A DNA stretch of 64,000 nucleotides from contig DYGS01000001.1 in assembly GCA_020724585.1 (NCBI GenBank), forward strand, positions 287,832 to 351,831, read 5' to 3'. A program made the translations under genes and the position numbers. Origin of the DNA: Candidatus Microgenomatus sp. (GTDB taxonomy: Bacteria > Patescibacteriota > Microgenomatia > UBA8517). The notes under the pieces were generated by a model. It did no database searches. It worked only from the letters and a program-made list of their open reading frames with translations, and was not told the DNA's origin. Positions 1 to 64,000 of the stretch are shown piece by piece (the stretch's first letter is position 1; the number at the start of each line of letters is the position of its first letter).

Positions 1-675
1 TGCTAAAAAGAGAAAATTAGATATTATCTGCGGCGGATTGCCGCTTGCACTTTGGGGCTGTGTGGCCCAAAAGACGCTTTCTCCCTTGCCAATTAAATAG
101 CCAAAACTGCCTGCAAAAAAACTAAAAATAGTTGCCCAAATTGATGCACTTTCACTTTTTGTTAATTTGTATGTTAGGAAGTAGGCTGAGGCACCAAATA
201 ATATACTGTAAAGAGTCGGAAAGATTCTAAAGTACAAATCAAGGTCAGAAAGATTAAAGTATTTACTAGCAACTGCCGGCAAAATATCAGAAAAGAAATG
301 GTAGTTGGTAAGCTTTTCCCCTGCCATAACTGGCATTTCGAAAGGATAGCCTTTTTTAATTTCATTCATCAGGGCAATATGCCAAGGGCCATCGTGGCCA
401 TGACTGCTGTAAAAAATGATATCTCCCCCTTCATTTATTGTTCCGCTTGGTGCAATTACTACCATTTGGCCGATTATTCCAATTGCAAAGACAATTATCA
501 TAATCAATGTTTGCAAATTAAATTTAATTTTTACGCTCTTAAGGTTTTTGTAAATATTTTTTTTACAGAAAAAAATGAGCAAAATAAATATCGGAATGAT
601 TAAAAAAGGAATATTTAGTACAATAAGAATGTATGAAATCAGAGTTGATAAGGAAAATGAAAATATCAAGCTCAT
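1..675 (-). CDS. Integral membrane protein; 5' end in window, runs off the left edge (partial). N-terminus uncertain: ATG at 675, 690, 501 or 465
   Basis: Hand translation of the minus strand (codon positions congruent to 0 mod 3) has no stop from 744 down to position 1, far longer than chance in AT-rich DNA. Predicted TM helices and a loop 'FYSSHGHDGPWHIALMNEIKKGYPFEMP'. Possible RBS GGAAAAG 6 nt before the ATG at 675. Not in the ORF track because it is partial. Confidence 0.4.
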   Translation of the reverse strand, partial: MSLIFSFSLSTLISYILIVLNIPFLIIPIFILLIFFCKKNIYKNLKSVKIKFNLQTLIMIIVFAIGIIGQMVVIAPSGTINEGGDIIFYSSHGHDGPWHIALMNEIKKGYPFEMPVMAGEKLTNYHFFSDILPAVASKYFNLSDLDLYFRIFPTLYSILFGASAYFLTYKLTKSESASIWATIFSFFAGSFGYLIGKGESVFWATQPQSASGNPPQIISNFLFLA

Positions 676-2282
676 TAAAAGCTTTTCCATATCAAAAGTA
701 TATACTAATTTTATTTTGTATTCTTGGCTTTTTAGTAAGATTTAATAAAATTGAGAGTCTTCCAATGTATGGCGACGAATTAACTTTAGCCTACGATTCA
801 TATTCAATTTTAAAGACAGGGATGGATCAAACTGGTCAGTATCTTCCGTTAACTACAAAAATGGGGGCAGGCAGGCCTGCGGGTTATGTTTATGCAAGTT
901 TGCCGTTTATCGCCATCTTTGGGCCAACGGAAATTGGAATTAGGATGTTATCGCTACTTTCTGGAACTATCTTAATTATTGCTGTTTACTTCCTGGCGCT
1001 TAAAATTTTTGAAAATAACGAGAATAAAGCAAAGATTGCACTCTTTGCTTCTTTTTTGCAATCAATTTCTATTTGGGACATATCCCTTTCAAAGGGAGGT
1101 TTTGAGGCACATTTTGCGCTACTGCTTGCTGCAGTTGGTGTTTTAATGTTTTTATATAGAAGATATATCTTAACGGCCCTTTTGTGGGGTATAACCATAT
1201 TTACTTATCCTACTTTCAAGTTAACACTACCTCTAATTTTTATAGTACTTATAACAACATTCAAGAAAACCACGGGCGATAAGCCTGTGGATGAATTGAA
1301 CGCTGATATGTCATCCTCGTTTAGACGGATACCCCGCCAGTATGGCGGGGAGGATGTTATATTTTATGAGGGTTATAAGAATTTAATAATAAGTAAAAAA
1401 TTTTGGGTTTCCATTTTAGTTCTACTATTTTTTACAGGAGTTTCACTTTTTGAAACATCAAAAGGTTTATCCGAATCTAGATTTTTAAGCATCAGTATTC
1501 TAACTAATAAAGAGATAGAGCAGCGAATAATTCAAAAAATAAATAACCAAAGATTTTTGTCTCCAATGCCTGAGGTTGTTGATAAATTATTTTTTAATAA
1601 ACCATTCGAATACACAAGACTTTTAATTGATAATTATGTTGAGAATTTTAATTTTTCTTACCTTTTTTTAAGGGGAGATAGAAACCCAAGACATAATCCA
1701 ACAGAATTCGGCAGTCTGTATTTGATTGAATTTGTAACTATTCTGATTGGAATCACCTCCATTTATAAAAAAGATAGAAGGAATTTTATTTTTTTAGTTT
1801 TTTGGATATTAATAACTCCGCTTGCAACCATGCTGATGGGTCAAACCCATGCCCTAAGAAACGGTTTTATGCTGCCGCCATTAATATTAATATCAGCCTA
1901 TGGAATTTATAGTTTGAGGATGAAATCTCGATTTGTTGTCATATTATTTATATTGGTTCAATTTATGATAGGGATTTATTATATAAACTCTTACATACCG
2001 GTTAAATTTGCAGATTTTTGGTCAGCAGAGGCTAAAAATGCCACTATCTTGGCAAATCAAAGCCTTAACAAATATGACAAAATCGTAATCTCATCTAGAA
2101 TAAATGACATAGAGTATGCATATCCAGCATATTCAAAGATTGATCCATTTTTAGTTATATCGAACTATGGCAAATTTCCAAAGGTGTATGGTAGGGTGAT
2201 AATAGATGATGATTTAGAAAAATATAAATCTTTTGATAGTGTAGTAATAATAAGTGAGGACTCGATATTTAAGAAAAAATGA
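657..2282 (+). CDS. GT-C membrane glycosyltransferase, PMT/ArnT-like (GT39/83 family), paralog 1 of 4
   Basis: N-terminal TM helix then 'YGDELTLAYDSYSIL' (DE loop-1 motif) and multiple further TM segments. Aligns with the paralogs downstream. AAGGA RBS before the ATG at 657 (the track's 633 start is probably too early). Confidence 0.65.
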   Translation: MKISSSLKAFPYQKYILILFCILGFLVRFNKIESLPMYGDELTLAYDSYSILKTGMDQTGQYLPLTTKMGAGRPAGYVYASLPFIAIFGPTEIGIRMLSLLSGTILIIAVYFLALKIFENNENKAKIALFASFLQSISIWDISLSKGGFEAHFALLLAAVGVLMFLYRRYILTALLWGITIFTYPTFKLTLPLIFIVLITTFKKTTGDKPVDELNADMSSSFRRIPRQYGGEDVIFYEGYKNLIISKKFWVSILVLLFFTGVSLFETSKGLSESRFLSISILTNKEIEQRIIQKINNQRFLSPMPEVVDKLFFNKPFEYTRLLIDNYVENFNFSYLFLRGDRNPRHNPTEFGSLYLIEFVTILIGITSIYKKDRRNFIFLVFWILITPLATMLMGQTHALRNGFMLPPLILISAYGIYSLRMKSRFVVILFILVQFMIGIYYINSYIPVKFADFWSAEAKNATILANQSLNKYDKIVISSRINDIEYAYPAYSKIDPFLVISNYGKFPKVYGRVIIDDDLEKYKSFDSVVIISEDSIFKKK

Positions 2283-3922
2283 AATTTAAAGAAAATCTAT
2301 TAATATTCTTAGTCTTATTACTATCGTTAATAATTCGTGTTTATGGCATCGGTAAAATTCCGCCATCTCTAAACTGGGATGAAGTTTCAATTGCCTACAA
2401 TGCCTACTCAATTTTAAAAACAGGTCGTGACGAATGGGGAGAATTTTTACCTCTCCATTTTAGATCGTTTGGTGAATACAAGCTTCCTGTACAAATTTAT
2501 GCTTCAATTCCTGCTATTTATGTGTTTGGGCTTAATGAGTTTGGGGTTAGGATAACACCTGCAGTTTATGGTGTTTTAACAGTATTTTTACTTTATTTAT
2601 TGGTCCAAGAACTTTTTAAAAGAAATGAAATATCACTAATTAGTGCTTTTCTACTTGCAGTATCACCATGGCATATACAACTAACGAGAGGTTCGTTTGA
2701 ATCTTCATTTTCTCTTTTTTGGTTTTTACTTGGACTACTACTTTTGTATAAAGGATTTAAGAACAAAAAATTAATTTTGTTTTCAATGGTTCCTTTCGCT
2801 ATCTCTGTTTATACCTATAATACCGCCAGGGTTTTTGTACCGATGTTTTTGTTTGTTTATTATCTTTTAAATTTAAAGTTCTTTTTAAAAAATATTAAGT
2901 ATTTTATTTTCAGTACTTTAATTTTTGTTGTTCTAATGATTCCACTTATTCCTTTTGTTTTGTCGGGTGAAGCTTCGGCAAGATATAAATTGGTTAGTAT
3001 CACAGACGATGCTGGCCTTATTCCAAGAATTGAGGAGAGAAGAAATAATTCTAATTTGCCGGAAATTGTAACTAAACTAATTCACAATAGATACACCTAC
3101 AACACATATTATTTTAGTCTTAACTATTTGTCTCATTTTACTCCTGATTTTCTATTTATAAGCGGTGCAGGCCACAGGCAACACCATGTCCAAGGGGTTG
3201 GCCAGTTGTATTGGATCCAAGCTCCATTTTTAATTTATGGACTTTATCTTCTTCTAAAGAAGAAAGAAGAAAATTTAAAGATGGTTATTCCCTGGATGCT
3301 TCTTGCTTATGTCCCAGTTTCAATGACTAACGATAGTATTCCTAATGCCTTAAGGACATTAATTTCTGTCCCTACCTACCAAATATTAACAGCTTACGGC
3401 ATGTTTTATTTCTTTAGCATCTTAAAAAATCGAAGAGTAAAAATATTAGCAGTTTTACTGTCGATATTGATGTTTGTAATTAATTTTGGAATTTATTTAA
3501 ATAATTATTTTGTAAAATATCCAGTTAACTATTCACGCGACTGGCAGTATGGGTATAAAGAAGTTGTTGACTATATTAAAGAAAATCAGGATAAATATGA
3601 TTTAATTGTTTTTAGCAGACATTATGGTGAACCACACATTTTTACACTTTTCTATTTAAATTATGATCCGCAAAAGTTTCAAAATTCTTCCAACCTAGAA
3701 AGATTTGAAACATACGATTGGGTCAGGGTTTTAAGATTTGATAAATATTATTTCCCAGATTTAGGAGATGAAGGTACAAAGTATAATGATATTGTTAAAG
3801 AGAATCCAGACAAAAAGATATTATTCATTGGTAAAAGTGGTGATTTCCCAGAGAATGTAAAGATATTAGAAAGGATTAACTTTTTAAACAATGAACCAGC
3901 ATTCGAAATTGTCGAAAATTGA
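2279..3922 (+). CDS. GT-C membrane glycosyltransferase, PMT/ArnT-like, paralog 2
   Basis: 'SLNWDEVSIAYNAYSILKTGRDEWGEFLPLHFRSFGEYKLPV' closely matches paralogs 3 and 4. ATGA start/stop overlap with the upstream gene. Confidence 0.7.
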   Translation: MKFKENLLIFLVLLLSLIIRVYGIGKIPPSLNWDEVSIAYNAYSILKTGRDEWGEFLPLHFRSFGEYKLPVQIYASIPAIYVFGLNEFGVRITPAVYGVLTVFLLYLLVQELFKRNEISLISAFLLAVSPWHIQLTRGSFESSFSLFWFLLGLLLLYKGFKNKKLILFSMVPFAISVYTYNTARVFVPMFLFVYYLLNLKFFLKNIKYFIFSTLIFVVLMIPLIPFVLSGEASARYKLVSITDDAGLIPRIEERRNNSNLPEIVTKLIHNRYTYNTYYFSLNYLSHFTPDFLFISGAGHRQHHVQGVGQLYWIQAPFLIYGLYLLLKKKEENLKMVIPWMLLAYVPVSMTNDSIPNALRTLISVPTYQILTAYGMFYFFSILKNRRVKILAVLLSILMFVINFGIYLNNYFVKYPVNYSRDWQYGYKEVVDYIKENQDKYDLIVFSRHYGEPHIFTLFYLNYDPQKFQNSSNLERFETYDWVRVLRFDKYYFPDLGDEGTKYNDIVKENPDKKILFIGKSGDFPENVKILERINFLNNEPAFEIVEN

Positions 3923-3924
3923 AT

Positions 3925-4566
3925 ATGAAAATTTTTGAAATATACAAAAAATTTGGCATACCACCTAACTTGCAACAGCATATGATTTTGGTTGCCGGAG
4001 TTGCAGAATTCATTGCTAGAAACTGGAAAAATGGCCGAATCGATAAAAACAAATTAATAAAGGCTTCATTAGTACATGACTTGGGTAATATAGTAAAGTT
4101 TAATTTTGATAAATACCCCGAATTTCTGGGGGATGAAGTAAAAAATATTAATTATTGGAAAGAGAAACAAGAAGAAATTATTAATAAATATGGTAGGGAT
4201 GACCATGAGGTTACACAAAGAATGTTAAATGAAATAGGATTAGATAGAGAGTCAATCGAAGCCGTTTCAGCTAAGAGTTTTGCAAACTCAATTGAAACAG
4301 CAAATTCAAACAATTGGTATTTAAAAATACTTTTATATTCAGACATGAGGGTGTTACCATTTGGTGTATGCACCATAGAAGAGCGATTGGAGGATATTAT
4401 GAAAAGAATGCCCCAATATTATACAAGACCAAATATTAACGATTTATTAAATGCATGTAGACAGGTGGAGTCAGAAATACAACAAAATATGAGTTGTGCT
4501 ATTGCAGAAATTAATCAACAAAATATAAATAAATCAAATAAAGAATTTATGGAAATGGAAATATGA
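3925..4566 (+). CDS. HD-domain phosphohydrolase-like protein
   Basis: 'HMILVAGVAEFIA...LVHDLGN' matches the H...HD metal-binding signature. The track start 3919 is TTG, so the in-frame ATG at 3925 is used. Confidence 0.5.
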   Translation: MKIFEIYKKFGIPPNLQQHMILVAGVAEFIARNWKNGRIDKNKLIKASLVHDLGNIVKFNFDKYPEFLGDEVKNINYWKEKQEEIINKYGRDDHEVTQRMLNEIGLDRESIEAVSAKSFANSIETANSNNWYLKILLYSDMRVLPFGVCTIEERLEDIMKRMPQYYTRPNINDLLNACRQVESEIQQNMSCAIAEINQQNINKSNKEFMEMEI

Positions 4567-5918
4567 AAAAATTAACCAACTTTTTTAAAAGTAATATAGT
4601 TTTGGTTTTAATTTGTCTTTTATTTTTAGTAACTAGAATTTATAGAGTTGACTCAATACCGGAATCCGTTTATTGGGATGAGGCATCAATTGGATATAAT
4701 GCTTATAGTATATTGTTGACAGGAAAAGATGAGTGGGGAGAATTTTTACCACTTCACTTCAGAGCCTTTGGTGAATTTAAATTACCTGTTTATATTTATT
4801 CAGTAGTTATATCTGAATTCTTTTTTGGATTAACAAATTTTGCTATAAGGCTACCTGCAATAATATTTGGTTTACTTTCCGTAATAGGAATATATTTTGT
4901 CACATTAAGACTTACTAATAATCGTACACTTTCGCTTTTAAGTTCTTTTACTTTTTCTATTACTCCTTGGTTTTTTATATTCTCACGGACAGGTTATGAG
5001 GCAACAGCAGGTTTAGCATTTTTTATATGGTCTTTGTATTTTTTGATTTTATCTTTTCAAAATTACAAATTATTAATACTGTCAACAATGTTATTCATTG
5101 TATCGATGTATAGTTATAACAGTTTTAGAATATTATCACCATTAATTTTGGGACCATTTCTAATATACTTTTTACTAAAAAAGAAATTTGTACATGTTTT
5201 AATACCTATTATTTTTATACTTTTAAGTATATTACCGATATATAAGCTATATAGTAAAGACTCGGGACTGGCCAGATTTAACACTGTTGGATCAAATAAT
5301 TATATAAGTAATTTTTTAAAAAACTTCTCACCTACATATTTATTTTTAGAAGGAGATATTAATCCAAGAAGCCAAGTACCAAAGCACGGCCAAGTCTATT
5401 ATTTAGATAGTTTATTTATAATTTTGGGGGTTTTATATATCTTAAAAACTAAAAACCTAAAACTATATTTTATATTAATGTTCCTTTTGTTAGCTCCGAT
5501 ACCAGCAAGTATTACTAAAGAAAATCCACACGCATTGCGTGCTATTTTAACGAGCCCAATACTTTCAGTCATATCTGCAATGGGAATATATTTTGTTTCA
5601 AAAAACAATAGATTAATATTGGTATTTATATCAGTATTGTATTTGTTGTTTTTTGGAAATTATTTTTATAGATTCATTAATGAATACAATAATATTTCTT
5701 CAAGTGCGTGGCAGTTAGAATATAAAGAAATATTTAAAAATCAAAAAAGTGGATGTATATCAGATGAATTTGCACAGCCATATATATTTGCACTTTACTA
5801 TAATAAATTTGATCCAAATGAATTTGTTACAACTAAAAAGTTAAATCCTGTTTCCGATTGGGGTTTTTCTACAGTCAAATCTTTTGGCAATTTTGAATTT
5901 AAAAAAGAGTGCAGATGA
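4563..5918 (+). CDS. GT-C membrane glycosyltransferase, PMT/ArnT-like, paralog 3
   Basis: 'SVYWDEASIGYNAYSILLTGKDEWGEFLPLHFRAFGEFKLPV'. ATGA overlap with the HD gene. Confidence 0.7.
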   Translation: MKKLTNFFKSNIVLVLICLLFLVTRIYRVDSIPESVYWDEASIGYNAYSILLTGKDEWGEFLPLHFRAFGEFKLPVYIYSVVISEFFFGLTNFAIRLPAIIFGLLSVIGIYFVTLRLTNNRTLSLLSSFTFSITPWFFIFSRTGYEATAGLAFFIWSLYFLILSFQNYKLLILSTMLFIVSMYSYNSFRILSPLILGPFLIYFLLKKKFVHVLIPIIFILLSILPIYKLYSKDSGLARFNTVGSNNYISNFLKNFSPTYLFLEGDINPRSQVPKHGQVYYLDSLFIILGVLYILKTKNLKLYFILMFLLLAPIPASITKENPHALRAILTSPILSVISAMGIYFVSKNNRLILVFISVLYLLFFGNYFYRFINEYNNISSSAWQLEYKEIFKNQKSGCISDEFAQPYIFALYYNKFDPNEFVTTKKLNPVSDWGFSTVKSFGNFEFKKECR

Positions 5919-7540
5919 GGAAAATAATAATATATCTATCACTAGCAGTTATTGTTGGCATCGCCGCTTTTTTCAGACTCTATAATGTTTCAACTAATCC
6001 GCCATCATTAACTTGGGATGAGGCTGCCGTTGGATATAATGCATATACAATTTTAAATTGGGGAAAAGATGAATGGGGTAATAACTATCCATTATTTTTT
6101 AAATCATTTGGTGATGATAAAAATCCAATTCATATTTATTTAACAATTCCATTTATTGCATGTTTTGGTTTAAATGATTTTGCAGTAAGGCTGCCGGCAG
6201 CTATTTTTGGGGTACTTAATGTTTTAATAATATTTTTTGTTGCCAGACAATTAACTAAAAGTAATATAATTTCGCTTTTTTCTAGTTTATTTCTGGCAAT
6301 CTCTGCTTATAACATTCAATTTTCCAGATTTAATCATGAACTTAATTTTGCGATATTCTTCTTTCTTTTGGGCCTATACTTTTTCTTAACGGCGGTAAAT
6401 AGCGATAAAAAATATTTATTGCCGCTTTCTTTTATGTCCTTTGGTTTGGATTTATTTACATATCCAAGTGCAAAGGTGGTAACACCAATACTTATATTTT
6501 TTTTAATTTTATTAAACATTAAAAAACTTTTAAAAAATATAAAGATTTTTGCAATTAGTATTTCTGTTTATCTATTCTTTGTTGGAACAATTATTGTAAA
6601 TCCCGAGCTTTTAGGAACTGCAAGACTTGAACAAAATCAAATAAAAGAGGAGCTAATTATCAATACTAATTTATATCAAAAAACTAATAGTCTTTTATTG
6701 GGTAAGGCAGAAATAGTTTTTGAAAGATATTTAAAATATTATCAAAGTGACTTTTTATATTTAACTGGAGATAAAAATCCCAGACATTCAGTACAAGCCT
6801 TTGGTACATTTTATAAATTCCAAATACCACTTTTAATTATTGGTCTTCTGTATTTAATATATGCAGTTATAAAATACAAAAACTACAATCTTCTTTTAAT
6901 ACTTCTTTGCTTTTTTATTGCTCCGCTTCCTGGTGCAGTTAGTAGTGATATGCCTCATGCATCAAGATCAATGTTTATTACATTTAGTCACTACTTACTC
7001 ATTGCTATGGGTGTATTTGCAATTGCTAGTTTGTTTAAAAATTTTTACTATAAAATTTTAGCTGTTGTAGTAATAGTTATTCTAACTGCATTCAACTTTT
7101 ATAACTACAATAATTATTACTATAGCGAATATAAAAATAAATATTCAGTTGAGTGGATTTATGGAATGAAAGAAATTATTGAAGAAGCCAAAAAAGATGA
7201 ATACTATCGTGTATATATTACAGACTCTAGAATGCAGCCCTATATCTTTGCCCTTTTTTACAATCAAACTAGCCTGCCTGATTTTCTCAAAACTGTTAAG
7301 TACAATGAAACACAAAGTAAACCACACAATTTAGTTAGAAGTTTTGATAAATATAGATTTGTTTGGAATGAATATGAAATTGTCCCAAATCAAAAAGTTT
7401 TGTTTGTTGTTAAACCTAGTGTTTATGATGGACTTTATTTTAAAAACGACTTTAAAGTGGTGAAAGTGATAAAATATCTAAACAATATAGATGCATTTTA
7501 TTTAATTACTGGAAAGGAAGAAATAAAAAATGAAGAATAA
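5915..7540 (+). CDS. GT-C membrane glycosyltransferase, PMT/ArnT-like, paralog 4
   Basis: 'SLTWDEAAVGYNAYTILNWGKDEWGNNYPLFFKSFGDDKNPI'. ATG at 5915 overlaps the upstream stop (ATGA); the track's 5909 start is GTG. Confidence 0.7.
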   Translation: MRKIIIYLSLAVIVGIAAFFRLYNVSTNPPSLTWDEAAVGYNAYTILNWGKDEWGNNYPLFFKSFGDDKNPIHIYLTIPFIACFGLNDFAVRLPAAIFGVLNVLIIFFVARQLTKSNIISLFSSLFLAISAYNIQFSRFNHELNFAIFFFLLGLYFFLTAVNSDKKYLLPLSFMSFGLDLFTYPSAKVVTPILIFFLILLNIKKLLKNIKIFAISISVYLFFVGTIIVNPELLGTARLEQNQIKEELIINTNLYQKTNSLLLGKAEIVFERYLKYYQSDFLYLTGDKNPRHSVQAFGTFYKFQIPLLIIGLLYLIYAVIKYKNYNLLLILLCFFIAPLPGAVSSDMPHASRSMFITFSHYLLIAMGVFAIASLFKNFYYKILAVVVIVILTAFNFYNYNNYYYSEYKNKYSVEWIYGMKEIIEEAKKDEYYRVYITDSRMQPYIFALFYNQTSLPDFLKTVKYNETQSKPHNLVRSFDKYRFVWNEYEIVPNQKVLFVVKPSVYDGLYFKNDFKVVKVIKYLNNIDAFYLITGKEEIKNEE

Positions 7541-8405
7541 AAAGGTTTTCTTGTCTGTTGTTTTGGCAACAAGAAATGAGGAAGAAAATATATCCAGATG
7601 CCTTGAGTCAGTTAAGGATATTGCGAGTGAGATAATAATTTACGATGAATATTCAAAGGATGCCACAGTTTCTATTGCAAAAAAATATGGTGCAAAAGTT
7701 TTTCTCGAACCCCATCATGACATTTTTCATATAACCAAGCAAAAGGCTATAGATAAAGCGACTGGAGAATGGATATTGCAGCTAGATGCAGATGAAGTTG
7801 TAACACCAGAACTCTCTCGAGAGATTCTTAAAATTACAAATTCTAAATTACAAATTACAAATACTAACCTTTTATTTTTAAGACATCAACAACTTATAGA
7901 AGCACGAGATGGCAAGATTGGCAAGGATAGTGGAGAGGTTATTGCTTATTTTATACCTAGAAAAAACATGTTTTTAGGTAAACCCTTAATACATGCAGGC
8001 GTATATCCCGATGGTGTTATCAGATTATTTAAAAAAGGTTATGCCAAGTGGCCATGCAAATCTGTACATGAACAAATGGAGATAAAAGGTAGAGTAGGTT
8101 GGCTTAATAATGATTTACTGCACTTCGATTCACCAACATTAAAGCGTTACTTCATGAGATTAAATAGATATACAGACCTTCAAGCTCAAGAACTCAAAAC
8201 AAAAAAGGTTTCAAAGGGCCTTTTTCGGTTTTTACAATATACTATATACTATCCTCTATATACTTTTGCCAATTTATATATAAGACATAAAGGTTTTTTA
8301 GATGGTGTAAATGGTTTTCTTTGGAGTTTGTTTTCCTCTTGGCACTTCCCAATTGCTTATTTTAAATACTTAACAGATCCTTCCAGCAAGAAGGCGTATC
8401 CGTAG
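7530..8405 (+). CDS. Glycosyltransferase family 2 (GT-A fold)
   Basis: 'VVLATRNEEENI...LQLDADEVV' (DxD); typical GT2 N-terminal domain. Confidence 0.7.
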   Translation: MKNKKVFLSVVLATRNEEENISRCLESVKDIASEIIIYDEYSKDATVSIAKKYGAKVFLEPHHDIFHITKQKAIDKATGEWILQLDADEVVTPELSREILKITNSKLQITNTNLLFLRHQQLIEARDGKIGKDSGEVIAYFIPRKNMFLGKPLIHAGVYPDGVIRLFKKGYAKWPCKSVHEQMEIKGRVGWLNNDLLHFDSPTLKRYFMRLNRYTDLQAQELKTKKVSKGLFRFLQYTIYYPLYTFANLYIRHKGFLDGVNGFLWSLFSSWHFPIAYFKYLTDPSSKKAYP

Positions 8406-8415
8406 ACTAGTCTAC
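8397..8415. promoter_or_regulatory. Palindrome TATCCGTAGACTAGTCTAC (perfect 14-bp core GTAGACTAGTCTAC) at the convergent junction between the GT2 gene and abiEii; related to the repeats at 52847 and 53300
   Basis: Read directly from the sequence. Shares TATCCGT and ACTAGTCTAC with the 22-bp repeat flanking the TrpR-like gene. Overlaps the GT2 stop codon (TAG within gTAGac). Confidence 0.5.
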
Positions 8416-9063
8416 TGAACCAAATTTTGCAACTTTTTTAACCTCTTCTAGCAAAAACCTCTTAATAACTTCAGGGTTTATATCTTTATCAACATATTCG
8501 ATTCTATAGTTGTATATATCGTTCCAATAAATAAGTTGTTCTAAAAACAACTTTTTAGAAAAATCGTTACCAAATTTTTTTAAACAATTTATAATTAGTT
8601 TCTCCAAGGTTACATGATTTTCTTTTAGAATAAAATATAAATCAACATAGTCTCGCCATTTAGGTCTCCTTCCTTGTATAAAAGCTTTATTGCAAGCAAT
8701 ATCTTGTATACTCATGAGATTTATATCATTACTCTTTATTACTGGGAACATGCTTTTATAATCATCTAAAAAGAATGTAAGGTTTACACCATTTTGAGTA
8801 ACCACATCTAATTGATCTTGGGTATCAAGAGTTTTGTAAGAATTTGCTCCAAAAGTATCCTTAACTTTTTTCCAGATATACTTTGAAATTGGCTCATTTA
8901 CAAAAAAGTCAAAATCGTAAGATTTCCTATGCCCAATTTGAAGTGCGAGAGCTGTTCCTCCACCCAAAACTCCATATTGGCTGAAATCTTTAAGTTTTTT
9001 AAATACTTCTAGTCTTTTGTTGTCTAATGTATCTAGGAAAAGTTTTGACATATCTTTTTTCAT
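8407..9063 (-). CDS. abiEii: Nucleotidyltransferase AbiEii/AbiGii-family toxin (type IV TA / abortive infection)
   Basis: 'YGVLGGGTALALQIGHRKSYDFDFF' matches the AbiEii (DUF1814) GGTAL...R.S.D.D motif near the N-terminus; about 220 aa. Confidence 0.6.
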   Translation of the reverse strand: MKKDMSKLFLDTLDNKRLEVFKKLKDFSQYGVLGGGTALALQIGHRKSYDFDFFVNEPISKYIWKKVKDTFGANSYKTLDTQDQLDVVTQNGVNLTFFLDDYKSMFPVIKSNDINLMSIQDIACNKAFIQGRRPKWRDYVDLYFILKENHVTLEKLIINCLKKFGNDFSKKLFLEQLIYWNDIYNYRIEYVDKDINPEVIKRFLLEEVKKVAKFGSVD

Positions 9064-9322
9064 CTAATGGTTTGCTTATTTCAAGCAAAACATTTTTACT
9101 AAAATTATAGCCTTGGGGTGTGTAGTCTTTTTCAGGGTATTTTTCGAAAGATTCTCGTATTTCATTGATTGTGTAATTTTTGAAAAGCCAAACTAGATGA
9201 TCCCAGGTGCCATAAGCCAAAACTTGATGGATTACATAGGCTTTGTTTTTGATAAAATCAAAATTATTAATATCAACACTCCATAAAACACCTTGAAGGT
9301 TAGTAGGTATTTTTGATGTCAT
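8999..9322 (-). CDS. Small protein upstream of and overlapping abiEii; putative cognate antitoxin/partner (no recognised domain)
   Basis: 107-aa ORF that overlaps abiEii by 65 nt in another frame, i.e. an operonic pair. Shorter than the canonical AbiEi antitoxin. Confidence 0.4.
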   Translation of the reverse strand: MTSKIPTNLQGVLWSVDINNFDFIKNKAYVIHQVLAYGTWDHLVWLFKNYTINEIRESFEKYPEKDYTPQGYNFSKNVLLEISKPLDEKRYVKTFPRYIRQQKTRSI

Positions 9323-9366
9323 AATACTCTTGTATTATACCATGTTTCAGGAGTATATTTAAGGGA

Positions 9367-10095
9367 ATGAATTTAAAAAATAAAACTGCAGTTATAATAG
9401 GAGCAACGGGGGGAATTGGCAGTGAGGTCGCAAAGTCTTTGGATAAAGAAGGCGCTGATTTAATACTTATATCCAAGACTTTAGATAAATTAAGTAACCT
9501 TAATAATCTTTTGGGTAAAAAACATGAAACTCATGCTTTAGATTTGACAAATCAGAAAAAAGTTGAAGAGTATGCCAAAAGTTTCTCTAAAAAAATTGAC
9601 CTTTTTGTAAATTGTGCTGGCATTGGCGTTTATAAACAGATCGAGGAAATTTCGCTTGACGAATGGAATGACACTTTTAATATTGGATTAACCTCAACAT
9701 TTTTGATTATTAGAGAAATAATTAAAAATAAGTTGTATGCAGAGAATGCATTGTTTGTAAATATTGGCTCCGGGATGGGTGTTATCCCATCTGCGGGTAG
9801 GAGCCTATATTGTGCATCAAAATTCGCACTGCGCGGCTTTGCTTTATCCCTGGCAGAGGAATTTAAAAGAGTGGGCAACCCAAAATTTTGTTTGATAACT
9901 TTAGGCAGTACTTTGACGGAATTTGGACCCATGACTTTGGAGGAAAAAAAGAAAGATATGGAATCAGGCAAGGCCTATTTTACTCCGGAATGGGTAGGAA
10001 ATAAGTTGATGGAAATAATTAAAGACGATAATCGGGAAGTTGAATATGTACTATATCCTAGCGACTATGGTTTTGGTGATAGGAATACCCCCTGA
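9367..10095 (+). CDS. Short-chain dehydrogenase/reductase (SDR)
   Basis: 'VIIGATGGIGSEVA' Rossmann motif and 'YCASKFAL' catalytic YxxxK. Confidence 0.75.
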   Translation: MNLKNKTAVIIGATGGIGSEVAKSLDKEGADLILISKTLDKLSNLNNLLGKKHETHALDLTNQKKVEEYAKSFSKKIDLFVNCAGIGVYKQIEEISLDEWNDTFNIGLTSTFLIIREIIKNKLYAENALFVNIGSGMGVIPSAGRSLYCASKFALRGFALSLAEEFKRVGNPKFCLITLGSTLTEFGPMTLEEKKKDMESGKAYFTPEWVGNKLMEIIKDDNREVEYVLYPSDYGFGDRNTP

Positions 10096-10128
10096 AACCC
10101 AAGTAATCTGATATAATTCACTCTGCAG

Positions 10129-11670
10129 ATGAAAATAGTCCAAATATTTATCTTTCTAATATTAATTGCAATTGGGTTTGCTGATTCTGTCTTTTTAACA
10201 TACGAACACTACGCATTAACTAATATTGGTTGTCCTGTTAGTCCGTGGATAAATTGTTTAGCTGTAACTACTTCCAAGTATTCTGAAATATTTGGAATAC
10301 CACTGGCCTTATTTGGGGTTATTTACTATCTTTTAATGGGCATTTTTGTTTATTTTGGTAGAACTAGTAAAATGTTTAGACACTTTTTTATTATAACCTC
10401 AACCTTTGGAGCTTTATTTTCGGTTTATTTAATTTTTGTTCAAGCAGTTCTGCTTAAAGTCTTTTGTGCTTATTGTTTGCTTTCTGCTGCAACATCATTT
10501 TTGATTTTTGGTTTCTCATTGATATTTTTTGAAAAAGAATGGAAAACTGTAGTTCTTGATACTTTTGGTTATGCATATACTTTAGTTTTAAGACCTATCT
10601 TTTGGAAGATTGATGCTAAAACTGTACATGAAGGAATGACATCTTTTGGTGAAGTTTTAGGGAGAAACGATTTAATTAAAAAATTATTTAGTTTTATCTT
10701 TGTTAAAAAACACAAAAATTTAAAGTCCACATATCATGGCATAAAATTTGATAATCCAGTAGGTCTTGCTGCAGGTTTTGACTACAACGCACAAATAACA
10801 CAAATATCAAGACATATTGATTTTGGTTTTCAAACAGTTGGTACAATAACAAATATTGAATATGCAGGCAATCCTGCACCACAACTAGGTAGACTTCCAA
10901 AGTCTAAATCACTACTTGTTAATAAAGGCTACAAAAACAAAGGTTCACTTGTTATTTCAGATAAATTATCTAAATTCAAGAAATTTGATTTACCACTTGG
11001 TATCTCAATTGGTCGCTCAAATAATTCCACCTTAGATACTTTGGAATCTTCCATAGAAGATATTGTTAAATCGTTTAAAATGTTTGAGAAAGCCAATGCC
11101 AAAAATAGTTATTATGAACTAAATATTAGTTGCCCAAATATTATAAATGCTGTTCATGTCAGTTTTTATGAACCTAAGAATTTAGAAAAATTACTTTCTA
11201 GGGTGGATAGATTAAGAATCAAAAAACCAATTTTTGTAAAGATGCCAATTGACAAAAGTGATAGGGAGTTTAAAAAGATGCTTGATGTAATTGTTAAACA
11301 TAAAATTAAAGGTGTAATTATCGGAAACCTACAGACAAATAAAGAACACAAGACGCTAGTTAAATCAGAAGTTAGAAAGTTTAAGATGGGTAATTTCTCA
11401 GGCAAACCAACATTTGAAGATAGCAATAGACTCATAAAACTTGCCTACAAGTCTTATAAAGACAGACTAACCATTATTGGTTGTGGTGGGGTATTTAACA
11501 GTGATGATGCTTGGATCAAGTTTACAAATGGTGCAAGTTTAATTCAACTTATTACAGGTATGATTTTCGAAGGACCACAGCTAATTGCACAGATAAATAG
11601 AGATCTGTCAGAAAGACTAACTAAAAAAGGATATAAGAGTATTAAGGAAATAGTGGGAACTGCGGTATAA
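10129..11670 (+). CDS. pyrD: Fusion protein: N-terminal VKOR (vitamin K epoxide reductase-like) membrane domain plus C-terminal class-2 dihydroorotate dehydrogenase (PyrD)
   Basis: N-terminal 4–5 TM helices with the loop cysteine pair 'GCPVSPWINC' and the TM CxxC 'CAYCL' (VKOR signature). C-terminus has 'FDNPVGLAAGFDYNAQ...FGFQTVGTIT' and 'IIGCGGVFNSDDAWIKFTNGASLIQL', matching PyrD motifs. Confidence 0.65.
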   Translation: MKIVQIFIFLILIAIGFADSVFLTYEHYALTNIGCPVSPWINCLAVTTSKYSEIFGIPLALFGVIYYLLMGIFVYFGRTSKMFRHFFIITSTFGALFSVYLIFVQAVLLKVFCAYCLLSAATSFLIFGFSLIFFEKEWKTVVLDTFGYAYTLVLRPIFWKIDAKTVHEGMTSFGEVLGRNDLIKKLFSFIFVKKHKNLKSTYHGIKFDNPVGLAAGFDYNAQITQISRHIDFGFQTVGTITNIEYAGNPAPQLGRLPKSKSLLVNKGYKNKGSLVISDKLSKFKKFDLPLGISIGRSNNSTLDTLESSIEDIVKSFKMFEKANAKNSYYELNISCPNIINAVHVSFYEPKNLEKLLSRVDRLRIKKPIFVKMPIDKSDREFKKMLDVIVKHKIKGVIIGNLQTNKEHKTLVKSEVRKFKMGNFSGKPTFEDSNRLIKLAYKSYKDRLTIIGCGGVFNSDDAWIKFTNGASLIQLITGMIFEGPQLIAQINRDLSERLTKKGYKSIKEIVGTAV

Positions 11671-11677
11671 TTAAGTT

Positions 11678-12085
11678 GTGAATTATTATCAAACAAAGTC
11701 TAAGTTGATATCTGGAACAAACTACAAAGAGGTGATGAAGAAGGCTGAACGGTCATTTAACAAAATTGAGAAAAAAACCAAGAGACAGCCCTATCTTAGA
11801 TCCGCTTATTTTTTAAAGCGAAAAGTATTTTTTAACATTTTTTGGAAACACCTTTTTGATAAGAAGCATGCGTTTAGAATGGAACGATTACGATTTTTTG
11901 ATGCGTGTTTAGAGCTAATTCAAAAATCTAGAAACCATCCGACAACCTCTGAAAATCCTAACAACAAAGGCGAGGTGCTTCACAGGTTTTATGGATTAAC
12001 TAAAGAAAAATGTAAGTTCATAATTCAAATAAAGGAAATTAAGAGAAATGATAAATTATATCTTATGTCGATATTTCCAAGTTAA
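11678..12085 (+). CDS. Hypothetical basic protein (start uncertain: GTG at 11678 or ATG at 11735)
   Basis: ORF only. AAGAGG sits just before the in-frame ATG at 11735. No recognised domain. Confidence 0.35.
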   Translation: MNYYQTKSKLISGTNYKEVMKKAERSFNKIEKKTKRQPYLRSAYFLKRKVFFNIFWKHLFDKKHAFRMERLRFFDACLELIQKSRNHPTTSENPNNKGEVLHRFYGLTKEKCKFIIQIKEIKRNDKLYLMSIFPS

Positions 12086-12091
12086 AAAGAA

Positions 12092-12134
12092 ATCTCTCCG
12101 CCAGGTTGAAGTACGTAAACTTCGGCCGAGAGAT
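12092..12134 (+). terminator. Imperfect nested hairpin after the 11678 ORF (outer stem 11 bp with 1 mismatch, inner stem GAAG/CTTC), followed by TATTATAAT just upstream of the next ATG
   Basis: ATCTCTCCGCC...GGCCGAGAGAT read from the sequence. No strong T-tract, so function as a terminator is uncertain. Confidence 0.35.
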
Positions 12135-12160
12135 TATCTTATGTATTATAATAGCATATT

Positions 12161-13195
12161 ATGTCAATAAAAACAATTAAAGTATATTTCTCCTCAGGTG
12201 TTCATAGTGGTCTTGATGCTACCCGTGGAATTGGTGCAAATACCAGTGAAATGGTAAAGGCTTTAGATAAAACAGCTGGAATTACTATAGTAAATAACCC
12301 AAATGAGGCCAATGTTGTGCATTACACAAAATTTAATCCATTTTTCATTAGTATTCCATTTTTTAAACCGACTAATCAGAAGTGGTTTCTAACAATTCAT
12401 GATTTGATCCCACTTATATATCCAAAACATTATCCATCGGGAGTCAAAGGCTATATAAAATTTTTAATTAACAAATTTTTAGTTTGGAAAAACATTGATG
12501 TAATCGTTACAATTTCTGAAACTTCAAAAAAAGATATTTGTAGATTTTTAGGTGTAAAACCTGAAATAGTGAAAGTTATCTATATTGCGCCTAAAGAGTC
12601 GATCAAAAAACTAAAAGGCGGTTCGTGGGAAGAAGAAATAAGAAAAAAATTTAATTTACCTGATAAATTTATTCTTTTTAATCATGGACTAAATTACAAT
12701 AAGAACCTAAAAACTCTAATTGAGGCATGTAACAGATTAAAATTTCCTCTAGTTGCAATCGATGAAGATACAAAAAATGTCGATAAATTAGATTTAAATC
12801 ACCCTGAATTAAGACATTTGAAAGGTGTTGATTTTTCAAAAGTAATAAGACCAGGTTATGTTTCTGATGAAGACTTAAACAAACTTTTTAATATGGCCTA
12901 TCTTTGTGTTCAACCCTCTTACTATGAAGGTTTTGGTATGCCACCAATAGAAGCAATGACGGTTGGTTGCCCTGTTATTTGTTCAAAAACCCAGGCTTTG
13001 GTAGAAGTTTGTGGAGATGCTTGTTTGTATTTTGATCCCAATAGCCCTGATGATTTAGTTGAAAAAATAAAATTGATTCAAGAAGATACAAAGTTGAGGC
13101 AGGAATTAATAAAAAGAGGTTATAAGCAGGCTAAAAAATATTCTTGGGAAAAAACTGCCAGAGAAACAATATCTTTATATGAAAAAGTTGTATAA
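12161..13195 (+). CDS. Glycosyltransferase family 4 (GT-B, group 1)
   Basis: 'EGFGMPPIEAMTVGCPVICSKTQALVEVCGDACLYFDP' is the GT4 E-x7-E region. Confidence 0.75.
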   Translation: MSIKTIKVYFSSGVHSGLDATRGIGANTSEMVKALDKTAGITIVNNPNEANVVHYTKFNPFFISIPFFKPTNQKWFLTIHDLIPLIYPKHYPSGVKGYIKFLINKFLVWKNIDVIVTISETSKKDICRFLGVKPEIVKVIYIAPKESIKKLKGGSWEEEIRKKFNLPDKFILFNHGLNYNKNLKTLIEACNRLKFPLVAIDEDTKNVDKLDLNHPELRHLKGVDFSKVIRPGYVSDEDLNKLFNMAYLCVQPSYYEGFGMPPIEAMTVGCPVICSKTQALVEVCGDACLYFDPNSPDDLVEKIKLIQEDTKLRQELIKRGYKQAKKYSWEKTARETISLYEKVV

Positions 13196-14330
13196 CTCTT
13201 TAGTATTTAAATTCATAATTTGGAGGGTTGTCTTAATTTTTGCGGCATTTTTGGCAATAACATACATTCCAATCTTTAGTGATAATTTTTTCGGCGGCAA
13301 GTATATTAATTATTCCCAAAATCCACTTCTCTGGACTTGGGCCAATTTCGACGGAGAACACTATTTATCAATTGCACAAAATGGGTATAAAAGTTTACAG
13401 CAGGCTTTTTTCCCTTTGTATCCATTATTTATTCGTTTTTTTGCATTTGGAGGAACAAGTGAAAATTTGATGCCATTTTTGGTGAGCGGACTCATTTTAT
13501 CTAATCTATTTTTTTTAGTTTCTCTATTTTTTTTAGAAAAAGTAATAAATTTAGATTACGATCAAAAGACCTCAAATTTAGCTGTATTATTACTTTTATT
13601 TTTCCCTACATCTTTTTTCTTCGGTGGCATATACACAGAATCGTTATTTTTTTTATTATCCCTAGCTACATACTATTTCTATAGAAAAGAAAGATATTTT
13701 CTATCTTTAGTTTTTGGAATATTAACCACACTAACGAGATTTTTGGGCCTGTTTGTTATATTGATGATTGTTATTGACCTGATTGTTAAGAAGACAAGTT
13801 TAATTAAAATAATTCAAAATAAAATCTATTTAGTTTTTCTTTCTGGAATAGGACTATTTGGATATATGTATTATTGTTTTGTTAAGTGGGGTGATGCCCT
13901 CGCTTTTTTTAATTTACAAACTCTATCAGGCGAACAAAGATCGACAAATTTAATATTACTGCCGCAAGTCTTTTATAGATATTTTGCAAAAATAATACCT
14001 AACTTGAATTTTGATTATTTTCCATTTGTTTTTACTATCTTTTTAGAAATCTCGATAGCAACTCTTTTTTTGATACTACTCATTTTTTCGTTCAAAAAGG
14101 TTCGTTGGGATTATTGGTTTTATATGTTGTCGAGTTATATGATTCCAACGCTAACCGGAAGTTTTTCTTCACTTCCGAGATATGTTTTGGTCATTTTTCC
14201 AACATATATTGTGATGGCGAGTTACCTAAAAAGTAAAAATAAATTTCTGACTTTCTGTATTTTGGCAGTTTTAGCTATAATTAGCATTATTGCCCAGTCT
14301 CTTTTTGTCAGAGGATATTTTATAAGCTAG
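13179..14330 (+). CDS. GT-C-like membrane mannosyltransferase (PIG-V/GT87-like)
   Basis: 'FDGEHYLSIAQNGYKSLQQAFFPLYPLFI' motif typical of PIG-V/DUF2029-type polyprenol-phosphate-sugar-dependent transferases; many TM helices. Confidence 0.5.
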   Translation: MKKLYNSLVFKFIIWRVVLIFAAFLAITYIPIFSDNFFGGKYINYSQNPLLWTWANFDGEHYLSIAQNGYKSLQQAFFPLYPLFIRFFAFGGTSENLMPFLVSGLILSNLFFLVSLFFLEKVINLDYDQKTSNLAVLLLLFFPTSFFFGGIYTESLFFLLSLATYYFYRKERYFLSLVFGILTTLTRFLGLFVILMIVIDLIVKKTSLIKIIQNKIYLVFLSGIGLFGYMYYCFVKWGDALAFFNLQTLSGEQRSTNLILLPQVFYRYFAKIIPNLNFDYFPFVFTIFLEISIATLFLILLIFSFKKVRWDYWFYMLSSYMIPTLTGSFSSLPRYVLVIFPTYIVMASYLKSKNKFLTFCILAVLAIISIIAQSLFVRGYFIS

Positions 14331-14336
14331 ATATAT

Positions 14337-15008
14337 ATGAAAATTGCAATCGTATTGCCTGTTTTTAATGAAGAGAAACATATAGAGAATGTATTAAAGA
14401 ATCTTGCCAAAAGTAAGCTTACTATTATTGCAGTTGATGATGGAAGCAAAGACATGAGTTCTCAAAAACTCAAAGGAAAAATTCCAAAAATCAAAGTTCT
14501 AACCCACAAGGTTAATTTAGGCAAGGGTTCAGCAATGAAGACAGGTTGCGAATATGCATTTAATAATGGTTATGATGCAGTAATTTTTATGGATTCAGAC
14601 GGTCAACATTCTATAAATGATTTGCCTAAATTTATAGAAAAACTTGAAACAGAAAAATTTGATATTGTTTTTGGTTCAAGAAATTTAGGTTTAGATATGC
14701 CTTTAATTAGATTTCTAGGTAATAAGTTTGCTTCAGTTTTTGTCAATTTGTTATTTGGAATTTATGTTTCAGATCTATTAAGCGGTTATAGAGCTATAAC
14801 TAAAAAAGCTTACCAAAAAATAAAATGGGAGTCTCAAGGATATGGCGTTGAAACTGAAATGGTAATAAAGACAAAGCAGGAAAAACTTAAATACACCGAG
14901 GTGCCAATTGAAACTATATATTTAGATGGATTTAAAGGGGTTTCGATACTAGATGCTTTTGGAATACTTCTTAATGTAGTTTATTGGAGATTAAAAAGAT
15001 ATAATTGA
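14337..15008 (+). CDS. GT2 polyprenol-phosphate glycosyltransferase (DPM1/GtrB-like)
   Basis: 'IAIVLPVFNEEKHI...AVDDGSKD...DSDGQH'. Confidence 0.7.
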   Translation: MKIAIVLPVFNEEKHIENVLKNLAKSKLTIIAVDDGSKDMSSQKLKGKIPKIKVLTHKVNLGKGSAMKTGCEYAFNNGYDAVIFMDSDGQHSINDLPKFIEKLETEKFDIVFGSRNLGLDMPLIRFLGNKFASVFVNLLFGIYVSDLLSGYRAITKKAYQKIKWESQGYGVETEMVIKTKQEKLKYTEVPIETIYLDGFKGVSILDAFGILLNVVYWRLKRYN

Positions 15009-15013
15009 TAATT

Positions 15014-15346
15014 ATGATACTAGGTTTACAAATAACAGGAATATTATTTTCGTTAGCAATGATTTATTTTGCTCTGCTTCACTACAAGAAGGATAATTTA
15101 AATAGTTTAGAGATTGCTTCATGGATAACGATTTGGGTTCTTGTTATTTTAATTGTAATTTTTCCTGAAATAGTTAGGGCTTATGCAGCTAGTATTGCAG
15201 TATCAAGAGTTCTAGATCTTTTAATTGGCGGTGCTTTTATAGTTATATTTATAATGGTTGGGAGTGCCTATATTAGAGTTAATAAATTAGAAAAAAAACT
15301 TGAAGATTTGGTTAGAAAGTTGGCCATTAAGGATAAAAAAGCGTAA
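15014..15346 (+). CDS. Small membrane protein (DUF2304-like) coupled to the GT2 gene
   Basis: Three TM helices plus a C-terminal coiled-coil 'LEKKLEDLVRKLA'. The ATG at 15014 follows the upstream stop; the track start 15005 is TTG. Confidence 0.45.
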   Translation: MILGLQITGILFSLAMIYFALLHYKKDNLNSLEIASWITIWVLVILIVIFPEIVRAYAASIAVSRVLDLLIGGAFIVIFIMVGSAYIRVNKLEKKLEDLVRKLAIKDKKA

Positions 15347-15401
15347 CAAATGTTTTCTTGGCATAAAGAAACTTTTGTTTATTACATCGGATTAATTGTA
15401 A

Positions 15402-16154
15402 ATGACAAATTCTAAAAATTACTATTTATTTCTTGATGAATCTGGACATCATGGACTCAAAAATATAAATACAGAATTTCCAATTTTTTTATTGTGTGGG
15501 TGTTTAATATCCGAAGATGACTATGTCCATCTTAAGAAAAAAATAAATACGATCAAGGCTAAATACTTTGGGACAAAGGATTTGATTTTACACTCAACGG
15601 ATATTAGAAAATGGCAAAAAGAATTCAAAATTTTAGGAGACTTAAGGCTACGGAACGATTTTTATAATGATTTAAACAAAATAATTGATAATACGAACTT
15701 TACAGTAATATCGTCGGCAGTGATAAAAGAAGATCTAGTAAAACAATATGGGCCACAAGCAAGTAACCCATATGAGATATCATTATCTTTTATATTGGAT
15801 AGAGTAATAATGTTTTCAGACAAAAACGATAATGCAAATATTAAGTTAATTGTAGAATCAAGAGGTAAAAAGGAGGATTCTCAGTTGCATAGTCAGTATC
15901 AATTAATTTTAAATAATGGCACCATTAACAATATGAGTCAAAAGTTCAAGGATACATTTATAGATATTGATTTTAAGAAAAAGAAAGACAATGAAATTGG
16001 CACTCAATTATGTGATTTAATTGCTTATCCGTTAGCCACAAAGGTGATATTTCCAGATAGAGTTAATTTTGCCTTTAATCTAATTGAAAAGAAGCTTTAT
16101 AAGCAGTTTGAGAATGGTGATTATATCGAATATGGATTGAAAATATTTCCTTAA
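15402..16154 (+). CDS. DUF3800-family protein (uncharacterised)
   Basis: N-terminal 'YYLFLDESGHHG' matches the DUF3800 'DESG' start; 250 aa. Stand-alone gene with its own upstream AT-rich region. Confidence 0.5.
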   Translation: MTNSKNYYLFLDESGHHGLKNINTEFPIFLLCGCLISEDDYVHLKKKINTIKAKYFGTKDLILHSTDIRKWQKEFKILGDLRLRNDFYNDLNKIIDNTNFTVISSAVIKEDLVKQYGPQASNPYEISLSFILDRVIMFSDKNDNANIKLIVESRGKKEDSQLHSQYQLILNNGTINNMSQKFKDTFIDIDFKKKKDNEIGTQLCDLIAYPLATKVIFPDRVNFAFNLIEKKLYKQFENGDYIEYGLKIFP

Positions 16155-16162
16155 AAAACAAA

Positions 16163-16197
16163 CCCCTTGCGGGGCTTGCCGATCGTGATCCACGATC
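16163..16197. terminator. Two adjacent hairpins downstream of the DUF3800 gene: CCCC-TTGC-GGGG (preceded by an A-tract, so terminator-shaped on the minus strand) and GATCGTG-ATC-CACGATC
   Basis: Inverted repeats read from the sequence at 16163..16174 and 16181..16197. Confidence 0.4.
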
Positions 16198-16219
16198 CAA
16201 TAGATATATTATACTAAAA

Positions 16220-17011
16220 ATGTCAATTATGTCAAATCAAAATCCTTTAATCTCAATTGTTATACCTTCATATAATAAAGTTAAATATATTAAAAAAACT
16301 CTAGATTCTATAGTTTCCCAATCGTACAAAAGCTATGAAGTAATTATTCAAGATGGTGGATCAACAGATGGAACATTAAATGTAATCAAAAAATATGCAA
16401 AAAAATACCCAAAGCATATTAGATATGAATCAAAAAAAGACGGAGGTCAACTAAATGCGATTAATATTGGACTAAAAAAAGCAAAAGGGGAATTAGTTAC
16501 ATTCATAAACGCAGACGATGTATATGAGAAAGATGCGTTTGAAGCTGTTGTTGGACATTACTTGGAAAACCCTAACGCGTTATGGTTTGCAGGAAAGGGA
16601 ATTGTTATTGATGAGAATGACAATGAAATTGCAAAGTTTGCAACTTGGTATAAAAGTTTGTTATTAAATTGGAATTTAAGGACCTTTCTTCTAATTACAA
16701 ATTATTTGATGCAGCCTTCTGTTTTTTTAACCAAGAAAGCACTCAAAAAATATGGTTTATTTACTGGTACAAAATTTGCAGTAATGGAATATGATATGTG
16801 GCTTAAAATAAGTATAGATAGAATGCCGGTTCTGATAAATAAAGTTTTAACAAAGTTTAGACTAGAAAAAGATACCAAAACTAGCACAAATTCCAAATTA
16901 TTACTTTATGAAGATGAAAAAATTATTAAAAAATATACAAAAAACAAATTGACACTATTTTTGCATATTTTACATAATTATTTTAGGGTTATAATTGGAA
17001 AAATTATATGA
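16220..17011 (+). CDS. Glycosyltransferase family 2
   Basis: 'ISIVIPSYNKVKYI...IIQDGGSTDGT...NADD'. Confidence 0.7.
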   Translation: MSIMSNQNPLISIVIPSYNKVKYIKKTLDSIVSQSYKSYEVIIQDGGSTDGTLNVIKKYAKKYPKHIRYESKKDGGQLNAINIGLKKAKGELVTFINADDVYEKDAFEAVVGHYLENPNALWFAGKGIVIDENDNEIAKFATWYKSLLLNWNLRTFLLITNYLMQPSVFLTKKALKKYGLFTGTKFAVMEYDMWLKISIDRMPVLINKVLTKFRLEKDTKTSTNSKLLLYEDEKIIKKYTKNKLTLFLHILHNYFRVIIGKII

Positions 17012-17685
17012 AAATTTCAGTTATTTTGCCTACTAGAAACGAAGAAGCTCTTATCAGAGGAACTCTTATGGATATATCAAGATATTTGAACTCTAAGAAA
17101 TATCGATATGAAATTTTAGTTGTTTTAAATGGTTGCACTGATAATACTGAGAAAATAGTTAGAAAATTAACTTTAAAAAATAGAAGTATTAAGATTTTAA
17201 AATCAAAACCCGGTTATGGCACAGCGCTTAAAAAAGGTATGCAAGTTGCAAAGGGCGATTATATAGCTGTATTTAATGTTGATTTTTATGATCTTGATTT
17301 AATTAAGTTAATAGATGTAAATATGTGTGGTAAGGACATGATAATCGGGTCAAAAATGTCCTTTTGGTCAGTGGATAATAGATCAATGGTTAGAAAAATG
17401 ATTTCTAAAATTTATAACCTTTATCTTAAGTTGTTTGTCGGGTTTAATGGTTCAGATACGCACGGAATTAAGTTGGTGAAAAGCTATCCACTTAAAACAG
17501 TTTTAAAAAAGTGTAGAACAAGTAGCGGAATAATGGACACCGAGTTTGTTATTCGTTTTCAACGCCTTGGCTTTAAAATAATGGATTTTCCTGTTGTAGT
17601 TGAGGAAAAAAGATTGCCAAGGTTCACAGGAAGACTTTTACAGACGCCAATCGACATAATTGAATTACATAAAGCATTAAAATGA
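17008..17685 (+). CDS. Glycosyltransferase family 2 (DPM/GtrB-like)
   Basis: 'ISVILPTRNEEALI...NGCTDNT'. Confidence 0.65.
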   Translation: MKISVILPTRNEEALIRGTLMDISRYLNSKKYRYEILVVLNGCTDNTEKIVRKLTLKNRSIKILKSKPGYGTALKKGMQVAKGDYIAVFNVDFYDLDLIKLIDVNMCGKDMIIGSKMSFWSVDNRSMVRKMISKIYNLYLKLFVGFNGSDTHGIKLVKSYPLKTVLKKCRTSSGIMDTEFVIRFQRLGFKIMDFPVVVEEKRLPRFTGRLLQTPIDIIELHKALK

Positions 17686-19322
17686 ACAGAATATATCTAT
17701 TTTTTGAAAAACATAGCTTTATTGTTTCTTTAGCTGCTATTTTTATTGTCGGTTTTGGAATCTTAAAAATGCCTTGGCAACTTGTTGATGATGGTAAAAG
17801 TGCACAAATTTCACAAATTTTAACTGATTCATTCCTTAATAAGGACATAAAATCTTTTTTAGGTGGTTTAGTTGAACCACAAAGTGGGAGATTTAGACCA
17901 CTTTATTGGATTTATTTATGGTTTACATTTCTTGTTTTTGGGTACCAACCACTTGGACATTACATTCTTCACCTGGTTTTATTTATAACAACTGTATGGT
18001 TAGTTTTTAGATTAATTCTTATGGGCGGTGGTTCTCGAAAGGCTGCTATTATAGGATCAAGTCTATTTGCAATTGACTGGAGAATATTGGAAAATTGGTA
18101 TCGTTTGGGTCCACAGGAACCATTACAAACACCTTTATTACTTGGATCAATATATCTTTTTTTGAAACAACGAAATACTAAGAACAAATTTCAATTAGCT
18201 TGGTCTATTGTATTAATCATCTTGGCAATGTTTCTTAAAGAGACAAATATTGCTTTTGTAGCTATCCCCATTTACTTATTAATATCTGATTTGATTTTAA
18301 AAAATAAATTACACATAAGAAATGATTGGATTTATTTTTTCTTTACTTTAATGGGCGTAATTATTTCAAGATTTATTGCAAGTAGTATTTATCCTGTCTC
18401 TGGTTATGGTTCACTTTATATGATAAAGCTAGATTTCATTATAAGTAATTTAAATTCTTATGTTGAAATGATCAGGGCAAGTTATAGCCCTTTAATTGAA
18501 ATAATAATTGCTTATTTTGTAATAAGTATCTTCTTATTGTTTATTAAAAAAGGATACAAAGAAATTTTATCAACCTACTACTTTGCTGGGCTTTTCGGAA
18601 CATTCTTTATTTCTTTTTTTGTTATCCAACTACCATGGGGTTTTACTGTAGGCAGATATCTTTTGACTGCATTTTCCGGATCCTTTATAGCTCTGTCACT
18701 AGTAGGTGAAAGACTCTTTTCGCTGTTTGACAAAGCAAATAGGGATAGCGATAGGAGTGGTGATAAAGCGTCGAACCTATTTTTTTACATGATTAGATTT
18801 TCAGTAATTTTGCCACTCGTTTTAGTGATTTTTTATAACTTAATTATGTCCTTTAATTATATTTCTTGGGTTACAAAAGTAGGCAATTTTAATGACAGAT
18901 TTATAAAACAAATTGTAAAAAGTACACCTGAAAACGGAAGAGTGTTTTTAAATGTTGTACACGATGATAATGAAGAATTGGAATTATTTGTAGAGATAAG
19001 ATGGCACTTTGATTATTTTTACAATCGAAAGGATATTGTTTTAGATTACCTGCCCGAAAATTTAAATCTGAAGCCAGAAGACTTAGTTGTAGTACATACC
19101 TCGGCCCCACTTGTAAGCATTGATAAACTCAACCAAAATAAACAATTGGAATTTGTCACGAAGGATTACATCAATATTGAAAATGTTGTACTAGCCGGCC
19201 CTTTAGGTTTTCTTAAAGAAGGTGGTAAGCTTTTGACTGCTGTTTCTAGCGATAAATTTGTCAATAACTTTTATTCTATTGGAAAGTATACATATGAGTG
19301 GAACATATATAAAGCAAAATAA
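17682..19322 (+). CDS. GT-C membrane glycosyltransferase (ArnT/PMT-like)
   Basis: Twelve or more predicted TM helices, with an N-terminal loop 'RFRPLYWIYLWFTFLVFGYQPLGHYILHL' typical of the ArnT-like family. Confidence 0.5.
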   Translation: MNRIYLFFEKHSFIVSLAAIFIVGFGILKMPWQLVDDGKSAQISQILTDSFLNKDIKSFLGGLVEPQSGRFRPLYWIYLWFTFLVFGYQPLGHYILHLVLFITTVWLVFRLILMGGGSRKAAIIGSSLFAIDWRILENWYRLGPQEPLQTPLLLGSIYLFLKQRNTKNKFQLAWSIVLIILAMFLKETNIAFVAIPIYLLISDLILKNKLHIRNDWIYFFFTLMGVIISRFIASSIYPVSGYGSLYMIKLDFIISNLNSYVEMIRASYSPLIEIIIAYFVISIFLLFIKKGYKEILSTYYFAGLFGTFFISFFVIQLPWGFTVGRYLLTAFSGSFIALSLVGERLFSLFDKANRDSDRSGDKASNLFFYMIRFSVILPLVLVIFYNLIMSFNYISWVTKVGNFNDRFIKQIVKSTPENGRVFLNVVHDDNEELELFVEIRWHFDYFYNRKDIVLDYLPENLNLKPEDLVVVHTSAPLVSIDKLNQNKQLEFVTKDYINIENVVLAGPLGFLKEGGKLLTAVSSDKFVNNFYSIGKYTYEWNIYKAK

Positions 19323-20352
19323 CATATCAACTGAATCTAAAAGTATTTTAAAATTCTTAAATCTGTTGTGGAGTGTTAATTATAAAATTTTCCCTTCATT
19401 GGTTGTGATTGCAATTTTATTTTCATTAATAGAAGGCGTTACATATCAAGGTTTTGTTGCTAAATATTTTTTGGTTGACATAAAGTTGATAATTATACTT
19501 GTTGCAATGTCAGGTTTATTTGTGTTTTTACATGCAAAAAACAAAAGTTCAGTAACCCCTGAAAGCTATATTTTTCTTAAGAATTTGTTAAATATATTAA
19601 TTATTGCGTTTTTACTCGTTACTTATTTACTTTATCTAAAGTTACCCTCAGCAAGAAATTCAATATATTTTGGTAGTAACAACCTGGTTTATCCTAACAG
19701 GTTTTTAATAGCATCTTTAATGTCTGTATATTATTTTATAATATATTATCTTTGTTTTGGGAAAATCAATTTACCGTTTCAATCCAAAATTACAAAGTTA
19801 GATACGCAAGGTATTATGTACACATTATTTTTGATAGGTGCGATTTTATGGACTTTGTCAACGAGTGCAATAAAAGATCTTTACATATTCAAAGTCAATG
19901 TAATACCTATTATTCGAAATGCCGGCGCTACCTATGATTGGAAAGTCAGATCACAAATAGGGCCTATATTTGATTACTATAAATTTGTGGTTAATAATAC
20001 TCCTGAATCAGCATTGATATTGGGTCCAAAACAGCAGGGTCAGTGGCCAGATGTGAGCAATCAAGGCTTTACTAGATATTTTGTTTATCCAAGGAATTTA
20101 ATTTCAGAAGATTTTGAAGGATTTAAAAAACAATCTCCAACCTTCGCCTTTTTAATAGGAGGAAGGAAATTACATGATAATAGCCTGCAGAATCGTTGGC
20201 CGGATTTTTATATACCAGCTAAAAAGATCATTTTCTATCCAAACGATAAAGATGGTAAAACAATAGAAGTCTATGGTGACTATAATCCCAAAAAAGTTGT
20301 TTATCCTGATTATTGGGGGATAATAGAAATTGATAACGCACGATGGAAGTAA
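19294..20352 (+). CDS. Polytopic membrane protein (hypothetical, possibly GT-C-like)
   Basis: ORF with many hydrophobic segments. ATG at 19294 preceded by GGAAAG (the track's 19258 is TTG). Overlaps the upstream gene by 29 nt. Confidence 0.45.
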   Translation: MSGTYIKQNNISTESKSILKFLNLLWSVNYKIFPSLVVIAILFSLIEGVTYQGFVAKYFLVDIKLIIILVAMSGLFVFLHAKNKSSVTPESYIFLKNLLNILIIAFLLVTYLLYLKLPSARNSIYFGSNNLVYPNRFLIASLMSVYYFIIYYLCFGKINLPFQSKITKLDTQGIMYTLFLIGAILWTLSTSAIKDLYIFKVNVIPIIRNAGATYDWKVRSQIGPIFDYYKFVVNNTPESALILGPKQQGQWPDVSNQGFTRYFVYPRNLISEDFEGFKKQSPTFAFLIGGRKLHDNSLQNRWPDFYIPAKKIIFYPNDKDGKTIEVYGDYNPKKVVYPDYWGIIEIDNARWK

Positions 20353-21653
20353 TAATCGGAATCATATTTACGACAATGTTTGGCTTATCGCTTGTAAATT
20401 TAATGCAAGTGAGAATAAGTGTGCTTGGAAAAATGGCTCTTTCCTATTTACTGGGATTAGGTCTTCAAACATTAATAATGTTTTATTTGGCTGTCTTACA
20501 TATAAAATTAACCGCTTTAAATGTAACAATTGCTGTTCTTATCCCAACGCTACTTATTATCTTATTAAATGTTTTATTTAAGAAGAAATTTTTATCAAAT
20601 GTTAACTTGAATTTTAAGAAGCTCAATTTTGTCGAAAAGTTAATGATTGTAATATTTTTTGGATTAGCAGCATATGTGTTGGCGGCGGGTATATACTGGC
20701 CGGTAGTTGGGTGGGATTCAATTGCTTTATATGATTTTAGAGCTAAAGTATTTTCAATAACTGGATATATGGATGATGCTATCAGAAGAGGTTATTTTTT
20801 TGGGTATCCTCTTATGACGAGCATGGCTCATACTTGGATTTATATTTTAGGTGGTCATTATCCAAAGTTTCTATACTCACTTATGTATATAAGTTTTGGA
20901 CTATTATTTTATGAGTTTTCCCAAAAATGGGCAAACAGAACAATTGCAATGGTTTTTACTATTATTTCAATGACAGCATATCCAATTTTTGCGCAAGCAG
21001 CTTACGATTATACAAATGTTCCTTACACAATTTATTTCTTTATCAGCTCGGCGGCGCTGTTTTATTGGACAACAACGAATGAAAAAAAATGGTTGATTGT
21101 TTCTGCTTTGATGATGGGTATTGCGACCTGGATTAGAAGCACTGATCCGTTTTGGATCGTTAATATAATTGTTATAGTGTGGTGGAGTATTAAAAACAAG
21201 TCAATTTCCCCAATTCTTATTTACATATTATTTTTTCTACCAATACAGCAATCCTGGAACCTATTTATAACGAAAATGTCCCCATCTGTATCCAGCCAAT
21301 CTTTATTGGCAGGTGGTTTCAGTGTATTGGTAAGCAAACTTGACTTGAATCGACTAGCCCAAACATCTTCGTTTGTTATTCAGGTATTATTTTCGATGCT
21401 TATTCCTTATTCGATCTTATTATTAATATCACTAACCATGGCAAAAAAGAAGATTCTAGATACATTTTATTTCCTTTTAATTCTTTTTGGAAACATTTCG
21501 CTGTTGTTTGTCGGTGCTTATATATTTAGTTATATATGGGAAGGTTGGGGGTTGATTGGCGAGTCTTTGGGACGAATGGGATCAGTGTTTATTCCTCTCT
21601 TTACTTTTGCAGCAGCAATAAATTTAAACGAAAAGGTGATTTACAAAAAATGA
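20343..21653 (+). CDS. Polytopic membrane protein (hypothetical, possibly GT-C-like)
   Basis: 436-aa ORF, about 12 TM helices, 'YWPVVGWDSIALYDFRAKVF'. Confidence 0.45.
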   Translation: MEVIIGIIFTTMFGLSLVNLMQVRISVLGKMALSYLLGLGLQTLIMFYLAVLHIKLTALNVTIAVLIPTLLIILLNVLFKKKFLSNVNLNFKKLNFVEKLMIVIFFGLAAYVLAAGIYWPVVGWDSIALYDFRAKVFSITGYMDDAIRRGYFFGYPLMTSMAHTWIYILGGHYPKFLYSLMYISFGLLFYEFSQKWANRTIAMVFTIISMTAYPIFAQAAYDYTNVPYTIYFFISSAALFYWTTTNEKKWLIVSALMMGIATWIRSTDPFWIVNIIVIVWWSIKNKSISPILIYILFFLPIQQSWNLFITKMSPSVSSQSLLAGGFSVLVSKLDLNRLAQTSSFVIQVLFSMLIPYSILLLISLTMAKKKILDTFYFLLILFGNISLLFVGAYIFSYIWEGWGLIGESLGRMGSVFIPLFTFAAAINLNEKVIYKK

Positions 21654-21657
21654 AAAC

Positions 21658-22587
21658 ATGATTGAAGCTCCTATTTTGTTTATTATATTTAACAGACCTC
21701 GAACTACAGAAATTGTTTTTGAAAGAATTAAAAAACTTCAACCAAAAGTGTTATATATTGCAGCTGACGGTCCGAGGACAAATAATGATAAAGATGTGCA
21801 ATTATGTACAGAAGCAAGACGGATTACTGAAAATATAAACTGGAAATGCAAGGTAAAAAGACTTTATAGGGTTAGTAACTTAGGTTGTGGAAAAGCGGTA
21901 AGTGGTGCAATTAGTTGGTTTTTTAAAAATGTTACCGCGGGCGTAATAATAGAAGATGATTGTTTATTTGACGAAAGTTTTTATCGATTTACCTGCAAGA
22001 TGCTTGATAAGTTTAAAGATGACACAACAGTGATGCATATATCCGGTGACAACTTTTTAAGTAAAAACATGTTGGACAGTAGTGTTTATTATTTTTCAAA
22101 ATATGTACATGTATGGGGATGGGCGACCTGGAGATATTCTTGGAATAAATATGATTACCATATGAAAAATTGGAATAATAAAAACTTACTTCAAAAAATA
22201 AACTTTATTGAAGGAAGTTTGTGGGAAAAATTATATTGGACCTCAAAATTTGATAGCGTGTCTTACAAAATAACAGATACTTGGGATTATCAGTGGATAT
22301 ATACAGTTATGGAAAATAAAGGTAGAGCAATTGTCCCGGGTACAAATCTTGTATCAAATATAGGGTTTGGTAACGAAGCTTCACACACAAGCGGCGTTAA
22401 TCATTATATGTCAGAACTAAAAACCAAATCAATGGATGCAAAAATACATTTAAGTGATCCCAAAGATAACACAAAACTTGATGAATACGAAAGTAAAAAA
22501 GTGTTTAAGTTTAAGTCGATTAGTACAATTCTCTATTTCGGATATTTTTCTATATTTTGTATGATTTACAATAAGTTTCGCAAGTAG
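21658..22587 (+). CDS. HlpA-like nucleotide-diphospho-sugar transferase (GT-A-like)
   Basis: N-terminus 'PILFIIFNRPRTTEIVFERIKKLQPKVLYIAADGPR' resembles the HlpA-like GT family signature. Confidence 0.5.
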   Translation: MIEAPILFIIFNRPRTTEIVFERIKKLQPKVLYIAADGPRTNNDKDVQLCTEARRITENINWKCKVKRLYRVSNLGCGKAVSGAISWFFKNVTAGVIIEDDCLFDESFYRFTCKMLDKFKDDTTVMHISGDNFLSKNMLDSSVYYFSKYVHVWGWATWRYSWNKYDYHMKNWNNKNLLQKINFIEGSLWEKLYWTSKFDSVSYKITDTWDYQWIYTVMENKGRAIVPGTNLVSNIGFGNEASHTSGVNHYMSELKTKSMDAKIHLSDPKDNTKLDEYESKKVFKFKSISTILYFGYFSIFCMIYNKFRK

Positions 22588-22597
22588 CAAATCGATT

Positions 22598-23290
22598 ATG
22601 AAAAAAGATTTATATTATTCTGTAAAGCCAATGAAGACTTATGATTCATGGTTGAGTGGTTTGCTAAATAAGTTTACAAGAAATTATACACGTGAGGAAA
22701 TTGCAGCAAGTTTTAATTTAAGTGGAAAAAGTTGCTTAGATATAGCTTGTGGAGATGGCGATCTGATAAATAATTATTTAAGTGGTAGGTATATCGAGGC
22801 CACGGGTATTGACATTTCTCCGAAATTAATTAAACAGGCAAAGTTAAGAAAGGCCAACAACGCCTTTTTTAAAGTTGGGGATATTGATCAGTTTGTTGAC
22901 CAGATGGTTATACAGGGGAAGAAGTATAATGATATTTACTTACTCGCTATATTGGAGCATATTCAGTGGCCAACAATTTTTATTAAAAAGCTAACAAAAA
23001 TATTAGATAAACAAGGGCGAATTATAATTGAAGTACCCAATTCTGTCTGGCTGCCACACAGATTAAGCATGGTTCTTGGTAAATTCCCGGTTACTGCGCC
23101 AACAGTTGGAGTAATTCCCGGGGTTTTTGATGAACATATACGCTTTTTTACCCATAAAACACTAAATAAAATTATGAAAGATACAGGTTTTAAGTTATTA
23201 AAAACAGACTGTTCGGGGAAGTTTAGATTTATTAAGAAACTATATCCAAGCTTATTTTCGCCTGATATTGTCGCAGTTTATGAAAAGTAA
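22598..23290 (+). CDS. Class I SAM-dependent methyltransferase
   Basis: 'CLDIACGDGDLI' motif I. Confidence 0.65.
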   Translation: MKKDLYYSVKPMKTYDSWLSGLLNKFTRNYTREEIAASFNLSGKSCLDIACGDGDLINNYLSGRYIEATGIDISPKLIKQAKLRKANNAFFKVGDIDQFVDQMVIQGKKYNDIYLLAILEHIQWPTIFIKKLTKILDKQGRIIIEVPNSVWLPHRLSMVLGKFPVTAPTVGVIPGVFDEHIRFFTHKTLNKIMKDTGFKLLKTDCSGKFRFIKKLYPSLFSPDIVAVYEK

Positions 23291-24428
23291 AACAATAGCT
23301 ATAAATACTCTCTTTCTTATCCCCGGTAAAGTTGGGGGGACCGAAGTTTTTTTAAGACAGCAAATTGAAAAACTATCAAAGCTAGACAGAGTCAATAAAT
23401 ATATTATCTACGCAAATAAAGAAAATAAAGATACATTTGGAAAATTACCAAAGAATTTTAAAATACATGGCACAAAAATAAATGCTTCAAATAGGTTTGT
23501 GAGGGTTTTTTATGAACAGCTTATCTTGCCAACGCTTTTAATAAAGCACAAAGTAAATTTACTCCATTCGCCAGGTTACACAACTCCAATATTTACTCAC
23601 TGTCCAAAAATTACTACTATATTCGATTTAAATTATCATTTCCATCCAGAAGACATTAGTTTATTGGAAAGATTGTCATATAAATTACTCATACCATTAG
23701 GTGCGTATTTTTCAAACAAGATAATAGTCCATAGCAACAAATCTAAAAGGGATATGATAAAAGTTTTAAAAGTTACCAGCGACAAAATAGAAGTGATATA
23801 TGGGGGTGTTCCGGAGGACTTTAAAAGAAATATATCACTCAATGCGTCTATCAAGTTTATAAAGAGATATAATATTGAAAGACCTTATATACTTGCCAAT
23901 GCGACTATACATAGACACAAAAATTTAGATAACCTAATACGTGCCTTTTCATTGCTTATTAAAAATAAACGATTTTGTAAATATAAACTTGTTCTAATTG
24001 GTATATATGGTAGTGCGTATAGTAGAATAGACAATCTTATAAAAGAATTAAGAGTTGGTGACAGGATAGTATTTACTAATACTTGGATAGATCATAAATA
24101 CATGAAATATTTTAATCGCGCAGCTGATGTATTTGTAATGCCATCTTTCTACGAAGGTTTTGGACTTCCTACCGCTGAAGCGATGGCTTGTGGCACTCCA
24201 CTTGTTGTATCAAAATATTCGTGTAGCCCTGAGATAGCAGGTAATGGAGGTTTTATTGTTGATGCAAAAAAGCCAAGCGAAATATTAGGAGCAGTTGTTA
24301 AAATATTAACAAATAAAAATTTAAGAAATAAGCTAGTAGTTGAAGGAAAAAAACGAGCAAAGATTTTTTCATGGAAAACAATGGCAACAAAGTTGTTGGT
24401 TGTATATGAGACTTTGTTAAAAGATTAG
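23280..24428 (+). CDS. Glycosyltransferase family 4
   Basis: 'EGFGLPTAEAMACGTPLVVSKYSCSPEIAGNGGFIVD'. ATG at 23280 (the track start is TTG). Confidence 0.75.
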   Translation: MKSKTIAINTLFLIPGKVGGTEVFLRQQIEKLSKLDRVNKYIIYANKENKDTFGKLPKNFKIHGTKINASNRFVRVFYEQLILPTLLIKHKVNLLHSPGYTTPIFTHCPKITTIFDLNYHFHPEDISLLERLSYKLLIPLGAYFSNKIIVHSNKSKRDMIKVLKVTSDKIEVIYGGVPEDFKRNISLNASIKFIKRYNIERPYILANATIHRHKNLDNLIRAFSLLIKNKRFCKYKLVLIGIYGSAYSRIDNLIKELRVGDRIVFTNTWIDHKYMKYFNRAADVFVMPSFYEGFGLPTAEAMACGTPLVVSKYSCSPEIAGNGGFIVDAKKPSEILGAVVKILTNKNLRNKLVVEGKKRAKIFSWKTMATKLLVVYETLLKD

Positions 24429-24429
24429 G

Positions 24430-25131
24430 TTACATTTTTGAAACATTCGGAGTGATTCCGCCTATATGGGTAAGTTTGTTTTTGTTTAATCTTTTGTACA
24501 CAAAATCTCTAGTTAAATAAAATGAAGTTGTTGATGTGTAATGATTTGAAGGTGCAAAACCATTGAAATTAATTTCTATAAGGTTATTATTTGTTAAAAA
24601 TTTACTTGATTTTTGAAACCAGTCAGAATTATCTAAAATGATAAAACCTCCATTTTTTAGGTAGTTAATCGCTACTTTTACACATTCATCTCTATAATCC
24701 CCATCAACAATAATCAAATCAAATTTCTTACCTGTTTTTTTGATTGAATTTATATAATTCTGTTTGTTGGTTTCTAAAATATACCTAGTTCTTTTTAGTA
24801 AGCCTTTTATATAATCATACCAATTTTTGTTACTCTCAACTGATGTAACATACTTTGCCCTTTTAGTCCAATAAATAGTTGAATTTCCTGATCCATATTC
24901 AAAAACTGATTTTTGACTTAAATCCATTGCATTAAGGTATTCAATTGAGGGATAAGTAAACCAAGGTATTGCTTCAAGCTTGTTGTTTATAGGTTTCAAA
25001 TGATAAGAAGATAGAAAATGACCAAAATCTATCTCTAAAATTTTCATTACTGATAAAGCATTAAAAAATGGAAGAATCTTGGTAAATTTCAAAAGTGAAT
25101 ATATCACTGATTTTATATAATTTATTAACAT
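24430..25131 (-). CDS. SAM-dependent methyltransferase-like protein
   Basis: 'VFEYGSGNSTIYW' glycine-rich motif and 'DLIIVDGDYR...GGFIILDNSDW'. Only minus-strand gene in this stretch. Confidence 0.5.
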   Translation of the reverse strand: MLINYIKSVIYSLLKFTKILPFFNALSVMKILEIDFGHFLSSYHLKPINNKLEAIPWFTYPSIEYLNAMDLSQKSVFEYGSGNSTIYWTKRAKYVTSVESNKNWYDYIKGLLKRTRYILETNKQNYINSIKKTGKKFDLIIVDGDYRDECVKVAINYLKNGGFIILDNSDWFQKSSKFLTNNNLIEINFNGFAPSNHYTSTTSFYLTRDFVYKRLNKNKLTHIGGITPNVSKM

Positions 25132-25176
25132 ATTAAATTGATCTTTGCTATTACATAGGTGATAATATAGTAGAAT

Positions 25177-26649
25177 ATGATCGGAATCAACTATCTTACT
25201 TTTTCTGATGCAGCAAAGTATGCTGATTTAGCTAGGAATATTTTAAGTGGTAGTTATACTACCTCATTTAATTTCTGGGATGGTAATAATGCATTAAGTA
25301 TTCAGCCCTTTATGGCTTACTCAATTAGTGTTTTATATAAGATTTTTGGTATCAATGATTTGGCTGTAATATTAACATCTTTTATATACTATATATTTAC
25401 TTTATTATTCGGTTTTCTTCTCGCTCAAAAAATATTCGGAAATAAAATTGTATCCTACCTTTCCACAATTTCAATTGGTTTTAATTATAATTATTTACTT
25501 TACGCAACTAGTGGAGCTTCTGAGATGCTGTTTACATTTGAGACTCTAGCATCAGCTTATTTTTTGACACATAAAAAGTGGTGGGGGAATATGTTGGGAA
25601 TATTGTTTATGTTCTTGATGTATTTTACCCGCCCGCAGGCAATAGTTTATATTTTTGGTTTGTTTTTGTATTATTTTATTTTAAACTTTCAATGGAAAAA
25701 GGGATTAATATATGCCATAGTAACTTTTTGTATTGGAACATTTTTTTATTTTATATTTTCAAAACAGGGTCTTATTGCCGTGACACAAAACTTACCTGGA
25801 ACTGCAGTTTCTGATTCGCTCCGAGGTATGACTGTAGAATCAAGTCCAATAGAGTTATTTAAAAAAGTTTTTTACAATTTATATAATTTTTATAAAGCAA
25901 TTCCTCAAATAATGAATCCATATCTTTTTGCATTGTCTATTCTTGGTTTGTTTAGTTGGGGAAAGGATAAGTTACTTAATTCATTTAAAATTACATCACT
26001 CTTTATGGTTCTTGCTACATTTTTTGTTACGGCTCTAACAATTCCATTTTATAGATATATACATCCAGTAATTCCATTTATTTATATTATTGGAGTAATA
26101 ACTCTATATGAAATAATCAATAACCAACAACCAATAATCAAACAAATTCCAAATTTTAAATTCCAAATTTTAAATAAATACAGAACAGCAATTTTAACTA
26201 CACTTTTGGCTTTGTTTTTTGCTGTTGGACAAACTTTGGGGATAATATTTTTAGACAGTAGATTTGAAAGAAAAACTAAAAATGTAGATAAACCACCTGT
26301 ATATGTTTTGATGTCATGGAAATTAAAAGTAGTTACGGATAAAGATCAAATAATAGTCACAAACTTGGATACTTGGGGGAGCTGGTATGGAGAAAGGAAA
26401 ACAGTTTGGTTTCCATTAGAACCAGATATGATTTTACCCGTGCAAGATAATATTGATGCCATATATTTAACTTCCTATAAAATGGATGATGAAAATTACT
26501 ATATGGGGCAAAGGTGGCGTGAAATTTTTGAAAACCCTGAAACACAATCAATTTTGCCTGATTATAAATTTGTTGGGCAGTATGAATTTAAGGCAGAAGA
26601 TAATTACGAAAGGGAAAACGGTAGGGCAATACTTCTTGTAAGAAATTGA
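25177..26649 (+). CDS. GT-C membrane glycosyltransferase (ArnT/PMT-like)
   Basis: 'FSDAAKYADLARNIL' N-terminal loop plus about 11 TM helices. Confidence 0.5.
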   Translation: MIGINYLTFSDAAKYADLARNILSGSYTTSFNFWDGNNALSIQPFMAYSISVLYKIFGINDLAVILTSFIYYIFTLLFGFLLAQKIFGNKIVSYLSTISIGFNYNYLLYATSGASEMLFTFETLASAYFLTHKKWWGNMLGILFMFLMYFTRPQAIVYIFGLFLYYFILNFQWKKGLIYAIVTFCIGTFFYFIFSKQGLIAVTQNLPGTAVSDSLRGMTVESSPIELFKKVFYNLYNFYKAIPQIMNPYLFALSILGLFSWGKDKLLNSFKITSLFMVLATFFVTALTIPFYRYIHPVIPFIYIIGVITLYEIINNQQPIIKQIPNFKFQILNKYRTAILTTLLALFFAVGQTLGIIFLDSRFERKTKNVDKPPVYVLMSWKLKVVTDKDQIIVTNLDTWGSWYGERKTVWFPLEPDMILPVQDNIDAIYLTSYKMDDENYYMGQRWREIFENPETQSILPDYKFVGQYEFKAEDNYERENGRAILLVRN

Positions 26650-26673
26650 CAAAATATAGTACAATATAGCTGT

Positions 26674-27210
26674 ATGAGGATCCCCCTGGGTAAGTTAAAG
26701 GCTATATTAATATATTTTTCAAACTTCACAAATACGAAATATCTTGGAAAAGTAAAATTAATGAAACTGTTTTATTTTTTGGATTTTATGCACTTAAAAC
26801 AATTTGGTACGCCAGTTACATATGATACCTATATCAAATTGGAACATGGCCCAATTCCTTCCACGGTTAAAAACTTAATTGACACAGCTGCAGAAGATAT
26901 TGATATATCAGAACTCTCAGATACGATTCATTTTGAAAGACCGGTTGGCACAGCTATGGCGCGGATATTGCCAAACAGACAATTTACAGATAGTGATAAG
27001 GGTTACTTCTCTGAAACAGAACTATTGGTTCTCGAGAAAGTATGCGCAATTTATGGTGACAAGAACACTAAATTTATAGAAGATGCTTCGCACAATGAGG
27101 CGCCTTGGAAAGAGACAGAATTTTTAGATAACATTCCTTACACCTTGGCAGCTAATGATTTAGATAGCAAAGTAAGCGTTTCTGACATCGAACTTCTTAA
27201 TAAAATATGA
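26674..27210 (+). CDS. Panacea-domain (DUF4065, SocA-like) protein; putative PanA antitoxin
   Basis: 'LGKVKLMKLFYFLDFMHLKQFGTPVTYDTYIKLEHGPIP' matches the Panacea/DUF4065 core (KLxKLLYF...G.P....GPV). Confidence 0.65.
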   Translation: MRIPLGKLKAILIYFSNFTNTKYLGKVKLMKLFYFLDFMHLKQFGTPVTYDTYIKLEHGPIPSTVKNLIDTAAEDIDISELSDTIHFERPVGTAMARILPNRQFTDSDKGYFSETELLVLEKVCAIYGDKNTKFIEDASHNEAPWKETEFLDNIPYTLAANDLDSKVSVSDIELLNKI

Positions 27211-27596
27211 CCTTGTTTGCGTTCGGAGATTTATTTAGGTATAAAAACAATGAGTATATCTATCTTGCTGAGACGGAAGATGTTTTGTTTGCTGCTAGAA
27301 TCTTGAGTTTTGATCAAAGTAAAACTCTTACAAAATATTACGAAGCCGCAATTAAAAAAAATTCAGGTGCTGTTGATGGTCCAGTATATTCATTTGTCAT
27401 GTTAGAGACAAAGGATCTTCTTAAGCGAGCCGCTTATTTTCGTGATACAGGCAATGAAAGATTTGAGTCTTATTTATTTACGCCTATTAATATTAAATTA
27501 AGTAAAAAAGACCTTCTTGAAATTAAAAACGAAATAACTAAGAAAAAATGTATATCAATAAAACTTCAAGAGTTAGTAAGAGATATTCAAATATAA
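27207..27596 (+). CDS. Hypothetical 129-aa protein translationally coupled to the Panacea gene; candidate PanT-type toxin (no recognised domain)
   Basis: ATGA overlap with the Panacea gene; no similarity recognised. Confidence 0.4.
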   Translation: MTLFAFGDLFRYKNNEYIYLAETEDVLFAARILSFDQSKTLTKYYEAAIKKNSGAVDGPVYSFVMLETKDLLKRAAYFRDTGNERFESYLFTPINIKLSKKDLLEIKNEITKKKCISIKLQELVRDIQI

Positions 27597-27597
27597 T

Positions 27598-28932
27598 ATG
27601 CGATTGCTTTTCCAACAAAGAAATCAATCAAATCTAAGTTGGTCTGTTATTGTTCCTACTGTCGCTTTGTTTTTTATTTTTATTTTTAACATTTTGTTAA
27701 CAATTCCAAATATTCGTTTTTGGGCTGATGATTTTTGTTCATCAGTTTTTTTAAGGAATAATGGGTATTTTGGTGCACAGGTTGCTTGGTGGAATAGTTG
27801 GACTGGAAGATATTCATATATCGCATTTCTTGATTTAGTTTTATTAAATGGTTCAGTTTTTGTAAAGCTGCTGCCAATAGTATTGCTAATATCATTTATA
27901 GTTCCATTAATTCCAGTTTTTGGTGTTATTTCTTCTCTAGTTTTTTCTTCTGTAGTTTTATTAAATTCCCCAAATATCATTCAAACTTTTTATTGGGCGA
28001 CTGGCTCACTTAATTATTATATCCCGTTTGTTTTTCTAAATTTCTTTTTATTTTTATTATTTAAAAAAGAGGTTAAATACAAAAATATACTTATATTTAT
28101 AAACTTTTTAATTGCAGGCGGTTTTTCTGAAAGTTTTGCTGTTGCTTCACTTGTATTCTTTTTCTACTTGTATATATTTTTAAGCTTTGTAAAGCATGAT
28201 AAAATTGAAAATTTTAAAAAAAATATTTTGTTTGCTGTTTTTGGGGTGGGGTCGTCTTTAGCTATAATGTATCTTTCTCCTGGGAATGAAGTTAGATCAT
28301 CTCTAGTCTCACACCCTGTAAGTATATTTAGTTGGGCAAGAGATACATTTTATTATTCAAAATGGTTTATTTTAAGTAGATTTAATATTGATTATTTTAA
28401 TGTTTCAATACTAACAATATTTTTACTTCCACTATTATTTCCTAATGCTATAGATAAAAAAATAGTTATTAAAAATAAAAACTTGATAATGCTATTTTTA
28501 CTTTCATTTATTCCTGTCATAACACTTACTGTAGTTGGTTTAACTTACTACGCATTAAACTGGGAACCACCCGAAAGAGTAATGTTTTTAGTTACAACTT
28601 ATATCTTTTATATATTTACACTATTTTCTTTTGTCTTTTGGCATAATCTCAATTTCAAATATACAAAATACTTAAGGGTGGTGTTGACAGTTTTAATTTT
28701 ACTTCTTACCTTTTATGTTAATAAATATTTTTTGATAAATAAGCGTGAGATAGCGGAATATGCTTTAAAATGGGATATTATAGAAAACAAAATTCTAACC
28801 TCAAACAAAAAAGATATTGAGGTTCAGTATATTAAGCCGGTAGGTAAATTAGATGGTTTTGTTGAAAACAAAGGCTGGGTTTTGGGCTGTATAAAGGGTT
28901 ACTATAATTTGGACAGTCTACGAGTTAAGTAA
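27598..28932 (+). CDS. Polytopic membrane protein (hypothetical, possibly GT-C-like or polymerase-like)
   Basis: 444-aa ORF, highly hydrophobic. Confidence 0.45.
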   Translation: MRLLFQQRNQSNLSWSVIVPTVALFFIFIFNILLTIPNIRFWADDFCSSVFLRNNGYFGAQVAWWNSWTGRYSYIAFLDLVLLNGSVFVKLLPIVLLISFIVPLIPVFGVISSLVFSSVVLLNSPNIIQTFYWATGSLNYYIPFVFLNFFLFLLFKKEVKYKNILIFINFLIAGGFSESFAVASLVFFFYLYIFLSFVKHDKIENFKKNILFAVFGVGSSLAIMYLSPGNEVRSSLVSHPVSIFSWARDTFYYSKWFILSRFNIDYFNVSILTIFLLPLLFPNAIDKKIVIKNKNLIMLFLLSFIPVITLTVVGLTYYALNWEPPERVMFLVTTYIFYIFTLFSFVFWHNLNFKYTKYLRVVLTVLILLLTFYVNKYFLINKREIAEYALKWDIIENKILTSNKKDIEVQYIKPVGKLDGFVENKGWVLGCIKGYYNLDSLRVK

Positions 28933-28940
28933 ATAATTAG

Positions 28941-28970
28941 GCAATATTTGGCAATATTTGGTAACATTAA
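28941..28970. repeat. Tandem 10-bp repeat GCAATATTTG x2 plus a degenerate third copy, just upstream of wzx
   Basis: Read from the sequence (28941..28950 is identical to 28951..28960). Confidence 0.6.
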
Positions 28971-28980
28971 TGTATAAGCA

Positions 28981-30261
28981 ATGCAAAATATCATCGCAAG
29001 AGGCAAATCTATTATTCTTTCTGCAACGGCCAAAGATACTTATATTTTATTTTTGGGCAATTTAAATTCGGCGTTTCTGGGATTTCTGTTTACTTTTTTT
29101 GTTGCTAGGAATTTAGGTCGTGACGAATTTGGTATTTTTTCTGCTGCTCTAAACCTGGTGGTCATATTAACATCTCTTTCTGATCTTGGGATAACTTCGG
29201 CTCTTGTTAATTTCATTGCTAAAGCTGATTCAGAGAACGATGAGTCAACATCTTTAAAATACCAAAAGGCGGGTGTGATTATTAAGTTTGGAGTCACGAT
29301 TTTTCTTTCAGCTCTTGTAATTCTTTTTGCCCCACTCATATCAGATAAACTTCTAGCAACAAGCGATTATATGGTTGCTGTCTGGGTATCTATTATTTCA
29401 TTCGCTCTTTTTGTTCCTATGTATTTTTCTTATGTTTTGCAGGCAAAAAAGAAATTTTTTCAGTCGATGGTTGTTGATAACATTTATTATTTATTTAGGC
29501 TTTTAGGTTTACTTATTTTAATTTATTACGGCAATTTAACTCTTTTTGGCTCATTTTCAACAGCTATTTATGGGTTTATGGCAAGTCTTATTTTTAGTTT
29601 TTATTTTTTAGGTTTTAAATTTTTAGGACAGAAAGTTCCCGGCGGAATCTATTTTAATTTAATTAAATTTTCCGGTTGGATTGGGGTAAATAGAATAATC
29701 TCAGCCATTTCAGGCAGACTTGATATACAAATGTTGGCTGTACTAACAACAGCCTCAACGACCGCTTTATATTCAATACCCGCAAGACTTGCCTCGTTTA
29801 TAGTTATATTAACTTCAAGTTTTTCTTCTGTTTTAGCACCAAGGTTTGCAAGCTTTGGAGACAAAACTCAAGAAAAAAAATATTTAGTAAAATCCACTTT
29901 GGCATTAATACCGATTATTATTGTTACTGTAATTTGGGTCATCTTAGCAAAGCCGTTTATGGCAATTGTATTTCCTAATTATTTGGATTCAGTACCAGTA
30001 TTTCAGGCTTTAACGCTTTCAATGATTCCGTTTATTTTAACAGCACCATCTGTTGCCGCAATTATATATGCTATGGGGAAAAATGTTTATATTGGGTTAT
30101 TTAGTTTTTTTCAGTTGGCCGCAATATTTTTGCTCAACAGTTATTTCATCCCTAAATATGGTGCAATTGGGCCAACTATAACTTATGCTATAACAAATGC
30201 AATACTTGCACTTTATACCTGGGTCATTGTGATTAAGTATTATTGGTTTTCAAAAAAATAA
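28981..30261 (+). CDS. wzx: Oligosaccharide flippase (Wzx/MOP superfamily, polysaccharide biosynthesis protein)
   Basis: About 12 TM helices; N-terminus 'SAFLGFLFTFFVARNLGRDEFGIFSAALNLV' typical of Wzx. Confidence 0.65.
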   Translation: MQNIIARGKSIILSATAKDTYILFLGNLNSAFLGFLFTFFVARNLGRDEFGIFSAALNLVVILTSLSDLGITSALVNFIAKADSENDESTSLKYQKAGVIIKFGVTIFLSALVILFAPLISDKLLATSDYMVAVWVSIISFALFVPMYFSYVLQAKKKFFQSMVVDNIYYLFRLLGLLILIYYGNLTLFGSFSTAIYGFMASLIFSFYFLGFKFLGQKVPGGIYFNLIKFSGWIGVNRIISAISGRLDIQMLAVLTTASTTALYSIPARLASFIVILTSSFSSVLAPRFASFGDKTQEKKYLVKSTLALIPIIIVTVIWVILAKPFMAIVFPNYLDSVPVFQALTLSMIPFILTAPSVAAIIYAMGKNVYIGLFSFFQLAAIFLLNSYFIPKYGAIGPTITYAITNAILALYTWVIVIKYYWFSKK

Positions 30262-32018
30262 TTCTTAAGCCATAGTTCCAACATTAATATATTCCATTTT
30301 TTTCTATTGTCACTAAAGTCAATATTTTCCAAGTTTATATATCTATTGATCCTAGAATTTTTGTTAATTTTACTTTTGAAATATTTTGCTAAATCTCCTT
30401 TAAACCAATCTTCGAGCGATATTGTAAACCCCATTTTTTCTCTATATAAATTTTCCCTAGGTACAATTCTTTCCAATGCCTTTTTAAATATGTATTTTGA
30501 TTCACCATCTTTTATTTTTAAGTCAAATGGTATTTTGTTGGCCAGTTCAATCATGTTTTGGTCTAAGATTGGTGATCTTGCTTCAAGTGAGTAGTGCATC
30601 GAGGCGATATCCATTTTGGTTAAAAGAAGGTCAGGTAAAAAGTACTGTTGATCAAATTTTAAGCCAGCATCTTTTAAATCCGTGCCTTCAAATTTCTTAA
30701 ATACTTTTTTCTCAAGAGCATAATCATTGGTTTCAAAAATCCTATTATATGAGGCAAATTTTTGATAGATGGGCTTTTTTGATTTTTCTATAAAATTATC
30801 GATTTTTATAACGCCTGTTTTAAATGGAAATTTATTTATAACATTAATTAAAAAGTTATAGTCAACATCCCTTCTAAGTCTTAAGTATCTATTAGGATAT
30901 CCCGCAAACAATTCATCTCCACCATCGCCATTTAATACAACTTTGACATGTTTAGCTGCTTCGCGGCATACCATAAATGAAACAAGACCGCTATTATCAG
31001 AAAATGGTTCTTCGTAAGCTGCTGCAATTTCTTCTAAATTTGTAAAATTGTTAGGTTTTGCGAGTATCTCAGTATGATCAGTTTTATATCTTTTAACTAT
31101 TAGATTGGCATATTTTTCTTCACTCCACCTTTTATTTTCATACTTAATAGTAAATGTTTTAATTTTAGATCTAGAGTTTAAGGCCATCATTGCAACAACT
31201 GCACTGCTATCTACTCCACCTGAAAGAAAAGCGCCAAGAGGTACATCTGAAATCATTCTTAATTTGGTAGATTCTTCCAAAGTTTCGAGTATTTTTTGAG
31301 ACCACTGCTTTTCACTTAAATCTAATTTTTCTTTGAAATTAACTTCCCAGTACTTTTTTTTAACAAACTCTTTCCTTTTGATATTAATTTTAATAAAATG
31401 GCCTGGTTCGAGTTTTTTGATGTTTTTAAAACCAGTTAAAGAAGCTGGAACATAGCCATACAATAAATATTTTTGAATGGCAATTAAGTCCGGCTCTTTT
31501 TTAATTTCTCTTTGAGTTAAGATTGCCTTAAGTTCTGATGCAAATATAAAGACATTACTATCAAAATAATATTTCAGAGGCTTTTTACCTATTCTGTCTC
31601 GAGCAAGAAATATGGTTTGGTCGTGATTATCATATATTGCAAATGCAAACATGCCGCGAAGATATTTGAGACAGCCCTCTTTATATTTTGAATAAAGCGC
31701 GAGTATTACTTCAGTATCGGTTTTAGATTTAAATTTGTAACCCTCAATTAAAAGTGAATTTCTTAGTTCTTGAAAATTATATATTTCCCCATTAAAGATT
31801 ATTATGTACCTATTTAAATAGGACATCGGTTGATGACCCTTTTTTGAAAGATCTATAATTGAAAGCCTATTATGTCCAAATCCAACATTTCTCTCTTCAT
31901 TTATATAATAACCAGTATCATCTGGCCCACGATGGTTAATTTTTAAGGTCATTAAACTTAGTTGATGCCTAGTAACTTCTCTTTTATCAAAATAAACCTT
32001 GCCCGATATCCCACACAT
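30240..32018 (-). CDS. asnB: Asparagine synthetase B-type glutamine amidotransferase (AsnB/WbpS-like)
   Basis: N-terminal 'MCGISG' Ntn Cys and the 'SGGVDSS' PP-loop. Its 3' end overlaps wzx convergently by 22 nt. Confidence 0.8.
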   Translation of the reverse strand: MCGISGKVYFDKREVTRHQLSLMTLKINHRGPDDTGYYINEERNVGFGHNRLSIIDLSKKGHQPMSYLNRYIIIFNGEIYNFQELRNSLLIEGYKFKSKTDTEVILALYSKYKEGCLKYLRGMFAFAIYDNHDQTIFLARDRIGKKPLKYYFDSNVFIFASELKAILTQREIKKEPDLIAIQKYLLYGYVPASLTGFKNIKKLEPGHFIKINIKRKEFVKKKYWEVNFKEKLDLSEKQWSQKILETLEESTKLRMISDVPLGAFLSGGVDSSAVVAMMALNSRSKIKTFTIKYENKRWSEEKYANLIVKRYKTDHTEILAKPNNFTNLEEIAAAYEEPFSDNSGLVSFMVCREAAKHVKVVLNGDGGDELFAGYPNRYLRLRRDVDYNFLINVINKFPFKTGVIKIDNFIEKSKKPIYQKFASYNRIFETNDYALEKKVFKKFEGTDLKDAGLKFDQQYFLPDLLLTKMDIASMHYSLEARSPILDQNMIELANKIPFDLKIKDGESKYIFKKALERIVPRENLYREKMGFTISLEDWFKGDLAKYFKSKINKNSRINRYINLENIDFSDNRKKWNILMLELWLKNYFFENQ

Positions 32019-32058
32019 ATAAGTGTAATTTTAATCAATTTGGGCTAAAATTAAATAG

Positions 32059-32886
32059 ATGAAAATTTGGGCACATACACTTTTTAAGAATGAGGAGAGA
32101 TGGTTGTGGTTTGCAGTTACTTCCGTTATTGATTCAGTCGATAAAATTTTGCTTTGGGACACAGGATCAACTGATAGATCTTGGGAAATAGCAAAAGAGT
32201 TAAAGTCTAAGTATAAGGACAAGATTGATATTAAATGTTATGGAGATACAACACCTGAAACTTTTCCAAAAGTTCGCCAAGCAATGCTTGATGCAACTAA
32301 GGCTGACTGGTTTATTGTTGTTGATGCGGATGAAATATGGTGGGATGACTCAATTAGAAATTTAGTATCAAGTATTAAGAATGAAAAGCAGGCAGAAGCA
32401 TTTGTGGTACCAAATTACAATGTAGTAGGCGATATTTTTCATTATTTACCTCAATCTGCAGGTAATTACAGATTTGGTAGTAAAAAAGGCAATTATGCCT
32501 TAAGAGCTGTTAAGGTAATTGATGGATTAAAGTCTGTGGGGCAGCATGGCGTATGGGGCTGGGCAGATTCTGATGGCAAACAAATACAAGAGAGAAACAC
32601 TTTTAAATTTATTGACGCGCCCTATATTCATACAACTTTTTTACCAAGAGGGGAGAGTAGAGAATTTGATTTATTAGTCCCTAAAAGGTCAAAAAAATTA
32701 AAATATGAAATTGGAATCAAGTTCCCAAGGGATTTTTATTATCCAGAAAGTTTTTTTAAAAGTCGACCTGATTTTATACTATCTCCCTGGCAGACGATGA
32801 CAAATAGTTACAGACTAAAAGCATATATTCAAACACCAATCAAAAAAATGAAAAGAAGATTTGTTAAAAACAAAATAGGGTATTAA
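32059..32886 (+). CDS. GT2-like glycosyltransferase (GT-A fold)
   Basis: 'LFKNEERWLWFAV...DTGSTDRS...VVDADEIW'. Confidence 0.55.
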   Translation: MKIWAHTLFKNEERWLWFAVTSVIDSVDKILLWDTGSTDRSWEIAKELKSKYKDKIDIKCYGDTTPETFPKVRQAMLDATKADWFIVVDADEIWWDDSIRNLVSSIKNEKQAEAFVVPNYNVVGDIFHYLPQSAGNYRFGSKKGNYALRAVKVIDGLKSVGQHGVWGWADSDGKQIQERNTFKFIDAPYIHTTFLPRGESREFDLLVPKRSKKLKYEIGIKFPRDFYYPESFFKSRPDFILSPWQTMTNSYRLKAYIQTPIKKMKRRFVKNKIGY

Positions 32887-32891
32887 AAACT

Positions 32892-35381
32892 ATGAATATA
32901 AATAAATATTTTGCAATAGGGTTGATAGACCGTGATATTCCTTCCCTGAGGGCGAAATTTGGTTTTAACCAAATTGAGAGACAAAATAGGTTTTTTTTAA
33001 TTAAGTCTTTTTTGAGTCAATTTAATAATTTTCTGGTAATTTTATTGATTGCCGCCGCAATTATTTCTTTGTTGGTTGGAGAAAAATTAGATTCAATTTT
33101 TATATTTTTAGTAGTTTTACTAAATGCTTTTTTTGGTCTTTTTCAAGAATACAAAGCGGAAAAATCAATTGCACTTTTGTCGCAAATGGCTACTACCAAA
33201 GTAAGAGTTGTAAGAAACGGAAAAGAGGAGGAAGTTGATAGCCGCGAGCTTTTGCCAAGCGACATAGTTTATCTTGAGGAAGGATCAAAAATTCCCGCCG
33301 ATTGCGTTGTTTTGGAATCGAAAAATCTTGAGGTTAATGAGGCATCGTTAACGGGTGAATCTTTACCTGTTTTTAAGCGCGAGGGCGATGAGAAGAATAG
33401 CCTGCTTTTTATGGGTACTGTAGTTGCACAAGGTCGTTGTTTTGCGAAAGTTATTTCAATTGGAGTAGATACCAAGTTTGGGCGAGTTGCAAGAACATTA
33501 TCTCAAATCAAAGAGGTAAAAACTCCATTGCAGATAAAACTTGAGAAATTAACAAAAGTTATAGCAATAATTGGCATTGGGGCATCAACAATTGTTTTTG
33601 GCCTTTCTTTTATCAGTGACAAAAGCGCTATTGAGAGTTTTATATTTGCAGTAAGCTTAGCTGTTGCGGCTGTCCCCGAAGGACTTCCTGCAGTTATGAC
33701 AATTATTCTCTCAATTGGGGTTGAAAAAATGGCCAAAAAAGGCGCAATCGTTAGAAAATTAACAGCAATTGAGACATTTGGTTCGTTGACCCTAATTGCA
33801 ACGGACAAGACGGGAACACTGACCACAAATAGAATGCGGGTTAAAAATATTAAAACTTATGGAGCCGCATCAAAATCTTTGATTTATTTAAATAGCGCCG
33901 TTTGTTCAACCGCGTCACTGGTTAAAAAACACGACCACAATGATTATGATGTGATTGGTGACACAACCGAAGGATCGCTTTTGGTGTTTGCAAAGGAAAA
34001 AAAGGTTGATTACGAAAGTTTACGGCAAAAGTGGAAGCTTAAAAGCGAAATTCCATTTAGCCCTATTACAAAAAGAATGACAGTTTTAGTAAGTGACGGC
34101 AGAAGAGATTTTGTCTTTTCAAAAGGAGCTCCCGAATCAATCCTTTCTATATGCAAGTTTGTGCAAATGGGGACAAAAAAAGTCAGACTTACGACTACTA
34201 GAATTGCTGATATTAAAAAATCTCTTGATCAATATGCGATGCAGGGTTTGCGCGTAATCGGCTTTTCGTATAAAAGTAACTCTTTCAAAAATCTTGAAAA
34301 AGACCAAACTTTTTTGGGATTTGTGGGGATAACCGATCCTATAAGACCCGAGGTGTTTTCTGCGGTATCCGATGCTAAAAAAGCGGGAATTAGAGTGGTT
34401 ATGATAACAGGTGATAACGAACTAACAGCAAAAATGGTGGGTGTAGAAACTGGAATAGCTACTCGGGATGATAGTGTAATAACTGGTAAAGAGTTAACAG
34501 AATTGACCGATGAAGAATTATTAAAAATAATTGGTGAAGTGAAAATATTTGCCCGAACAACTCCCGAGGACAAATATAGACTTGTAAAGCTCTATCAGAG
34601 TTTAGGTGAGGTAGTTGCTGTTACTGGTGATGGGGTTAATGATGCACTGGCTTTAAAACAGGCAAATGTTGGAGTGGCTATGGGGTTAACGGGCACTGAT
34701 GTTGCCAAAGATACTGCGCACATAATTATAACAGATGATAACTTTGCAACGCTGGTTCACGCAATTGAAATGGGCCGAAACATCTATAAAAACATCAAAA
34801 ATGCCATAAAATATTTACTGACTTGTAATGTTGGTGAAGTCGTTTATATTATTTTTGCACTACTTTTTAAACTTCCGATTTTAGCTCCGCTTCAGCTTCT
34901 ATATATGAATTTGATAACGGACGGTTTGCCCGCAATCTCTCTTGCTTTTTCTCCCCACACGAGAGAGGTATTAAATGAAAAACCGCAAAAAGATTTAAAT
35001 ATTTTAGGTAAAAAAGATTTTAAATATATTTTTGGAGTGGGTTTATTAACAGTTGTCATGTCGATAATACCGATCTTTGCAGAAAAGGCCTTAACTGTTA
35101 TTTTTACAACAATGATGTTTATACAGCACTTTATATTGGTTCATCTCTATGCTCCCGAAAAAAGCGTTTTTAAAAATTTTAAAATATTTACCCATCCTGT
35201 TTTTCTTATTGCCTTTATTTTGCCATTTATTTTGCATCCGTTTTTGATTTATTTGCCGGTTTTAAGGGATGTTTTTGAGGTTGAAAGAATAAATTTTAGC
35301 AAACTTATCTTGATTTCTATATATTCGGCGATTTCACTTATAATAATTAAGTATTTGTACAGAAAGGAACATGTTTATTAA
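32892..35381 (+). CDS. P-type cation-transporting ATPase (P2 type, Ca2+-ATPase-like)
   Basis: 'IATDKTGTLT' phosphorylation motif, 'TGDGVNDALALKQANVGVAMG' hinge, TGES-like 'LTGES'. Confidence 0.85.
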   Translation: MNINKYFAIGLIDRDIPSLRAKFGFNQIERQNRFFLIKSFLSQFNNFLVILLIAAAIISLLVGEKLDSIFIFLVVLLNAFFGLFQEYKAEKSIALLSQMATTKVRVVRNGKEEEVDSRELLPSDIVYLEEGSKIPADCVVLESKNLEVNEASLTGESLPVFKREGDEKNSLLFMGTVVAQGRCFAKVISIGVDTKFGRVARTLSQIKEVKTPLQIKLEKLTKVIAIIGIGASTIVFGLSFISDKSAIESFIFAVSLAVAAVPEGLPAVMTIILSIGVEKMAKKGAIVRKLTAIETFGSLTLIATDKTGTLTTNRMRVKNIKTYGAASKSLIYLNSAVCSTASLVKKHDHNDYDVIGDTTEGSLLVFAKEKKVDYESLRQKWKLKSEIPFSPITKRMTVLVSDGRRDFVFSKGAPESILSICKFVQMGTKKVRLTTTRIADIKKSLDQYAMQGLRVIGFSYKSNSFKNLEKDQTFLGFVGITDPIRPEVFSAVSDAKKAGIRVVMITGDNELTAKMVGVETGIATRDDSVITGKELTELTDEELLKIIGEVKIFARTTPEDKYRLVKLYQSLGEVVAVTGDGVNDALALKQANVGVAMGLTGTDVAKDTAHIIITDDNFATLVHAIEMGRNIYKNIKNAIKYLLTCNVGEVVYIIFALLFKLPILAPLQLLYMNLITDGLPAISLAFSPHTREVLNEKPQKDLNILGKKDFKYIFGVGLLTVVMSIIPIFAEKALTVIFTTMMFIQHFILVHLYAPEKSVFKNFKIFTHPVFLIAFILPFILHPFLIYLPVLRDVFEVERINFSKLILISIYSAISLIIIKYLYRKEHVY

Positions 35382-36600
35382 TTTTACAGCTTGGCCCGAA
35401 ATGCTTGCCTGGCCTTATTTAATGTTAAATGGTTTTTTACCATATAGAGATATTGCTATTGCACATAATCCACTGCTTCTATTCGATTTAGCCATATTTT
35501 TTAAATTATTTGGAATTGGCGTAGTTCAACTTAAAATTTATACATGGATTTTAATTTTATTAAATTTATATCTTACTTATTTTGTAGCTAATAAGTTCTG
35601 GAACAAAAAAATAGCTATTCTATCTACTATATTCTATATACTATATACTATTATCTTTGAAGGTAATGGTTTATGGTTTGATTTAGCATTGACTCCATTT
35701 GCGCTACTACTATTTTATTTTGTCAGAACGAAAAATTATTTATGGGCGGGCATTATATTTGCGTTAGGATTTTTAACCAAGCAAACATTTATATATTTTG
35801 CGATTCCTATTGGAATCACAACAGTACAGAGTACAAAGTACATAGTACAGAGACTAAAACAACTTGTTTTTGGTGCTGGAATAATATTTTTATTTTCTGC
35901 AATTACTCTTTATATACTTGGTATTTTGGATGATTATTATAGTTGGGCAGTAAAGTTTGGAATATTATATTTACCTAGTGCAGTTGGGCAAATTAGTTTA
36001 CCCAGTTTAAAGCAATTTTTGTTTGCCATGTCTCCATTTTTGATATCAGTACTTAGTACAGAGTACTTAGTACTAAGTTTTATGATCGCTGGGATGCTGG
36101 GAGTTTATCCTAGATGGGAATTATTTCATTTTCAACCCGCACTACCATTTCTGGCTATAACACTATCAAGTTTTATTTTTTCAAAAAGAAACATCGTTTT
36201 AAAGGTTACATTTATCTTTTTAGCATTTGTATTTTTAGCATTCGGATTTAAGAGGCAAATTGGTAATAATACGCGTTTTTATGAAGAAGATGTAATTAAA
36301 ATAACTCAAAAAATCAAAGATTCAAAAACTGAAAGTTTATATGTTATTAATTATTGGGATAGTTTATATGCATTAACGGATACTTTGCCATCAAAACCAC
36401 TGATTCCTTACATCCCGTGGTATTTGAACTATAATGATAATTTGGAATTAGTAATTAATAATTTAATAATTAATATGCCAGAGGTAATTGTAATTGGAGA
36501 AAGACAAAACAACTATCCTAAACTGTATAATTTTGTAGATAAATTTTATAGCTGTAGCATAGTTACAAAAAGAGTTGAAATTTGTTACAAAAATAATTAA
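35371..36600 (+). CDS. Polytopic membrane protein (hypothetical, GT-C-like)
   Basis: AAAGGAAC RBS; 409 aa, hydrophobic throughout. Confidence 0.5.
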   Translation: MFINFTAWPEMLAWPYLMLNGFLPYRDIAIAHNPLLLFDLAIFFKLFGIGVVQLKIYTWILILLNLYLTYFVANKFWNKKIAILSTIFYILYTIIFEGNGLWFDLALTPFALLLFYFVRTKNYLWAGIIFALGFLTKQTFIYFAIPIGITTVQSTKYIVQRLKQLVFGAGIIFLFSAITLYILGILDDYYSWAVKFGILYLPSAVGQISLPSLKQFLFAMSPFLISVLSTEYLVLSFMIAGMLGVYPRWELFHFQPALPFLAITLSSFIFSKRNIVLKVTFIFLAFVFLAFGFKRQIGNNTRFYEEDVIKITQKIKDSKTESLYVINYWDSLYALTDTLPSKPLIPYIPWYLNYNDNLELVINNLIINMPEVIVIGERQNNYPKLYNFVDKFYSCSIVTKRVEICYKNN

Positions 36601-36604
36601 ACAT

Positions 36605-37516
36605 ATGAAAATCGCCATAATTAATAAATATCAAGGAAAAGTAAATAGAGGCGCAGAAACTTTTGTCAATGAACTTTCCAAAAGATTATCAAAAAAACAT
36701 GAAGTGGATGTTTTAAATGAAATAAATTTATTTAAAAGATACGATGTGATAATCCCTACGAATGGTAGACTGCAAGTTTTTTTGGTTAGAATTTTGACAT
36801 GGATTACAAAATCAAAAATGATAGTTTCGGGTCAATCGGGAATCGGTCTGGATGATAGATTAAATTTATATGCATTTCCAAATTATTTTATTCCACTAAC
36901 AAACTATGCAAAAAAATGGGCAGATAAAATAAACCCATTTGTGAGAAAAGTAGTAATTCCGAATGGTGTAGATTTACAGAAGTTTACCTTTAAGGGTGTA
37001 ACCCTTAAAGGTGGTCGTACAATATTAGCTGTCGGGGCGTTTACTAAAGATAAGAGGCATGATTTGACTATTAAAGCGATATCCAAACTTAGCGGGGTAA
37101 AACTTATTATTGCAGGCGGTGGTGGTGATTTAAAACAACAGATTTATGATTTGGGACTAGAGTGTTTAGGAGAAGATAGGTTTAAAATTATTCAAACAAC
37201 GCAAGATAAAATGCCTGAAATATACAAAAAGGCAGATTTATTTGTATATCCCACAGTTGCCTGGGAATCGTTTGGAATTGCAATGGTTGAAGCAATGGCC
37301 ACAAATCTTCCTGTTGTTGCAACAGATGATCCAATAAGAAGGGAAATTGTTGGTAATGCAGGACTATTTGTTGATCCAACAGATACAGAAGCATATGCAA
37401 AAGCAATTGAAAAAGCATTAAACACAAATTGGGGAGACAAACCCAGAAAACAGGCTGAGAAATTTAGTTGGGATAAAATAGCAGAACAATATGAAAAATT
37501 ATTTAGTACTCTTTAG
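36605..37516 (+). CDS. Glycosyltransferase family 4
   Basis: 'ESFGIAMVEAMATNLPVVATDDPIRREIVGNAGLFVDP'. ATG at 36605 (the track start 36575 is TTG). Confidence 0.7.
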   Translation: MKIAIINKYQGKVNRGAETFVNELSKRLSKKHEVDVLNEINLFKRYDVIIPTNGRLQVFLVRILTWITKSKMIVSGQSGIGLDDRLNLYAFPNYFIPLTNYAKKWADKINPFVRKVVIPNGVDLQKFTFKGVTLKGGRTILAVGAFTKDKRHDLTIKAISKLSGVKLIIAGGGGDLKQQIYDLGLECLGEDRFKIIQTTQDKMPEIYKKADLFVYPTVAWESFGIAMVEAMATNLPVVATDDPIRREIVGNAGLFVDPTDTEAYAKAIEKALNTNWGDKPRKQAEKFSWDKIAEQYEKLFSTL

Positions 37517-38729
37517 CATCCTTTTTATTGCACTGATGGTGAGAATTTATAATTTCTCAGATAGGTTAACTTTCGGGCCTGAACAGGCAAGAAGTTTGAT
37601 GGTATCTGCAAACTACATTAAAGATAAGCCATCGCTTTTGGGACAAGAATACTTTAGGGTTAATTCATTGGGCCATAAGCTTTATACAAGTGCAATTTTT
37701 AACTACTCTCTTGTCCCTTTTATATTATTATTTAATTACGACCCCTTGCCCATCAGCTATTATTTTGCGATGTTAAATATTATAACGGGAGTGGTTTTAT
37801 ATCTTGTTGCCAAAAAGATATTTAATCAATTTGTGGCCGTGATCTCACTTTTTTTGTTTTTATTCAATTCCACAATGATATATCATTCGATGTTTATCTG
37901 GGTTTTAAATTACCTTCCTTTAATTGGAATTCTAAGTGTCTATTTTGCTTGGAAATTAATTAAAAATAAATATAAATTATTTGATATATTAATGTTAGGA
38001 GTTCTATCAGGAATAGGTTTTGGTTTGCAATATCTATATCTAATAGCGATTTTGATAATTCTTGCGATATTATTTAGATACTCGAAAAATAGAATAGTTG
38101 ATATTTTTGCTTTTACTTTGGGCGGAATAGTCGGAGATATTACTAGAATTGTTTTTGATTTAAAACATAATTTTTATCATCTTCGCACTCTTTGGCAATA
38201 TGCTGTTGATACAATAAATGGAGTGTCAGATGCAGGTTTTACATATTATCATTTTTTACATTTTTGGCCTGTCTTAATTTTAGCTATTGGCCTGATTCTA
38301 TGGCAAATTTATATCAAAAATAAGTATTTGTTTATTTTATTAACCTCTGCTTATTTATTTATTAATTTAAACTCAACCTTTGTAAGTTTCGACAAACCAG
38401 TTGGCATGATTGACGGATTAACAATTGCAGATATTAAAAATGCATCTGAAATAATTGCAAAAAATGCTAAATATAATTTTAATGTAGTTACCCTTTATGA
38501 TTTTGATACCAGGGGATACACTCTTCGATATTATCTTGAACATGTCTACAATAAAAAACCATTGAGCGATGTTGAATATCAATCCGCAAGCGAAATTTAT
38601 GCTTTGGCAAAAGCAAATTACGATTTTGATAATAATAATCCATGGGAATTAAATGTTTATAAGCCTTATAATGTAGTAACTATGGAGAGTATAGGTGATG
38701 GGTTTGTTTTATCTAAAATTGTAAAATGA
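37491..38729 (+). CDS. Polytopic membrane protein (GT-C-like)
   Basis: 412-aa ORF, about 10 TM helices. Confidence 0.45.
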   Translation: MKNYLVLFSILFIALMVRIYNFSDRLTFGPEQARSLMVSANYIKDKPSLLGQEYFRVNSLGHKLYTSAIFNYSLVPFILLFNYDPLPISYYFAMLNIITGVVLYLVAKKIFNQFVAVISLFLFLFNSTMIYHSMFIWVLNYLPLIGILSVYFAWKLIKNKYKLFDILMLGVLSGIGFGLQYLYLIAILIILAILFRYSKNRIVDIFAFTLGGIVGDITRIVFDLKHNFYHLRTLWQYAVDTINGVSDAGFTYYHFLHFWPVLILAIGLILWQIYIKNKYLFILLTSAYLFINLNSTFVSFDKPVGMIDGLTIADIKNASEIIAKNAKYNFNVVTLYDFDTRGYTLRYYLEHVYNKKPLSDVEYQSASEIYALAKANYDFDNNNPWELNVYKPYNVVTMESIGDGFVLSKIVK

Positions 38730-39556
38730 TATCAGTAATTATTCCTGTATATAATGAAGAAGGCGTAATTTTGGATTGTCTTAAGTCATTAGAAAATCAA
38801 AGCTATCAAGATTTTGAAGTTATTGTCATTGACGATGGGAGTGTAGACAAAACATTGCAAAAACTCCAAAACTCCAAAACTCAAAAAATCAATATATTCA
38901 CGCAAAAACACAAGGGGGCGGGTGCGGCGAGAAATTTAGGTGCTAAACATGCCAAAGGCGATATTTTGGTTTTTGTAGATAGCGACATGACTTTTGATAG
39001 AGATTTCTTGAAAAATTTAACCAAACCTATAATTAAAGGGAAAACTAAAGGAACATTTTCTAAAGATGAATATGTTGCTAACTGGGATAATATTTGGGCA
39101 AGATGCTACAACTATAACGAAGGTTGGGAAGATAAAAAAAGACACCCAAAAAATTATCCTGATACACAGCCAGTTTTCCGTGCAATACTCAAGTCTGAAT
39201 TTGATAAAGTTGGGGGGTTTATTGCTGGGGGATATGATGATGACTGGAGTTTGTCTAAAAAACTTGGCTACGAAGCTGCAATTGCCCCAAATGCCATTTA
39301 TTATCATAAAAACCCAGAAACTTTGACAGAAATTTATAATCATGCCAAGTGGGTGGGTAAAAGAAGGTATAAGTTATATGCTTTAGGTTATATGGTTGCA
39401 TTACTGAGATCTAGTTTGCCTGTTTCAATAATCATCGGTCTTTTTAAATCAATCAGATTTAAAACATATCAATTTATAATTTTTAAAATAATATATGATT
39501 TTGGAGCCTTTGTTGGAATCTTAAATTATATATTTACTAAAGACGGATCAAAATGA
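38726..39556 (+). CDS. Glycosyltransferase family 2
   Basis: 'ISVIIPVYNEEGVI...VIVIDDGSVDKT...VDSD'. Confidence 0.7.
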   Translation: MISVIIPVYNEEGVILDCLKSLENQSYQDFEVIVIDDGSVDKTLQKLQNSKTQKINIFTQKHKGAGAARNLGAKHAKGDILVFVDSDMTFDRDFLKNLTKPIIKGKTKGTFSKDEYVANWDNIWARCYNYNEGWEDKKRHPKNYPDTQPVFRAILKSEFDKVGGFIAGGYDDDWSLSKKLGYEAAIAPNAIYYHKNPETLTEIYNHAKWVGKRRYKLYALGYMVALLRSSLPVSIIIGLFKSIRFKTYQFIIFKIIYDFGAFVGILNYIFTKDGSK

Positions 39557-40863
39557 TTTATTTTGTTTTATTGGCGGGGTTTATACTTAGGCTAATTTCT
39601 TTAAATCAATCCCTGTGGCTTGATGAGGCAACGACAGGAATTGTTGCCAGAATGACTTTGGGAGAATTTTTTAACTATTTTATAGTTAATGATTTTCACC
39701 CACCACTGTATTATTTAACCGTTTGGCTTTGGTCAAAACTATTTGGTACTAGTGAAATAGCACTTCGTATACCTTCGGTATTTTTTGGAATTGCCACGAT
39801 TTATGTGGCTTATTTAATTGCCAAAAAATTTGAGAGTTATGGTACTGGTAAAATTAAATGGCCGCTGGCACCAAGCCTTTTTTTAGCCACATCTGGACTT
39901 CATATCTATTATTCACAGGAGGCTAGGATGTATTCAATGGCTACATTTTTAGTAACTCTAATTATTTATTTATTTATCTTAAAAAAGTGGACATGGTTAT
40001 CACTCTTATTTGTTTTACTTTTTTTAACTGATTATCTTGCTATGATTGTTATCCCTGTTTTATTTACATATCTATACATCGACGACAAGAAAAATTTTAA
40101 AAAACTTGTTTATTCAGTAATTCCTGTTGTAGTAGCTTTTACATTTTGGTGGCCAACATTTCAACAACAGCTTTTTGCAGGAATAGCCTTGAAAGAGACA
40201 TCATCAGCTTGGTGGAATGCGCTTGGCCCTGTTACTTTTAAAAATGTAGCACTTATCCCAACGAAATTTTTAATAGGCAGAGTTGGTTTTGAAAATAAGT
40301 TGTTATATGGAGTCGTGATGATTACTATTTCTGCAATTTTTATCTATGTCATTGGTAAGGCCAAGAACAAGCTAGTTTGGTATTGGTTTGCTGGCAGTTT
40401 AGTAGCTGGAATCTTCCTTTCAATTTATATCCCAACACTAACCTATTTTAGATATTTATTTATACTTCCCGCCTTTTACTTACTTTTATCTGAAACTAGA
40501 AGTAAACTATTTATTGCTTTTGTTGTATTTATAAATTTACTATCATCTTACTTTTATCTTGCCTGGCCAAGATTTCAAAGGGAAAATTGGAGAGGATTAC
40601 CCAATGTAATTAAAAATGATAGGATAGTCTATCCAAATTATTCACAAAGAGAAGCTTTAATTTATTATGGTTTAAATGACCAAGTGATACTTCCTGATAA
40701 AATTGACACAAACACACATAAAACGCTTTGGCTCTCAAGATATGTGGTTAATATAGCAGATCCAACTGATTTTGCTCGTCGAAAGTTAGAGGAGTTGGGA
40801 TATAATTGGGTAGAGGAAGTTAACCTAAATGGTGTAATCTTCTGGAAATATACAAAACAATAA
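39553..40863 (+). CDS. GT-C membrane glycosyltransferase, ArnT/PMT-like (GT39/83)
   Basis: 'LDEATTGIVARMTLGEFFNYFIVNDFHPPLYYLTVWLW' is a classic ArnT-family N-terminal loop. Confidence 0.65.
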   Translation: MIYFVLLAGFILRLISLNQSLWLDEATTGIVARMTLGEFFNYFIVNDFHPPLYYLTVWLWSKLFGTSEIALRIPSVFFGIATIYVAYLIAKKFESYGTGKIKWPLAPSLFLATSGLHIYYSQEARMYSMATFLVTLIIYLFILKKWTWLSLLFVLLFLTDYLAMIVIPVLFTYLYIDDKKNFKKLVYSVIPVVVAFTFWWPTFQQQLFAGIALKETSSAWWNALGPVTFKNVALIPTKFLIGRVGFENKLLYGVVMITISAIFIYVIGKAKNKLVWYWFAGSLVAGIFLSIYIPTLTYFRYLFILPAFYLLLSETRSKLFIAFVVFINLLSSYFYLAWPRFQRENWRGLPNVIKNDRIVYPNYSQREALIYYGLNDQVILPDKIDTNTHKTLWLSRYVVNIADPTDFARRKLEELGYNWVEEVNLNGVIFWKYTKQ

Positions 40864-40864
40864 T

Positions 40865-41923
40865 ATGCGTATTGCAATTGATTTAAGCCAGATACCTTAT
40901 GATACTGGTGTTTCAAAATATACTAAAAACTTAGTAAATAATTTACTTAGTTTGGACAAAGAAAACGAATATTTATTTTTTGCAGGCGCTTTGCGAAGAA
41001 AAAGCGAGATTTTAGAATTTAATAGTTCAACAAGAATATTTCCCATATCTCCAAAAATTGCAGATATGATCTGGAATAGACTCCATATTTTACCTATTGA
41101 AAAAATATTAGGCCAAGTTGATTTGATCCATACATCGGATTGGGCAGAACCACCATCCAACCTACCTAAAGTTACAACAGTTCATGACCTCGCTCCGCTT
41201 ATTTTACCTAAATTTACACCTAAAATAATTGTTGAAACACATAGACGAAGACTAAAATGGGTAGCTAAAGAATCAAGAATGGTTATTGTTCCCAGCCAAA
41301 GTACGAAAGATGATTTAGTGAAACTGGGATTTGATAGACAAAAAGTAAGAATTATCTATGAAGCTCCTAACATTACAAAAGCGAGCAAGTGGCAAGTACA
41401 AAATGTGTTGAAGAAGTATAAAATATATGATGAGTATGTTATCTCGATTGGTACCAATCCACGCAAGAATTTAGAAAAATCCATCGAAGCGTTTAATTTA
41501 GCCAAACATGGCAAAAACCTGAAATACTTAATAGTTGGTGAGAATCAAAATTATAAAAACCTAAATTTAAGGGGAGTCAGGTTTCTGGGCCATGTTCCCG
41601 ACCAGGATCTGGCGCCTTTGGTGAGTGGTGCAAAACTTTTACTTTTTGCAACTCTTTATGAAGGTTTGGGTATCCCCGTCTTGGAAGGTTTTAATTGCGA
41701 AGTACCTGTGGTTACATCTAACATATCATGCTTGCCAGAAGTTTCAAAAGGAGCGGCTGTTTTGGTTGATCCTTATGATGTTAAATCAATTGCCAGTGGA
41801 ATTGAAGAGGCTTTAAGCAAGCCCAAAACATTAATTGCCAAGGGTTTAAAAGTAGTAAAAGATTTTTCCTGGCAAAAATGCGCCAAAGAAACACTTGGAG
41901 TATATAAGGAGGCAATGGGATGA
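40865..41923 (+). CDS. Glycosyltransferase family 4
   Basis: 'EGLGIPVLEGFNCEVPVVTSNISCLPEVSKGAAVLVDP'. Confidence 0.75.
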   Translation: MRIAIDLSQIPYDTGVSKYTKNLVNNLLSLDKENEYLFFAGALRRKSEILEFNSSTRIFPISPKIADMIWNRLHILPIEKILGQVDLIHTSDWAEPPSNLPKVTTVHDLAPLILPKFTPKIIVETHRRRLKWVAKESRMVIVPSQSTKDDLVKLGFDRQKVRIIYEAPNITKASKWQVQNVLKKYKIYDEYVISIGTNPRKNLEKSIEAFNLAKHGKNLKYLIVGENQNYKNLNLRGVRFLGHVPDQDLAPLVSGAKLLLFATLYEGLGIPVLEGFNCEVPVVTSNISCLPEVSKGAAVLVDPYDVKSIASGIEEALSKPKTLIAKGLKVVKDFSWQKCAKETLGVYKEAMG

Positions 41924-42384
41924 ATATAACTATAAAGAAGGCCGAATCCAAAGATTGGAAGGTTATCCAAAAACTAAATAATGATGTTTTTGAAAGCGAT
42001 TCAAAAAATGATGACGATTTGGACTCAGGCTGGCCATTTTCAAAAGAGGGTATCAGATATTATCAGAGCTTGGCAAATGGGGAATATGGAAATTGTGTTA
42101 TTGTATGGGTTGGTGAAAAAGCAGTTGGCTATGCAGCTATGTCGATTAAGGATTTTGGGTATAGGAAAAGTAATTATGTTGAAATTGAAAACATGGGTGT
42201 CTCACCTGAATATAGATCTCTAGGAATTGGCAAAAAGCTAATTGAGGAAGCAAAAAAATGGGCTAAAAGTCAGGGAATAAATAAACTATTTGTTGTTGCT
42301 TATTACAATAATGAAAAGGCAGTTAAATTTTATCGAAGAGAAGGATTTGAGCCAATTGGACTTGAGCTTCAAATGGATATTTGA
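41920..42384 (+). CDS. GNAT family N-acetyltransferase
   Basis: Strong AAGGAGG RBS. 'VGYAAMS...IENMGVSPEYRSLGIGKKLIEEA' is the GNAT motif A. Confidence 0.7.
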   Translation: MNITIKKAESKDWKVIQKLNNDVFESDSKNDDDLDSGWPFSKEGIRYYQSLANGEYGNCVIVWVGEKAVGYAAMSIKDFGYRKSNYVEIENMGVSPEYRSLGIGKKLIEEAKKWAKSQGINKLFVVAYYNNEKAVKFYRREGFEPIGLELQMDI

Positions 42385-42401
42385 TATGTTACAATCAGAT
42401 C

Positions 42402-42734
42402 ATGGGTGTTTTAATTCTCTCAGACAAAGCTTCAGTTGAACAGGTTAGAGTGGTTTCTGAACATTTTCAAGGATATATCAAGGTTGTTGTTGATATCGAA
42501 CAAGAAATACTTTGTGCTGGTGCAGATAGGCATGTGGATGAAGAACAGGAACTTTTAAAAAATGGTTCTAAACAATCAAATTTGTGGGGTGGAGGAATTG
42601 ATATCGAAACGGGTGAGATTGACTATAACTCTATGATTAATTTAAGACCTAATCAAGATAATCCCAGTAGGGAGATACTCTCAAAAGATATCAGGTCACA
42701 ATTTGATGAAATAGTTAGAAAAATTTTCTTATGA
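42402..42734 (+). CDS. Hypothetical small protein (start uncertain: track TTG at 42381, in-frame ATG at 42402)
   Basis: ORF only; acidic; no recognised domain. Confidence 0.35.
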   Translation: MGVLILSDKASVEQVRVVSEHFQGYIKVVVDIEQEILCAGADRHVDEEQELLKNGSKQSNLWGGGIDIETGEIDYNSMINLRPNQDNPSREILSKDIRSQFDEIVRKIFL

Positions 42735-43015
42735 GTAAAGTAAAACAAACTGTTTTGGATATTGCTATGAATATGAATAGGATTGGTAACTGGATTGCCG
42801 ATGATTACAATACTAATAAAAATAAAATAAATGTCTTTATTAAAAATAACGATGGATATATTGACTTGGTGAGTAGCTTTAACGACAAATTTGTAAATAC
42901 TTGGGATGGATACATAGAAGCTTATAGGCAAATGAAAGATAATTTACCAGAAAATGCAGAGAATTTTATGACTTGGGGTAACATTTTGACACATAGAAGC
43001 AAGTTATTAGACTAA
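42731..43015 (+). CDS. Hypothetical small protein (94 aa) overlapping the previous ORF by 4 nt
   Basis: ATGA overlap. A weak 'NILTH' resemblance to a HEPN-like R/NxxTxH motif is noted but not supported. Confidence 0.35.
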   Translation: MSKVKQTVLDIAMNMNRIGNWIADDYNTNKNKINVFIKNNDGYIDLVSSFNDKFVNTWDGYIEAYRQMKDNLPENAENFMTWGNILTHRSKLLD

Positions 43016-43016
43016 T

Positions 43017-44156
43017 ATGAATATCGGCATTGATGGCAATGAGGCGAATATTGATAACCGAGTGGGAGTTAATGTTTATGCTTTCAATTTACTGCATAAC
43101 CTTAAAAAAATAAACGAAAAGAAACAAAACCCAAACTATCTTATAGTTTATCTTAAAAATAGGCCGTTTTTTGACATGCCTAAAGAGTCAGACTACTTCA
43201 AATATATTGTTTTAGATGATGGTAAATTTTGGGTTTTAACAAAACTCACCAAACATTTATTATTTAATCCTGAAAAAATTGATGTTTTGTTTACCCCTAG
43301 TCATTATGCGAGCCCATTTGTTTTTGTGCCTAAAGTATGCTCAATAATGGATCTAAAATACCTCGAAAATCCGACCAGCTTTAAAAAATTTACATTTTGG
43401 CAGTTGAAGTATTGGACTGCTATTTCAATTTTTGTATCAAAGAGGGTACTAAGTATATCAAAAGATGTAAAGAAAGATATTGTACGACATTATCCATTTG
43501 CTTCGAGAAAAACTGAAGTTGTTTATCTTTCCCACGATTTGAGGCCAAAAGACTTTAAAGTTACAGACAAAGATGTGCGACGCATTAAAAATAAGTATTC
43601 TATAGTATCAAGCTATATTCTATATTTAGGAACATTAAAACCAAGTAAAAATGTAGACGGAATTATCAAAGCCTTCGCAATGCTAAATGCTAAAAATGTA
43701 AATGCTAAAGAATTGCAATTGGTTATTGCTGGTAAAAAAGGTTGGCTATATGAATCTTTGTTTAAATTGGTTGATGAGTTAAATTTAAAAGACAAAGTTA
43801 TCTTTACTGACTTTTTCCCCGAGGAAGACAAGGCAATAATAAGAAAAGGGGCTAGAGTTTTTGTCCAGCCGTCACATACTGAAGGTTTTGGTATTGATAC
43901 GCTATCAGTAATGGCATTGGGAACGCCTGTTGTTGTGTCAAGAGTGGGTAGTCTTTCAGAAATCGTGGGCAATGCGGGAATATATGTTGACCACAATGAC
44001 CCTAAAGATATCGCGAGAGGTATAAAAAAAGTTTTAAACATGAATAAAAACGAATATAATAAATTAGTTGAAGACGGAATTAAGCGGTCAAAGCTTTTTA
44101 GCTGGGACAAGTGCGCACGGGAGACTTTAGAAATATTAGAAAATGTTTGTAGATAA
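43017..44156 (+). CDS. Glycosyltransferase family 4
   Basis: 'EGFGIDTLSVMALGTPVVVSRVGSLSEIVGNAGIYVD'. Confidence 0.75.
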   Translation: MNIGIDGNEANIDNRVGVNVYAFNLLHNLKKINEKKQNPNYLIVYLKNRPFFDMPKESDYFKYIVLDDGKFWVLTKLTKHLLFNPEKIDVLFTPSHYASPFVFVPKVCSIMDLKYLENPTSFKKFTFWQLKYWTAISIFVSKRVLSISKDVKKDIVRHYPFASRKTEVVYLSHDLRPKDFKVTDKDVRRIKNKYSIVSSYILYLGTLKPSKNVDGIIKAFAMLNAKNVNAKELQLVIAGKKGWLYESLFKLVDELNLKDKVIFTDFFPEEDKAIIRKGARVFVQPSHTEGFGIDTLSVMALGTPVVVSRVGSLSEIVGNAGIYVDHNDPKDIARGIKKVLNMNKNEYNKLVEDGIKRSKLFSWDKCARETLEILENVCR

Positions 44157-44739
44157 ATACGGAAACAAATTAACTCTAAGACAGGCTATGCCTAAGATTT
44201 TAAATAGGCTTAATAATTATTGGTTGGATTTTGAGCTGATGCTACTTCGCCTAGCGGGTCATGTTCCTTCACATACAGTTAGAAAATTAATATATAAGTT
44301 TTTTGGTGTGGGAATGGGTAGTGGTTCAACTATTCATATGTGGGCTAATTTTTTTAATCCTAAAAATATTGAAATAGGTGCGGATACTATAATTGGAGAT
44401 CATGCCTTTTTGGATGGTAGAGCTAAACTTACGATAGGAAATCATGTAGACATAGCTTCACAAGTAATGATTTATAACAGCGAACATAATTTGGAATCCG
44501 AAAAATTTGAGGCAATTGAAGAGCCTGTAACTATCAAAGACTATGTCTTTATTGGTCCAAGAGCAATCATTATGCCTGGTGTGACAATTGGGAAAGGCGC
44601 AGTTGTTGCGGGTGGCGCTGTAGTTACTAAGGATGTCCCCGATTTTGCAATTGTAGGAGGCGTCCCTGCAAAAATAATAGGTGAGAGAAAAAGTAAAAAT
44701 TTAAATTATCGTCTTGGCCGCGCAAGGCTGTTTCAGTGA
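44143..44739 (+). CDS. Hexapeptide-repeat (LbH) sugar O-acetyltransferase
   Basis: Repeated [LIV]-G-x-x-x-x hexapeptides: 'IGADTIIGDHAFLDGRAKLTIGNHVDIASQVMI...IGPRAIIMPGVTIGKGAVVAGGAVV'. Confidence 0.7.
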   Translation: MFVDKYGNKLTLRQAMPKILNRLNNYWLDFELMLLRLAGHVPSHTVRKLIYKFFGVGMGSGSTIHMWANFFNPKNIEIGADTIIGDHAFLDGRAKLTIGNHVDIASQVMIYNSEHNLESEKFEAIEEPVTIKDYVFIGPRAIIMPGVTIGKGAVVAGGAVVTKDVPDFAIVGGVPAKIIGERKSKNLNYRLGRARLFQ

Positions 44740-45257
44740 TGAAAAAATATTTTCTCGAAATTTTGACATGTGGACTTTTTCTCTTTGGTGTTTTTTATGT
44801 CGCGCCTAAATCTCCGGATTTTCCTCCTCCGCATAAAGATTTTGTTCAGTCATTCGAACCTGCAGATATAGAAACACCGATGAGACGGGGTTATTATACA
44901 AATTTGACTAGAGAAGAAGTCATGAATTATTACATCAGAAATTTCAATAATGGTTTTAATTATACATTAAGACTTAATTACCCGCCTGAAAGTGCTCAGA
45001 GCATAATTCGCGATCAGACAAAAAGCACTTATTTAGAAGAAATTGTACATCCCCTAAGGGAATCGGTTTATATTAACGGGTTTGAACCACCAACCCCTGA
45101 GTACGCCTTAGTCATTAACGGAGTGAATTATGGTCAAAAAATAATTATCAAATATGTTCCAAGTAGTTTGATTGTCCGCCTTTTTGTAGTTTTATTGTCG
45201 TCGATTTCATTTTATGTTTTAACTCGAGAAATTTTATATGCAAAAAAACAGGCCTAA
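44739..45257 (+). CDS. Hypothetical membrane-anchored protein
   Basis: ORF with N- and C-terminal TM segments. ATG at 44739 (the track's 44736 is GTG). Confidence 0.4.
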   Translation: MKKYFLEILTCGLFLFGVFYVAPKSPDFPPPHKDFVQSFEPADIETPMRRGYYTNLTREEVMNYYIRNFNNGFNYTLRLNYPPESAQSIIRDQTKSTYLEEIVHPLRESVYINGFEPPTPEYALVINGVNYGQKIIIKYVPSSLIVRLFVVLLSSISFYVLTREILYAKKQA

Positions 45258-46164
45258 ATTATCAATAGTTATCGTCTCATTTAATACAGCAAAACTTACC
45301 ATAGATTGTATTAAATCGATTTATAAACATACTAAAAACCTTGATTTTGAGGTTGTTGTTGTTGACAATGGTTCAAGTGATAAAAGCTTGAAAGAATTGA
45401 AGAAATTGAGTTACCTGAATTTAAAAATTATTGAAAGCAAAACAAATTTGGGTTTTGGACAAGGGAATAATTTGGGAATCAAAAGCTCAAGCGGTCAATA
45501 TATCTTACTGCTAAACAGCGACACACTTTTAGTAATGGATATATTAAAAGATATGGTCGATTGGATGGATAAAAATCCTAAGATTGGTGTTTTATCTTGC
45601 GCCTTAAAAAATAAAGATGGATCAATTCAAGGAAGCGGAGGCTATTTTCCAACGCCTTTAAGAGTTTTTAGTTGGCTTACATTTTTAGAAGATTTACCGC
45701 TTATTTCAAATATTATTAAACCTTTTCATCCCATGCATTTAAAATCGCCAATTTGGAAAAATGAAGAATTTTTTAATAAAGAAGATGAAAGGGATTGGGT
45801 AACAGGAGCATTTATGCTTATCAAAAAGGAAGTATTCAAAGTTGCGGGAATGTTTGATCCCGAGTATTTTATGTACATGGAGGAAGTTGATTTATGCTTT
45901 AGAATTAAAAAAGCGGGATATAAGATAATGTATGTGCCAAGATGGGAAATTATTCATTTAGGTGGGGGTTCTGGGTCGGGAGAAAAAACAATTTTAAATG
46001 AATTTAAAAGCCTGCGTATATTTTACAAAAAATGGTATAAAAATTATCTTTTGTTTATGAATTTAATGATTAGGCTAGGAATCGTTTTGAGGATTATACT
46101 TTTTGGAATTCTAGGGAAAACAAACGAATCGAAAACTTATGCAAAAATTTTTAATCAGATATAA
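45238..46164 (+). CDS. Glycosyltransferase family 2 (rhamnosyl/galactosyl-transferase-like)
   Basis: 'LSIVIVSFNTAKLT...VVVVDNGSSD...LLNSD'. Confidence 0.7.
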   Translation: MQKNRPKLSIVIVSFNTAKLTIDCIKSIYKHTKNLDFEVVVVDNGSSDKSLKELKKLSYLNLKIIESKTNLGFGQGNNLGIKSSSGQYILLLNSDTLLVMDILKDMVDWMDKNPKIGVLSCALKNKDGSIQGSGGYFPTPLRVFSWLTFLEDLPLISNIIKPFHPMHLKSPIWKNEEFFNKEDERDWVTGAFMLIKKEVFKVAGMFDPEYFMYMEEVDLCFRIKKAGYKIMYVPRWEIIHLGGGSGSGEKTILNEFKSLRIFYKKWYKNYLLFMNLMIRLGIVLRIILFGILGKTNESKTYAKIFNQI

Positions 46165-47422
46165 CGACTTTTTAAAGTATATAATAACGGCACTTATAAT
46201 TTTTGTGCCTCTTTATCCTAAATTTCCTGCATTCAGAATATCTGAATCGTATGTTGCCATAAGACTTGAGGATTTTTTGATCCTCTTTACTTTATTTACA
46301 ATCTTTCCCATATTAATTAAATACTCTAAGGAATTAATCAAAAATAAACTTATTAGGTCAATTTTAATATTTTTATTAATTGGGTCTGTGTCTTTAATTT
46401 CAGGCGTGTATTTAACACAAACTACAAATTTGACTCAGGGGCTACTTCATTATCTGAGAAGAATTGAATATTTTTCACTTTTTTTTGTTGGATTTGTTTA
46501 CATCCGCTACTTAAATAAAGATAAAAATTTCTTTGAATATGTAATTAAACTTTTATTGTTGGTTAATTTCTTCATATTTATATATGGGTTTGGACAAAGA
46601 TATTTTGAATTCCCAGTAATTATTACCCAAAATGAAGAGTATTCGAAGGGCGTAGCATTGCGCTGGGTTCCTGGGGCTCATATAAATTCAACATTTGCGG
46701 GCCACTATGATCTTGCGTCGTATCTGGTATTGGTTTTACCAATTTTTGTTGCCAGCATTTTTATTTATAAGGATAGATTATCAAAGATAATATTTATTGG
46801 ATCTACAATATTGGGTTTATGGCTCTTGTCAATGGCCGCATCCAGGATATCCGTTGCTGCTTTATTTATATCAGTTACTTTAGTTTTTGTCTTTCTGAAA
46901 CGATTTAAAGAACTTGCTTTAACAATATTTATTTTATTTATAATTTTTGCGACAAGCCCCGATTTGCAAGTCAGATATAAAAGGTTGTTTGATGTTGTGA
47001 TTAATAAAATTAGCTTAGTGCAAATAGCGTATGCACAAAACATTAACAATGAGATAGTGTTTGAAGACCGATCATCATCAATTAGACTAAATGTTGAGTG
47101 GCCAAGAGCAATAAGGGCATTCTCTAAGAATCCAATACTTGGGACTGGTTATTCTTCAATTGGTTTGGCAACAGATAACGATTACTTGCGGCTATTGGGT
47201 GAAGTTGGAATTTTAGGTTTTAGCGCCTTTTTATATGTTATTTACAATATTTTTAAGTATTTTACAAAAGACAGCCTATTTAAAGTTGCGATTATGTCTT
47301 CATTAGTTGGTATACTAGTAATCGCTTTATTTATAGATATATTTGAGGCATCAAAGTTCGCTTTAATGTTTTGGCTGTTCATTGGCTTGATTGTGGGAAG
47401 TAAAAACAAAAATTATGAATAA
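46139..47422 (+). CDS. O-antigen ligase/polymerase-like protein (Wzy_C / WaaL family)
   Basis: About 10 TM helices. Periplasmic loop 'GTGYSSIGLATDNDYLRLLGEVGILGF' resembles the O-antigen ligase signature. Confidence 0.6.
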   Translation: MQKFLIRYNDFLKYIITALIIFVPLYPKFPAFRISESYVAIRLEDFLILFTLFTIFPILIKYSKELIKNKLIRSILIFLLIGSVSLISGVYLTQTTNLTQGLLHYLRRIEYFSLFFVGFVYIRYLNKDKNFFEYVIKLLLLVNFFIFIYGFGQRYFEFPVIITQNEEYSKGVALRWVPGAHINSTFAGHYDLASYLVLVLPIFVASIFIYKDRLSKIIFIGSTILGLWLLSMAASRISVAALFISVTLVFVFLKRFKELALTIFILFIIFATSPDLQVRYKRLFDVVINKISLVQIAYAQNINNEIVFEDRSSSIRLNVEWPRAIRAFSKNPILGTGYSSIGLATDNDYLRLLGEVGILGFSAFLYVIYNIFKYFTKDSLFKVAIMSSLVGILVIALFIDIFEASKFALMFWLFIGLIVGSKNKNYE

Positions 47423-48809
47423 ATTAATTACTCTCGTGAAAACATATATGAAAAACGGATATATAATTTTATCATTTATACTGGTAATTGGATTTATTGT
47501 TCGACTATATAAAGTCAATAATCCCATAGCAGATTGGCACTCTTGGCGACAGGCAGATACTGCGGCAGTTTCCAGAAACTATGTCAAAGATGGTATAAAC
47601 TTATTTTATCCGAGATACGATGATATAAGCAGTATCCAAAGCGGCAAAGATAATCCAACGGGCATAAGGATGGTTGAATTTCCTCTCTATAATGCTCTTC
47701 ATGCAATTTTATATAAATCATTTGGAGTCTTTACTCTTGAAATCTGGGGGAGAATATTAACTGCTCTAATTACAGTAGTTTCTGGTCTATTTATATTTTT
47801 ACTTGGTAAAAAACATTATTCAGAAAAGATAGGTTTAATTGCTTCTTTTTTCTTCATGTTTTTGCCTTTTAATATTTACTTTTCTAGAGTGATCCTGCCT
47901 GACCCATTTGGAGTTATGTTTGGTTTAATCGGACTTTATTTTTATGGAATTAATAATCTTTTCTCAATAATCTCTTTTGCTTTGATGCTACTTCAAAAAC
48001 CATATTTAGCCTTTTTCCTCTTTCCCTTAATTCCAGGCTTTTTGAAAAAGGAAAAGGTTAAATTTAATTTAGCATTTTTATTTTTAGCGTTCTTGCCTTT
48101 TGTAGTATGGCGTTTTTATACCCAGCAGTATCCTGAAGGAATCCCTTTTTACGAATGGGCCTTTAATGGTGATAGGATTAGATTTCATCCGGCTTGGTTT
48201 AGGTGGCTTTTTGGAGAAAGGTTAGGGATATTAATACTTGGTACATGGGGATTAATACCTTTTGCAATAGGTTTAATTAGGAAATATAAAAACAATTTTA
48301 ATTTTTTCTTTAATTTAGGAGCTCTATTCTATTTAACCGTGGTTGCAACTGCCAATGTCCGTCATGATTACTACCAAATTCTTATTATCCCCGCGGTAAC
48401 ACTTAGTTTGGCACTTGGTGTAAGTTATCTTTGGAGAAAATCACCTCTAATTTTATTTATTTCTATGGTTACTATGTTTTTAATTTCCTGGGATAGAATC
48501 AAGCCTTTTTATCAGATTAATCATCCAGAAATTATTGAAGTTGGAAAATTTGTTGATGCAAATCTTCCTAAGGATGCTAAAGTAGTGGTTCCGTATAATG
48601 GTGACACTGCCTTTTTATATCAAACAAATAGAAAAGGCTGGCCCGCAGTTGATGATTCTATTGAAGGTCTTATCAAAAGAGGCGCAACGCACTATGTGTC
48701 ACTAGATCTTTTAAGTCCTGATACAATTAACTTTTCCAAAAGATTTAAAACTATTACCAAAACAAATGAGTATATAATTCTTGATTTACATAAAAATTTG
48801 AAAGAGTAA
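47415..48809 (+). CDS. GT-C-like membrane glycosyltransferase (ArnT-like)
   Basis: 'DWHSWRQADTAAVSRNYVKDG' N-terminal loop plus about 11 TM helices. ATG at 47415 (the track's 47391 is TTG). Confidence 0.5.
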   Translation: MNKLITLVKTYMKNGYIILSFILVIGFIVRLYKVNNPIADWHSWRQADTAAVSRNYVKDGINLFYPRYDDISSIQSGKDNPTGIRMVEFPLYNALHAILYKSFGVFTLEIWGRILTALITVVSGLFIFLLGKKHYSEKIGLIASFFFMFLPFNIYFSRVILPDPFGVMFGLIGLYFYGINNLFSIISFALMLLQKPYLAFFLFPLIPGFLKKEKVKFNLAFLFLAFLPFVVWRFYTQQYPEGIPFYEWAFNGDRIRFHPAWFRWLFGERLGILILGTWGLIPFAIGLIRKYKNNFNFFFNLGALFYLTVVATANVRHDYYQILIIPAVTLSLALGVSYLWRKSPLILFISMVTMFLISWDRIKPFYQINHPEIIEVGKFVDANLPKDAKVVVPYNGDTAFLYQTNRKGWPAVDDSIEGLIKRGATHYVSLDLLSPDTINFSKRFKTITKTNEYIILDLHKNLKE

Positions 48810-48814
48810 AACTT

Positions 48815-48861
48815 ACACAACTTCCTATCTTCTATCTATTATCCAAAATAGGAAGTTGTGT
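48815..48861. terminator. Bidirectional terminator: perfect 14-bp stem (ACACAACTTCCTAT/ATAGGAAGTTGTGT) with a 19-nt loop, between convergent genes, T-tracts on both sides
   Basis: Inverted repeat 48815..48828 / 48848..48861 read from the sequence; followed by TTTATT on the plus strand and preceded by AAAACTTA (T-tract on the minus strand). Confidence 0.7.
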
Positions 48862-48879
48862 TTATTGCCCCGCGTGGTA

Positions 48880-49251
48880 TTATCCGGCGCCGAGTAGGAA
48901 GAACAAAATGGCGCTCAGGATAAGCTTGCTCTGATTGACCACTCCTTCTGCGGTGACCGAGTTCGCCATTCCTTGAGCGAGTTTCAGCGAAATCCATTCC
49001 CAAAGCGGGAGGAGTCCCAGAAAGACACCGAGGAATAGCGCGTAGCATCCACAGCCAGAGCGTCGTGCGTCCTTGCTCACTATTGTGACGATGATGCCGA
49101 TGACCATGAACACGACCCAGATCCACCACGACGCCTTGAAAAACCATGTCTCAACGGCGACGAGTTGATCGAGGTAGTTATCCCACCAGATGACTCCGGT
49201 GAGGTTGTCTTGCGCCATGAACAGCGCAATCAAAGCGGACAGGTAACTCAT
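48880..49251 (-). CDS. Small integral membrane protein encoded by a GC-rich (foreign-looking) segment
   Basis: ATG at 49251 with GGAGG 4 nt upstream; 3–4 hydrophobic segments. The roughly 400-bp segment 48867..49270 is markedly more GC-rich, with GCG/CGC/GGC codons, than everything around it. Confidence 0.55.
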   Translation of the reverse strand: MSYLSALIALFMAQDNLTGVIWWDNYLDQLVAVETWFFKASWWIWVVFMVIGIIVTIVSKDARRSGCGCYALFLGVFLGLLPLWEWISLKLAQGMANSVTAEGVVNQSKLILSAILFFLLGAG

Positions 49252-49357
49252 TTTGCCTCCAATGTGCAAGTTAAATTTAGTCTTTATAAGACTATGGGGT
49301 GTAGTGTACAGAGAGAGAGAGTAAAAGTCAAGTTCGGTATGATAAAATCAATTTAAT

Positions 49358-50557
49358 ATGAAAATTTTGATGCTTTTACCATTTTTACCGATTGATCAGA
49401 TGTCTGGTGGGCAGACAAGATGGTATCATTTGATCAAATTTTTATCTAAAAAGCATAAGATTACAGTGATGTCCTTAATTAGAGGAGACAAAGAAAAAGA
49501 ACTATCATATCTCCCTGAAATCAAAAAATATTGTGAGAAAGTTTTAGTTTTTGATAGACCAAAAAGTCCTTGGACTATCCGAAATTTATTTTTGACACTG
49601 ATCAGTTTTAATCCGCTTGTAGTTATTAGAAATTTTTCTTTGGAAGAAAGACAAGCCATTAAAAAAGAGCTTGAGGAAAATAAATATGACATAATTCACG
49701 CTGAAACTTTTTATGTTATGCCTCATATACCTAATACTAAAGTACCAATAGTTTTGGTTGATCCTACTATTGAGTTTTCAGTTTATAAACATTATGTGGA
49801 CCATGAGGTTTTTTGGCTTTTAAAGCCAATTTATATGTTTGATGTTATTAAACTAAAGTTTTGGGAAAAATATTATTGGAGAAAAGCTAATAGAGTTTTT
49901 GCTGTATCGGAAGAAGACCGTAAAATTATGGAGAAAGAATTAAAAGATGTTGAGGTTGGTATTATTCCAAATGGGGTAGATGTTTCTTACTTTGAAGCCA
50001 AGAAAATAAATAAAAAATTTCCTCCCAGAATTTTATACCACGGCGATTACAAATGGATGCAAAATGTCGAGGCAGTAAATATATTAATTAAAAAAATATG
50101 GCCAAAAATTAAAGCTAAGTTGAAAAATGTAAAACTTTGGATATCGGGCAGGTCAATTCCTAGGTCAATATTGGAATATGCAAAACATGATAAAAATATT
50201 GAGATAAGTGAATCACCAAAGGATAATCGAGATGTTTTTAAGGCTTCTAGCGTGTTGGTAACACCTATAATGAGTCCGGGGGGAACTAGGCTTAAGGTGT
50301 TTGAATCTATGGCCTCCGGTCTCCCTGTTGTATCAACTCCAATTGGTGTTGCAGGATTAAAAATTAAGGACGGAGTCCATGCAATGGTTTCATCTGACCC
50401 AACAAAATTGGCAGAAAAAACTGTCAAGGTTTTGACGGATCAAAAATTGGCCAAAAATCTTGCAGTCGAAGGTAAGAAATATGTATTAAAAAATTTTAGC
50501 TGGCAGTCAATTGTCGATGGGTTAGATAAAATATATCAGTCATTAGTTTTTAAGTAA
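49358..50557 (+). CDS. Glycosyltransferase family 4
   Basis: 'FESMASGLPVVSTPIGVAGLKIKDGVHAMV'. Confidence 0.7.
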   Translation: MKILMLLPFLPIDQMSGGQTRWYHLIKFLSKKHKITVMSLIRGDKEKELSYLPEIKKYCEKVLVFDRPKSPWTIRNLFLTLISFNPLVVIRNFSLEERQAIKKELEENKYDIIHAETFYVMPHIPNTKVPIVLVDPTIEFSVYKHYVDHEVFWLLKPIYMFDVIKLKFWEKYYWRKANRVFAVSEEDRKIMEKELKDVEVGIIPNGVDVSYFEAKKINKKFPPRILYHGDYKWMQNVEAVNILIKKIWPKIKAKLKNVKLWISGRSIPRSILEYAKHDKNIEISESPKDNRDVFKASSVLVTPIMSPGGTRLKVFESMASGLPVVSTPIGVAGLKIKDGVHAMVSSDPTKLAEKTVKVLTDQKLAKNLAVEGKKYVLKNFSWQSIVDGLDKIYQSLVFK

Positions 50558-50559
50558 AA

Positions 50560-51396
50560 ATGGAAATAAAATTATCGATAATAATTTTAAATCACAATAC
50601 AAAAAATATTCTTTTTGATTGCTTAAAGTCGCTTGAAAAAGTAAGGGATGAAGTCAATTTCGAGGTGATTGTTTCAGATAATAATTCGAATGACGGTAGT
50701 TGTGAAATGGTTAGAAAAAATTTCTCTTGGGTAAAATTAATAACAGGTCCTAATATAAGCTTTTCGAATGGCAATAACCGTGCAAAATCGCATGTTAAAG
50801 GTAATTATGTTTTGTTTTTAAATTCGGATACCATAGTTTATAAAAATACACTTAATAGGTGCCTGCGGGTCATGGAAAAAGATAAGAAAATTGGTGCCCT
50901 GACTTGTAAATTAGTTCTTAAAGATGGAACATTGGATAAGGATACAAGACGAAGATTCCCGACTCCATTTGCAGCATTTTTCAAATTATTTCTTGGACTC
51001 AATACAAATTATTGGTATGAAGATCAAGATGAGGACACTACCCATGAGGTTGATGCAATTCAAGGTGCGTTTATTTTAACCAGAAAAAAAATATTAGATA
51101 AAGTTGAGTGGTTCGATGAAAAATTTATTTTTGATGGCGAAGATTTAGATTTATGTTTTCAAATAAAAAAACTAGGATATAAAATAATTTATTATCCGGA
51201 AGTAAAGATACTTCATTTGAAAAAAGCAACTAAAATGAAAATAGGAAATAATGTCAGGATTATGCAAGGTGTTGATTCAATGGAATATTTTTATAAAAAG
51301 AATTTATGGAAGAGATATCCTTTGGTTTTAAATTTTCTTGTTTTACTTGGAATTAAGTTTTTGAAGTTAATAAGATACATAAAATCGAAGATATGA
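50560..51396 (+). CDS. Glycosyltransferase family 2
   Basis: 'LSIIILNHNTKNIL...VIVSDNNSNDGS...LNSD'. Confidence 0.7.
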   Translation: MEIKLSIIILNHNTKNILFDCLKSLEKVRDEVNFEVIVSDNNSNDGSCEMVRKNFSWVKLITGPNISFSNGNNRAKSHVKGNYVLFLNSDTIVYKNTLNRCLRVMEKDKKIGALTCKLVLKDGTLDKDTRRRFPTPFAAFFKLFLGLNTNYWYEDQDEDTTHEVDAIQGAFILTRKKILDKVEWFDEKFIFDGEDLDLCFQIKKLGYKIIYYPEVKILHLKKATKMKIGNNVRIMQGVDSMEYFYKKNLWKRYPLVLNFLVLLGIKFLKLIRYIKSKI

Positions 51397-52499
51397 AGAT
51401 AGTTATAGACGCTAGACTGTATGGGACAAAGCACACTGGTAATGGTAGATATACTCAAAATTTAGTCGAAAATTTAACTAAAATAGACTCAACCAACACC
51501 TACTATATTTTGCTCCGTAAAGATGATTACGAATCATTAAATTTTCCTAAAAATTTTGTAAAAATACTAGCGGATTTTAAACATTATACTTTTAAGGAAC
51601 AATTTTTATTGCCAATAATTATATATAAAATAAAACCTGATATTGTTCACTTTCCTCATTTTAATGTCCCCATTTTTTATTTTGGAAAATTTATTGTGAC
51701 AATACACGACATGATTATGCATAAAAGTAAGGGGGGCGAAGCAACTACAAGGCCATTTCCAATTTATCAAATTTGGAGATTGGGGTACTATTTGGCATTT
51801 GCAAAAGCTGTATATTTTTCAAATTTAATTATTTGCCCAACAAATGTCGTAAAAGACGATTTATCTAGTTTTTATAAAATCAACAAAGATAAAATAAAAG
51901 TTACATATGAGGGAATCGACACTTCAACTAATCAAACCGATTTTAAAGCTGATAATTTGGGTAAATATATTTCATATGTTGGAAATGCTTACCCACATAA
52001 GAATTTAAGAAGACTAATAAAGGCTTTATCTATATACAACAAAAAAAATAAATTAAAAATTAATCTTGCTATATCAGCGGCTCGAAATGTATTCATTGAA
52101 CGAATTGAAAAATTAGCTAAAAAATACAAAGTACAAAAAAACCTAAAAATATTAGGCTATGTCCCTGATAATCAATTAATGTCTTTTTATAATAAATCTA
52201 TTGCTTTTATTTACCCAACATTAATTGAAGGATTTGGTTTACCTGGTTTGGAGGCAATGAGAGCTAAAACACTTGTTTACTCATCGAATATAGATGTACT
52301 AAAAGAAGTCTATAAAGACAATGTAAAGTATTTTAATCCAAAAAGTGTAAAAGAAATTGTCAATTCTATAAATGACGCAGTTCATTTGAATGAAGCTGAT
52401 AGGCAAAAAATAATCAGTAAGGCATATGAATTTACTAAAAACTATTCCTGGCAAAAAATGGCGAAAGAAACGCTAAATATTTACCAGATGGTTGTATAA
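51393..52499 (+). CDS. Glycosyltransferase family 4
   Basis: 'EGFGLPGLEAMRAKTLVYSSNIDVLKEVYKDNVKYFNP'. Confidence 0.7.
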   Translation: MKIVIDARLYGTKHTGNGRYTQNLVENLTKIDSTNTYYILLRKDDYESLNFPKNFVKILADFKHYTFKEQFLLPIIIYKIKPDIVHFPHFNVPIFYFGKFIVTIHDMIMHKSKGGEATTRPFPIYQIWRLGYYLAFAKAVYFSNLIICPTNVVKDDLSSFYKINKDKIKVTYEGIDTSTNQTDFKADNLGKYISYVGNAYPHKNLRRLIKALSIYNKKNKLKINLAISAARNVFIERIEKLAKKYKVQKNLKILGYVPDNQLMSFYNKSIAFIYPTLIEGFGLPGLEAMRAKTLVYSSNIDVLKEVYKDNVKYFNPKSVKEIVNSINDAVHLNEADRQKIISKAYEFTKNYSWQKMAKETLNIYQMVV

Positions 52500-52506
52500 T
52501 ACGCAT

Positions 52507-52845
52507 ATGGGATTTGAAGATAATCTAGAAAAAGGAAGTAGTTCAAAACAAGCAAGGTTGTATAAAATGACATTGCAAAAGGCAGTTGACATGGGAGAAT
52601 ACGATCCAAAATTTTTATCTACTTTTGCAGAATGGCACACTTTAAGTAGACATGTGCAGTTTCAATTTATAAGAACGGCCATTGAAAATAGAAGAAAACA
52701 CCTAGTTGTGCAGTATGCAGAGGTTAATAACATGTTGGACTTCTCTAAAAAACCTCATTTAGCAGATGCTCTTCGAAATATCGAAAGACAACTGAAGATT
52801 ATTGAAAACGATAGAGAAAAACTATTTGTAGAATATTCAAAATAG
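52507..52845 (+). CDS. Hypothetical protein (start uncertain: track TTG at 52492, ATG at 52507 preceded by TATAAT, possibly leaderless)
   Basis: ORF only. Confidence 0.3.
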   Translation: MGFEDNLEKGSSSKQARLYKMTLQKAVDMGEYDPKFLSTFAEWHTLSRHVQFQFIRTAIENRRKHLVVQYAEVNNMLDFSKKPHLADALRNIERQLKIIENDREKLFVEYSK

Positions 52846-52846
52846 T

Positions 52847-52868
52847 TCCGTGTACTAGTCTACGGATA
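52847..52868. promoter_or_regulatory. 22-bp imperfect palindrome TCCGTGTACTAGTCTACGGATA (copy 1), containing the TrpR-operator-like GTACTAGT core; immediately 3' of the TrpR-like gene
   Basis: Perfect direct repeat of 53300..53321; read from the sequence. Confidence 0.6.
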
Positions 52869-52872
52869 CAGG

Positions 52873-53283
52873 CTATCTTTTTACATCTTTTCGTCTGAAT
52901 CCGGTAAATTTAACATATTTTTTCCAGTTTAGAGAATTAACCTTCTCGATATATGCTTTACTATAATATTCGTTCTCAACCTTCTCCTCTCTTTGATTTA
53001 TCATATCAAAACACTTTGGGAACCTGCTTTTGAGTTTTTGCACCTGAAGTATTGTTTGTTTGCCGACTTTCAATATTTTTCTAATTTCATCATATGTTAA
53101 ATCTTCATCTAGTAGTTTAGCAATTATAATTCTTCTGCCAATTTTTATTCTTTCGTCGCTTGTTAATATGCCTTTTATAATTTGATCTACATCTGAGCCA
53201 TCTTTAGCGGCCAAAAAAACTGACCTTAGTTTATTAAATACTTCAAATATTGCCTCTTTTTCTAAAAAACTGTATCTTCTCAT
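52873..53283 (-). CDS. TrpR/YerC-family helix-turn-helix regulator
   Basis: 'LTSDERIKIGRRIIIAKLLDEDLTYDEIRKILKVGKQTILQV' resembles the YerC/YecD TrpR-like HTH region. Confidence 0.5.
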   Translation of the reverse strand: MRRYSFLEKEAIFEVFNKLRSVFLAAKDGSDVDQIIKGILTSDERIKIGRRIIIAKLLDEDLTYDEIRKILKVGKQTILQVQKLKSRFPKCFDMINQREEKVENEYYSKAYIEKVNSLNWKKYVKFTGFRRKDVKR

Positions 53284-53299
53284 TAAATAATTTCTTGTA

Positions 53300-53321
53300 T
53301 CCGTGTACTAGTCTACGGATA
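53300..53321. promoter_or_regulatory. 22-bp palindrome TCCGTGTACTAGTCTACGGATA (copy 2), 17–38 bp upstream of the TrpR-like gene start; candidate autoregulatory operator
   Basis: Identical to 52847..52868. Confidence 0.6.
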
Positions 53322-53422
53322 TATAGTAGCATATGTTGGTGGATGGGTTAAAATTAGCTAGAATATATTATTAGAGGAAGAATATGTAAGATGATATTAA
53401 ATAATAAAGGTTTTGGTTATAC

Positions 53423-54601
53423 ATGATGACAAGTAATTATAAAAAGACAATAATTGTTTTCAACAAAGTAGCTATAGTATATGACAGGGTGAATAAGTTT
53501 GGGGGGGCAGAGAGGGTTTTATTAACTCTTCATGAGATGTTTCCTGATGCTCCTCTTTATACTTCTGTTTATGATAAAAAAAATGCATCTTGGGCCTCAT
53601 GTTTTCCTAAAATTTATACCTCATTTTTACAGAAATTTAAATTTGTACGAAATCATCACGAATTGTTTGGTTGGCTAATGCCAATTGCGTTTGAGCAGTT
53701 TGATTTTAGTCAATATGACTTGGTTATTTCAGTAACTAGCGAGGCGGCAAAAGGTATTATTACTTTACCTAAAACAAAACACATATGTTATATGCTTACT
53801 CCAACAAGATATTTATGGAGCGGATATGATTTTTATTTAAATAATCCACCAAATATATTTAAATATATTCCTTTTTTTAAGTTATTATCAAAGCCTATTT
53901 TGGGATATTTAAGGTGGTGGGATAAAGTTGTTGCCAAGAGACCTGACAAAATTATCGCAATTTCAACAGAAGTTCAAAAAAGAATTAAAAAATATTATAA
54001 CCTTGAAAGTGAAATAATATTTCCTCCCGTCGATTTGCGGCATTTTAAAAAATCGCTCGTTGGAGGGCTCCGCTCAGAGAGTCGAGCAGCCGCTCGCAAT
54101 TTTTTGGAAAATGCCTATTCAAATAATTATTATTTTATTCATGGCCGGTTTGAACCATATAAAAAACTAGATTTGATACTTTCAATTTTTAAGAAGAATA
54201 AATTGCCTTTAGTTGTTTCAGGTAGTGGATCAGAATTTGAGAGGCTCAAAACAAATAGGTACAAAAACATTAAATTTATATCAAAGCCAAATGATCAAGA
54301 ATTAATAAATTTATATCAAAATGCAAAAGCATTTTTAATGCCGCAAGAAGAAGATTTTGGTATAACATCAGTCGAAGCTCAAGGCTTTGGCGTTCCCGTC
54401 ATTGCATATAATAAAGGTGGAAGTTTAGATACAATAATTGACGGGAAGACTGGAATATTGTTTAATGACCAGACTGTCGAGAGTTTATCAAAAGCAATTG
54501 AAAAATTTGACAGGACCAGCTTTGATAAGCAATACTTAATGACTAACGCAAAACGCTTTAGTAAAGAAAGGTTTATAAAAGAATTTATTAATATTTTATG
54601 A
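53423..54601 (+). CDS. Glycosyltransferase family 4
   Basis: 'EEDFGITSVEAQGFGVPVIAYNKGGSLDTIIDGKTGILF'. TAGAAT -10-like box about 60 nt upstream. Confidence 0.7.
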   Translation: MMTSNYKKTIIVFNKVAIVYDRVNKFGGAERVLLTLHEMFPDAPLYTSVYDKKNASWASCFPKIYTSFLQKFKFVRNHHELFGWLMPIAFEQFDFSQYDLVISVTSEAAKGIITLPKTKHICYMLTPTRYLWSGYDFYLNNPPNIFKYIPFFKLLSKPILGYLRWWDKVVAKRPDKIIAISTEVQKRIKKYYNLESEIIFPPVDLRHFKKSLVGGLRSESRAAARNFLENAYSNNYYFIHGRFEPYKKLDLILSIFKKNKLPLVVSGSGSEFERLKTNRYKNIKFISKPNDQELINLYQNAKAFLMPQEEDFGITSVEAQGFGVPVIAYNKGGSLDTIIDGKTGILFNDQTVESLSKAIEKFDRTSFDKQYLMTNAKRFSKERFIKEFINIL

Positions 54602-55653
54602 TTCCTGTAATAATTTGTGGTGGATTTGGTACTAAATTGTGGCCGGTAAGCCGTGAGCACAGACCTAAACATTTTATAAAACTTCTTGGCGATAAATCTT
54701 TGTTTCAATTGAATTATGAAGCTCTTTTAACCAGATTTAAAGCGCGCGAAATTTATGTTTCGACAAATCAAAATCAAGTTGATTTTGTCGAAAAACAAGC
54801 TCCTGATATACCTAAAGAGAATTATATAGTTGAGCCGGAAATGAGAAATCAAGGACCAGCTACGGGCCTAATTGCGGCCTTTTTGTACAAAAAGGGGCTA
54901 GCCGATGAGCCGTTTATGATTATTCAAGTTGATGATCTTCGCGAACCGACCGAAAAGTTTATTGCAATGATGGACGAGTGTGATAAATTAACAAGAGTTG
55001 ATTCCAGATATATCACAGGAGGAATTAAACCTAAGTTCCCGGTTATGGGTGTTGACTATCTTATTAAGGGCGAACAGGTTAATAGTAGCAGTATAGGCGT
55101 TTATAAGGTCAAGGAGTTTGTCTGGAGGGGGAGCAAAGAGCAGACTGAGGAGTTATTAAAAAATCCCGACATTTTAATTCATGCTAATCACACATGTATG
55201 ACCCCCAATAATATGCTCTTGCTTTTTAAAAAGTATAAACCTGATTGGTATGAGCCTCTTGCAAATTATATAAATGGCAAAGATCTAAATATAGAATATC
55301 TTAAAATGCCCCCTGGACCGCTTGAGGATATTACCCAGAAAGTTTATGAATCAGGCGAATCTTTAGTTATTGAATTGCCTTTTGAATGGCATGATTTTGG
55401 CACATTTGAAGCGATTGATGAATATCTTAGAAGCAGGAATTTATATAATGTTGGTGAAAACATAGTTGATGTTGACGGCGAATCAAATTTCATAAGACTT
55501 GATGATCCAAATAAAATTGTTGCTCTTGTAGGGGTTGATAATTTGGTTGTTATTGATACAGGGGATGTTTTATTAATTACCAACAAAAAAGCAAGCGGCA
55601 AAGTTGGCGAAGTATTAAAAGAGGTCAAAAAAAGAAAGTTATCTCTTACTTAA
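54598..55653 (+). CDS. manC: Mannose-1-phosphate guanylyltransferase (nucleotidyltransferase, ManC/CpsB-like)
   Basis: 'IPVIICGGFGTKLWPVSREHRPKHF' matches the NTP-transferase GGxGxRLWP motif. Confidence 0.7.
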   Translation: MIPVIICGGFGTKLWPVSREHRPKHFIKLLGDKSLFQLNYEALLTRFKAREIYVSTNQNQVDFVEKQAPDIPKENYIVEPEMRNQGPATGLIAAFLYKKGLADEPFMIIQVDDLREPTEKFIAMMDECDKLTRVDSRYITGGIKPKFPVMGVDYLIKGEQVNSSSIGVYKVKEFVWRGSKEQTEELLKNPDILIHANHTCMTPNNMLLLFKKYKPDWYEPLANYINGKDLNIEYLKMPPGPLEDITQKVYESGESLVIELPFEWHDFGTFEAIDEYLRSRNLYNVGENIVDVDGESNFIRLDDPNKIVALVGVDNLVVIDTGDVLLITNKKASGKVGEVLKEVKKRKLSLT

Positions 55654-55665
55654 AAAATTCTTAAT

Positions 55666-56316
55666 ATGTATTACGAAGTAATAAAAAGAACAATGGATAT
55701 TGTCGGCTCAATTGTAGCCATTATTATTTTTTCTCCAGTTATGCTTATAACTGCAATCATCATAAAACTCACATCTGACGGGCCAGTTTTAGTTGAGCCT
55801 GAAAATGCGCATTTAAGAAGACTTGGTAAAAACGGCAAGCCTTTTAGACTTTATAAATTTAGATCAATGTTTGTTAACGCCGATGCCACGCTAGAGCGCG
55901 ATCCAAAATACAAAAAACTTTACAAAGAATACAAGGAGAGTAACTATAAACTTTATAGAGATCCGAGAGTCACGCCGATCGGAAAATTTATTAGAAAATA
56001 CTCAATCGACGAGACACCCCAGTTTTTTAATGTTTTAAAGGGGGAAATGAGTTTGGTCGGACCCAGACCGTATCATGAAGACGAACTAATCGAGCAGCAG
56101 CAAAAATATCCGGGGACGGAAAAGTTCGTCAAAGAAATGCATAAAGTGAAGCCTGGTATTACCGGGTATTGGCAGGTTTCGGGAAGAAGCAGTATAAATT
56201 TTGATAAAAGAATTGAAATGGATGCCTACTATGCAAGAAAAAAATCTATTTTATTTGACATTTTGATTCTTCTCAAAACACCTTGGGCTATGATAAGCGG
56301 CAAAAATGCCGTATAA
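55666..56316 (+). CDS. Polyprenyl-phosphate sugar phosphotransferase (bacterial sugar transferase, WbaP/PglC-like); the glycan-priming enzyme
   Basis: 'KRTMDIVGSIVAIIIFSPVMLI' TM helix and 'YKFRSM...VGPRPY' motifs. Confidence 0.8.
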   Translation: MYYEVIKRTMDIVGSIVAIIIFSPVMLITAIIIKLTSDGPVLVEPENAHLRRLGKNGKPFRLYKFRSMFVNADATLERDPKYKKLYKEYKESNYKLYRDPRVTPIGKFIRKYSIDETPQFFNVLKGEMSLVGPRPYHEDELIEQQQKYPGTEKFVKEMHKVKPGITGYWQVSGRSSINFDKRIEMDAYYARKKSILFDILILLKTPWAMISGKNAV

Positions 56317-56330
56317 TTTTTTAATAAATT

Positions 56331-58286
56331 ATGGATAATAACTCTGCCGTTTTGATACCTAAAATTGAACCTAATGATAATTCCAATAGCGACGGGACTG
56401 TTGTTGAAGTTAAAAAAAAGAACAAATACAAAAAACCGCTTTTGATATCAGGAATAATTATGGCCGTAATTTTGGCCCTTTTGGTTCCCATTTTACTTTT
56501 TTATATTCAGGTCAAGAAGGTTTTAGGCAATATTGCTCCAATTGTTGCAGGCCAGTCATATGAGAGCGTTGACAAAATAAGAAGCGATTTTGAAATCGTT
56601 AGAAAGAATGTAGCCGATTTAAAAAAATCTTATGTTTTAATTTCATGGATGAGGTTTGTGCCGTTTTTGGGTAAATATGTGTCAGATTTGGGAGACGGAC
56701 TTAATGCTTCAGTTAAAATCTTTGATGCAGGAGAAATTGCTTTTACTACTCTCGACCCTCTGCTTTTAGAGCTTGGTTATAAGGATAGTAAAGAGAAGGA
56801 AACTTCAGAAAAATCTGCACAGGAAAGAATCGATTTTGTGGTAAATTCAATTCCTAGAATTTTTCCGCAAGTTGATCAGATTGTCAAAAATATTCAAGAC
56901 GCAAATTTTTATTTGTCGCGAATTGACCCAAATGACTATCCCGAGAATGTTAGGGGAATACCTGTGAGGGAAAAATTAGACAGCTATCTTGATAAATTTG
57001 AGGAAGCATCAAAATATATCGCCAGGAGTAAGCCATTGCTTGAAAGTACTCCTTATTTACTTGGAGTTGACGGCGATAGAAATTATTTAGTATTGTTTCA
57101 AAACGATAAAGAGCTTCGACCAACGGGGGGTTTTTTAACTGCTTATTCGATAATGAAGGTAAGAGATGCTAAATTTGAGCCTGTAACATCGGACGATATT
57201 TATAATTTAGATTCAAAATACAAACCTTGGCTACCCGCTCCAACTGCAATAGTTGATCTCATAAAAGGCCCTTACATTTTGTCCAAAAACATAAGACTTA
57301 GAGATATGAATTATAGTCCTGATTTTAAAGTTTCAATGGATTTATTTTCCAAAGAGGCGGAAAAGGCGGGTTTAAAAGGGGTTGATGGAATCATTGCAGT
57401 TGATACGCAATTGTTGGTTAATCTTTTGGAAGGGTTGGGAGAGATTGGTGTTCCAGGCTTTGGAAATTATTCGTCTAAAAATGACTCAAGATGTAATTGT
57501 CCTCAAGTTGTCTATGAGCTTGAAAGTTTTGCCGACATTGAAGGTCCGATTATCTGGGATCCTGTAACTGGAAAGATAATTTTAAAGCCGCCAAATTCTG
57601 ATAATAGAAAGAAAATAATTGGGCCTCTAATGAATTCTATTTTGGCAAATGCGATGGCTCAGCCAAAAGAAAAATTGCCAAATCTTATAAATTTAATTTT
57701 TAAATCAGTTACGGAGAAGCATGTTTTATTTTACCTTCATGATCAAGGTGCCCAAAAAGCAGTTGAAGATTTTGGTATTGCGGGAAGGATAGTTGATTAT
57801 CCTGGTGATTATCTTCACATATCCGACTCAAATTTAGGAGGTCGAAAGTCAAATTTATATGTAACTCAGGAAGTTGAACAGGAAATATCTGTAAATGGCG
57901 ACGGTTTAATTCAGAAAACTCTCACTTTAACTTATAAAAATCCTGAAAAACATGATGGATGGCTAAATTCGGTTCTCCCCAATTGGGTACGGGTTTATGT
58001 TCCAAAAGGAAGTAAACTTATTGACTCAAGCGGTCTTGAAAAGCAATATGATGTAGATGAGGATTTGGGAAAAACGGTTTTTTCGGGGTATTTTAAATTA
58101 AGGCCGGAAGGCGTTTCAAAGGTTTCATTTACTTATACTCTGCCATTTAAAAAAGGTACAGGTGATTTTAAAATATTGATCCAAAAACAACCGGGAGTTA
58201 ATGCTCCGCTTTATATTGTTAGAAGTCAAAAGTCGGAAGAGGAGTTTTTGCTAAATACTGACAAAGAAATAAAGATCAAATTGTGA
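56331..58286 (+). CDS. Large N-terminally anchored extracytoplasmic protein (DUF4012-like), commonly paired with the priming sugar transferase
   Basis: 651 aa with a single N-terminal TM helix. The family assignment is from memory and not certain. Confidence 0.4.
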   Translation: MDNNSAVLIPKIEPNDNSNSDGTVVEVKKKNKYKKPLLISGIIMAVILALLVPILLFYIQVKKVLGNIAPIVAGQSYESVDKIRSDFEIVRKNVADLKKSYVLISWMRFVPFLGKYVSDLGDGLNASVKIFDAGEIAFTTLDPLLLELGYKDSKEKETSEKSAQERIDFVVNSIPRIFPQVDQIVKNIQDANFYLSRIDPNDYPENVRGIPVREKLDSYLDKFEEASKYIARSKPLLESTPYLLGVDGDRNYLVLFQNDKELRPTGGFLTAYSIMKVRDAKFEPVTSDDIYNLDSKYKPWLPAPTAIVDLIKGPYILSKNIRLRDMNYSPDFKVSMDLFSKEAEKAGLKGVDGIIAVDTQLLVNLLEGLGEIGVPGFGNYSSKNDSRCNCPQVVYELESFADIEGPIIWDPVTGKIILKPPNSDNRKKIIGPLMNSILANAMAQPKEKLPNLINLIFKSVTEKHVLFYLHDQGAQKAVEDFGIAGRIVDYPGDYLHISDSNLGGRKSNLYVTQEVEQEISVNGDGLIQKTLTLTYKNPEKHDGWLNSVLPNWVRVYVPKGSKLIDSSGLEKQYDVDEDLGKTVFSGYFKLRPEGVSKVSFTYTLPFKKGTGDFKILIQKQPGVNAPLYIVRSQKSEEEFLLNTDKEIKIKL

Positions 58287-58828
58287 AACAAAAAACATAT
58301 TCTTCAGAAGGAATTATTTTAAAGAGAATTAATTACGGCGAGGCAGATAGAATTTTGACCGTTTTTACCCGTGATTTTGGAAAATTGTCCCTATTGGCAA
58401 AGGGTGTTCGAAAAATCAAATCAAAAAAGAGGGGGCACTTGGAAGTTTTTAGTCAAATTAAATTTTCTGCTCACAAAACCCCCGTTCTTGATGTATTAAC
58501 CGAGGTTTTAGCAATAAAAAACTTTGAAATAATAAGAGAGGATTTAAAAAAAGTTTCTTTGGCTTATTATTTTTGCGAAGTGATAAATAAAATTACCCAT
58601 GATGGCGAGCATCCATCTACAATTTATAACTTGTTATCAACTGTTTTGGAACAATTAGAGCATGAAACTAAGCTTAAGAAAATTCGTTTGGAATTTATAT
58701 ACAATTTACTGACGGAAATGGGCTATTGGCCGCGTGGTAAAAAAATGGCAGATCCTGATAACGAGCTATCAAATATTTTAGAACGGCAATTAACTTCTGT
58801 CAGGGTAGGAAAAAAAGTGCTAGAATAA
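58283..58828 (+). CDS. recO: DNA repair protein RecO (short form)
   Basis: 'SEGIILKRINYGEADRILTVFTRDFGKLSLLAKGVRK' aligns with the RecO N-terminal OB-fold (compare B. subtilis '[37 protein letters not shown]'). GTG start overlapping the upstream stop. Confidence 0.7.
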   Translation: MKQKTYSSEGIILKRINYGEADRILTVFTRDFGKLSLLAKGVRKIKSKKRGHLEVFSQIKFSAHKTPVLDVLTEVLAIKNFEIIREDLKKVSLAYYFCEVINKITHDGEHPSTIYNLLSTVLEQLEHETKLKKIRLEFIYNLLTEMGYWPRGKKMADPDNELSNILERQLTSVRVGKKVLE

Positions 58829-58834
58829 GTAGCT

Positions 58835-60199
58835 ATGGATTTAATGGATAAGGTTGTTTCTTTGGCAAAACGCAGGGGATTTGTTTTTCCTTCTTCAGAG
58901 CTTTATGGCGGCCTTGCAAATACTTGGGATTGGGGGCCAGCGGGAACGCTTCTTAAAAACAATATTAGAGATTTATGGCTAAAGACATTTGTTTATTCAA
59001 AAAATAACATGGTTTTAATTGATGCCGCAACTATTTTGAGGCCGGAAGTTTGGGAGGTAAGTGGGCATACAAGCGGATTTTCAGATACTATGGCCGATTG
59101 CAGGCAGTGTAATAGTAGAGTACGGGTTGATCATTTGATCGAGGATAATATTGAAGATATTAAAGCAGAAGGTTTATCTCTTGATGAACTGGATAAAATA
59201 ATTAAAGACAATAAAATAAAATGTCCTAAATGCAAAGCGTTCGATTGGACAAAATCAAGGAAATTTAATTTGTTGGTTGAAGCCAAACTTGGAACACTTG
59301 AAGAAGGAAAGCAGACAGCCTACTTAAGAGGTGAAATTGCCCAAGGAATATTTTTAAATTACAAGAATGTATTGGATACAACGCGCGTTAAAGTTCCATT
59401 TGGTATTGCTCAAGTTGGTAAAGCGTATAGAAATGAGATAACAATGGGACAGTTTACCCATAGAAGTTTTGAGTTTGATTTAATGGAGTTTGAATACTTC
59501 ATCAATCCAAATGATTGGGAAAATGTTTTTGAAGAATTTAGAGATAAAATGTGGAAATTTGCTTTAAGTCTTGGGATAAAAGAAGAAAACTTAAGATGGA
59601 GAGAGCATGAGGAATTTGAAAGAAGTCACTATAGTAAAAAAACAATGGATATTGAATACAAATATCCATTTGGTTTTAAAGAAATGTTTGGTATTGCCTA
59701 TAGAACTGATTTTGATTTAAAAAATCATCAAAAGTTCTCAGGCAAGGACTTGTCTTATTTAGATCCCAAAACCAATCAAAAATTTATTCCTCATGTTATA
59801 GAACCTACATTTGGACTATCGAGATTAACGGGCATCACTTTATTTGATGCGTATAGTGAAGATGGGGATAAGGTAGTCTTTAAACTAAATCCCAAAATAG
59901 CACCTTATAAAGTTGCAGTTTTTCCACTTCTTGCAAATAAATCAGAACTTGTTGAGAAAGCCAAGATGCTCTTCGACAAGCTCAGAGCTACGCTTCCTTC
60001 GGTCGCTTGGGATGATAGGGGAAATATTGGAAAACGCTACTTTGCTCAAGATGAAATAGGAACCCCTTGGTGTGTTACGGTTGATTTTCAAACACTAGAA
60101 GATAATACTGTTACAGTTAGAGATAGAGATAGTGCAGAGCAAGTTAGAATGTCTATTGACAAACTAGGGGATTATTTTCAAAATAAATTAGATGAATAA
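58835..60199 (+). CDS. glyQS: Glycine--tRNA ligase (class II, alpha2-type GlyRS)
   Basis: 'GFVFPSSELYGGLANTWDWGPAGTLLKNNI' N-terminus and the overall class II aaRS motifs. Confidence 0.85.
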   Translation: MDLMDKVVSLAKRRGFVFPSSELYGGLANTWDWGPAGTLLKNNIRDLWLKTFVYSKNNMVLIDAATILRPEVWEVSGHTSGFSDTMADCRQCNSRVRVDHLIEDNIEDIKAEGLSLDELDKIIKDNKIKCPKCKAFDWTKSRKFNLLVEAKLGTLEEGKQTAYLRGEIAQGIFLNYKNVLDTTRVKVPFGIAQVGKAYRNEITMGQFTHRSFEFDLMEFEYFINPNDWENVFEEFRDKMWKFALSLGIKEENLRWREHEEFERSHYSKKTMDIEYKYPFGFKEMFGIAYRTDFDLKNHQKFSGKDLSYLDPKTNQKFIPHVIEPTFGLSRLTGITLFDAYSEDGDKVVFKLNPKIAPYKVAVFPLLANKSELVEKAKMLFDKLRATLPSVAWDDRGNIGKRYFAQDEIGTPWCVTVDFQTLEDNTVTVRDRDSAEQVRMSIDKLGDYFQNKLDE

Positions 60200-60866
60200 G
60201 AAGGCGTTAATACTTTTTGGAGTTGGAGTTTTGTTCCTCGTTTTAGTTGTCGTATTAATTAATTTCAAGAAAAAGGATTCCGGAGTTGGGGACAATGATA
60301 TTGTAAAAGAGATATCATTTAGCGAGAGACCTTTTGTATCACTCATTCCTTCCCAAGACGGTCATTGGCTGACGCTAAAAGTGGAAAAGATAGTGATTGA
60401 TAAGGCAAGTTCCCTTGATTATGAACTTTTGTATTCTCTTCCCGATGGCAGGACCCAAGGAGTTCCTGGAACAGTTGACTTAAAGGGTGAAAAAAGTTTT
60501 GAAAGAAAACTACTTTTGGGTTCAGAATCTTCAGGAAAGTTTAGATACGATGAAGGTGTAAAAGAGGGTAGTTTAACAATTAGAGTTAGAGACCAAAAAG
60601 GAAAACTTTTAGCCAAGTTTTCAACCAAGTGGCATTTGCAGTCAGAGGAACAAGAACTGACAAGTGTTGATCAGAAATTTGTATATAAGTTCGATAAAAA
60701 ACCAAAAGGAATATTCTTTGTAACAATGGAAACATTTGGTTTACCTAACGGCGAAGCCCTGAGCACTGTCGAAGGGGGCCCATATGGAATATTTGCTTCA
60801 TCCGACCTGCCTTCTGGTACAGCCGAAGGTTGGCAGGCAACTTCAGGTAACTTGTTTTATAAGTAA
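60192..60866 (+). CDS. Hypothetical secreted or membrane-anchored protein
   Basis: ORF with an N-terminal TM/signal 'ALILFGVGVLFLVLVVVLI'. Confidence 0.45.
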   Translation: MNKKALILFGVGVLFLVLVVVLINFKKKDSGVGDNDIVKEISFSERPFVSLIPSQDGHWLTLKVEKIVIDKASSLDYELLYSLPDGRTQGVPGTVDLKGEKSFERKLLLGSESSGKFRYDEGVKEGSLTIRVRDQKGKLLAKFSTKWHLQSEEQELTSVDQKFVYKFDKKPKGIFFVTMETFGLPNGEALSTVEGGPYGIFASSDLPSGTAEGWQATSGNLFYK

Positions 60867-60908
60867 GATTTTATCTTTCGTTTAAGTTTATCCTCGTGAA
60901 ATTAGTCC

Positions 60909-60960
60909 TTGACAGGTTGTGAAAAAGATAGCAAAATGGTTGATAATGGTGAAATATGGT
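60909..60960 (+). promoter_or_regulatory. mraZ promoter region: TTGACA -35-like hexamer followed by three TGGT repeats at exact 10-bp spacing (60937, 60947, 60957); candidate MraZ-binding boxes
   Basis: Read from the sequence: aaaTGGTtgataaTGGTgaaataTGGTtagac. Confidence 0.5.
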
Positions 60961-60996
60961 TAGACTTTACCATTATTACTGCCTATACTACTAAAT

Positions 60997-61425
60997 ATGT
61001 TAGTTGGAAGTTATCAGGCAGTACTAAGCGATGCAAGACGCGTCGCAGTACCTAAAAAATTTATTACAGAATTGGGAGATAACCCAATAATTGCCAAGTG
61101 GTATGAAGACTGCTTGATAATAGTCCCCAAAAGTTTTTGGGATTCTTTATCAAAAAGGTTGGTTGGAGGCCGAAGGGCAATTGATCTTGGTGTCAGGGAT
61201 ATTGAAAGATTTATTTTGGGTTCAGCATTCGAACTGGAACCCGACGGGCAAGGAAGAATAATAATCCCTGAGTTATTGGCAAATTATGCAAAATTTGATA
61301 AAGACCTTGTCTTTGTAGGACTTATGGATAGGGTTGAAATATGGCCTAAAAAAGTTTGGGATGAAAAATCTGAAACGCTAGCGGCTGTAACCAAAGAGTA
61401 TATAGAAAGCATAAATCATGACTGA
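60997..61425 (+). CDS. mraZ: Transcriptional regulator MraZ
   Basis: 'VAVPKKFITELGDNPIIAKWYEDCLIIVPKSFWD' and a second 'RIIIPELLANYAKFDKDLVFVG' repeat; the MraZ double motif. Confidence 0.85.
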   Translation: MLVGSYQAVLSDARRVAVPKKFITELGDNPIIAKWYEDCLIIVPKSFWDSLSKRLVGGRRAIDLGVRDIERFILGSAFELEPDGQGRIIIPELLANYAKFDKDLVFVGLMDRVEIWPKKVWDEKSETLAAVTKEYIESINHD

Positions 61426-62236
61426 TAAATACCACCAAACAGTAATGCTTGAAGAGGTTTTAAATGAAATTCCAGGAGGAAAAGTAATTGATTGTACTCT
61501 GGGGACTGGAGGCCATACCCAAGGTTTGGTAAATAAAGGTTGCCAAGTCTTGGCAATTGAGGCGGATCCTAAAATGTTAAAAATTGCCAGAAAAAGGCTT
61601 GGCGATAAAGCCAAACTGATACTTGGTAATTTCGTGGAAATAGACAAAATTGCACAAAATCACAATTTTTTAAAGGTTGATGCAATTTTATTTGATTTAG
61701 GAGTTTCCAATTTGCACTTTAAAAGCGATGATCGAGGTTTTTCATTTGAAGATGAAAATCAGCTTCTTGATATGAGGCTAAATCCTGATACCCAAGGGGT
61801 GAAAGCACTCGATTTGTTAAATGCCTTAAATATTGGTCAGTTGATTGAATTGTTTTCTGTAGTTTTGAAGCCAAAAGATGCAAGAGAATTAGGCAGAAGG
61901 GTTATGGAAAATAGACCGATAACAACAGTTGGACAATTTAAGAAACTATGTTGGGGTTTGGGAGAAAAGAAAAAGTTGTCAATTTCAACTCTTCCAATGC
62001 TGGCTTTAAGAATTGCGGTAAACAGCGAGCTTACAAATCTTGAAGAGGTATTACCAAAGGCTTTTTCAATACTTAAAGAAAAAGGAAAGCTTTTAGTTAT
62101 AACTTTTCATTCGAAAGAAAGAGAGATTTTGGATAATTTTAAGTTGGGCAATAAGCGGGTTTTGTATCCAACTGAAAATGAAATCAGATTAAATCCAAGA
62201 TCAAGAAGTGCCAGGCTATATATAGTTGAGAAGTAA
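61418..62236 (+). CDS. rsmH: 16S rRNA (cytosine1402-N4)-methyltransferase RsmH (MraW)
   Basis: 'HQTVMLEEVLNEIPGGKVIDCTLGTGGHTQGL', and 'FDLGVSNLHF' matches the RsmH 'D.G.SS.Q.D' region. Confidence 0.85.
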   Translation: MTDKYHQTVMLEEVLNEIPGGKVIDCTLGTGGHTQGLVNKGCQVLAIEADPKMLKIARKRLGDKAKLILGNFVEIDKIAQNHNFLKVDAILFDLGVSNLHFKSDDRGFSFEDENQLLDMRLNPDTQGVKALDLLNALNIGQLIELFSVVLKPKDARELGRRVMENRPITTVGQFKKLCWGLGEKKKLSISTLPMLALRIAVNSELTNLEEVLPKAFSILKEKGKLLVITFHSKEREILDNFKLGNKRVLYPTENEIRLNPRSRSARLYIVEK

Positions 62237-62245
62237 ATTATAAAA

Positions 62246-62536
62246 ATGCAAAAAAAACTGCCCAGAATAATTTGGATTTTAAATTTGTTGATATTTACCC
62301 TATGCGTCTATTTAGGTATAGAACAAGCTGGAAAAGGGGCAATTGTTTCTATTCAAGAAGATAAAATCGGTGCATTAACTGAAGAAAGACAAAAACTTTC
62401 GGATTCTGTATTTGTAATGGGCAGGGACGATGAATTATCTGAAAAAGCAAATGATTTGGGTTTTGTCAAACCATCCAAACTTGTTTATTTTAATCAAATT
62501 GACGAGGCCTTAACTGCAAACTTAAATGGATTTTAA
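62246..62536 (+). CDS. ftsL: Cell division protein FtsL-like (small bitopic membrane protein)
   Basis: 96 aa with an N-terminal TM helix then a coiled-coil; sits between rsmH and ftsI. Confidence 0.55.
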   Translation: MQKKLPRIIWILNLLIFTLCVYLGIEQAGKGAIVSIQEDKIGALTEERQKLSDSVFVMGRDDELSEKANDLGFVKPSKLVYFNQIDEALTANLNGF

Positions 62537-64000
62537 ATGAGACTAAAACTTCTAAGTGCAATTTTTTTGATCTTTTTTATAAGTTTGACTGCAAGACTTT
62601 TTTATTGGCAAATAGTAAAAGGCGATGATTTAAGAAGACAAGCAAATGTTCAATATAAAGGTACAAAAATAACTTCCGCTCCAAGGGGCAATATTTTGGC
62701 TCGTGATAATACTTGGCTTGCAGTTATGCGCCCCGCCTGGCTTCTTTATGCAGATACTCCAAATATAAAAGAGGATAGTAAAAAAATTGCTGAGAGCATT
62801 TCACCTATTTTGATTGATGGAAATGGCAAATCTGAAAGCGAGTATAGGCAGGAGCTATTAAAAGAGATAGACAGAATTAAAAATTTGCTTGATAAAAGAG
62901 GCCTTGTTTGGATTGCTCTGAAACATAAAATTACAACAAAACAGAAAGAAGATATAGAAAAATTGGGGGTAAAAGGTCTTGGATTCGAACAGCAAGAAGC
63001 TAGATATTATCCTGAAGGATCAAGTTCTGCACATCTTTTGGGGTTCGTTGGCAAAAATGATAATGGTGAAGATGAGGGTTATTACGGGCTTGAAGGCTAT
63101 TACAATATTACTCTTTCAGGAAAAGAGGGGTATCTCTCCCGCGAAAAAGATTTAAAGGGAGCGCCAATTTTGTCAAACAGCATCAAAGAAATAGGATCGC
63201 GAGCCGGCAGTGATTTAAAAACATTTATTGATATAAGAGTCCAAAAAATGGTTGATCAGAGTTTGAAATCTGGTATTGAAAAATATGGGGCAAAAGCAGG
63301 AACAGTGGTTGTAATGGACCCTAAAACTGGAGGGATTCTTGCTATGAGTTCATATCCTTCATATGATCCATCAAAATACAGTGAATATGAGGCAGGTTTG
63401 TATAGAAATCCGGCAATTTCAGACACTTTTGAACCGGGATCGGTTTTTAAAGTAATAGTCATGGCCGCCGGCCTTGATTCAAAAGAGATAACAGCTCAAA
63501 CTGTTTGCGATATCTGTCAGGGGCCTTTAAAAGTTGATAAATATTTGATAGAAACATGGGATAAAAAATATTATCCGAATTCTAAAATGACAGATGTGCT
63601 GATTCATTCTGATAATGTGGGAATGAGTTTTATCGCGCAAAAATTAGGAGTTGGTAGAATGTATGAATATCTAGATAAATTTGGAATAGGCAGACTAACA
63701 GGTATTGATTTACAGGGAGAGAGCGCTGTTTCTATGAGAAAAAAAGGGACATGGAATATTGTTGATCTTGTGACATCTTCTTTTGGCCAGGGAATTGCCG
63801 TAACTCCGATTCAAATAGTTCGCGCTGTTTCAGCAATTGCCAATGATGGCTTGATGGTTACTCCAAAAGTGGTTGATGATGACAAAAAACCTGAGGCAGT
63901 TAAAGTTATTTCAAAAGAGGCGGCAAATGATGTTACTCAAATGATGGTTGCGGCGGCTCAAAAAGGGGAGGCTAAATGGACAAATTTGAGAGGTTTCAAT
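62537..64000 (+). CDS. ftsI: Penicillin-binding protein 2/FtsI-type transpeptidase (partial, continues past the window end)
   Basis: Hand translation gives 'MRLKLLSAIFLIFFISLTARLFYWQI...PRGNILARDNTWLA...' with the SxxK motif 'SVFK' and the SxN motif 'HSDNVG'. Not in the ORF track because there is no stop before position 64000. Confidence 0.8.
   Translation, partial: MRLKLLSAIFLIFFISLTARLFYWQIVKGDDLRRQANVQYKGTKITSAPRGNILARDNTWLAVMRPAWLLYADTPNIKEDSKKIAESISPILIDGNGKSESEYRQELLKEIDRIKNLLDKRGLVWIALKHKITTKQKEDIEKLGVKGLGFEQQEARYYPEGSSSAHLLGFVGKNDNGEDEGYYGLEGYYNITLSGKEGYLSREKDLKGAPILSNSIKEIGSRAGSDLKTFIDIRVQKMVDQSLKSGIEKYGAKAGTVVVMDPKTGGILAMSSYPSYDPSKYSEYEAGLYRNPAISDTFEPGSVFKVIVMAAGLDSKEITAQTVCDICQGPLKVDKYLIETWDKKYYPNSKMTDVLIHSDNVGMSFIAQKLGVGRMYEYLDKFGIGRLTGIDLQGESAVSMRKKGTWNIVDLVTSSFGQGIAVTPIQIVRAVSAIANDGLMVTPKVVDDDKKPEAVKVISKEAANDVTQMMVAAAQKGEAKWTNLRGFN

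Follow-up and report, generated by a model that had tools for sequence, protein, structure and literature searches.

Small helical inner-membrane proteins that are constitutively produced, accessory, horizontally acquired and patchily distributed, and that are often encoded by stand-alone genes with their own promoter, are known among superinfection-exclusion and immunity proteins (HK97 gp15, P22 SieA, bacteriocin immunity proteins). Phage morons (Juhala/Hendrix, reviewed in PMC3594210) are defined as extra DNA relative to related genomes that has its own promoter and terminator and a deviant GC content (PMC3594210), and the first described moron, HK97 gp15, likewise encodes a small inner-membrane protein. 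Horizontal transfer between ultra-small bacteria is also documented; deviant GC is its usual signature, which amelioration is expected to erase with time (PMC12455944).

Here we describe a single-gene unit in a 64-kb stretch of DNA (hereafter, the window) from an AT-rich, Woesebacteria-type member of the Patescibacteria. Like a phage moron, it is 548 bp of extra DNA that separates two genes which are neighbors in relatives, with its own predicted promoter, a GC content unlike that of its neighbors and one small gene, and like the archetypal moron gp15 it encodes a small inner-membrane protein. Unlike phage morons, it has entered the chromosome of a Patescibacterium, within a conserved glycosylation operon, and not a phage or prophage. 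It has no viral homologue, is reverse-oriented and interrupts an operon that would then need to restart. Compared with the horizontally acquired genes and genomic islands of Patescibacteria (PMC12455944), it is a single gene of 0.5 kb, and in several AT-rich hosts the GC deviation of its family has lasted while synonymous sites diverged to saturation, an outcome not predicted by simple amelioration. The protein differs from superinfection-exclusion and immunity proteins in having no sequence or fold similarity to them and no phage or bacteriocin context, and some members of its family are found in housekeeping-looking mreB/PBP2 neighborhoods. It resembles GtrA and the SMR/DMT-type ArnE/ArnF in its size (~120 aa), its four hydrophobic helices and its position beside a PMT_2-like membrane glycosyltransferase and a GT2 gene; however, the gene is an insertion that is absent from relatives with the same operon, most of its homologues occur in unrelated contexts, and neither the window protein (at E ≤ 10) nor 35 family members (at E ≤ 0.1) matched the GtrA or EamA/SMR families of Pfam and NCBIfam.

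The explanation that we favor, with a probability of roughly 0.55 for the whole, is that this is an acquired unit whose GC-richness is intrinsic to the gene family and whose product is an accessory membrane protein of the cell envelope. On present evidence it is a clean, well-bounded single-gene horizontal acquisition in an ultra-small bacterium. The unit has its own predicted expression signals and breaks up an otherwise conserved envelope operon, and with its product we define a family of membrane proteins that had no annotation before.

Insertion into an envelope-glycosylation operon

The genes around the unit follow the order GT2, Wzy_C-like, 472-aa membrane protein, then GT4, GT2, GT4. 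This order is common to 26 syntenic Woesebacteria-like loci from several candidate phyla, on chromosomal contigs that belong to MAGs of Woesebacteria, Daviesbacteria and Levyibacteriota. Of 14 junctions that were read directly, 10 leave 0-19 bp between the two genes that flank the unit in the window (closest relatives included), and tblastn ends put the gap at ~70 bp or less in 21 of the 26 loci. The small membrane-protein gene is absent from all 26 syntenic loci. Because the flanking genes abut in relatives and the gene is missing there, we conclude that positions 48810-49357 are an insertion; the acquisition postulated in the original prediction thus stands. Its nearest relatives, L003 and L005 (74% amino acid identity), are on contigs of 30-33% GC, and homology of the unit to these two loci starts at the -35 hexamer and stops at the stop codon. 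The features are as follows.

47391-48809, plus strand: upstream flank, gene for a 472-aa polytopic membrane protein with a weak PMT_2-like match, part of the conserved envelope-glycosylation operon
48810-49357, both strands: whole insert, 548 bp, from the stop of the 472-aa gene to the ATG of the GT4 gene (flanking genes abut in relatives)
48815-48861, both strands: hairpin, candidate bidirectional intrinsic terminator of two convergent genes (folding energy, U-rich tails)
48862-48879, minus strand: GC-rich 3' untranslated spacer of 18 nt, TACCACGCGGGGCAATAA on this strand, between stop codon and hairpin (from the sequence; without counterpart in L003 and L005)
48880-49251, minus strand: CDS of the 123-aa small membrane protein, MSYLSALIAL...LLGAG (dN/dS, ~40 family representatives, AlphaFold)
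49256-49260, minus strand: Shine-Dalgarno sequence GGAGG, 4 nt upstream of the ATG (from the sequence)
49278-49294, minus strand: stem-loop in the 5'UTR, UAGUCUU-AUA-AAGACUA (7-bp stem kept in L003 and L005)
49303-49331, minus strand: predicted sigma-70-type promoter, TTGACT-17 nt-TACACT, with a (CT)n spacer (promoter scan, conservation)
49358-50557, plus strand: downstream flank, gene for a GT4-family glycosyltransferase that usually abuts the 472-aa gene (synteny, domain scan)

The match of the 472-aa protein to Pfam PMT_2 (E = 0.013) is below the family cut-off. The insert is complete, with a near-consensus promoter, a 5'UTR hairpin, a Shine-Dalgarno sequence, the CDS and a hairpin at its end, and we read it, from sequence comparison, as a horizontally acquired and self-contained transcription unit, placed in reverse orientation in an operon junction that normally measures 0-19 bp. 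No terminal inverted repeats were found to bound it. A 12-nt direct repeat (48800-48811 and 49315-49326) was considered as a target-site duplication and rejected, because its second copy is inside the promoter, which is conserved in other contexts.

The gene and its expression signals

The coding sequence runs on the minus strand from an ATG at 49251-49249 to a TAA at 48882-48880. It had been described as a minus-strand gene for a protein of 124 aa; the strand is correct, and the length is 123 aa, or 124 with the stop codon included. The 3-4 transmembrane helices proposed for it agree with two clear transmembrane segments (about residues 40-58 and 67-87) plus short hydrophobic helices at the N- and C-termini, and with an AlphaFold model of four helices (pLDDT 88, from a 35-sequence alignment). 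Values of dN/dS are 0.12-0.14 between the window gene and L003 or L005, and 0.06 between L003 and L005. The low dN/dS, together with a base composition in the order GC3 > GC1 > GC2, establishes a protein-coding frame, and we regard the CDS as a genuine protein gene that, judging from these substitution patterns, is under purifying selection.

No match for the 123-aa protein was found in Pfam, NCBIfam, PHROG, PADLOC or PDB. The suggestion that it is holin-like or small transporter-like thus found neither a family nor a fold to rest on. Holins are small proteins with one or more transmembrane domains and a highly charged, hydrophilic C-terminus, whereas this protein ends in the hydrophobic ...ILFFLLGAG with K109 as its last charged residue; its neighbors are glycosyltransferases and membrane proteins, with no endolysin gene or phage context nearby. 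Type I toxins and small lytic peptides were also rejected, as these are under about 60 aa, have a single transmembrane segment and are paired with an overlapping antisense RNA, while the window protein has 123 aa and four helices. A promoter scan called no antisense promoter inside the gene.

Upstream, the AT-rich promoter region that had been proposed contains a predicted TTGACT-17-TACACT promoter (49331-49303, minus strand). A 25-nt core of it, TTGACTTTTACTCTCTCTCTCTGTA, occurs once in the window and is identical in L003 and L005 even though dS of the CDS exceeds 1.3. The pattern TTGAYN - 17-18 nt - TANNNT was read by eye, without statistical scoring, upstream of the gene in 10 of 13 family loci. 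The leader is roughly 45 nt long, and its stem takes the form UAGUAUC...GAUACUA in L003 and L005, with two compensatory pairs (C-G to A-U and U-A to C-G). The GGAGG ribosome-binding site is present at 49260-49256, as proposed, and GGAGG or GGAG is found at the equivalent position in all 12 family loci with upstream sequence.

Downstream of the gene, the perfect hairpin that had been pointed out lies where it was placed: ACACAACTTCCTAT at 48815-48828 pairs without mismatch with 48848-48861 to give a 14-bp stem and a 19-nt loop. If one mismatch is allowed, or G-U pairing on the minus strand, the stem grows to 17 pairs; the loop measures 13-19 nt. The folding energy is -17.9 kcal/mol on the plus strand and -22.9 kcal/mol on the minus strand, with shuffle z-scores of -6.4 and -5.6, and none of 200 shuffles folded as well. 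The hairpin occurs once, and no other short-range inverted repeat in the window, low-complexity sequence aside, is as strong. U-rich tails follow the stem on both strands (TTTATTG on the plus strand, AAGTTTTAC on the minus strand), but the hairpin was not called by a consensus terminator scan, because its loop is too long and its stem AT-rich. As the counterpart of a moron's own factor-independent terminator, the hairpin is a candidate. The original prediction of a bidirectional terminator gains from the two tails and receives no backing from the scan; from its sequence, we consider this function plausible. The hairpin is absent from relatives at the equivalent operon junction, is not homologous to the terminators of L003 and L005, and has no match elsewhere, viral contigs included. 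A stem followed by a T run is predicted by folding downstream of seven family genes (L001, L003, L004, L005, L037, L040, L042).

Composition of the gene and of its family

The segment at about 48867-49270 had been singled out as strikingly GC-rich, and the calculation bears this out: its GC content is 0.540 (54%), compared with 0.319 for the whole window, and a comparison with the surrounding genes gave 0.535 and 0.318. With 400-bp windows (mean 0.319, sd 0.038) the segment is the top outlier at z = 5.8; the eight GC-richest windows of the 64 kb all overlap it, and the next one elsewhere reaches 0.405. The gene is compositionally foreign, as had been claimed. GC at its three codon positions is 0.52/0.39/0.69, and this GC3 of 0.69 is at z = 11.9 relative to 60 ORFs of the window (0.257 ± 0.037, maximum 0.364). 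If the protein were encoded with the codon usage of its host, a gene GC of 0.38 and a GC3 of 0.31 would be expected; amino acid composition alone adds about +0.06 to the GC of the window gene. The preferred codons (CTC/CTG, GTC, GCG, ATC) are those expected in genomes of mid to high GC content. The window was found to contain neither ribosomal-protein nor EF-Tu genes, and no tRNAs.

The protein belongs to a tiny unannotated family of about 40 clusters in 1.8 billion, with profile matches down to E 2.6e-42. The members are helical membrane proteins of 116-144 aa on Patescibacteria-type contigs, and a profile built from five sequences retrieved one JGI metagenome locus only. The family motifs are an N-terminal MSY(L/I)S, an interfacial WWD-YLD-LV-VE-WF helix, a CGC that opens TM3, LPLWEW and a C-terminal LLGxG. 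All of these are found in the window protein, and 48 columns are invariant among five members.

Across this family, the gene is GC-richer than its flanks at every one of the 13 loci examined, with a mean excess of 0.099, although the loci are partly non-independent (L003 and L005 are 88% identical in nucleotides) and host GC was for many of them taken from 0.4-4 kb of flank. Gene GC is 44-58% in hosts whose flanks have 30-53% GC, and copies in AT-rich hosts keep a GC3 of 0.54-0.69; the predicted promoters and terminators of these copies are AT-rich. Gene GC increases weakly with flank GC (slope 0.27, p = 0.10). At L032 and L034, which differ by a pS of 0.73-0.80, the gene and a 135-aa partner have a GC3 of 0.54-0.62, against 0.16-0.29 in flanking genes. 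These patterns suggest that the gene family and its small linked partner genes are GC-rich in their own right and do not bear the fingerprint of a high-GC donor genome.

The original prediction had invoked a very recent acquisition from a high-GC donor. Although the acquisition stands, the case for its recency and for such a donor is weakened: synonymous divergence from the nearest relatives is saturated (dS 1.35-1.6; GC3 of 0.69, 0.61 and 0.54 in the window gene, L003 and L005, respectively), and the proposed similarity search for the donor lineage led to those 30-33% GC contigs, with no high-GC homologue among 5.8 billion proteins. The GC-richest host flank that we observed is 53% (L043, gene GC3 0.72). 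Polarized strong-to-weak and weak-to-strong changes numbered 8 and 6, a small count with a saturated outgroup.

The mRNAs of the family fold more strongly than expected. Relative to dinucleotide shuffles, z is -3.4 for the window mRNA and -5.1 for L003. Relative to synonymous-codon permutations, the first 11 family loci have a mean z of -2.05 (window gene, -3.27), compared with -0.22 for 30 window genes and -0.55 for 22 GC-matched genes (Mann-Whitney p of 5e-4 and 1.7e-3, respectively); with L042 and L043 added, the mean over 13 loci is -1.86. Folding is strongest in the AT-hosted copies (mean z of -2.8 vs -1.1), and small GC-rich genes that adjoin family genes are structured as well (z of -5.3, -3.5 and -2.8). 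RNAalifold recovered essentially no consensus structure (-0.8 kcal/mol) from 11 codon-aligned family CDSs, and thus the excess folding appears to be generic. Local hairpins are common only within a close subgroup, a test that is confounded by protein conservation.

Selection for a GC-rich, highly structured and long-lived mRNA would be the most likely cause of this composition. A fuller model, to which we give well under even odds, is that a Patescibacteria-specific family and its linked partners are actively held at ~50% GC (GC3 0.55-0.7) with unusually structured mRNAs, amid genes of GC3 0.16-0.26. Their composition would be set, in the face of strong AT mutation pressure, by selection on mRNA structure or stability, not by donor ancestry, and the gene would spread as a promoter-plus-CDS "chromosomal moron" able to land inside essential-looking operons. 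If selection does maintain the anomaly, the family would be a counter-example to the widespread use of GC and codon deviation as a clock and marker of recent transfer, as well as a test case for the control of mRNA lifetime by coding-sequence structure in cells with minimal RNA-decay machinery.

The main competitor, possible but in our view doubtful, is that the gene evolved in Patescibacteria of ~50-55% GC or higher and entered AT-rich lineages in several recent and independent imports, so that it is un-ameliorated and its composition not under selection. The mid- to high-GC codon usage, the absence of the gene from the 26 syntenic relatives and the documented transfer among Patescibacteria (PMC12455944) are all in keeping with such imports. 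Family genes also occur near toxin-antitoxin and defense-like genes, which is typical of variable regions. The L043 contig shows that a GC-richer reservoir exists, and together with the weak trend of gene GC with host GC it makes repeated recent import with partial amelioration viable. In mid-GC hosts the gene is only 0.03-0.08 above its flanks, close to what amino acid composition alone contributes, and the GC3 of L003 and L005 would fit partial amelioration from ~0.7 since their split at dS 0.58. However, about five independent AT-hosted lineages (window, L003/L005, L004, L032 and L034) must then all be recent, and no ameliorated copy was found. The closest relatives are themselves on AT-rich contigs and share the AT-rich promoter and leader with the window unit, whose candidate terminator is AT-rich too. 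In every AT-rich locus the change in composition falls at the limits of the CDS. Neutral import also does not predict the excess of mRNA folding, and this excess is greatest in the AT-hosted copies.

Other origins and a proposed role

A remnant of a phage or mobile element, as had been suggested, would be a prophage moron or a holin/lysis cassette left in the chromosome. The anatomy of the unit fits the moron definition (PMC3594210), and the precedent of gp15 as a small inner-membrane protein points the same way. Nevertheless, we consider this origin improbable. No relative of the protein and no match to the promoter or hairpin was detected in 2.9 million viral contigs, tblastn searches of 50,697 phage records and 72,556 plasmid records found nothing, and BFVD yielded no fold match. 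PHROG matches were not convincing (isolated hits at E = 0.006 for 2 of 35 members). The flanking operon is conserved chromosomal DNA at 26 loci, integrase, transposase and lysin domains are absent from the ten neighboring ORFs that were scanned (43017-54598), and the hydrophobic C-terminus is unlike that of holins.

Still more improbable is that the GC-rich block is a structured or dual-function RNA, or that the unit is a cassette of the integron type in which the hairpin would serve as attC site. The sense strand does fold unusually well, but dN/dS and codon-position composition indicate a protein-coding frame, Rfam gave no match at the gathering threshold or even at E ≤ 1, and the family has no shared consensus structure. 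Integron cassettes consist of a normally promoterless ORF and an attC site, whose stem is imperfect and contains extrahelical bases; an integron integrase or an array lies nearby. The ends of the hairpin (ACACAAC...GTTGTGT) match the attC core consensus (RYYYAAC...GTTRRRY) at 6 of 7 positions, as read by eye. We rejected the attC reading nonetheless: the unit has its own predicted promoter, the 47-nt stem-loop is perfect, lacks extrahelical bases and is unique in sequence, the window contains no array, and the homologues are followed by a predicted G+C-rich stem and a T run, not by attC-like sites.

An assembly chimera or contamination, in which a GC-rich foreign fragment was joined into an AT-rich contig, is suggested by the abrupt composition steps at ~48866 and ~49262 but is very unlikely, and the least probable of these origins. 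The steps match a complete gene unit, in which the AT-rich promoter, leader and ribosome-binding site run directly into the GC-rich CDS. Promoter and CDS are joined in the same way in L003 and L005 (independent assemblies from different samples, Logan SRR22387874 and ENA ERZ1292616), the conserved operon continues on both flanks in correct order and frame, and the protein is recorded on one 744,514-bp NCBI contig.

If we return to an acquired unit with family-intrinsic GC-richness, the AT-rich composition of promoter, leader and candidate terminator alike points to a second AT-rich Patescibacterium as the probable immediate donor. The structured mRNA, strong promoter and ribosome-binding site would together give a high constitutive output, as far as can be judged from sequence. 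As for the product, our best guess is an accessory protein of the inner membrane that is strongly expressed and acts at the cell envelope. Genes of the family are found repeatedly next to mreB/PBP2/mreCD, Wzy_C, site-2 protease and glycosyltransferase genes, but also next to toxin-antitoxin genes in variable regions, so that the neighborhoods are heterogeneous and what they say about an envelope role is anecdotal. Given the recurrent envelope neighborhoods, the protein is a candidate accessory factor at the cell surface of Patescibacteria, which is itself poorly understood.

In the window, the hairpin may stop both convergent transcripts, in which case the downstream half of the operon would need a new start. 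This could be provided by TGATAAAAT, an extended -10-like element 9 nt upstream of the GT4 ATG.

Insertion into a conserved glycosylation operon

The operon around the insert is ordered GT2, Wzy_C-type, a 472-aa polytopic membrane protein (with weak similarity to PMT_2 and nothing more), then GT4, GT2 and GT4. With the 472-aa protein as query, 26 genome loci were retrieved, most of them from Candidatus Woesebacteria or other Patescibacteria MAGs, with the gene order of the window. Where the junction between the 472-aa and GT4 genes was read directly (14 of the 26 loci), the stop codon of the former lies 0-19 bp from the ATG of the latter in 10 cases and 36-67 bp in 2, as against 548 bp in the window, and a relative of the small protein is encoded within ±6 kb in none of the 26 syntenic loci. 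The 548-bp segment is an insertion into a conserved operon, with the following features in and around it:

48800-48811 and 49315-49326, copies of a 12-nt direct repeat
48815-48828 and 48848-48861, the two arms of a hairpin
48867-49270, GC-rich segment
48880-49251, minus strand, inserted 123-aa ORF (MSYLSALIAL...LLGAG)
49278-49294, minus strand, leader stem-loop
49307-49331, minus strand, conserved promoter sequence
49340-49348, extended -10-like sequence

Other inserts occupy the same junction in five loci (L010:7393-7758, L023:7393-8924, L025:5684-7525, L026:7450-11135 and L028:7426-8100), co-oriented and of normal composition; that of L023 holds a protein starting MKIMFLDESGDHNL and a GT2-like gene, and those of L025 and L028 hold ORFs of 605 and 214 aa, respectively. 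Because of these five inserts, the junction seems to be insertion-tolerant. Reverse orientation and GC-richness at this site are found in the window insert only.

The direct repeat (GAAAGAGTAAAA / GAGAGAGTAAAA, 11/12 identical) brackets most of the insert. We rejected a target-site duplication because its second copy is part of a promoter conserved in other contexts; microhomology at the time of insertion could account for the repeat, as could chance. Among the syntenic loci, L006, L008, L010, L015, L017, L019, L023, L024, L026-L028 and L031 bear the titles “uncultured Gammaproteobacteria,” “Pseudomonadales” or “Woesearchaeota archaeon.” These contigs nevertheless carry a Woesebacteria-type operon with 40-72% identity to the query 472-aa protein, and the titles are probably taxonomic mislabels of MAGs.

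Glycosyltransferase and membrane genes dominate the window (1-64000), in which 54 of 60 ORFs (at least 110 aa, taken as genes, inserted gene excluded) are on the plus strand, stop/start codon overlap is common, and no tRNA genes or Rfam matches were found. A Trp-repressor-like gene lies at 52873-53283 (minus strand), and an ORF near the 3' end (60997-61425) is MraZ-like by eye.

An unannotated membrane-protein family and its predicted expression signals

On sequence evidence, the inserted gene encodes a real protein of an unannotated family. The nearest family loci, L003 and L005 (short contigs of 30-33% GC from other samples), encode proteins 74% identical to it, with dN/dS of 0.12-0.14 against these homologues and 0.06 for L003 versus L005. 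The product is, as originally predicted, a small membrane protein, with two clear transmembrane segments and a short hydrophobic helix at either terminus; AlphaFold with a 35-sequence alignment gives four helices (pLDDT 88). Only four clusters besides the window protein were found among 5.8 billion proteins, two of them being those of L003 and L005, and 1.84 billion representatives, searched exhaustively by profile, yielded 40 proteins at E ≤ 1e-3, nearly all 116-144 aa long and aligned end to end. Conserved in the family are an N-terminal MSY(L/I)S, a helix rich in Trp (WWD-YLD-LV-VE-WF), a CGC where the third helix begins on the cytoplasmic side, LPLWEW and LLGxG at the C-terminus. Searches of Pfam, NCBIfam, PADLOC and the PDB, by sequence and by fold, gave nothing specific for the small protein.

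In 10 of 13 family loci, the upstream sequence reads as a promoter close to consensus (TTGAYN - 17-18 nt - TANNNT) with a strong SD, and a stem followed by a T run lies downstream in most of the 13 examined. The GGAGG RBS claimed for the window gene is indeed present, 4 nt ahead of the ATG. Such an arrangement would make the insert a complete transcription unit, a stand-alone monocistronic gene with strong expression.

Homology between the window and L003/L005 is sharp from the -35 hexamer and stops at the stop codon. The 25-nt TTGACTTTTACTCTCTCTCTCTGTA, which runs from the -35 hexamer through a (CT)n spacer into the first part of the -10 hexamer, is identical in the window, L003:3261-3285 and L005:75-99, yet synonymous sites in the CDS are saturated (dS 1.35-1.6). 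Since the spacer itself is conserved, and not the hexamers alone, its invariance suggests an operator or DNA-structure role (polypurine/polypyrimidine tract) beyond the two hexamers. The 7-bp leader stem-loop is kept in L003/L005, with two pairs altered on both sides. A subgroup comprising L004 and L040 has a different conserved leader, GAGAAATTCATTCTGAAAC-GGAGGTTTC.

The hairpin is as the original prediction described it, ACACAACTTCCTAT pairing perfectly with the opposite arm. The folding energy is -17.9 kcal/mol for the plus strand and -22.9 for the minus (0/200 shuffles fold as well). The hairpin occurs once in the window, where it is the top short-range inverted repeat excluding low-complexity sequence, and is missing from the syntenic relatives. 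The predicted L003/L005 terminators have a G+C-rich stem and a T run; their window counterpart is this AT-rich hairpin. If the hairpin stops upstream transcription, the GT4-GT2-GT4 half of the operon would need a new start. A candidate is the extended -10-like TGATAAAAT, which ends 9 nt ahead of the GT4 start codon at 49358 and could yield a near-leaderless mRNA for the downstream half; it went uncalled in the promoter scan, which depends on a -35 hexamer.

GC content, mRNA structure and origin

The GC-rich segment is the compositional outlier that had been proposed, with 54.0% GC versus 31.9% for the window, 5.8 sd over the mean of 400-bp windows; the eight most GC-rich of these across the 64 kb overlap the segment. 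GC1/GC2/GC3 of the inserted gene are 0.52/0.39/0.69, its GC3 lying 11.9 sd from the other window ORFs (n = 60; mean 0.257 ± 0.037, maximum 0.364). Recoded with host codon usage, the protein would drop to 38% GC.

Gene GC is above flank GC in all 13 family loci with DNA (mean +0.099), ranging over 0.44-0.58 against flanks of 0.30-0.53 (regression slope 0.27, p = 0.10). The excess reaches 0.11-0.22 in AT-rich hosts and only 0.03-0.08 in mid-GC hosts, the latter comparable to the +0.06 that amino-acid composition adds in the window. AT-hosted copies come from several lineages with saturated synonymous divergence, and their GC3 is still 0.54-0.69. This is clearest between L032 and L034, which share a syntenic pair made up of the family gene and a linked gene for a 135-aa membrane protein; the two genes have pS of 0.73-0.80 and GC3 of 0.54-0.62, against 0.16-0.29 for their neighbours. 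The composition step coincides with the CDS boundary in every AT-rich family locus; promoter and leader are AT-rich, as is the candidate terminator in the window.

Transcripts fold more stably than dinucleotide shuffles (z = -3.4 for the window, -5.1 for L003). The excess persists when synonymous codons are permuted within each gene, with protein, codon usage and GC held fixed:

Mean folding z under synonymous permutation
Family, first 11 loci (n = 11): -2.05 (window -3.27)
Family, all loci (n = 13): -1.86
Window control genes (n = 30): -0.22
GC-matched control genes (n = 22): -0.55

For the 11 family loci, Mann-Whitney p = 5e-4 versus window controls and 1.7e-3 versus GC-matched controls. Excess folding is strongest in AT-hosted copies, and adjacent small GC-rich genes likewise show it. 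No single structure is conserved across the whole family, so the signal is one of general compactness, not of a specific RNA element. There is modest evidence that the composition is maintained, most simply through selection for stable, structured mRNA.

Repeated recent import from Patescibacteria of about 50-58% GC, followed by partial amelioration, is a viable alternative: a 53% GC host carrying a family copy with GC3 of 0.72 exists, and the L003 and L005 copies are somewhat lower in GC than that of the window. The polarised substitution count, a small sample, is 8 S→W to 6 W→S. One recent import out of a high-GC donor genome, as first proposed, does not fit well, although the foreign composition (by GC3) and the acquisition (by the 548-bp insert) both stand. 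The suggested phage or mobile-element remnant found no support among phage, plasmid and PHROG sequences, where the insert has no relatives. Its anatomy, with a predicted promoter and a candidate terminator, agrees with the published description of phage morons, which are extra DNA relative to related genomes, carry a promoter and a terminator of their own and deviate in GC (PMC3594210), but its site is a chromosomal operon. A chimeric join in the assembly is very unlikely, given that three independent assemblies all show the AT-rich promoter and leader running directly into the GC-rich CDS, the conserved operon carries on through both flanks, and the small protein is recorded on one 744,514-bp NCBI contig.

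The feature is real, a moron-like single-gene acquisition in a Patescibacterium, and it defines an unannotated membrane-protein family. This kind of event is ordinary; the unusual part is the family-wide excess of GC and mRNA structure lasting in AT-rich hosts, which merits a focused test.

Family neighbourhoods and possible function

At L041:4218-9736, the single locus from JGI metagenomes, the family gene has mreB and a PAP2-family membrane gene on one side and mreC/mreD-like and PBP2-like genes (assigned by eye) on the other, and mreB is immediately upstream in L037/L038; this may be the family's “resident” neighbourhood. Other envelope neighbours are a PBP fragment (L032), Wzy_C (L003), a site-2 protease (L040) and, in the window, the glycosylation operon. 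Toxin-antitoxin and defence-like genes in variable regions adjoin the family genes of L003, L004 and L034. Given these neighbourhoods, the patchy distribution and the strong expression signals, we tentatively propose, at somewhat less than even odds (about 40%), that the product is an accessory protein of the inner membrane, made in large amounts and active at the envelope, with either a protective (exclusion or immunity-like) or a modulatory role. Nothing supports the holin or transporter function suggested earlier.

Distant family members are linked to a conserved protein of 420-425 aa that has no significant Pfam match and lies downstream of the family gene in L037 (2835-4112) and L038 (1344-2621) and upstream in L039 (1154-2416). 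In one subfamily, a conserved membrane protein of 134-135 aa (MRHIINFF..., ending in a poly-Ser tail; L032:777-1184, L034:2525-2929) is encoded after the family gene, and in L034 a 139-aa lipoprotein-like ORF (1667-2086) precedes the family gene. These L032/L034 partner genes are GC-rich, at 0.48-0.51, whereas host GC3 is 0.16-0.29, and the partner mRNA of L032 is extremely structured (z = -5.3).

What the first reader, a model, noticed from the sequence alone, without database searches (positions are those of the whole stretch)
52847..53321. TrpR/YerC-like regulator flanked by a perfect 22-bp direct repeat that is itself a TrpR-operator-like palindrome (GTACTAGT core)
TCCGTGTACTAGTCTACGGATA occurs twice, at 52847..52868 and 53300..53321. 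The two copies precisely bracket a 136-aa minus-strand gene whose product resembles the YerC/YecD TrpR-like HTH family. The repeat is an imperfect palindrome built around ACTAGT/CTAG, the same core recognised by E. coli TrpR at the trp operator (…GTACTAGTTAACTAGTAC…). One copy sits 17–38 bp upstream of the regulator's own start, consistent with an autoregulatory operator. The other is at its 3' end, abutting the stop of the upstream plus-strand gene. A third related site, GTAGACTAGTCTAC, lies at 8397..8415 next to the AbiE module. The arrangement could be a self-regulated regulator with a small local regulon, or a direct-repeat-bounded inserted cassette.
Basis: partly seen in the sequence, partly recalled or inferred. 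Interest (0 to 1): 0.55.

Follow-up and report, generated by a model that had tools for sequence, protein, structure and literature searches.

The report
Regulator gene bracketed by its operators
A small Trp-repressor-type DNA-binding protein of an ultra-small (CPR/Patescibacteria) bacterium has one copy of its own palindromic binding site just before its gene and one just after it. This "bracketed" layout recurs, with different site sequences, in about 40 related genes from three CPR lineages and has apparently not been described.

Summary
TCCGTGTACTAGTCTACGGATA occurs exactly at 52847-52868 and 53300-53321 and brackets a 136-aa minus-strand gene. A related third site lies at 8397-8418. None is expected by chance.

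The protein belongs to the TrpR family by Pfam score and by predicted fold. It scores below the NCBIfam cut-offs for TrpR and for YerC/HisR.

In 28 of 34 Levybacteria homologue loci a 20-bp palindrome lies 0-16 nt (a few 25-37 nt) before the ATG, and a second copy lies 5-32 nt after the stop. The palindrome sequence differs between genomes. It tracks the recognition helix, and the two copies in one genome stay alike (17.2/20 identical; flanking DNA 7.5/20). The pair accompanies the gene in at least five genomic contexts. All 9 loci sampled from three more distant lineages (window-clade relatives, WWE3, Parcubacteria) show the same bracket with unrelated palindromes.

The repeats are therefore cognate operators. 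They are not a target-site duplication, a terminator or a generic repeat. The upstream copy most likely mediates autorepression. The role of the conserved downstream copy is unknown; my best guess is a ~450-bp DNA loop and/or a transcription roadblock. I rate it a new variant of a known kind, with moderate to high interest.

The parts
52873..53283 (-). 136-aa TrpR-family DNA-binding protein (called REG in this report). It has six helices equivalent to TrpR helices A-F, then a C-terminal beta-hairpin (residues 111-126) and a conserved basic tail (YTGFKRKDVKR-like).
   Evidence: ORF. Pfam PF01371 34.4 bits against a cut-off of 27. Profile hits to PDB 3KOR, 3FRW and 3G1C at E about 1e-6. AF2 pLDDT 87.5. 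Foldseek TM (target-normalised) 0.71-0.80. Family alignment.
53300..53321 (.). Upstream operator copy. The 20-bp palindromic core is 53300-53319. It ends 16 nt before the REG ATG and lies about 100 nt upstream of the divergent GT4 gene (53423).
   Evidence: Exact repeat. The equivalent site lies 0-16 nt (a few 25-37 nt) before the ATG in 28 of 34 Levybacteria loci. A -10-like hexamer scoring at least 5 of 6 lies within the 16 nt upstream of the site (plus its first 4 nt) in 48% of loci.
52847..52868 (.). Downstream operator copy, identical in sequence. It sits between the convergent stop codons of REG (52873-52875) and ORF 52492-52845.
   Evidence: Exact repeat. The equivalent site lies 5-32 nt after the stop in 28 of 34 Levybacteria loci whatever the orientation of the next gene. 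The same holds in WWE3 and Parcubacteria relatives.
53322..53390 (-). Candidate REG promoter region (inferred). One candidate is TTAACC(53351-53346)-17 nt-TACTAT(53328-53323), which abuts the operator. The other is CTTACA-17 nt-TATATT (53390-53362).
   Evidence: The first is my own reading (8 of 12 consensus matches). The second is listed (9 of 12). Neither has been tested.
8397..8418 (.). Third, lone site. The core 8399-8418, TCCGTAGACTAGTCTACTGA, is 1 mismatch from the fully symmetric consensus TCCGTAGACTAGTCTACGGA. It overlaps the convergent stop codons of a GT2 gene (7530-8405 +) and AbiEii (8407-9063 -).

Best explanation
The 22-bp repeat is the cognate DNA operator of the TrpR-family protein (REG) encoded between the two copies. 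A REG dimer recognises the 20-bp dyad yCGT-n-G-w-CT|AG-w-C-n-ACGr.

The upstream copy abuts or overlaps the gene's -10 element and transcription start. Bound REG there represses its own transcription (negative autoregulation).

The downstream copy, just past the stop codon, is a second cognate operator. It belongs to the gene's own regulatory architecture and not to the neighbouring genes. Most likely, dimers bound at the two sites, 442-534 bp apart, cooperate through a DNA loop that encloses the gene and so stabilise repression. In addition, or instead, they may act as roadblocks that insulate the gene from transcription entering or leaving it.

A few further sites make a small local regulon, often among surface-glycan genes. 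Examples are window 8399-8418 and a perfect copy 15 nt upstream of a Bac_transf operon in L170.

Shown: the sites exist, they are conserved in position, they co-vary with the recognition helix, and they travel with the gene. Inferred: binding, repression, looping and roadblock.
For: 1. Family and fold. Pfam TrpR is above cut-off. The AF2 model has pLDDT 87.5 and its best Foldseek matches are 3FRW, 3G1C and 3KOR. Characterised TrpR/HisR proteins bind 20-bp palindromes, and about half of hisR genes carry a site upstream of themselves (PMC9413887).

2. Position. 28 of 34 Levybacteria loci have the locus-specific palindrome 0-16 nt (a few 25-37 nt) before the ATG and again 5-32 nt after the stop. 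There are almost no other copies within +/-3 kb.

3. Concerted evolution. Upstream and downstream copies are 17.2/20 identical within a genome. Adjacent flanks are 7.5/20 identical, and copies from different genomes 12.2/20. No permutation in 10,000 reached the observed value.

4. Site class follows the recognition-helix clade:
- VGKQT..QV goes with CCGT[AG][GT]ACTAGT..ACGG.
- VGKNT goes with CGTTGACTAGACAACG.
- VGNNTVM goes with CGTATTCTAGTTTAC.
- VGSSTIMLV goes with CCCGTCAATCGATTGACGGG.

5. Paralogues in one genome have orthogonal sites: L015 and L026, and the WWE3 pair L167 and L168.

6. A relative with 71% protein identity (L164) keeps the identical 20-mer, including its asymmetry, at both ends.

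7. The bracket is present in all 9 loci sampled beyond the GTDB Levybacteria set: 3 window-clade relatives, 3 WWE3 and 3 Parcubacteria loci.

8. A -10-like hexamer scoring at least 5 of 6 lies just upstream of 48% of upstream sites but only 8% of downstream sites.

9. The palindromes are complementary through the dyad centre. A dimeric DNA binder needs this; an RNA hairpin loop does not.

10. The operator spacing of 442-534 bp lies close to the length at which DNA looping probability is maximal. This rests on established polymer physics and is an inference.
Against: There is no binding or expression data of any kind.

Spacing shows no helical phasing. The AF2 monomer shows no obvious tetramerisation module, because the long helix 89-110 corresponds to TrpR helix F. 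Looping is therefore unsupported structurally.

4 of 34 Levybacteria loci (L021, L027, L036, L039) have no site near the stop codon. In L024 and L040 it lies about 100 nt downstream. The downstream site is therefore not indispensable.

In co-directional contexts the downstream site lies 8-372 nt (mostly 51-200 nt) before the next gene and could instead control that gene.

The genome-wide regulon could not be determined.
Confidence: 0.6

Rival explanations
1. Both copies are cognate REG sites, but they work as protein roadblocks, that is as conditional terminators or insulators, and not through looping. Bound REG stops RNA polymerase that enters the gene from the upstream operon or from a convergent neighbour. 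It also stops polymerase leaving the gene. This makes REG an autonomous unit inside long arrays of genes that lack terminators.
For: - No intrinsic-terminator-like sites occur around the gene.
- In the window clade REG lies antiparallel inside a unidirectional array of more than 25 genes.
- The downstream copy and the lone third site both sit exactly between convergent stop codons.
- The sites hug both ends of the ORF in every context.
- There is no helical phasing.
Against: A roadblock after the stop codon does not change REG output. Why it should be conserved specifically at this gene, and not at other genes, is unexplained. In many loci the neighbours are co-directional, and blocking them has no obvious benefit. 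Nothing has been tested.
Confidence: 0.22
2. The downstream copy is an ordinary operator for a neighbouring promoter, either of the next gene or of an unannotated antisense or small RNA. REG is then a simple local regulator with two or three targets, one of which happens to lie next to its 3' end.
For: - In the commonest context, CCA-adding enzyme - REG - YqeY, the downstream site lies about 60-130 nt before the next co-directional gene.
- In L012 and L030 the similarity between the copies extends into a -10-like stretch.
- In L021 the second site lies 681 nt away, in front of yqeY.
- Extra sites in L167 and L170 lie in front of neighbouring genes.
Against: - The site is anchored to REG's stop codon (5-32 nt), while its distance to the next gene varies from 8 to 372 nt.
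- It persists where the next gene is convergent: the window, L004, L005, L164-L166, L011, L019, L020, L028, L033, L167, L170 and L172.
- Only 8% of downstream sites have a good -10 immediately upstream.
Confidence: 0.1
3. The palindromes act at the RNA level, as 5'-UTR and 3'-UTR stem-loops of the REG mRNA. They could affect stability, processing, termination or translational control, possibly with the protein bound to them.
For: - They delimit the ORF tightly.
- In many loci the right arm of the upstream site (ACGGA) occupies the Shine-Dalgarno position.
- 8 of 25 downstream sites are followed by a T-rich stretch.
Against: - The predicted hairpins are weak: -5 to -8 kcal/mol, with z-scores of -0.4 to -1.8 that are not significant.
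- No terminator-like sites and no Rfam hits were found.
- Complementarity and sequence conservation run through the centre (CT|AG), which would be the loop.
- The mismatches do not behave as G-U pairs on the sense strand.
- A -10 element abutting the site implies that the transcript starts inside the palindrome.
- The TrpR fold is a DNA binder.
Confidence: 0.05
4. The unit is, or was, a mobile cassette. The repeats would be a target-site duplication, att-like or Xer/dif-like recombination sites, or transposon ends bound by the encoded protein.
For: - The site-gene-site unit is found in at least five unrelated genomic contexts.
- An ABC-2 gene pair sits upstream of the unit in some genomes and downstream in others.
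- A lone site lies next to a mobile-looking AbiE module.
- Terminal sites of a transposon would also co-vary with the protein that binds them.
Against: - There is no recombinase or transposase. Only a 136-aa HTH protein lies between the sites.
- There are only one or two copies per genome.
- Context is stable within each protein clade down to about 54% identity.
- Each site is itself a palindrome, and relative orientation is not fixed (better direct in 15 loci, better inverted in 7).
- The sites differ completely between genomes, unlike Xer sites.
- A target-site duplication would derive from the target and would not track the recognition helix.
Confidence: 0.03

Closest known systems
HisR (B. 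subtilis YerC) and YerC/YecD-type TrpR-family repressors of Firmicutes (PDB 3G1C, 3FRW, 3KOR)
   Same: These are the best sequence-profile and fold matches. They are small all-helical HTH dimers with a 20-bp palindromic operator, and about half of them have a site upstream of their own gene (PMC9413887).
   Different: - REG scores below the NCBIfam YerC/YecD cut-off (20.1 against 42.2 bits).
- REG carries an extra 25-30 aa C-terminal beta-hairpin and basic tail.
- The motif differs: yCGTnGwCT|AGwCnACGr against cacTTTAnnnnnnTAAAgtg.
- No his genes lie nearby.
- A conserved second operator after the stop codon is not reported for HisR.
E. coli Trp repressor TrpR and the trp, aroH and trpR operators
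   Same: Same Pfam family and fold. TrpR is autoregulated through an operator at its own promoter. CTAG is a key operator element.
   Different: - REG scores 23.2 bits against the 67.25 cut-off of the TrpR equivalog model.
- TrpR operators have two CTAGs flanking the dyad (TGTACTAGTTAACTAGTACA). Here a single CTAG sits on the dyad and invariant GT/AC positions lie at +/-6-7.
- trpR has no known downstream operator (my own knowledge).
- The effector is unknown, and CPR bacteria generally lack Trp biosynthesis (my own knowledge).
Auxiliary-operator looping systems (lac O1-O2 about 400 bp apart; gal OE-OI; lambda OL-OR flanking cI; purR with operators downstream of its start)
   Same: Two cognate operators a few hundred bp apart act on one promoter. 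In lambda the repressor gene itself lies between the operator sets.
   Different: Those proteins have defined tetramerisation or octamerisation modules. Here none has been shown. In those systems the distal operator is not positioned at the stop codon of the regulator gene. The comparison rests on my own knowledge and was not tested.

Membership tests
TrpR family (Pfam PF01371) | Sequence match to the family HMM above the curated cut-off | tested here: met
   34.4 bits against a cut-off of 27, E = 2.4e-8, residues 20-86.
TrpR family (Pfam PF01371) | TrpR-like all-helical fold with the HTH formed by helices D and E | tested here: met
   AF2 pLDDT 87.5, with helices 9-25, 29-39, 42-59, 64-71, 75-87 and 89-110. 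Foldseek top hits are 3FRW, 3G1C, 3KOR, 1TRR and 1ZT9, with target-normalised TM 0.6-0.8 and probability 1.0.
TrpR family (Pfam PF01371) | Binds an 18-20-bp palindromic operator as a dimer | tested here: inconclusive
   A conserved 20-bp palindrome that co-varies with the recognition helix fits this. Binding itself cannot be tested with these tools.
TrpR proper (NCBIfam TIGR01321, equivalog) | Score above the equivalog cut-off | tested here: not met
   23.2 bits against 67.25.
YerC/YecD = HisR (NCBIfam TIGR02531) | Score above the family cut-off | tested here: not met
   20.1 bits against 42.2. Some databases label the Parcubacteria relatives YerC/YecD.
YerC/YecD = HisR | Operator in front of his biosynthesis or transport genes; histidine as co-repressor | tested here: not met
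   No his genes occur in 81.6 kb around the gene or in any of about 45 loci. The neighbours are glycosyltransferases, the CCA-adding enzyme, YqeY, GatCA, SecDF and FtsEX. The effector cannot be tested.
Transposon or insertion cassette with target-site duplication | A recombinase or transposase is encoded; the flanking direct repeats derive from the target; empty sites exist in relatives | tested here: not met
   Only a 136-aa HTH protein lies between the repeats. The repeats track the protein and not the context. The copies match better inverted than direct in 7 of 25 loci. Relatives at 54-71% identity have the unit at the same place. Empty sites were not searched for exhaustively.
Intrinsic (Rho-independent) terminator | A stable GC-rich hairpin followed by a U-tract | tested here: not met
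   No terminator-like sites were found in 52300-53900. Hairpins are -5.7 to -8.3 kcal/mol with z-scores of -0.7 to -1.8. Only 8 of 25 downstream sites are followed by at least 5 T in 8 nt.
Genome-wide intergenic repeat (REP or BIME-like) | Many copies dispersed in intergenic regions, unrelated to one gene | tested here: not met
   There are 3 copies in 81.6 kb, 2 of them at this gene. In other genomes there are essentially only the two flanking copies within +/-3-10 kb.
Looping repressor (LacI or lambda CI type) | An oligomerisation module that lets one complex hold two distant operators | not testable with these tools
   Only a monomer model is available. Whether the C-terminal beta-hairpin and tail mediate contacts between dimers is unknown.

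The most novel reading that the evidence does not exclude
CPR/Patescibacteria possess a superphylum-wide class of 'self-bracketed' TrpR-type transcription factors. Each gene would be a portable operator-gene-operator cassette in which the protein closes a ~450-500-bp loop around its own gene, or walls the gene off with roadblocks. That would give autonomous, insulated, low-noise expression in genomes with few terminators and few regulators. Paralogues would be kept orthogonal by co-evolving sites, and some members would control surface-glycan clusters. A conserved operator at the stop codon of the regulator's own gene would be a regulatory design not described for any bacterial transcription factor family.
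Probability: 0.35. Interest if true: 0.75.

Novelty: new variant of a known kind. Interest (0 to 1): 0.6.

Why it matters
CPR bacteria are uncultured, have tiny genomes and encode very few regulators, and almost nothing is known about how they control transcription.

This analysis provides:
- a ready-made, testable protein-operator pair for one of their commonest transcription factor families, with dozens of natural specificity variants (recognition-helix sequence against palindrome sequence);
- a conserved and unexplained architectural rule, an operator at both ends of the regulator's own gene;
- a lead connecting some members to cell-surface glycan clusters.

If the downstream operator acts by looping or as a roadblock, it would be a compact natural insulator or autoregulation module. 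Such a module would interest bacterial gene-regulation research and synthetic biology.

Tried and rejected
1. Metagenome-wide scan for CCGTAGACTAGTNNAC, meant to map the regulon in the 644-kb source contig. Only L101 (another bracketed REG locus) and L088 (a lone perfect palindrome upstream of obg) were informative.

2. Generic palindrome finder on the flanks. AT-rich chance palindromes confused it, so I replaced it with matching of upstream against downstream flanks and with curated site scans.

3. Test of whether the downstream copy is the more symmetric 'anchor' site. There is no difference: 7.28 against 7.36 symmetric pairs of 10, Wilcoxon p = 0.88.

4. Helical phasing of the operator spacing. 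None is seen; values spread from 442 to 502 bp.

5. Rfam over the whole window and a sensitive search around the gene. No hits.

6. Terminator reading. Rejected.

7. Target-site duplication or mobile cassette. Rejected.

8. A weak extra site in L166 (6368, 4-5 mismatches) between ManC and Bac_transf. By my estimate about 0.6 such matches are expected by chance in 20 kb, so I did not count it.

9. An apparent 8-nt similarity (tcttgtat) between the REG and AbiE upstream regions. I judged it chance.

10. Literature searches for YerC, TrpR, TrpR-like, Patescibacteria, CPR and Saccharibacteria. They found only the HisR paper and no description of this architecture.

Full report
OBSERVATION. The 22-mer TCCGTGTACTAGTCTACGGATA is present exactly at 52847-52868 and 53300-53321. 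With up to 3 mismatches the only other match in the 64-kb window is at 8397-8418. Shuffled controls give 0.00 expected matches. The two copies bracket ORF 52873-53283 (-), 136 aa. The upstream copy ends 16 nt before the ATG. The downstream copy starts 4 nt after the stop codon and 1 nt after the stop of the convergent ORF 52492-52845. The 20-bp core is an imperfect palindrome with 8 of 10 symmetric pairs.

THE PROTEIN. It matches Pfam Trp_repressor above the curated cut-off (34.4 against 27 bits). It is below the NCBIfam cut-offs for TrpR proper (23.2 against 67.25) and for YerC/YecD (20.1 against 42.2). A family profile finds the solved TrpR-like structures 3KOR, 3FRW and 3G1C at E about 1e-6, and E. 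coli TrpR at about 0.02-0.03. The AlphaFold model (pLDDT 87.5) has six helices that match those structures by Foldseek (target-normalised TM 0.71-0.80, probability 1.0). It also has a C-terminal beta-hairpin (111-126) and a conserved basic tail that the solved proteins lack. YerC of B. subtilis is HisR. TrpR-family repressors bind 20-bp palindromes, and about half of hisR genes have a site in front of themselves (PMC9413887).

SOURCE AND CONTEXT. The identical protein lies on a 644-kb JGI contig. Named homologues are from Patescibacteria, mostly Levybacteria. The gene lies antiparallel inside a long + strand array of glycan-synthesis genes: Wzy_C, GT2, GT4 | REG | GT4, ManC, Bac_transf, DUF4012.

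COMPARATIVE RESULT. I fetched 37 homologue loci from GTDB genomes and read the flanks of each gene. Nearly every one has a palindrome just before the ATG and a near-copy just after the stop.

Curated scans, together with the flank reading, show:
- 28 of 34 intact loci have the upstream site 0-16 nt (a few 25-37 nt) before the ATG and the downstream site 5-32 nt after the stop.
- Two more loci (L024, L040) have the second copy about 100 nt downstream.
- Four loci (L021, L027, L036, L039) have no site near the stop codon.
- There are almost no other copies within +/-3 kb.

The sequence differs between genomes. Examples are CCCGTCAATCGATTGACGGG, CCAGTTTTCTGGAAAACTGG, CCGTTGACTAGACAACGG and CAGTAATCTAGATTACTG. 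The two copies within one genome stay alike: 17.2/20 identical, against 7.5/20 for the adjacent flanks and 12.2/20 between genomes. No permutation in 10,000 reached the observed value.

Site classes follow the sequence of the recognition helix. Folding all sites into half-sites gives yCGTnGwCT|. T at -6 is invariant in 100 of 100 half-sites, and G at -7, C at -2 and T at -1 are nearly invariant. A relative with 71% protein identity keeps the identical 20-mer, asymmetry included, at both ends. Paralogues in one genome (L015 and L026) have distinct sites.

CONTEXT INDEPENDENCE. Clustering of neighbouring genes shows at least five contexts:
- CCA-adding enzyme - REG - YqeY - SecFD, with an ABC-2 pair on either side of REG in different genomes;
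- MurT/GatD - REG - GatC - GatA;
- REG convergent with M23/FtsX/FtsE;
- the glycan cluster of the window clade;
- several others.

Both sites accompany the gene in all of them, whether the next gene is co-directional or convergent. The downstream site is anchored to REG's stop codon (5-32 nt), whereas its distance to the next gene varies from 8 to 372 nt.

BEYOND LEVYBACTERIA. An exhaustive profile search finds a small core family (49 clusters at E <= 1e-10) within about 600 related clusters.

A sister family occurs in WWE3/Katanobacteria, including two paralogues that carry the same NCBI locus-tag prefix and therefore belong to one assembly. It shows the same bracket with unrelated palindromes:
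- L167: ATATCCGCATGCGGATAT
- L168: CCTACATCCCTAGGGAGGTAGG
- L169: CTCTACCACTGTACAGTGGTAGAG

A larger Parcubacteria family of 142-160 aa does too:
- L170: GGATTATGATATATCATAATCC
- L172: TTACCACATATCGATATGTGGTAA
- L171: TATGATACATCATAAC-type

With the three window-clade relatives, all nine loci sampled beyond the GTDB Levybacteria set are bracketed. Operator spacing is 442-534 bp throughout. Extra copies also occur. L170 has a perfect one, inside a 38-bp perfect palindrome, 15 nt upstream of a Bac_transf-GT4 operon. L167 has one about 55 nt upstream of a divergent gene.

WHAT THE SITES ARE NOT.
- Not a terminator. No terminator-like sites were found. Hairpins are weak and not significant. Only 8 of 25 downstream sites have a T-rich tail.
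- Not a known RNA. There are no Rfam hits.
- Not a dispersed repeat. There are three copies in 81.6 kb of the source genome.
- Not a target-site duplication or a mobile cassette. There is no recombinase. The sites track the protein and not the target. In 7 of 25 loci the two copies match better inverted than direct. The location is stable within clades.

MECHANISM (inferred). The sites are the protein's cognate operators.

The upstream one has a -10-like hexamer scoring at least 5 of 6 just upstream of it in 48% of loci, against 8% for the downstream one. In the window, TTAACC-17 nt-TACTAT abuts it (my reading). It therefore probably covers the transcription start and mediates autorepression, as in trpR and hisR.

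The downstream operator is the unusual feature. Its persistence in convergent contexts argues against it being merely the operator of a neighbouring gene. I favour cooperative binding through a DNA loop that encloses the gene. The spacing is close to the length at which looping probability is greatest, according to established polymer theory. A roadblock or insulator role is the main alternative, and the two are not exclusive. Neither is supported by phasing or by an identified tetramerisation module.

The third window site (8399-8418) is 1 mismatch from the symmetric consensus. It lies between convergent stop codons at the end of a PMT/GT2 glycan operon, next to an AbiEii/DUF6922 module. The palindrome contains TAG in both orientations, so ORFs ending inside it may be a trivial consequence of that.

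COMPARISON AND NOVELTY. The protein belongs to the TrpR family. It is not TrpR proper and not HisR/YerC. It represents CPR-specific subfamilies with a C-terminal extension, a different operator register and no his or trp context. Autoregulation by a palindromic operator is ordinary for this family. The conserved second operator at the stop codon is not described in the literature I could search, and neither is its presence across three CPR lineages with co-evolving, orthogonal specificities. I rate it a new variant of a known kind, with interest 0.6.

LIMITS. There are no experimental data. The regulon was sampled only locally. The counts of bracketed loci rest on my curated site calls. The looping and roadblock models are untested.

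Noticed in passing
window 8407-9322 (-): An AbiEii toxin (218 aa, PF08843) plus a DUF6922 protein (107 aa). This module is one of the few minus-strand islands in an otherwise + strand glycan array. The lone third palindrome overlaps its stop codon.
   Followed up: partly
window, whole: CTAG is under-represented (105 observed against about 186 expected from base composition), and so is ACTAGT (8 against about 22). The operator core is therefore a rare word in this genome.
   Followed up: no
L008/L030 versus L013/L017/L023 (GTDB Levybacteria loci): An ABC-2 ATPase and permease pair sits between the CCA-adding enzyme gene and REG in some genomes, and between REG and yqeY in others. The flanks of the bracketed unit are therefore rearrangement points.
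   Followed up: no
L088 4380-4405: A perfect 26-bp palindrome, GGTACCGTAGACTAGTCTACGGTACC, of the same class as the window's site. It lies about 90 nt upstream of an obg GTPase gene and downstream of a cold-shock-protein gene, on a 5.3-kb groundwater contig with no REG gene. It may be a distant regulon member in a relative.
   Followed up: partly
L170 2285-2322: A 38-bp perfect palindrome, CGCACCTCGGATTATGATATATCATAATCCGAGGTGCG, that contains the local REG site. It lies 15 nt upstream of a Bac_transf-GT4 operon in a Parcubacteria genome. Together with the window clade and L172, this links the family to surface-glycan clusters.
   Followed up: partly
L167 and L168 (WWE3 assembly GCA_002774775; shared locus-tag prefix COV24); L015 and L026 (Levybacteria MFPJ01): Two paralogues in one genome, each bracketed by its own palindrome, and the two palindromes are unrelated. 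This implies orthogonal specificities.
   Followed up: partly
L025, L037: REG homologues that appear truncated or frameshifted (99 and 112 codons before a stop, with homology continuing downstream). L037 still has recognisable sites on both sides; L025 has at least the upstream one.
   Followed up: no
window 52492-52845 (+) and 48839-49269 (-): Small ORFs without any Pfam or NCBIfam hit. The 112/117-aa ORF convergent with REG has a 96-aa counterpart in L164, but none in L165 or L166.
   Followed up: partly
window 633-7540 and L161 190-7650: A run of paralogous large membrane glycosyltransferase-like genes (PMT_2, PTPS_related, GT87). It precedes the third site and shows an unusually large investment in glycan synthesis for a 0.64-Mb genome.
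   Followed up: no
window, whole: No Rfam family reaches its gathering score anywhere in the 64 kb, so no tRNA or riboswitch was detected by Rfam. No terminator-like site was found in the 1.6 kb scanned around the gene.
   Followed up: no
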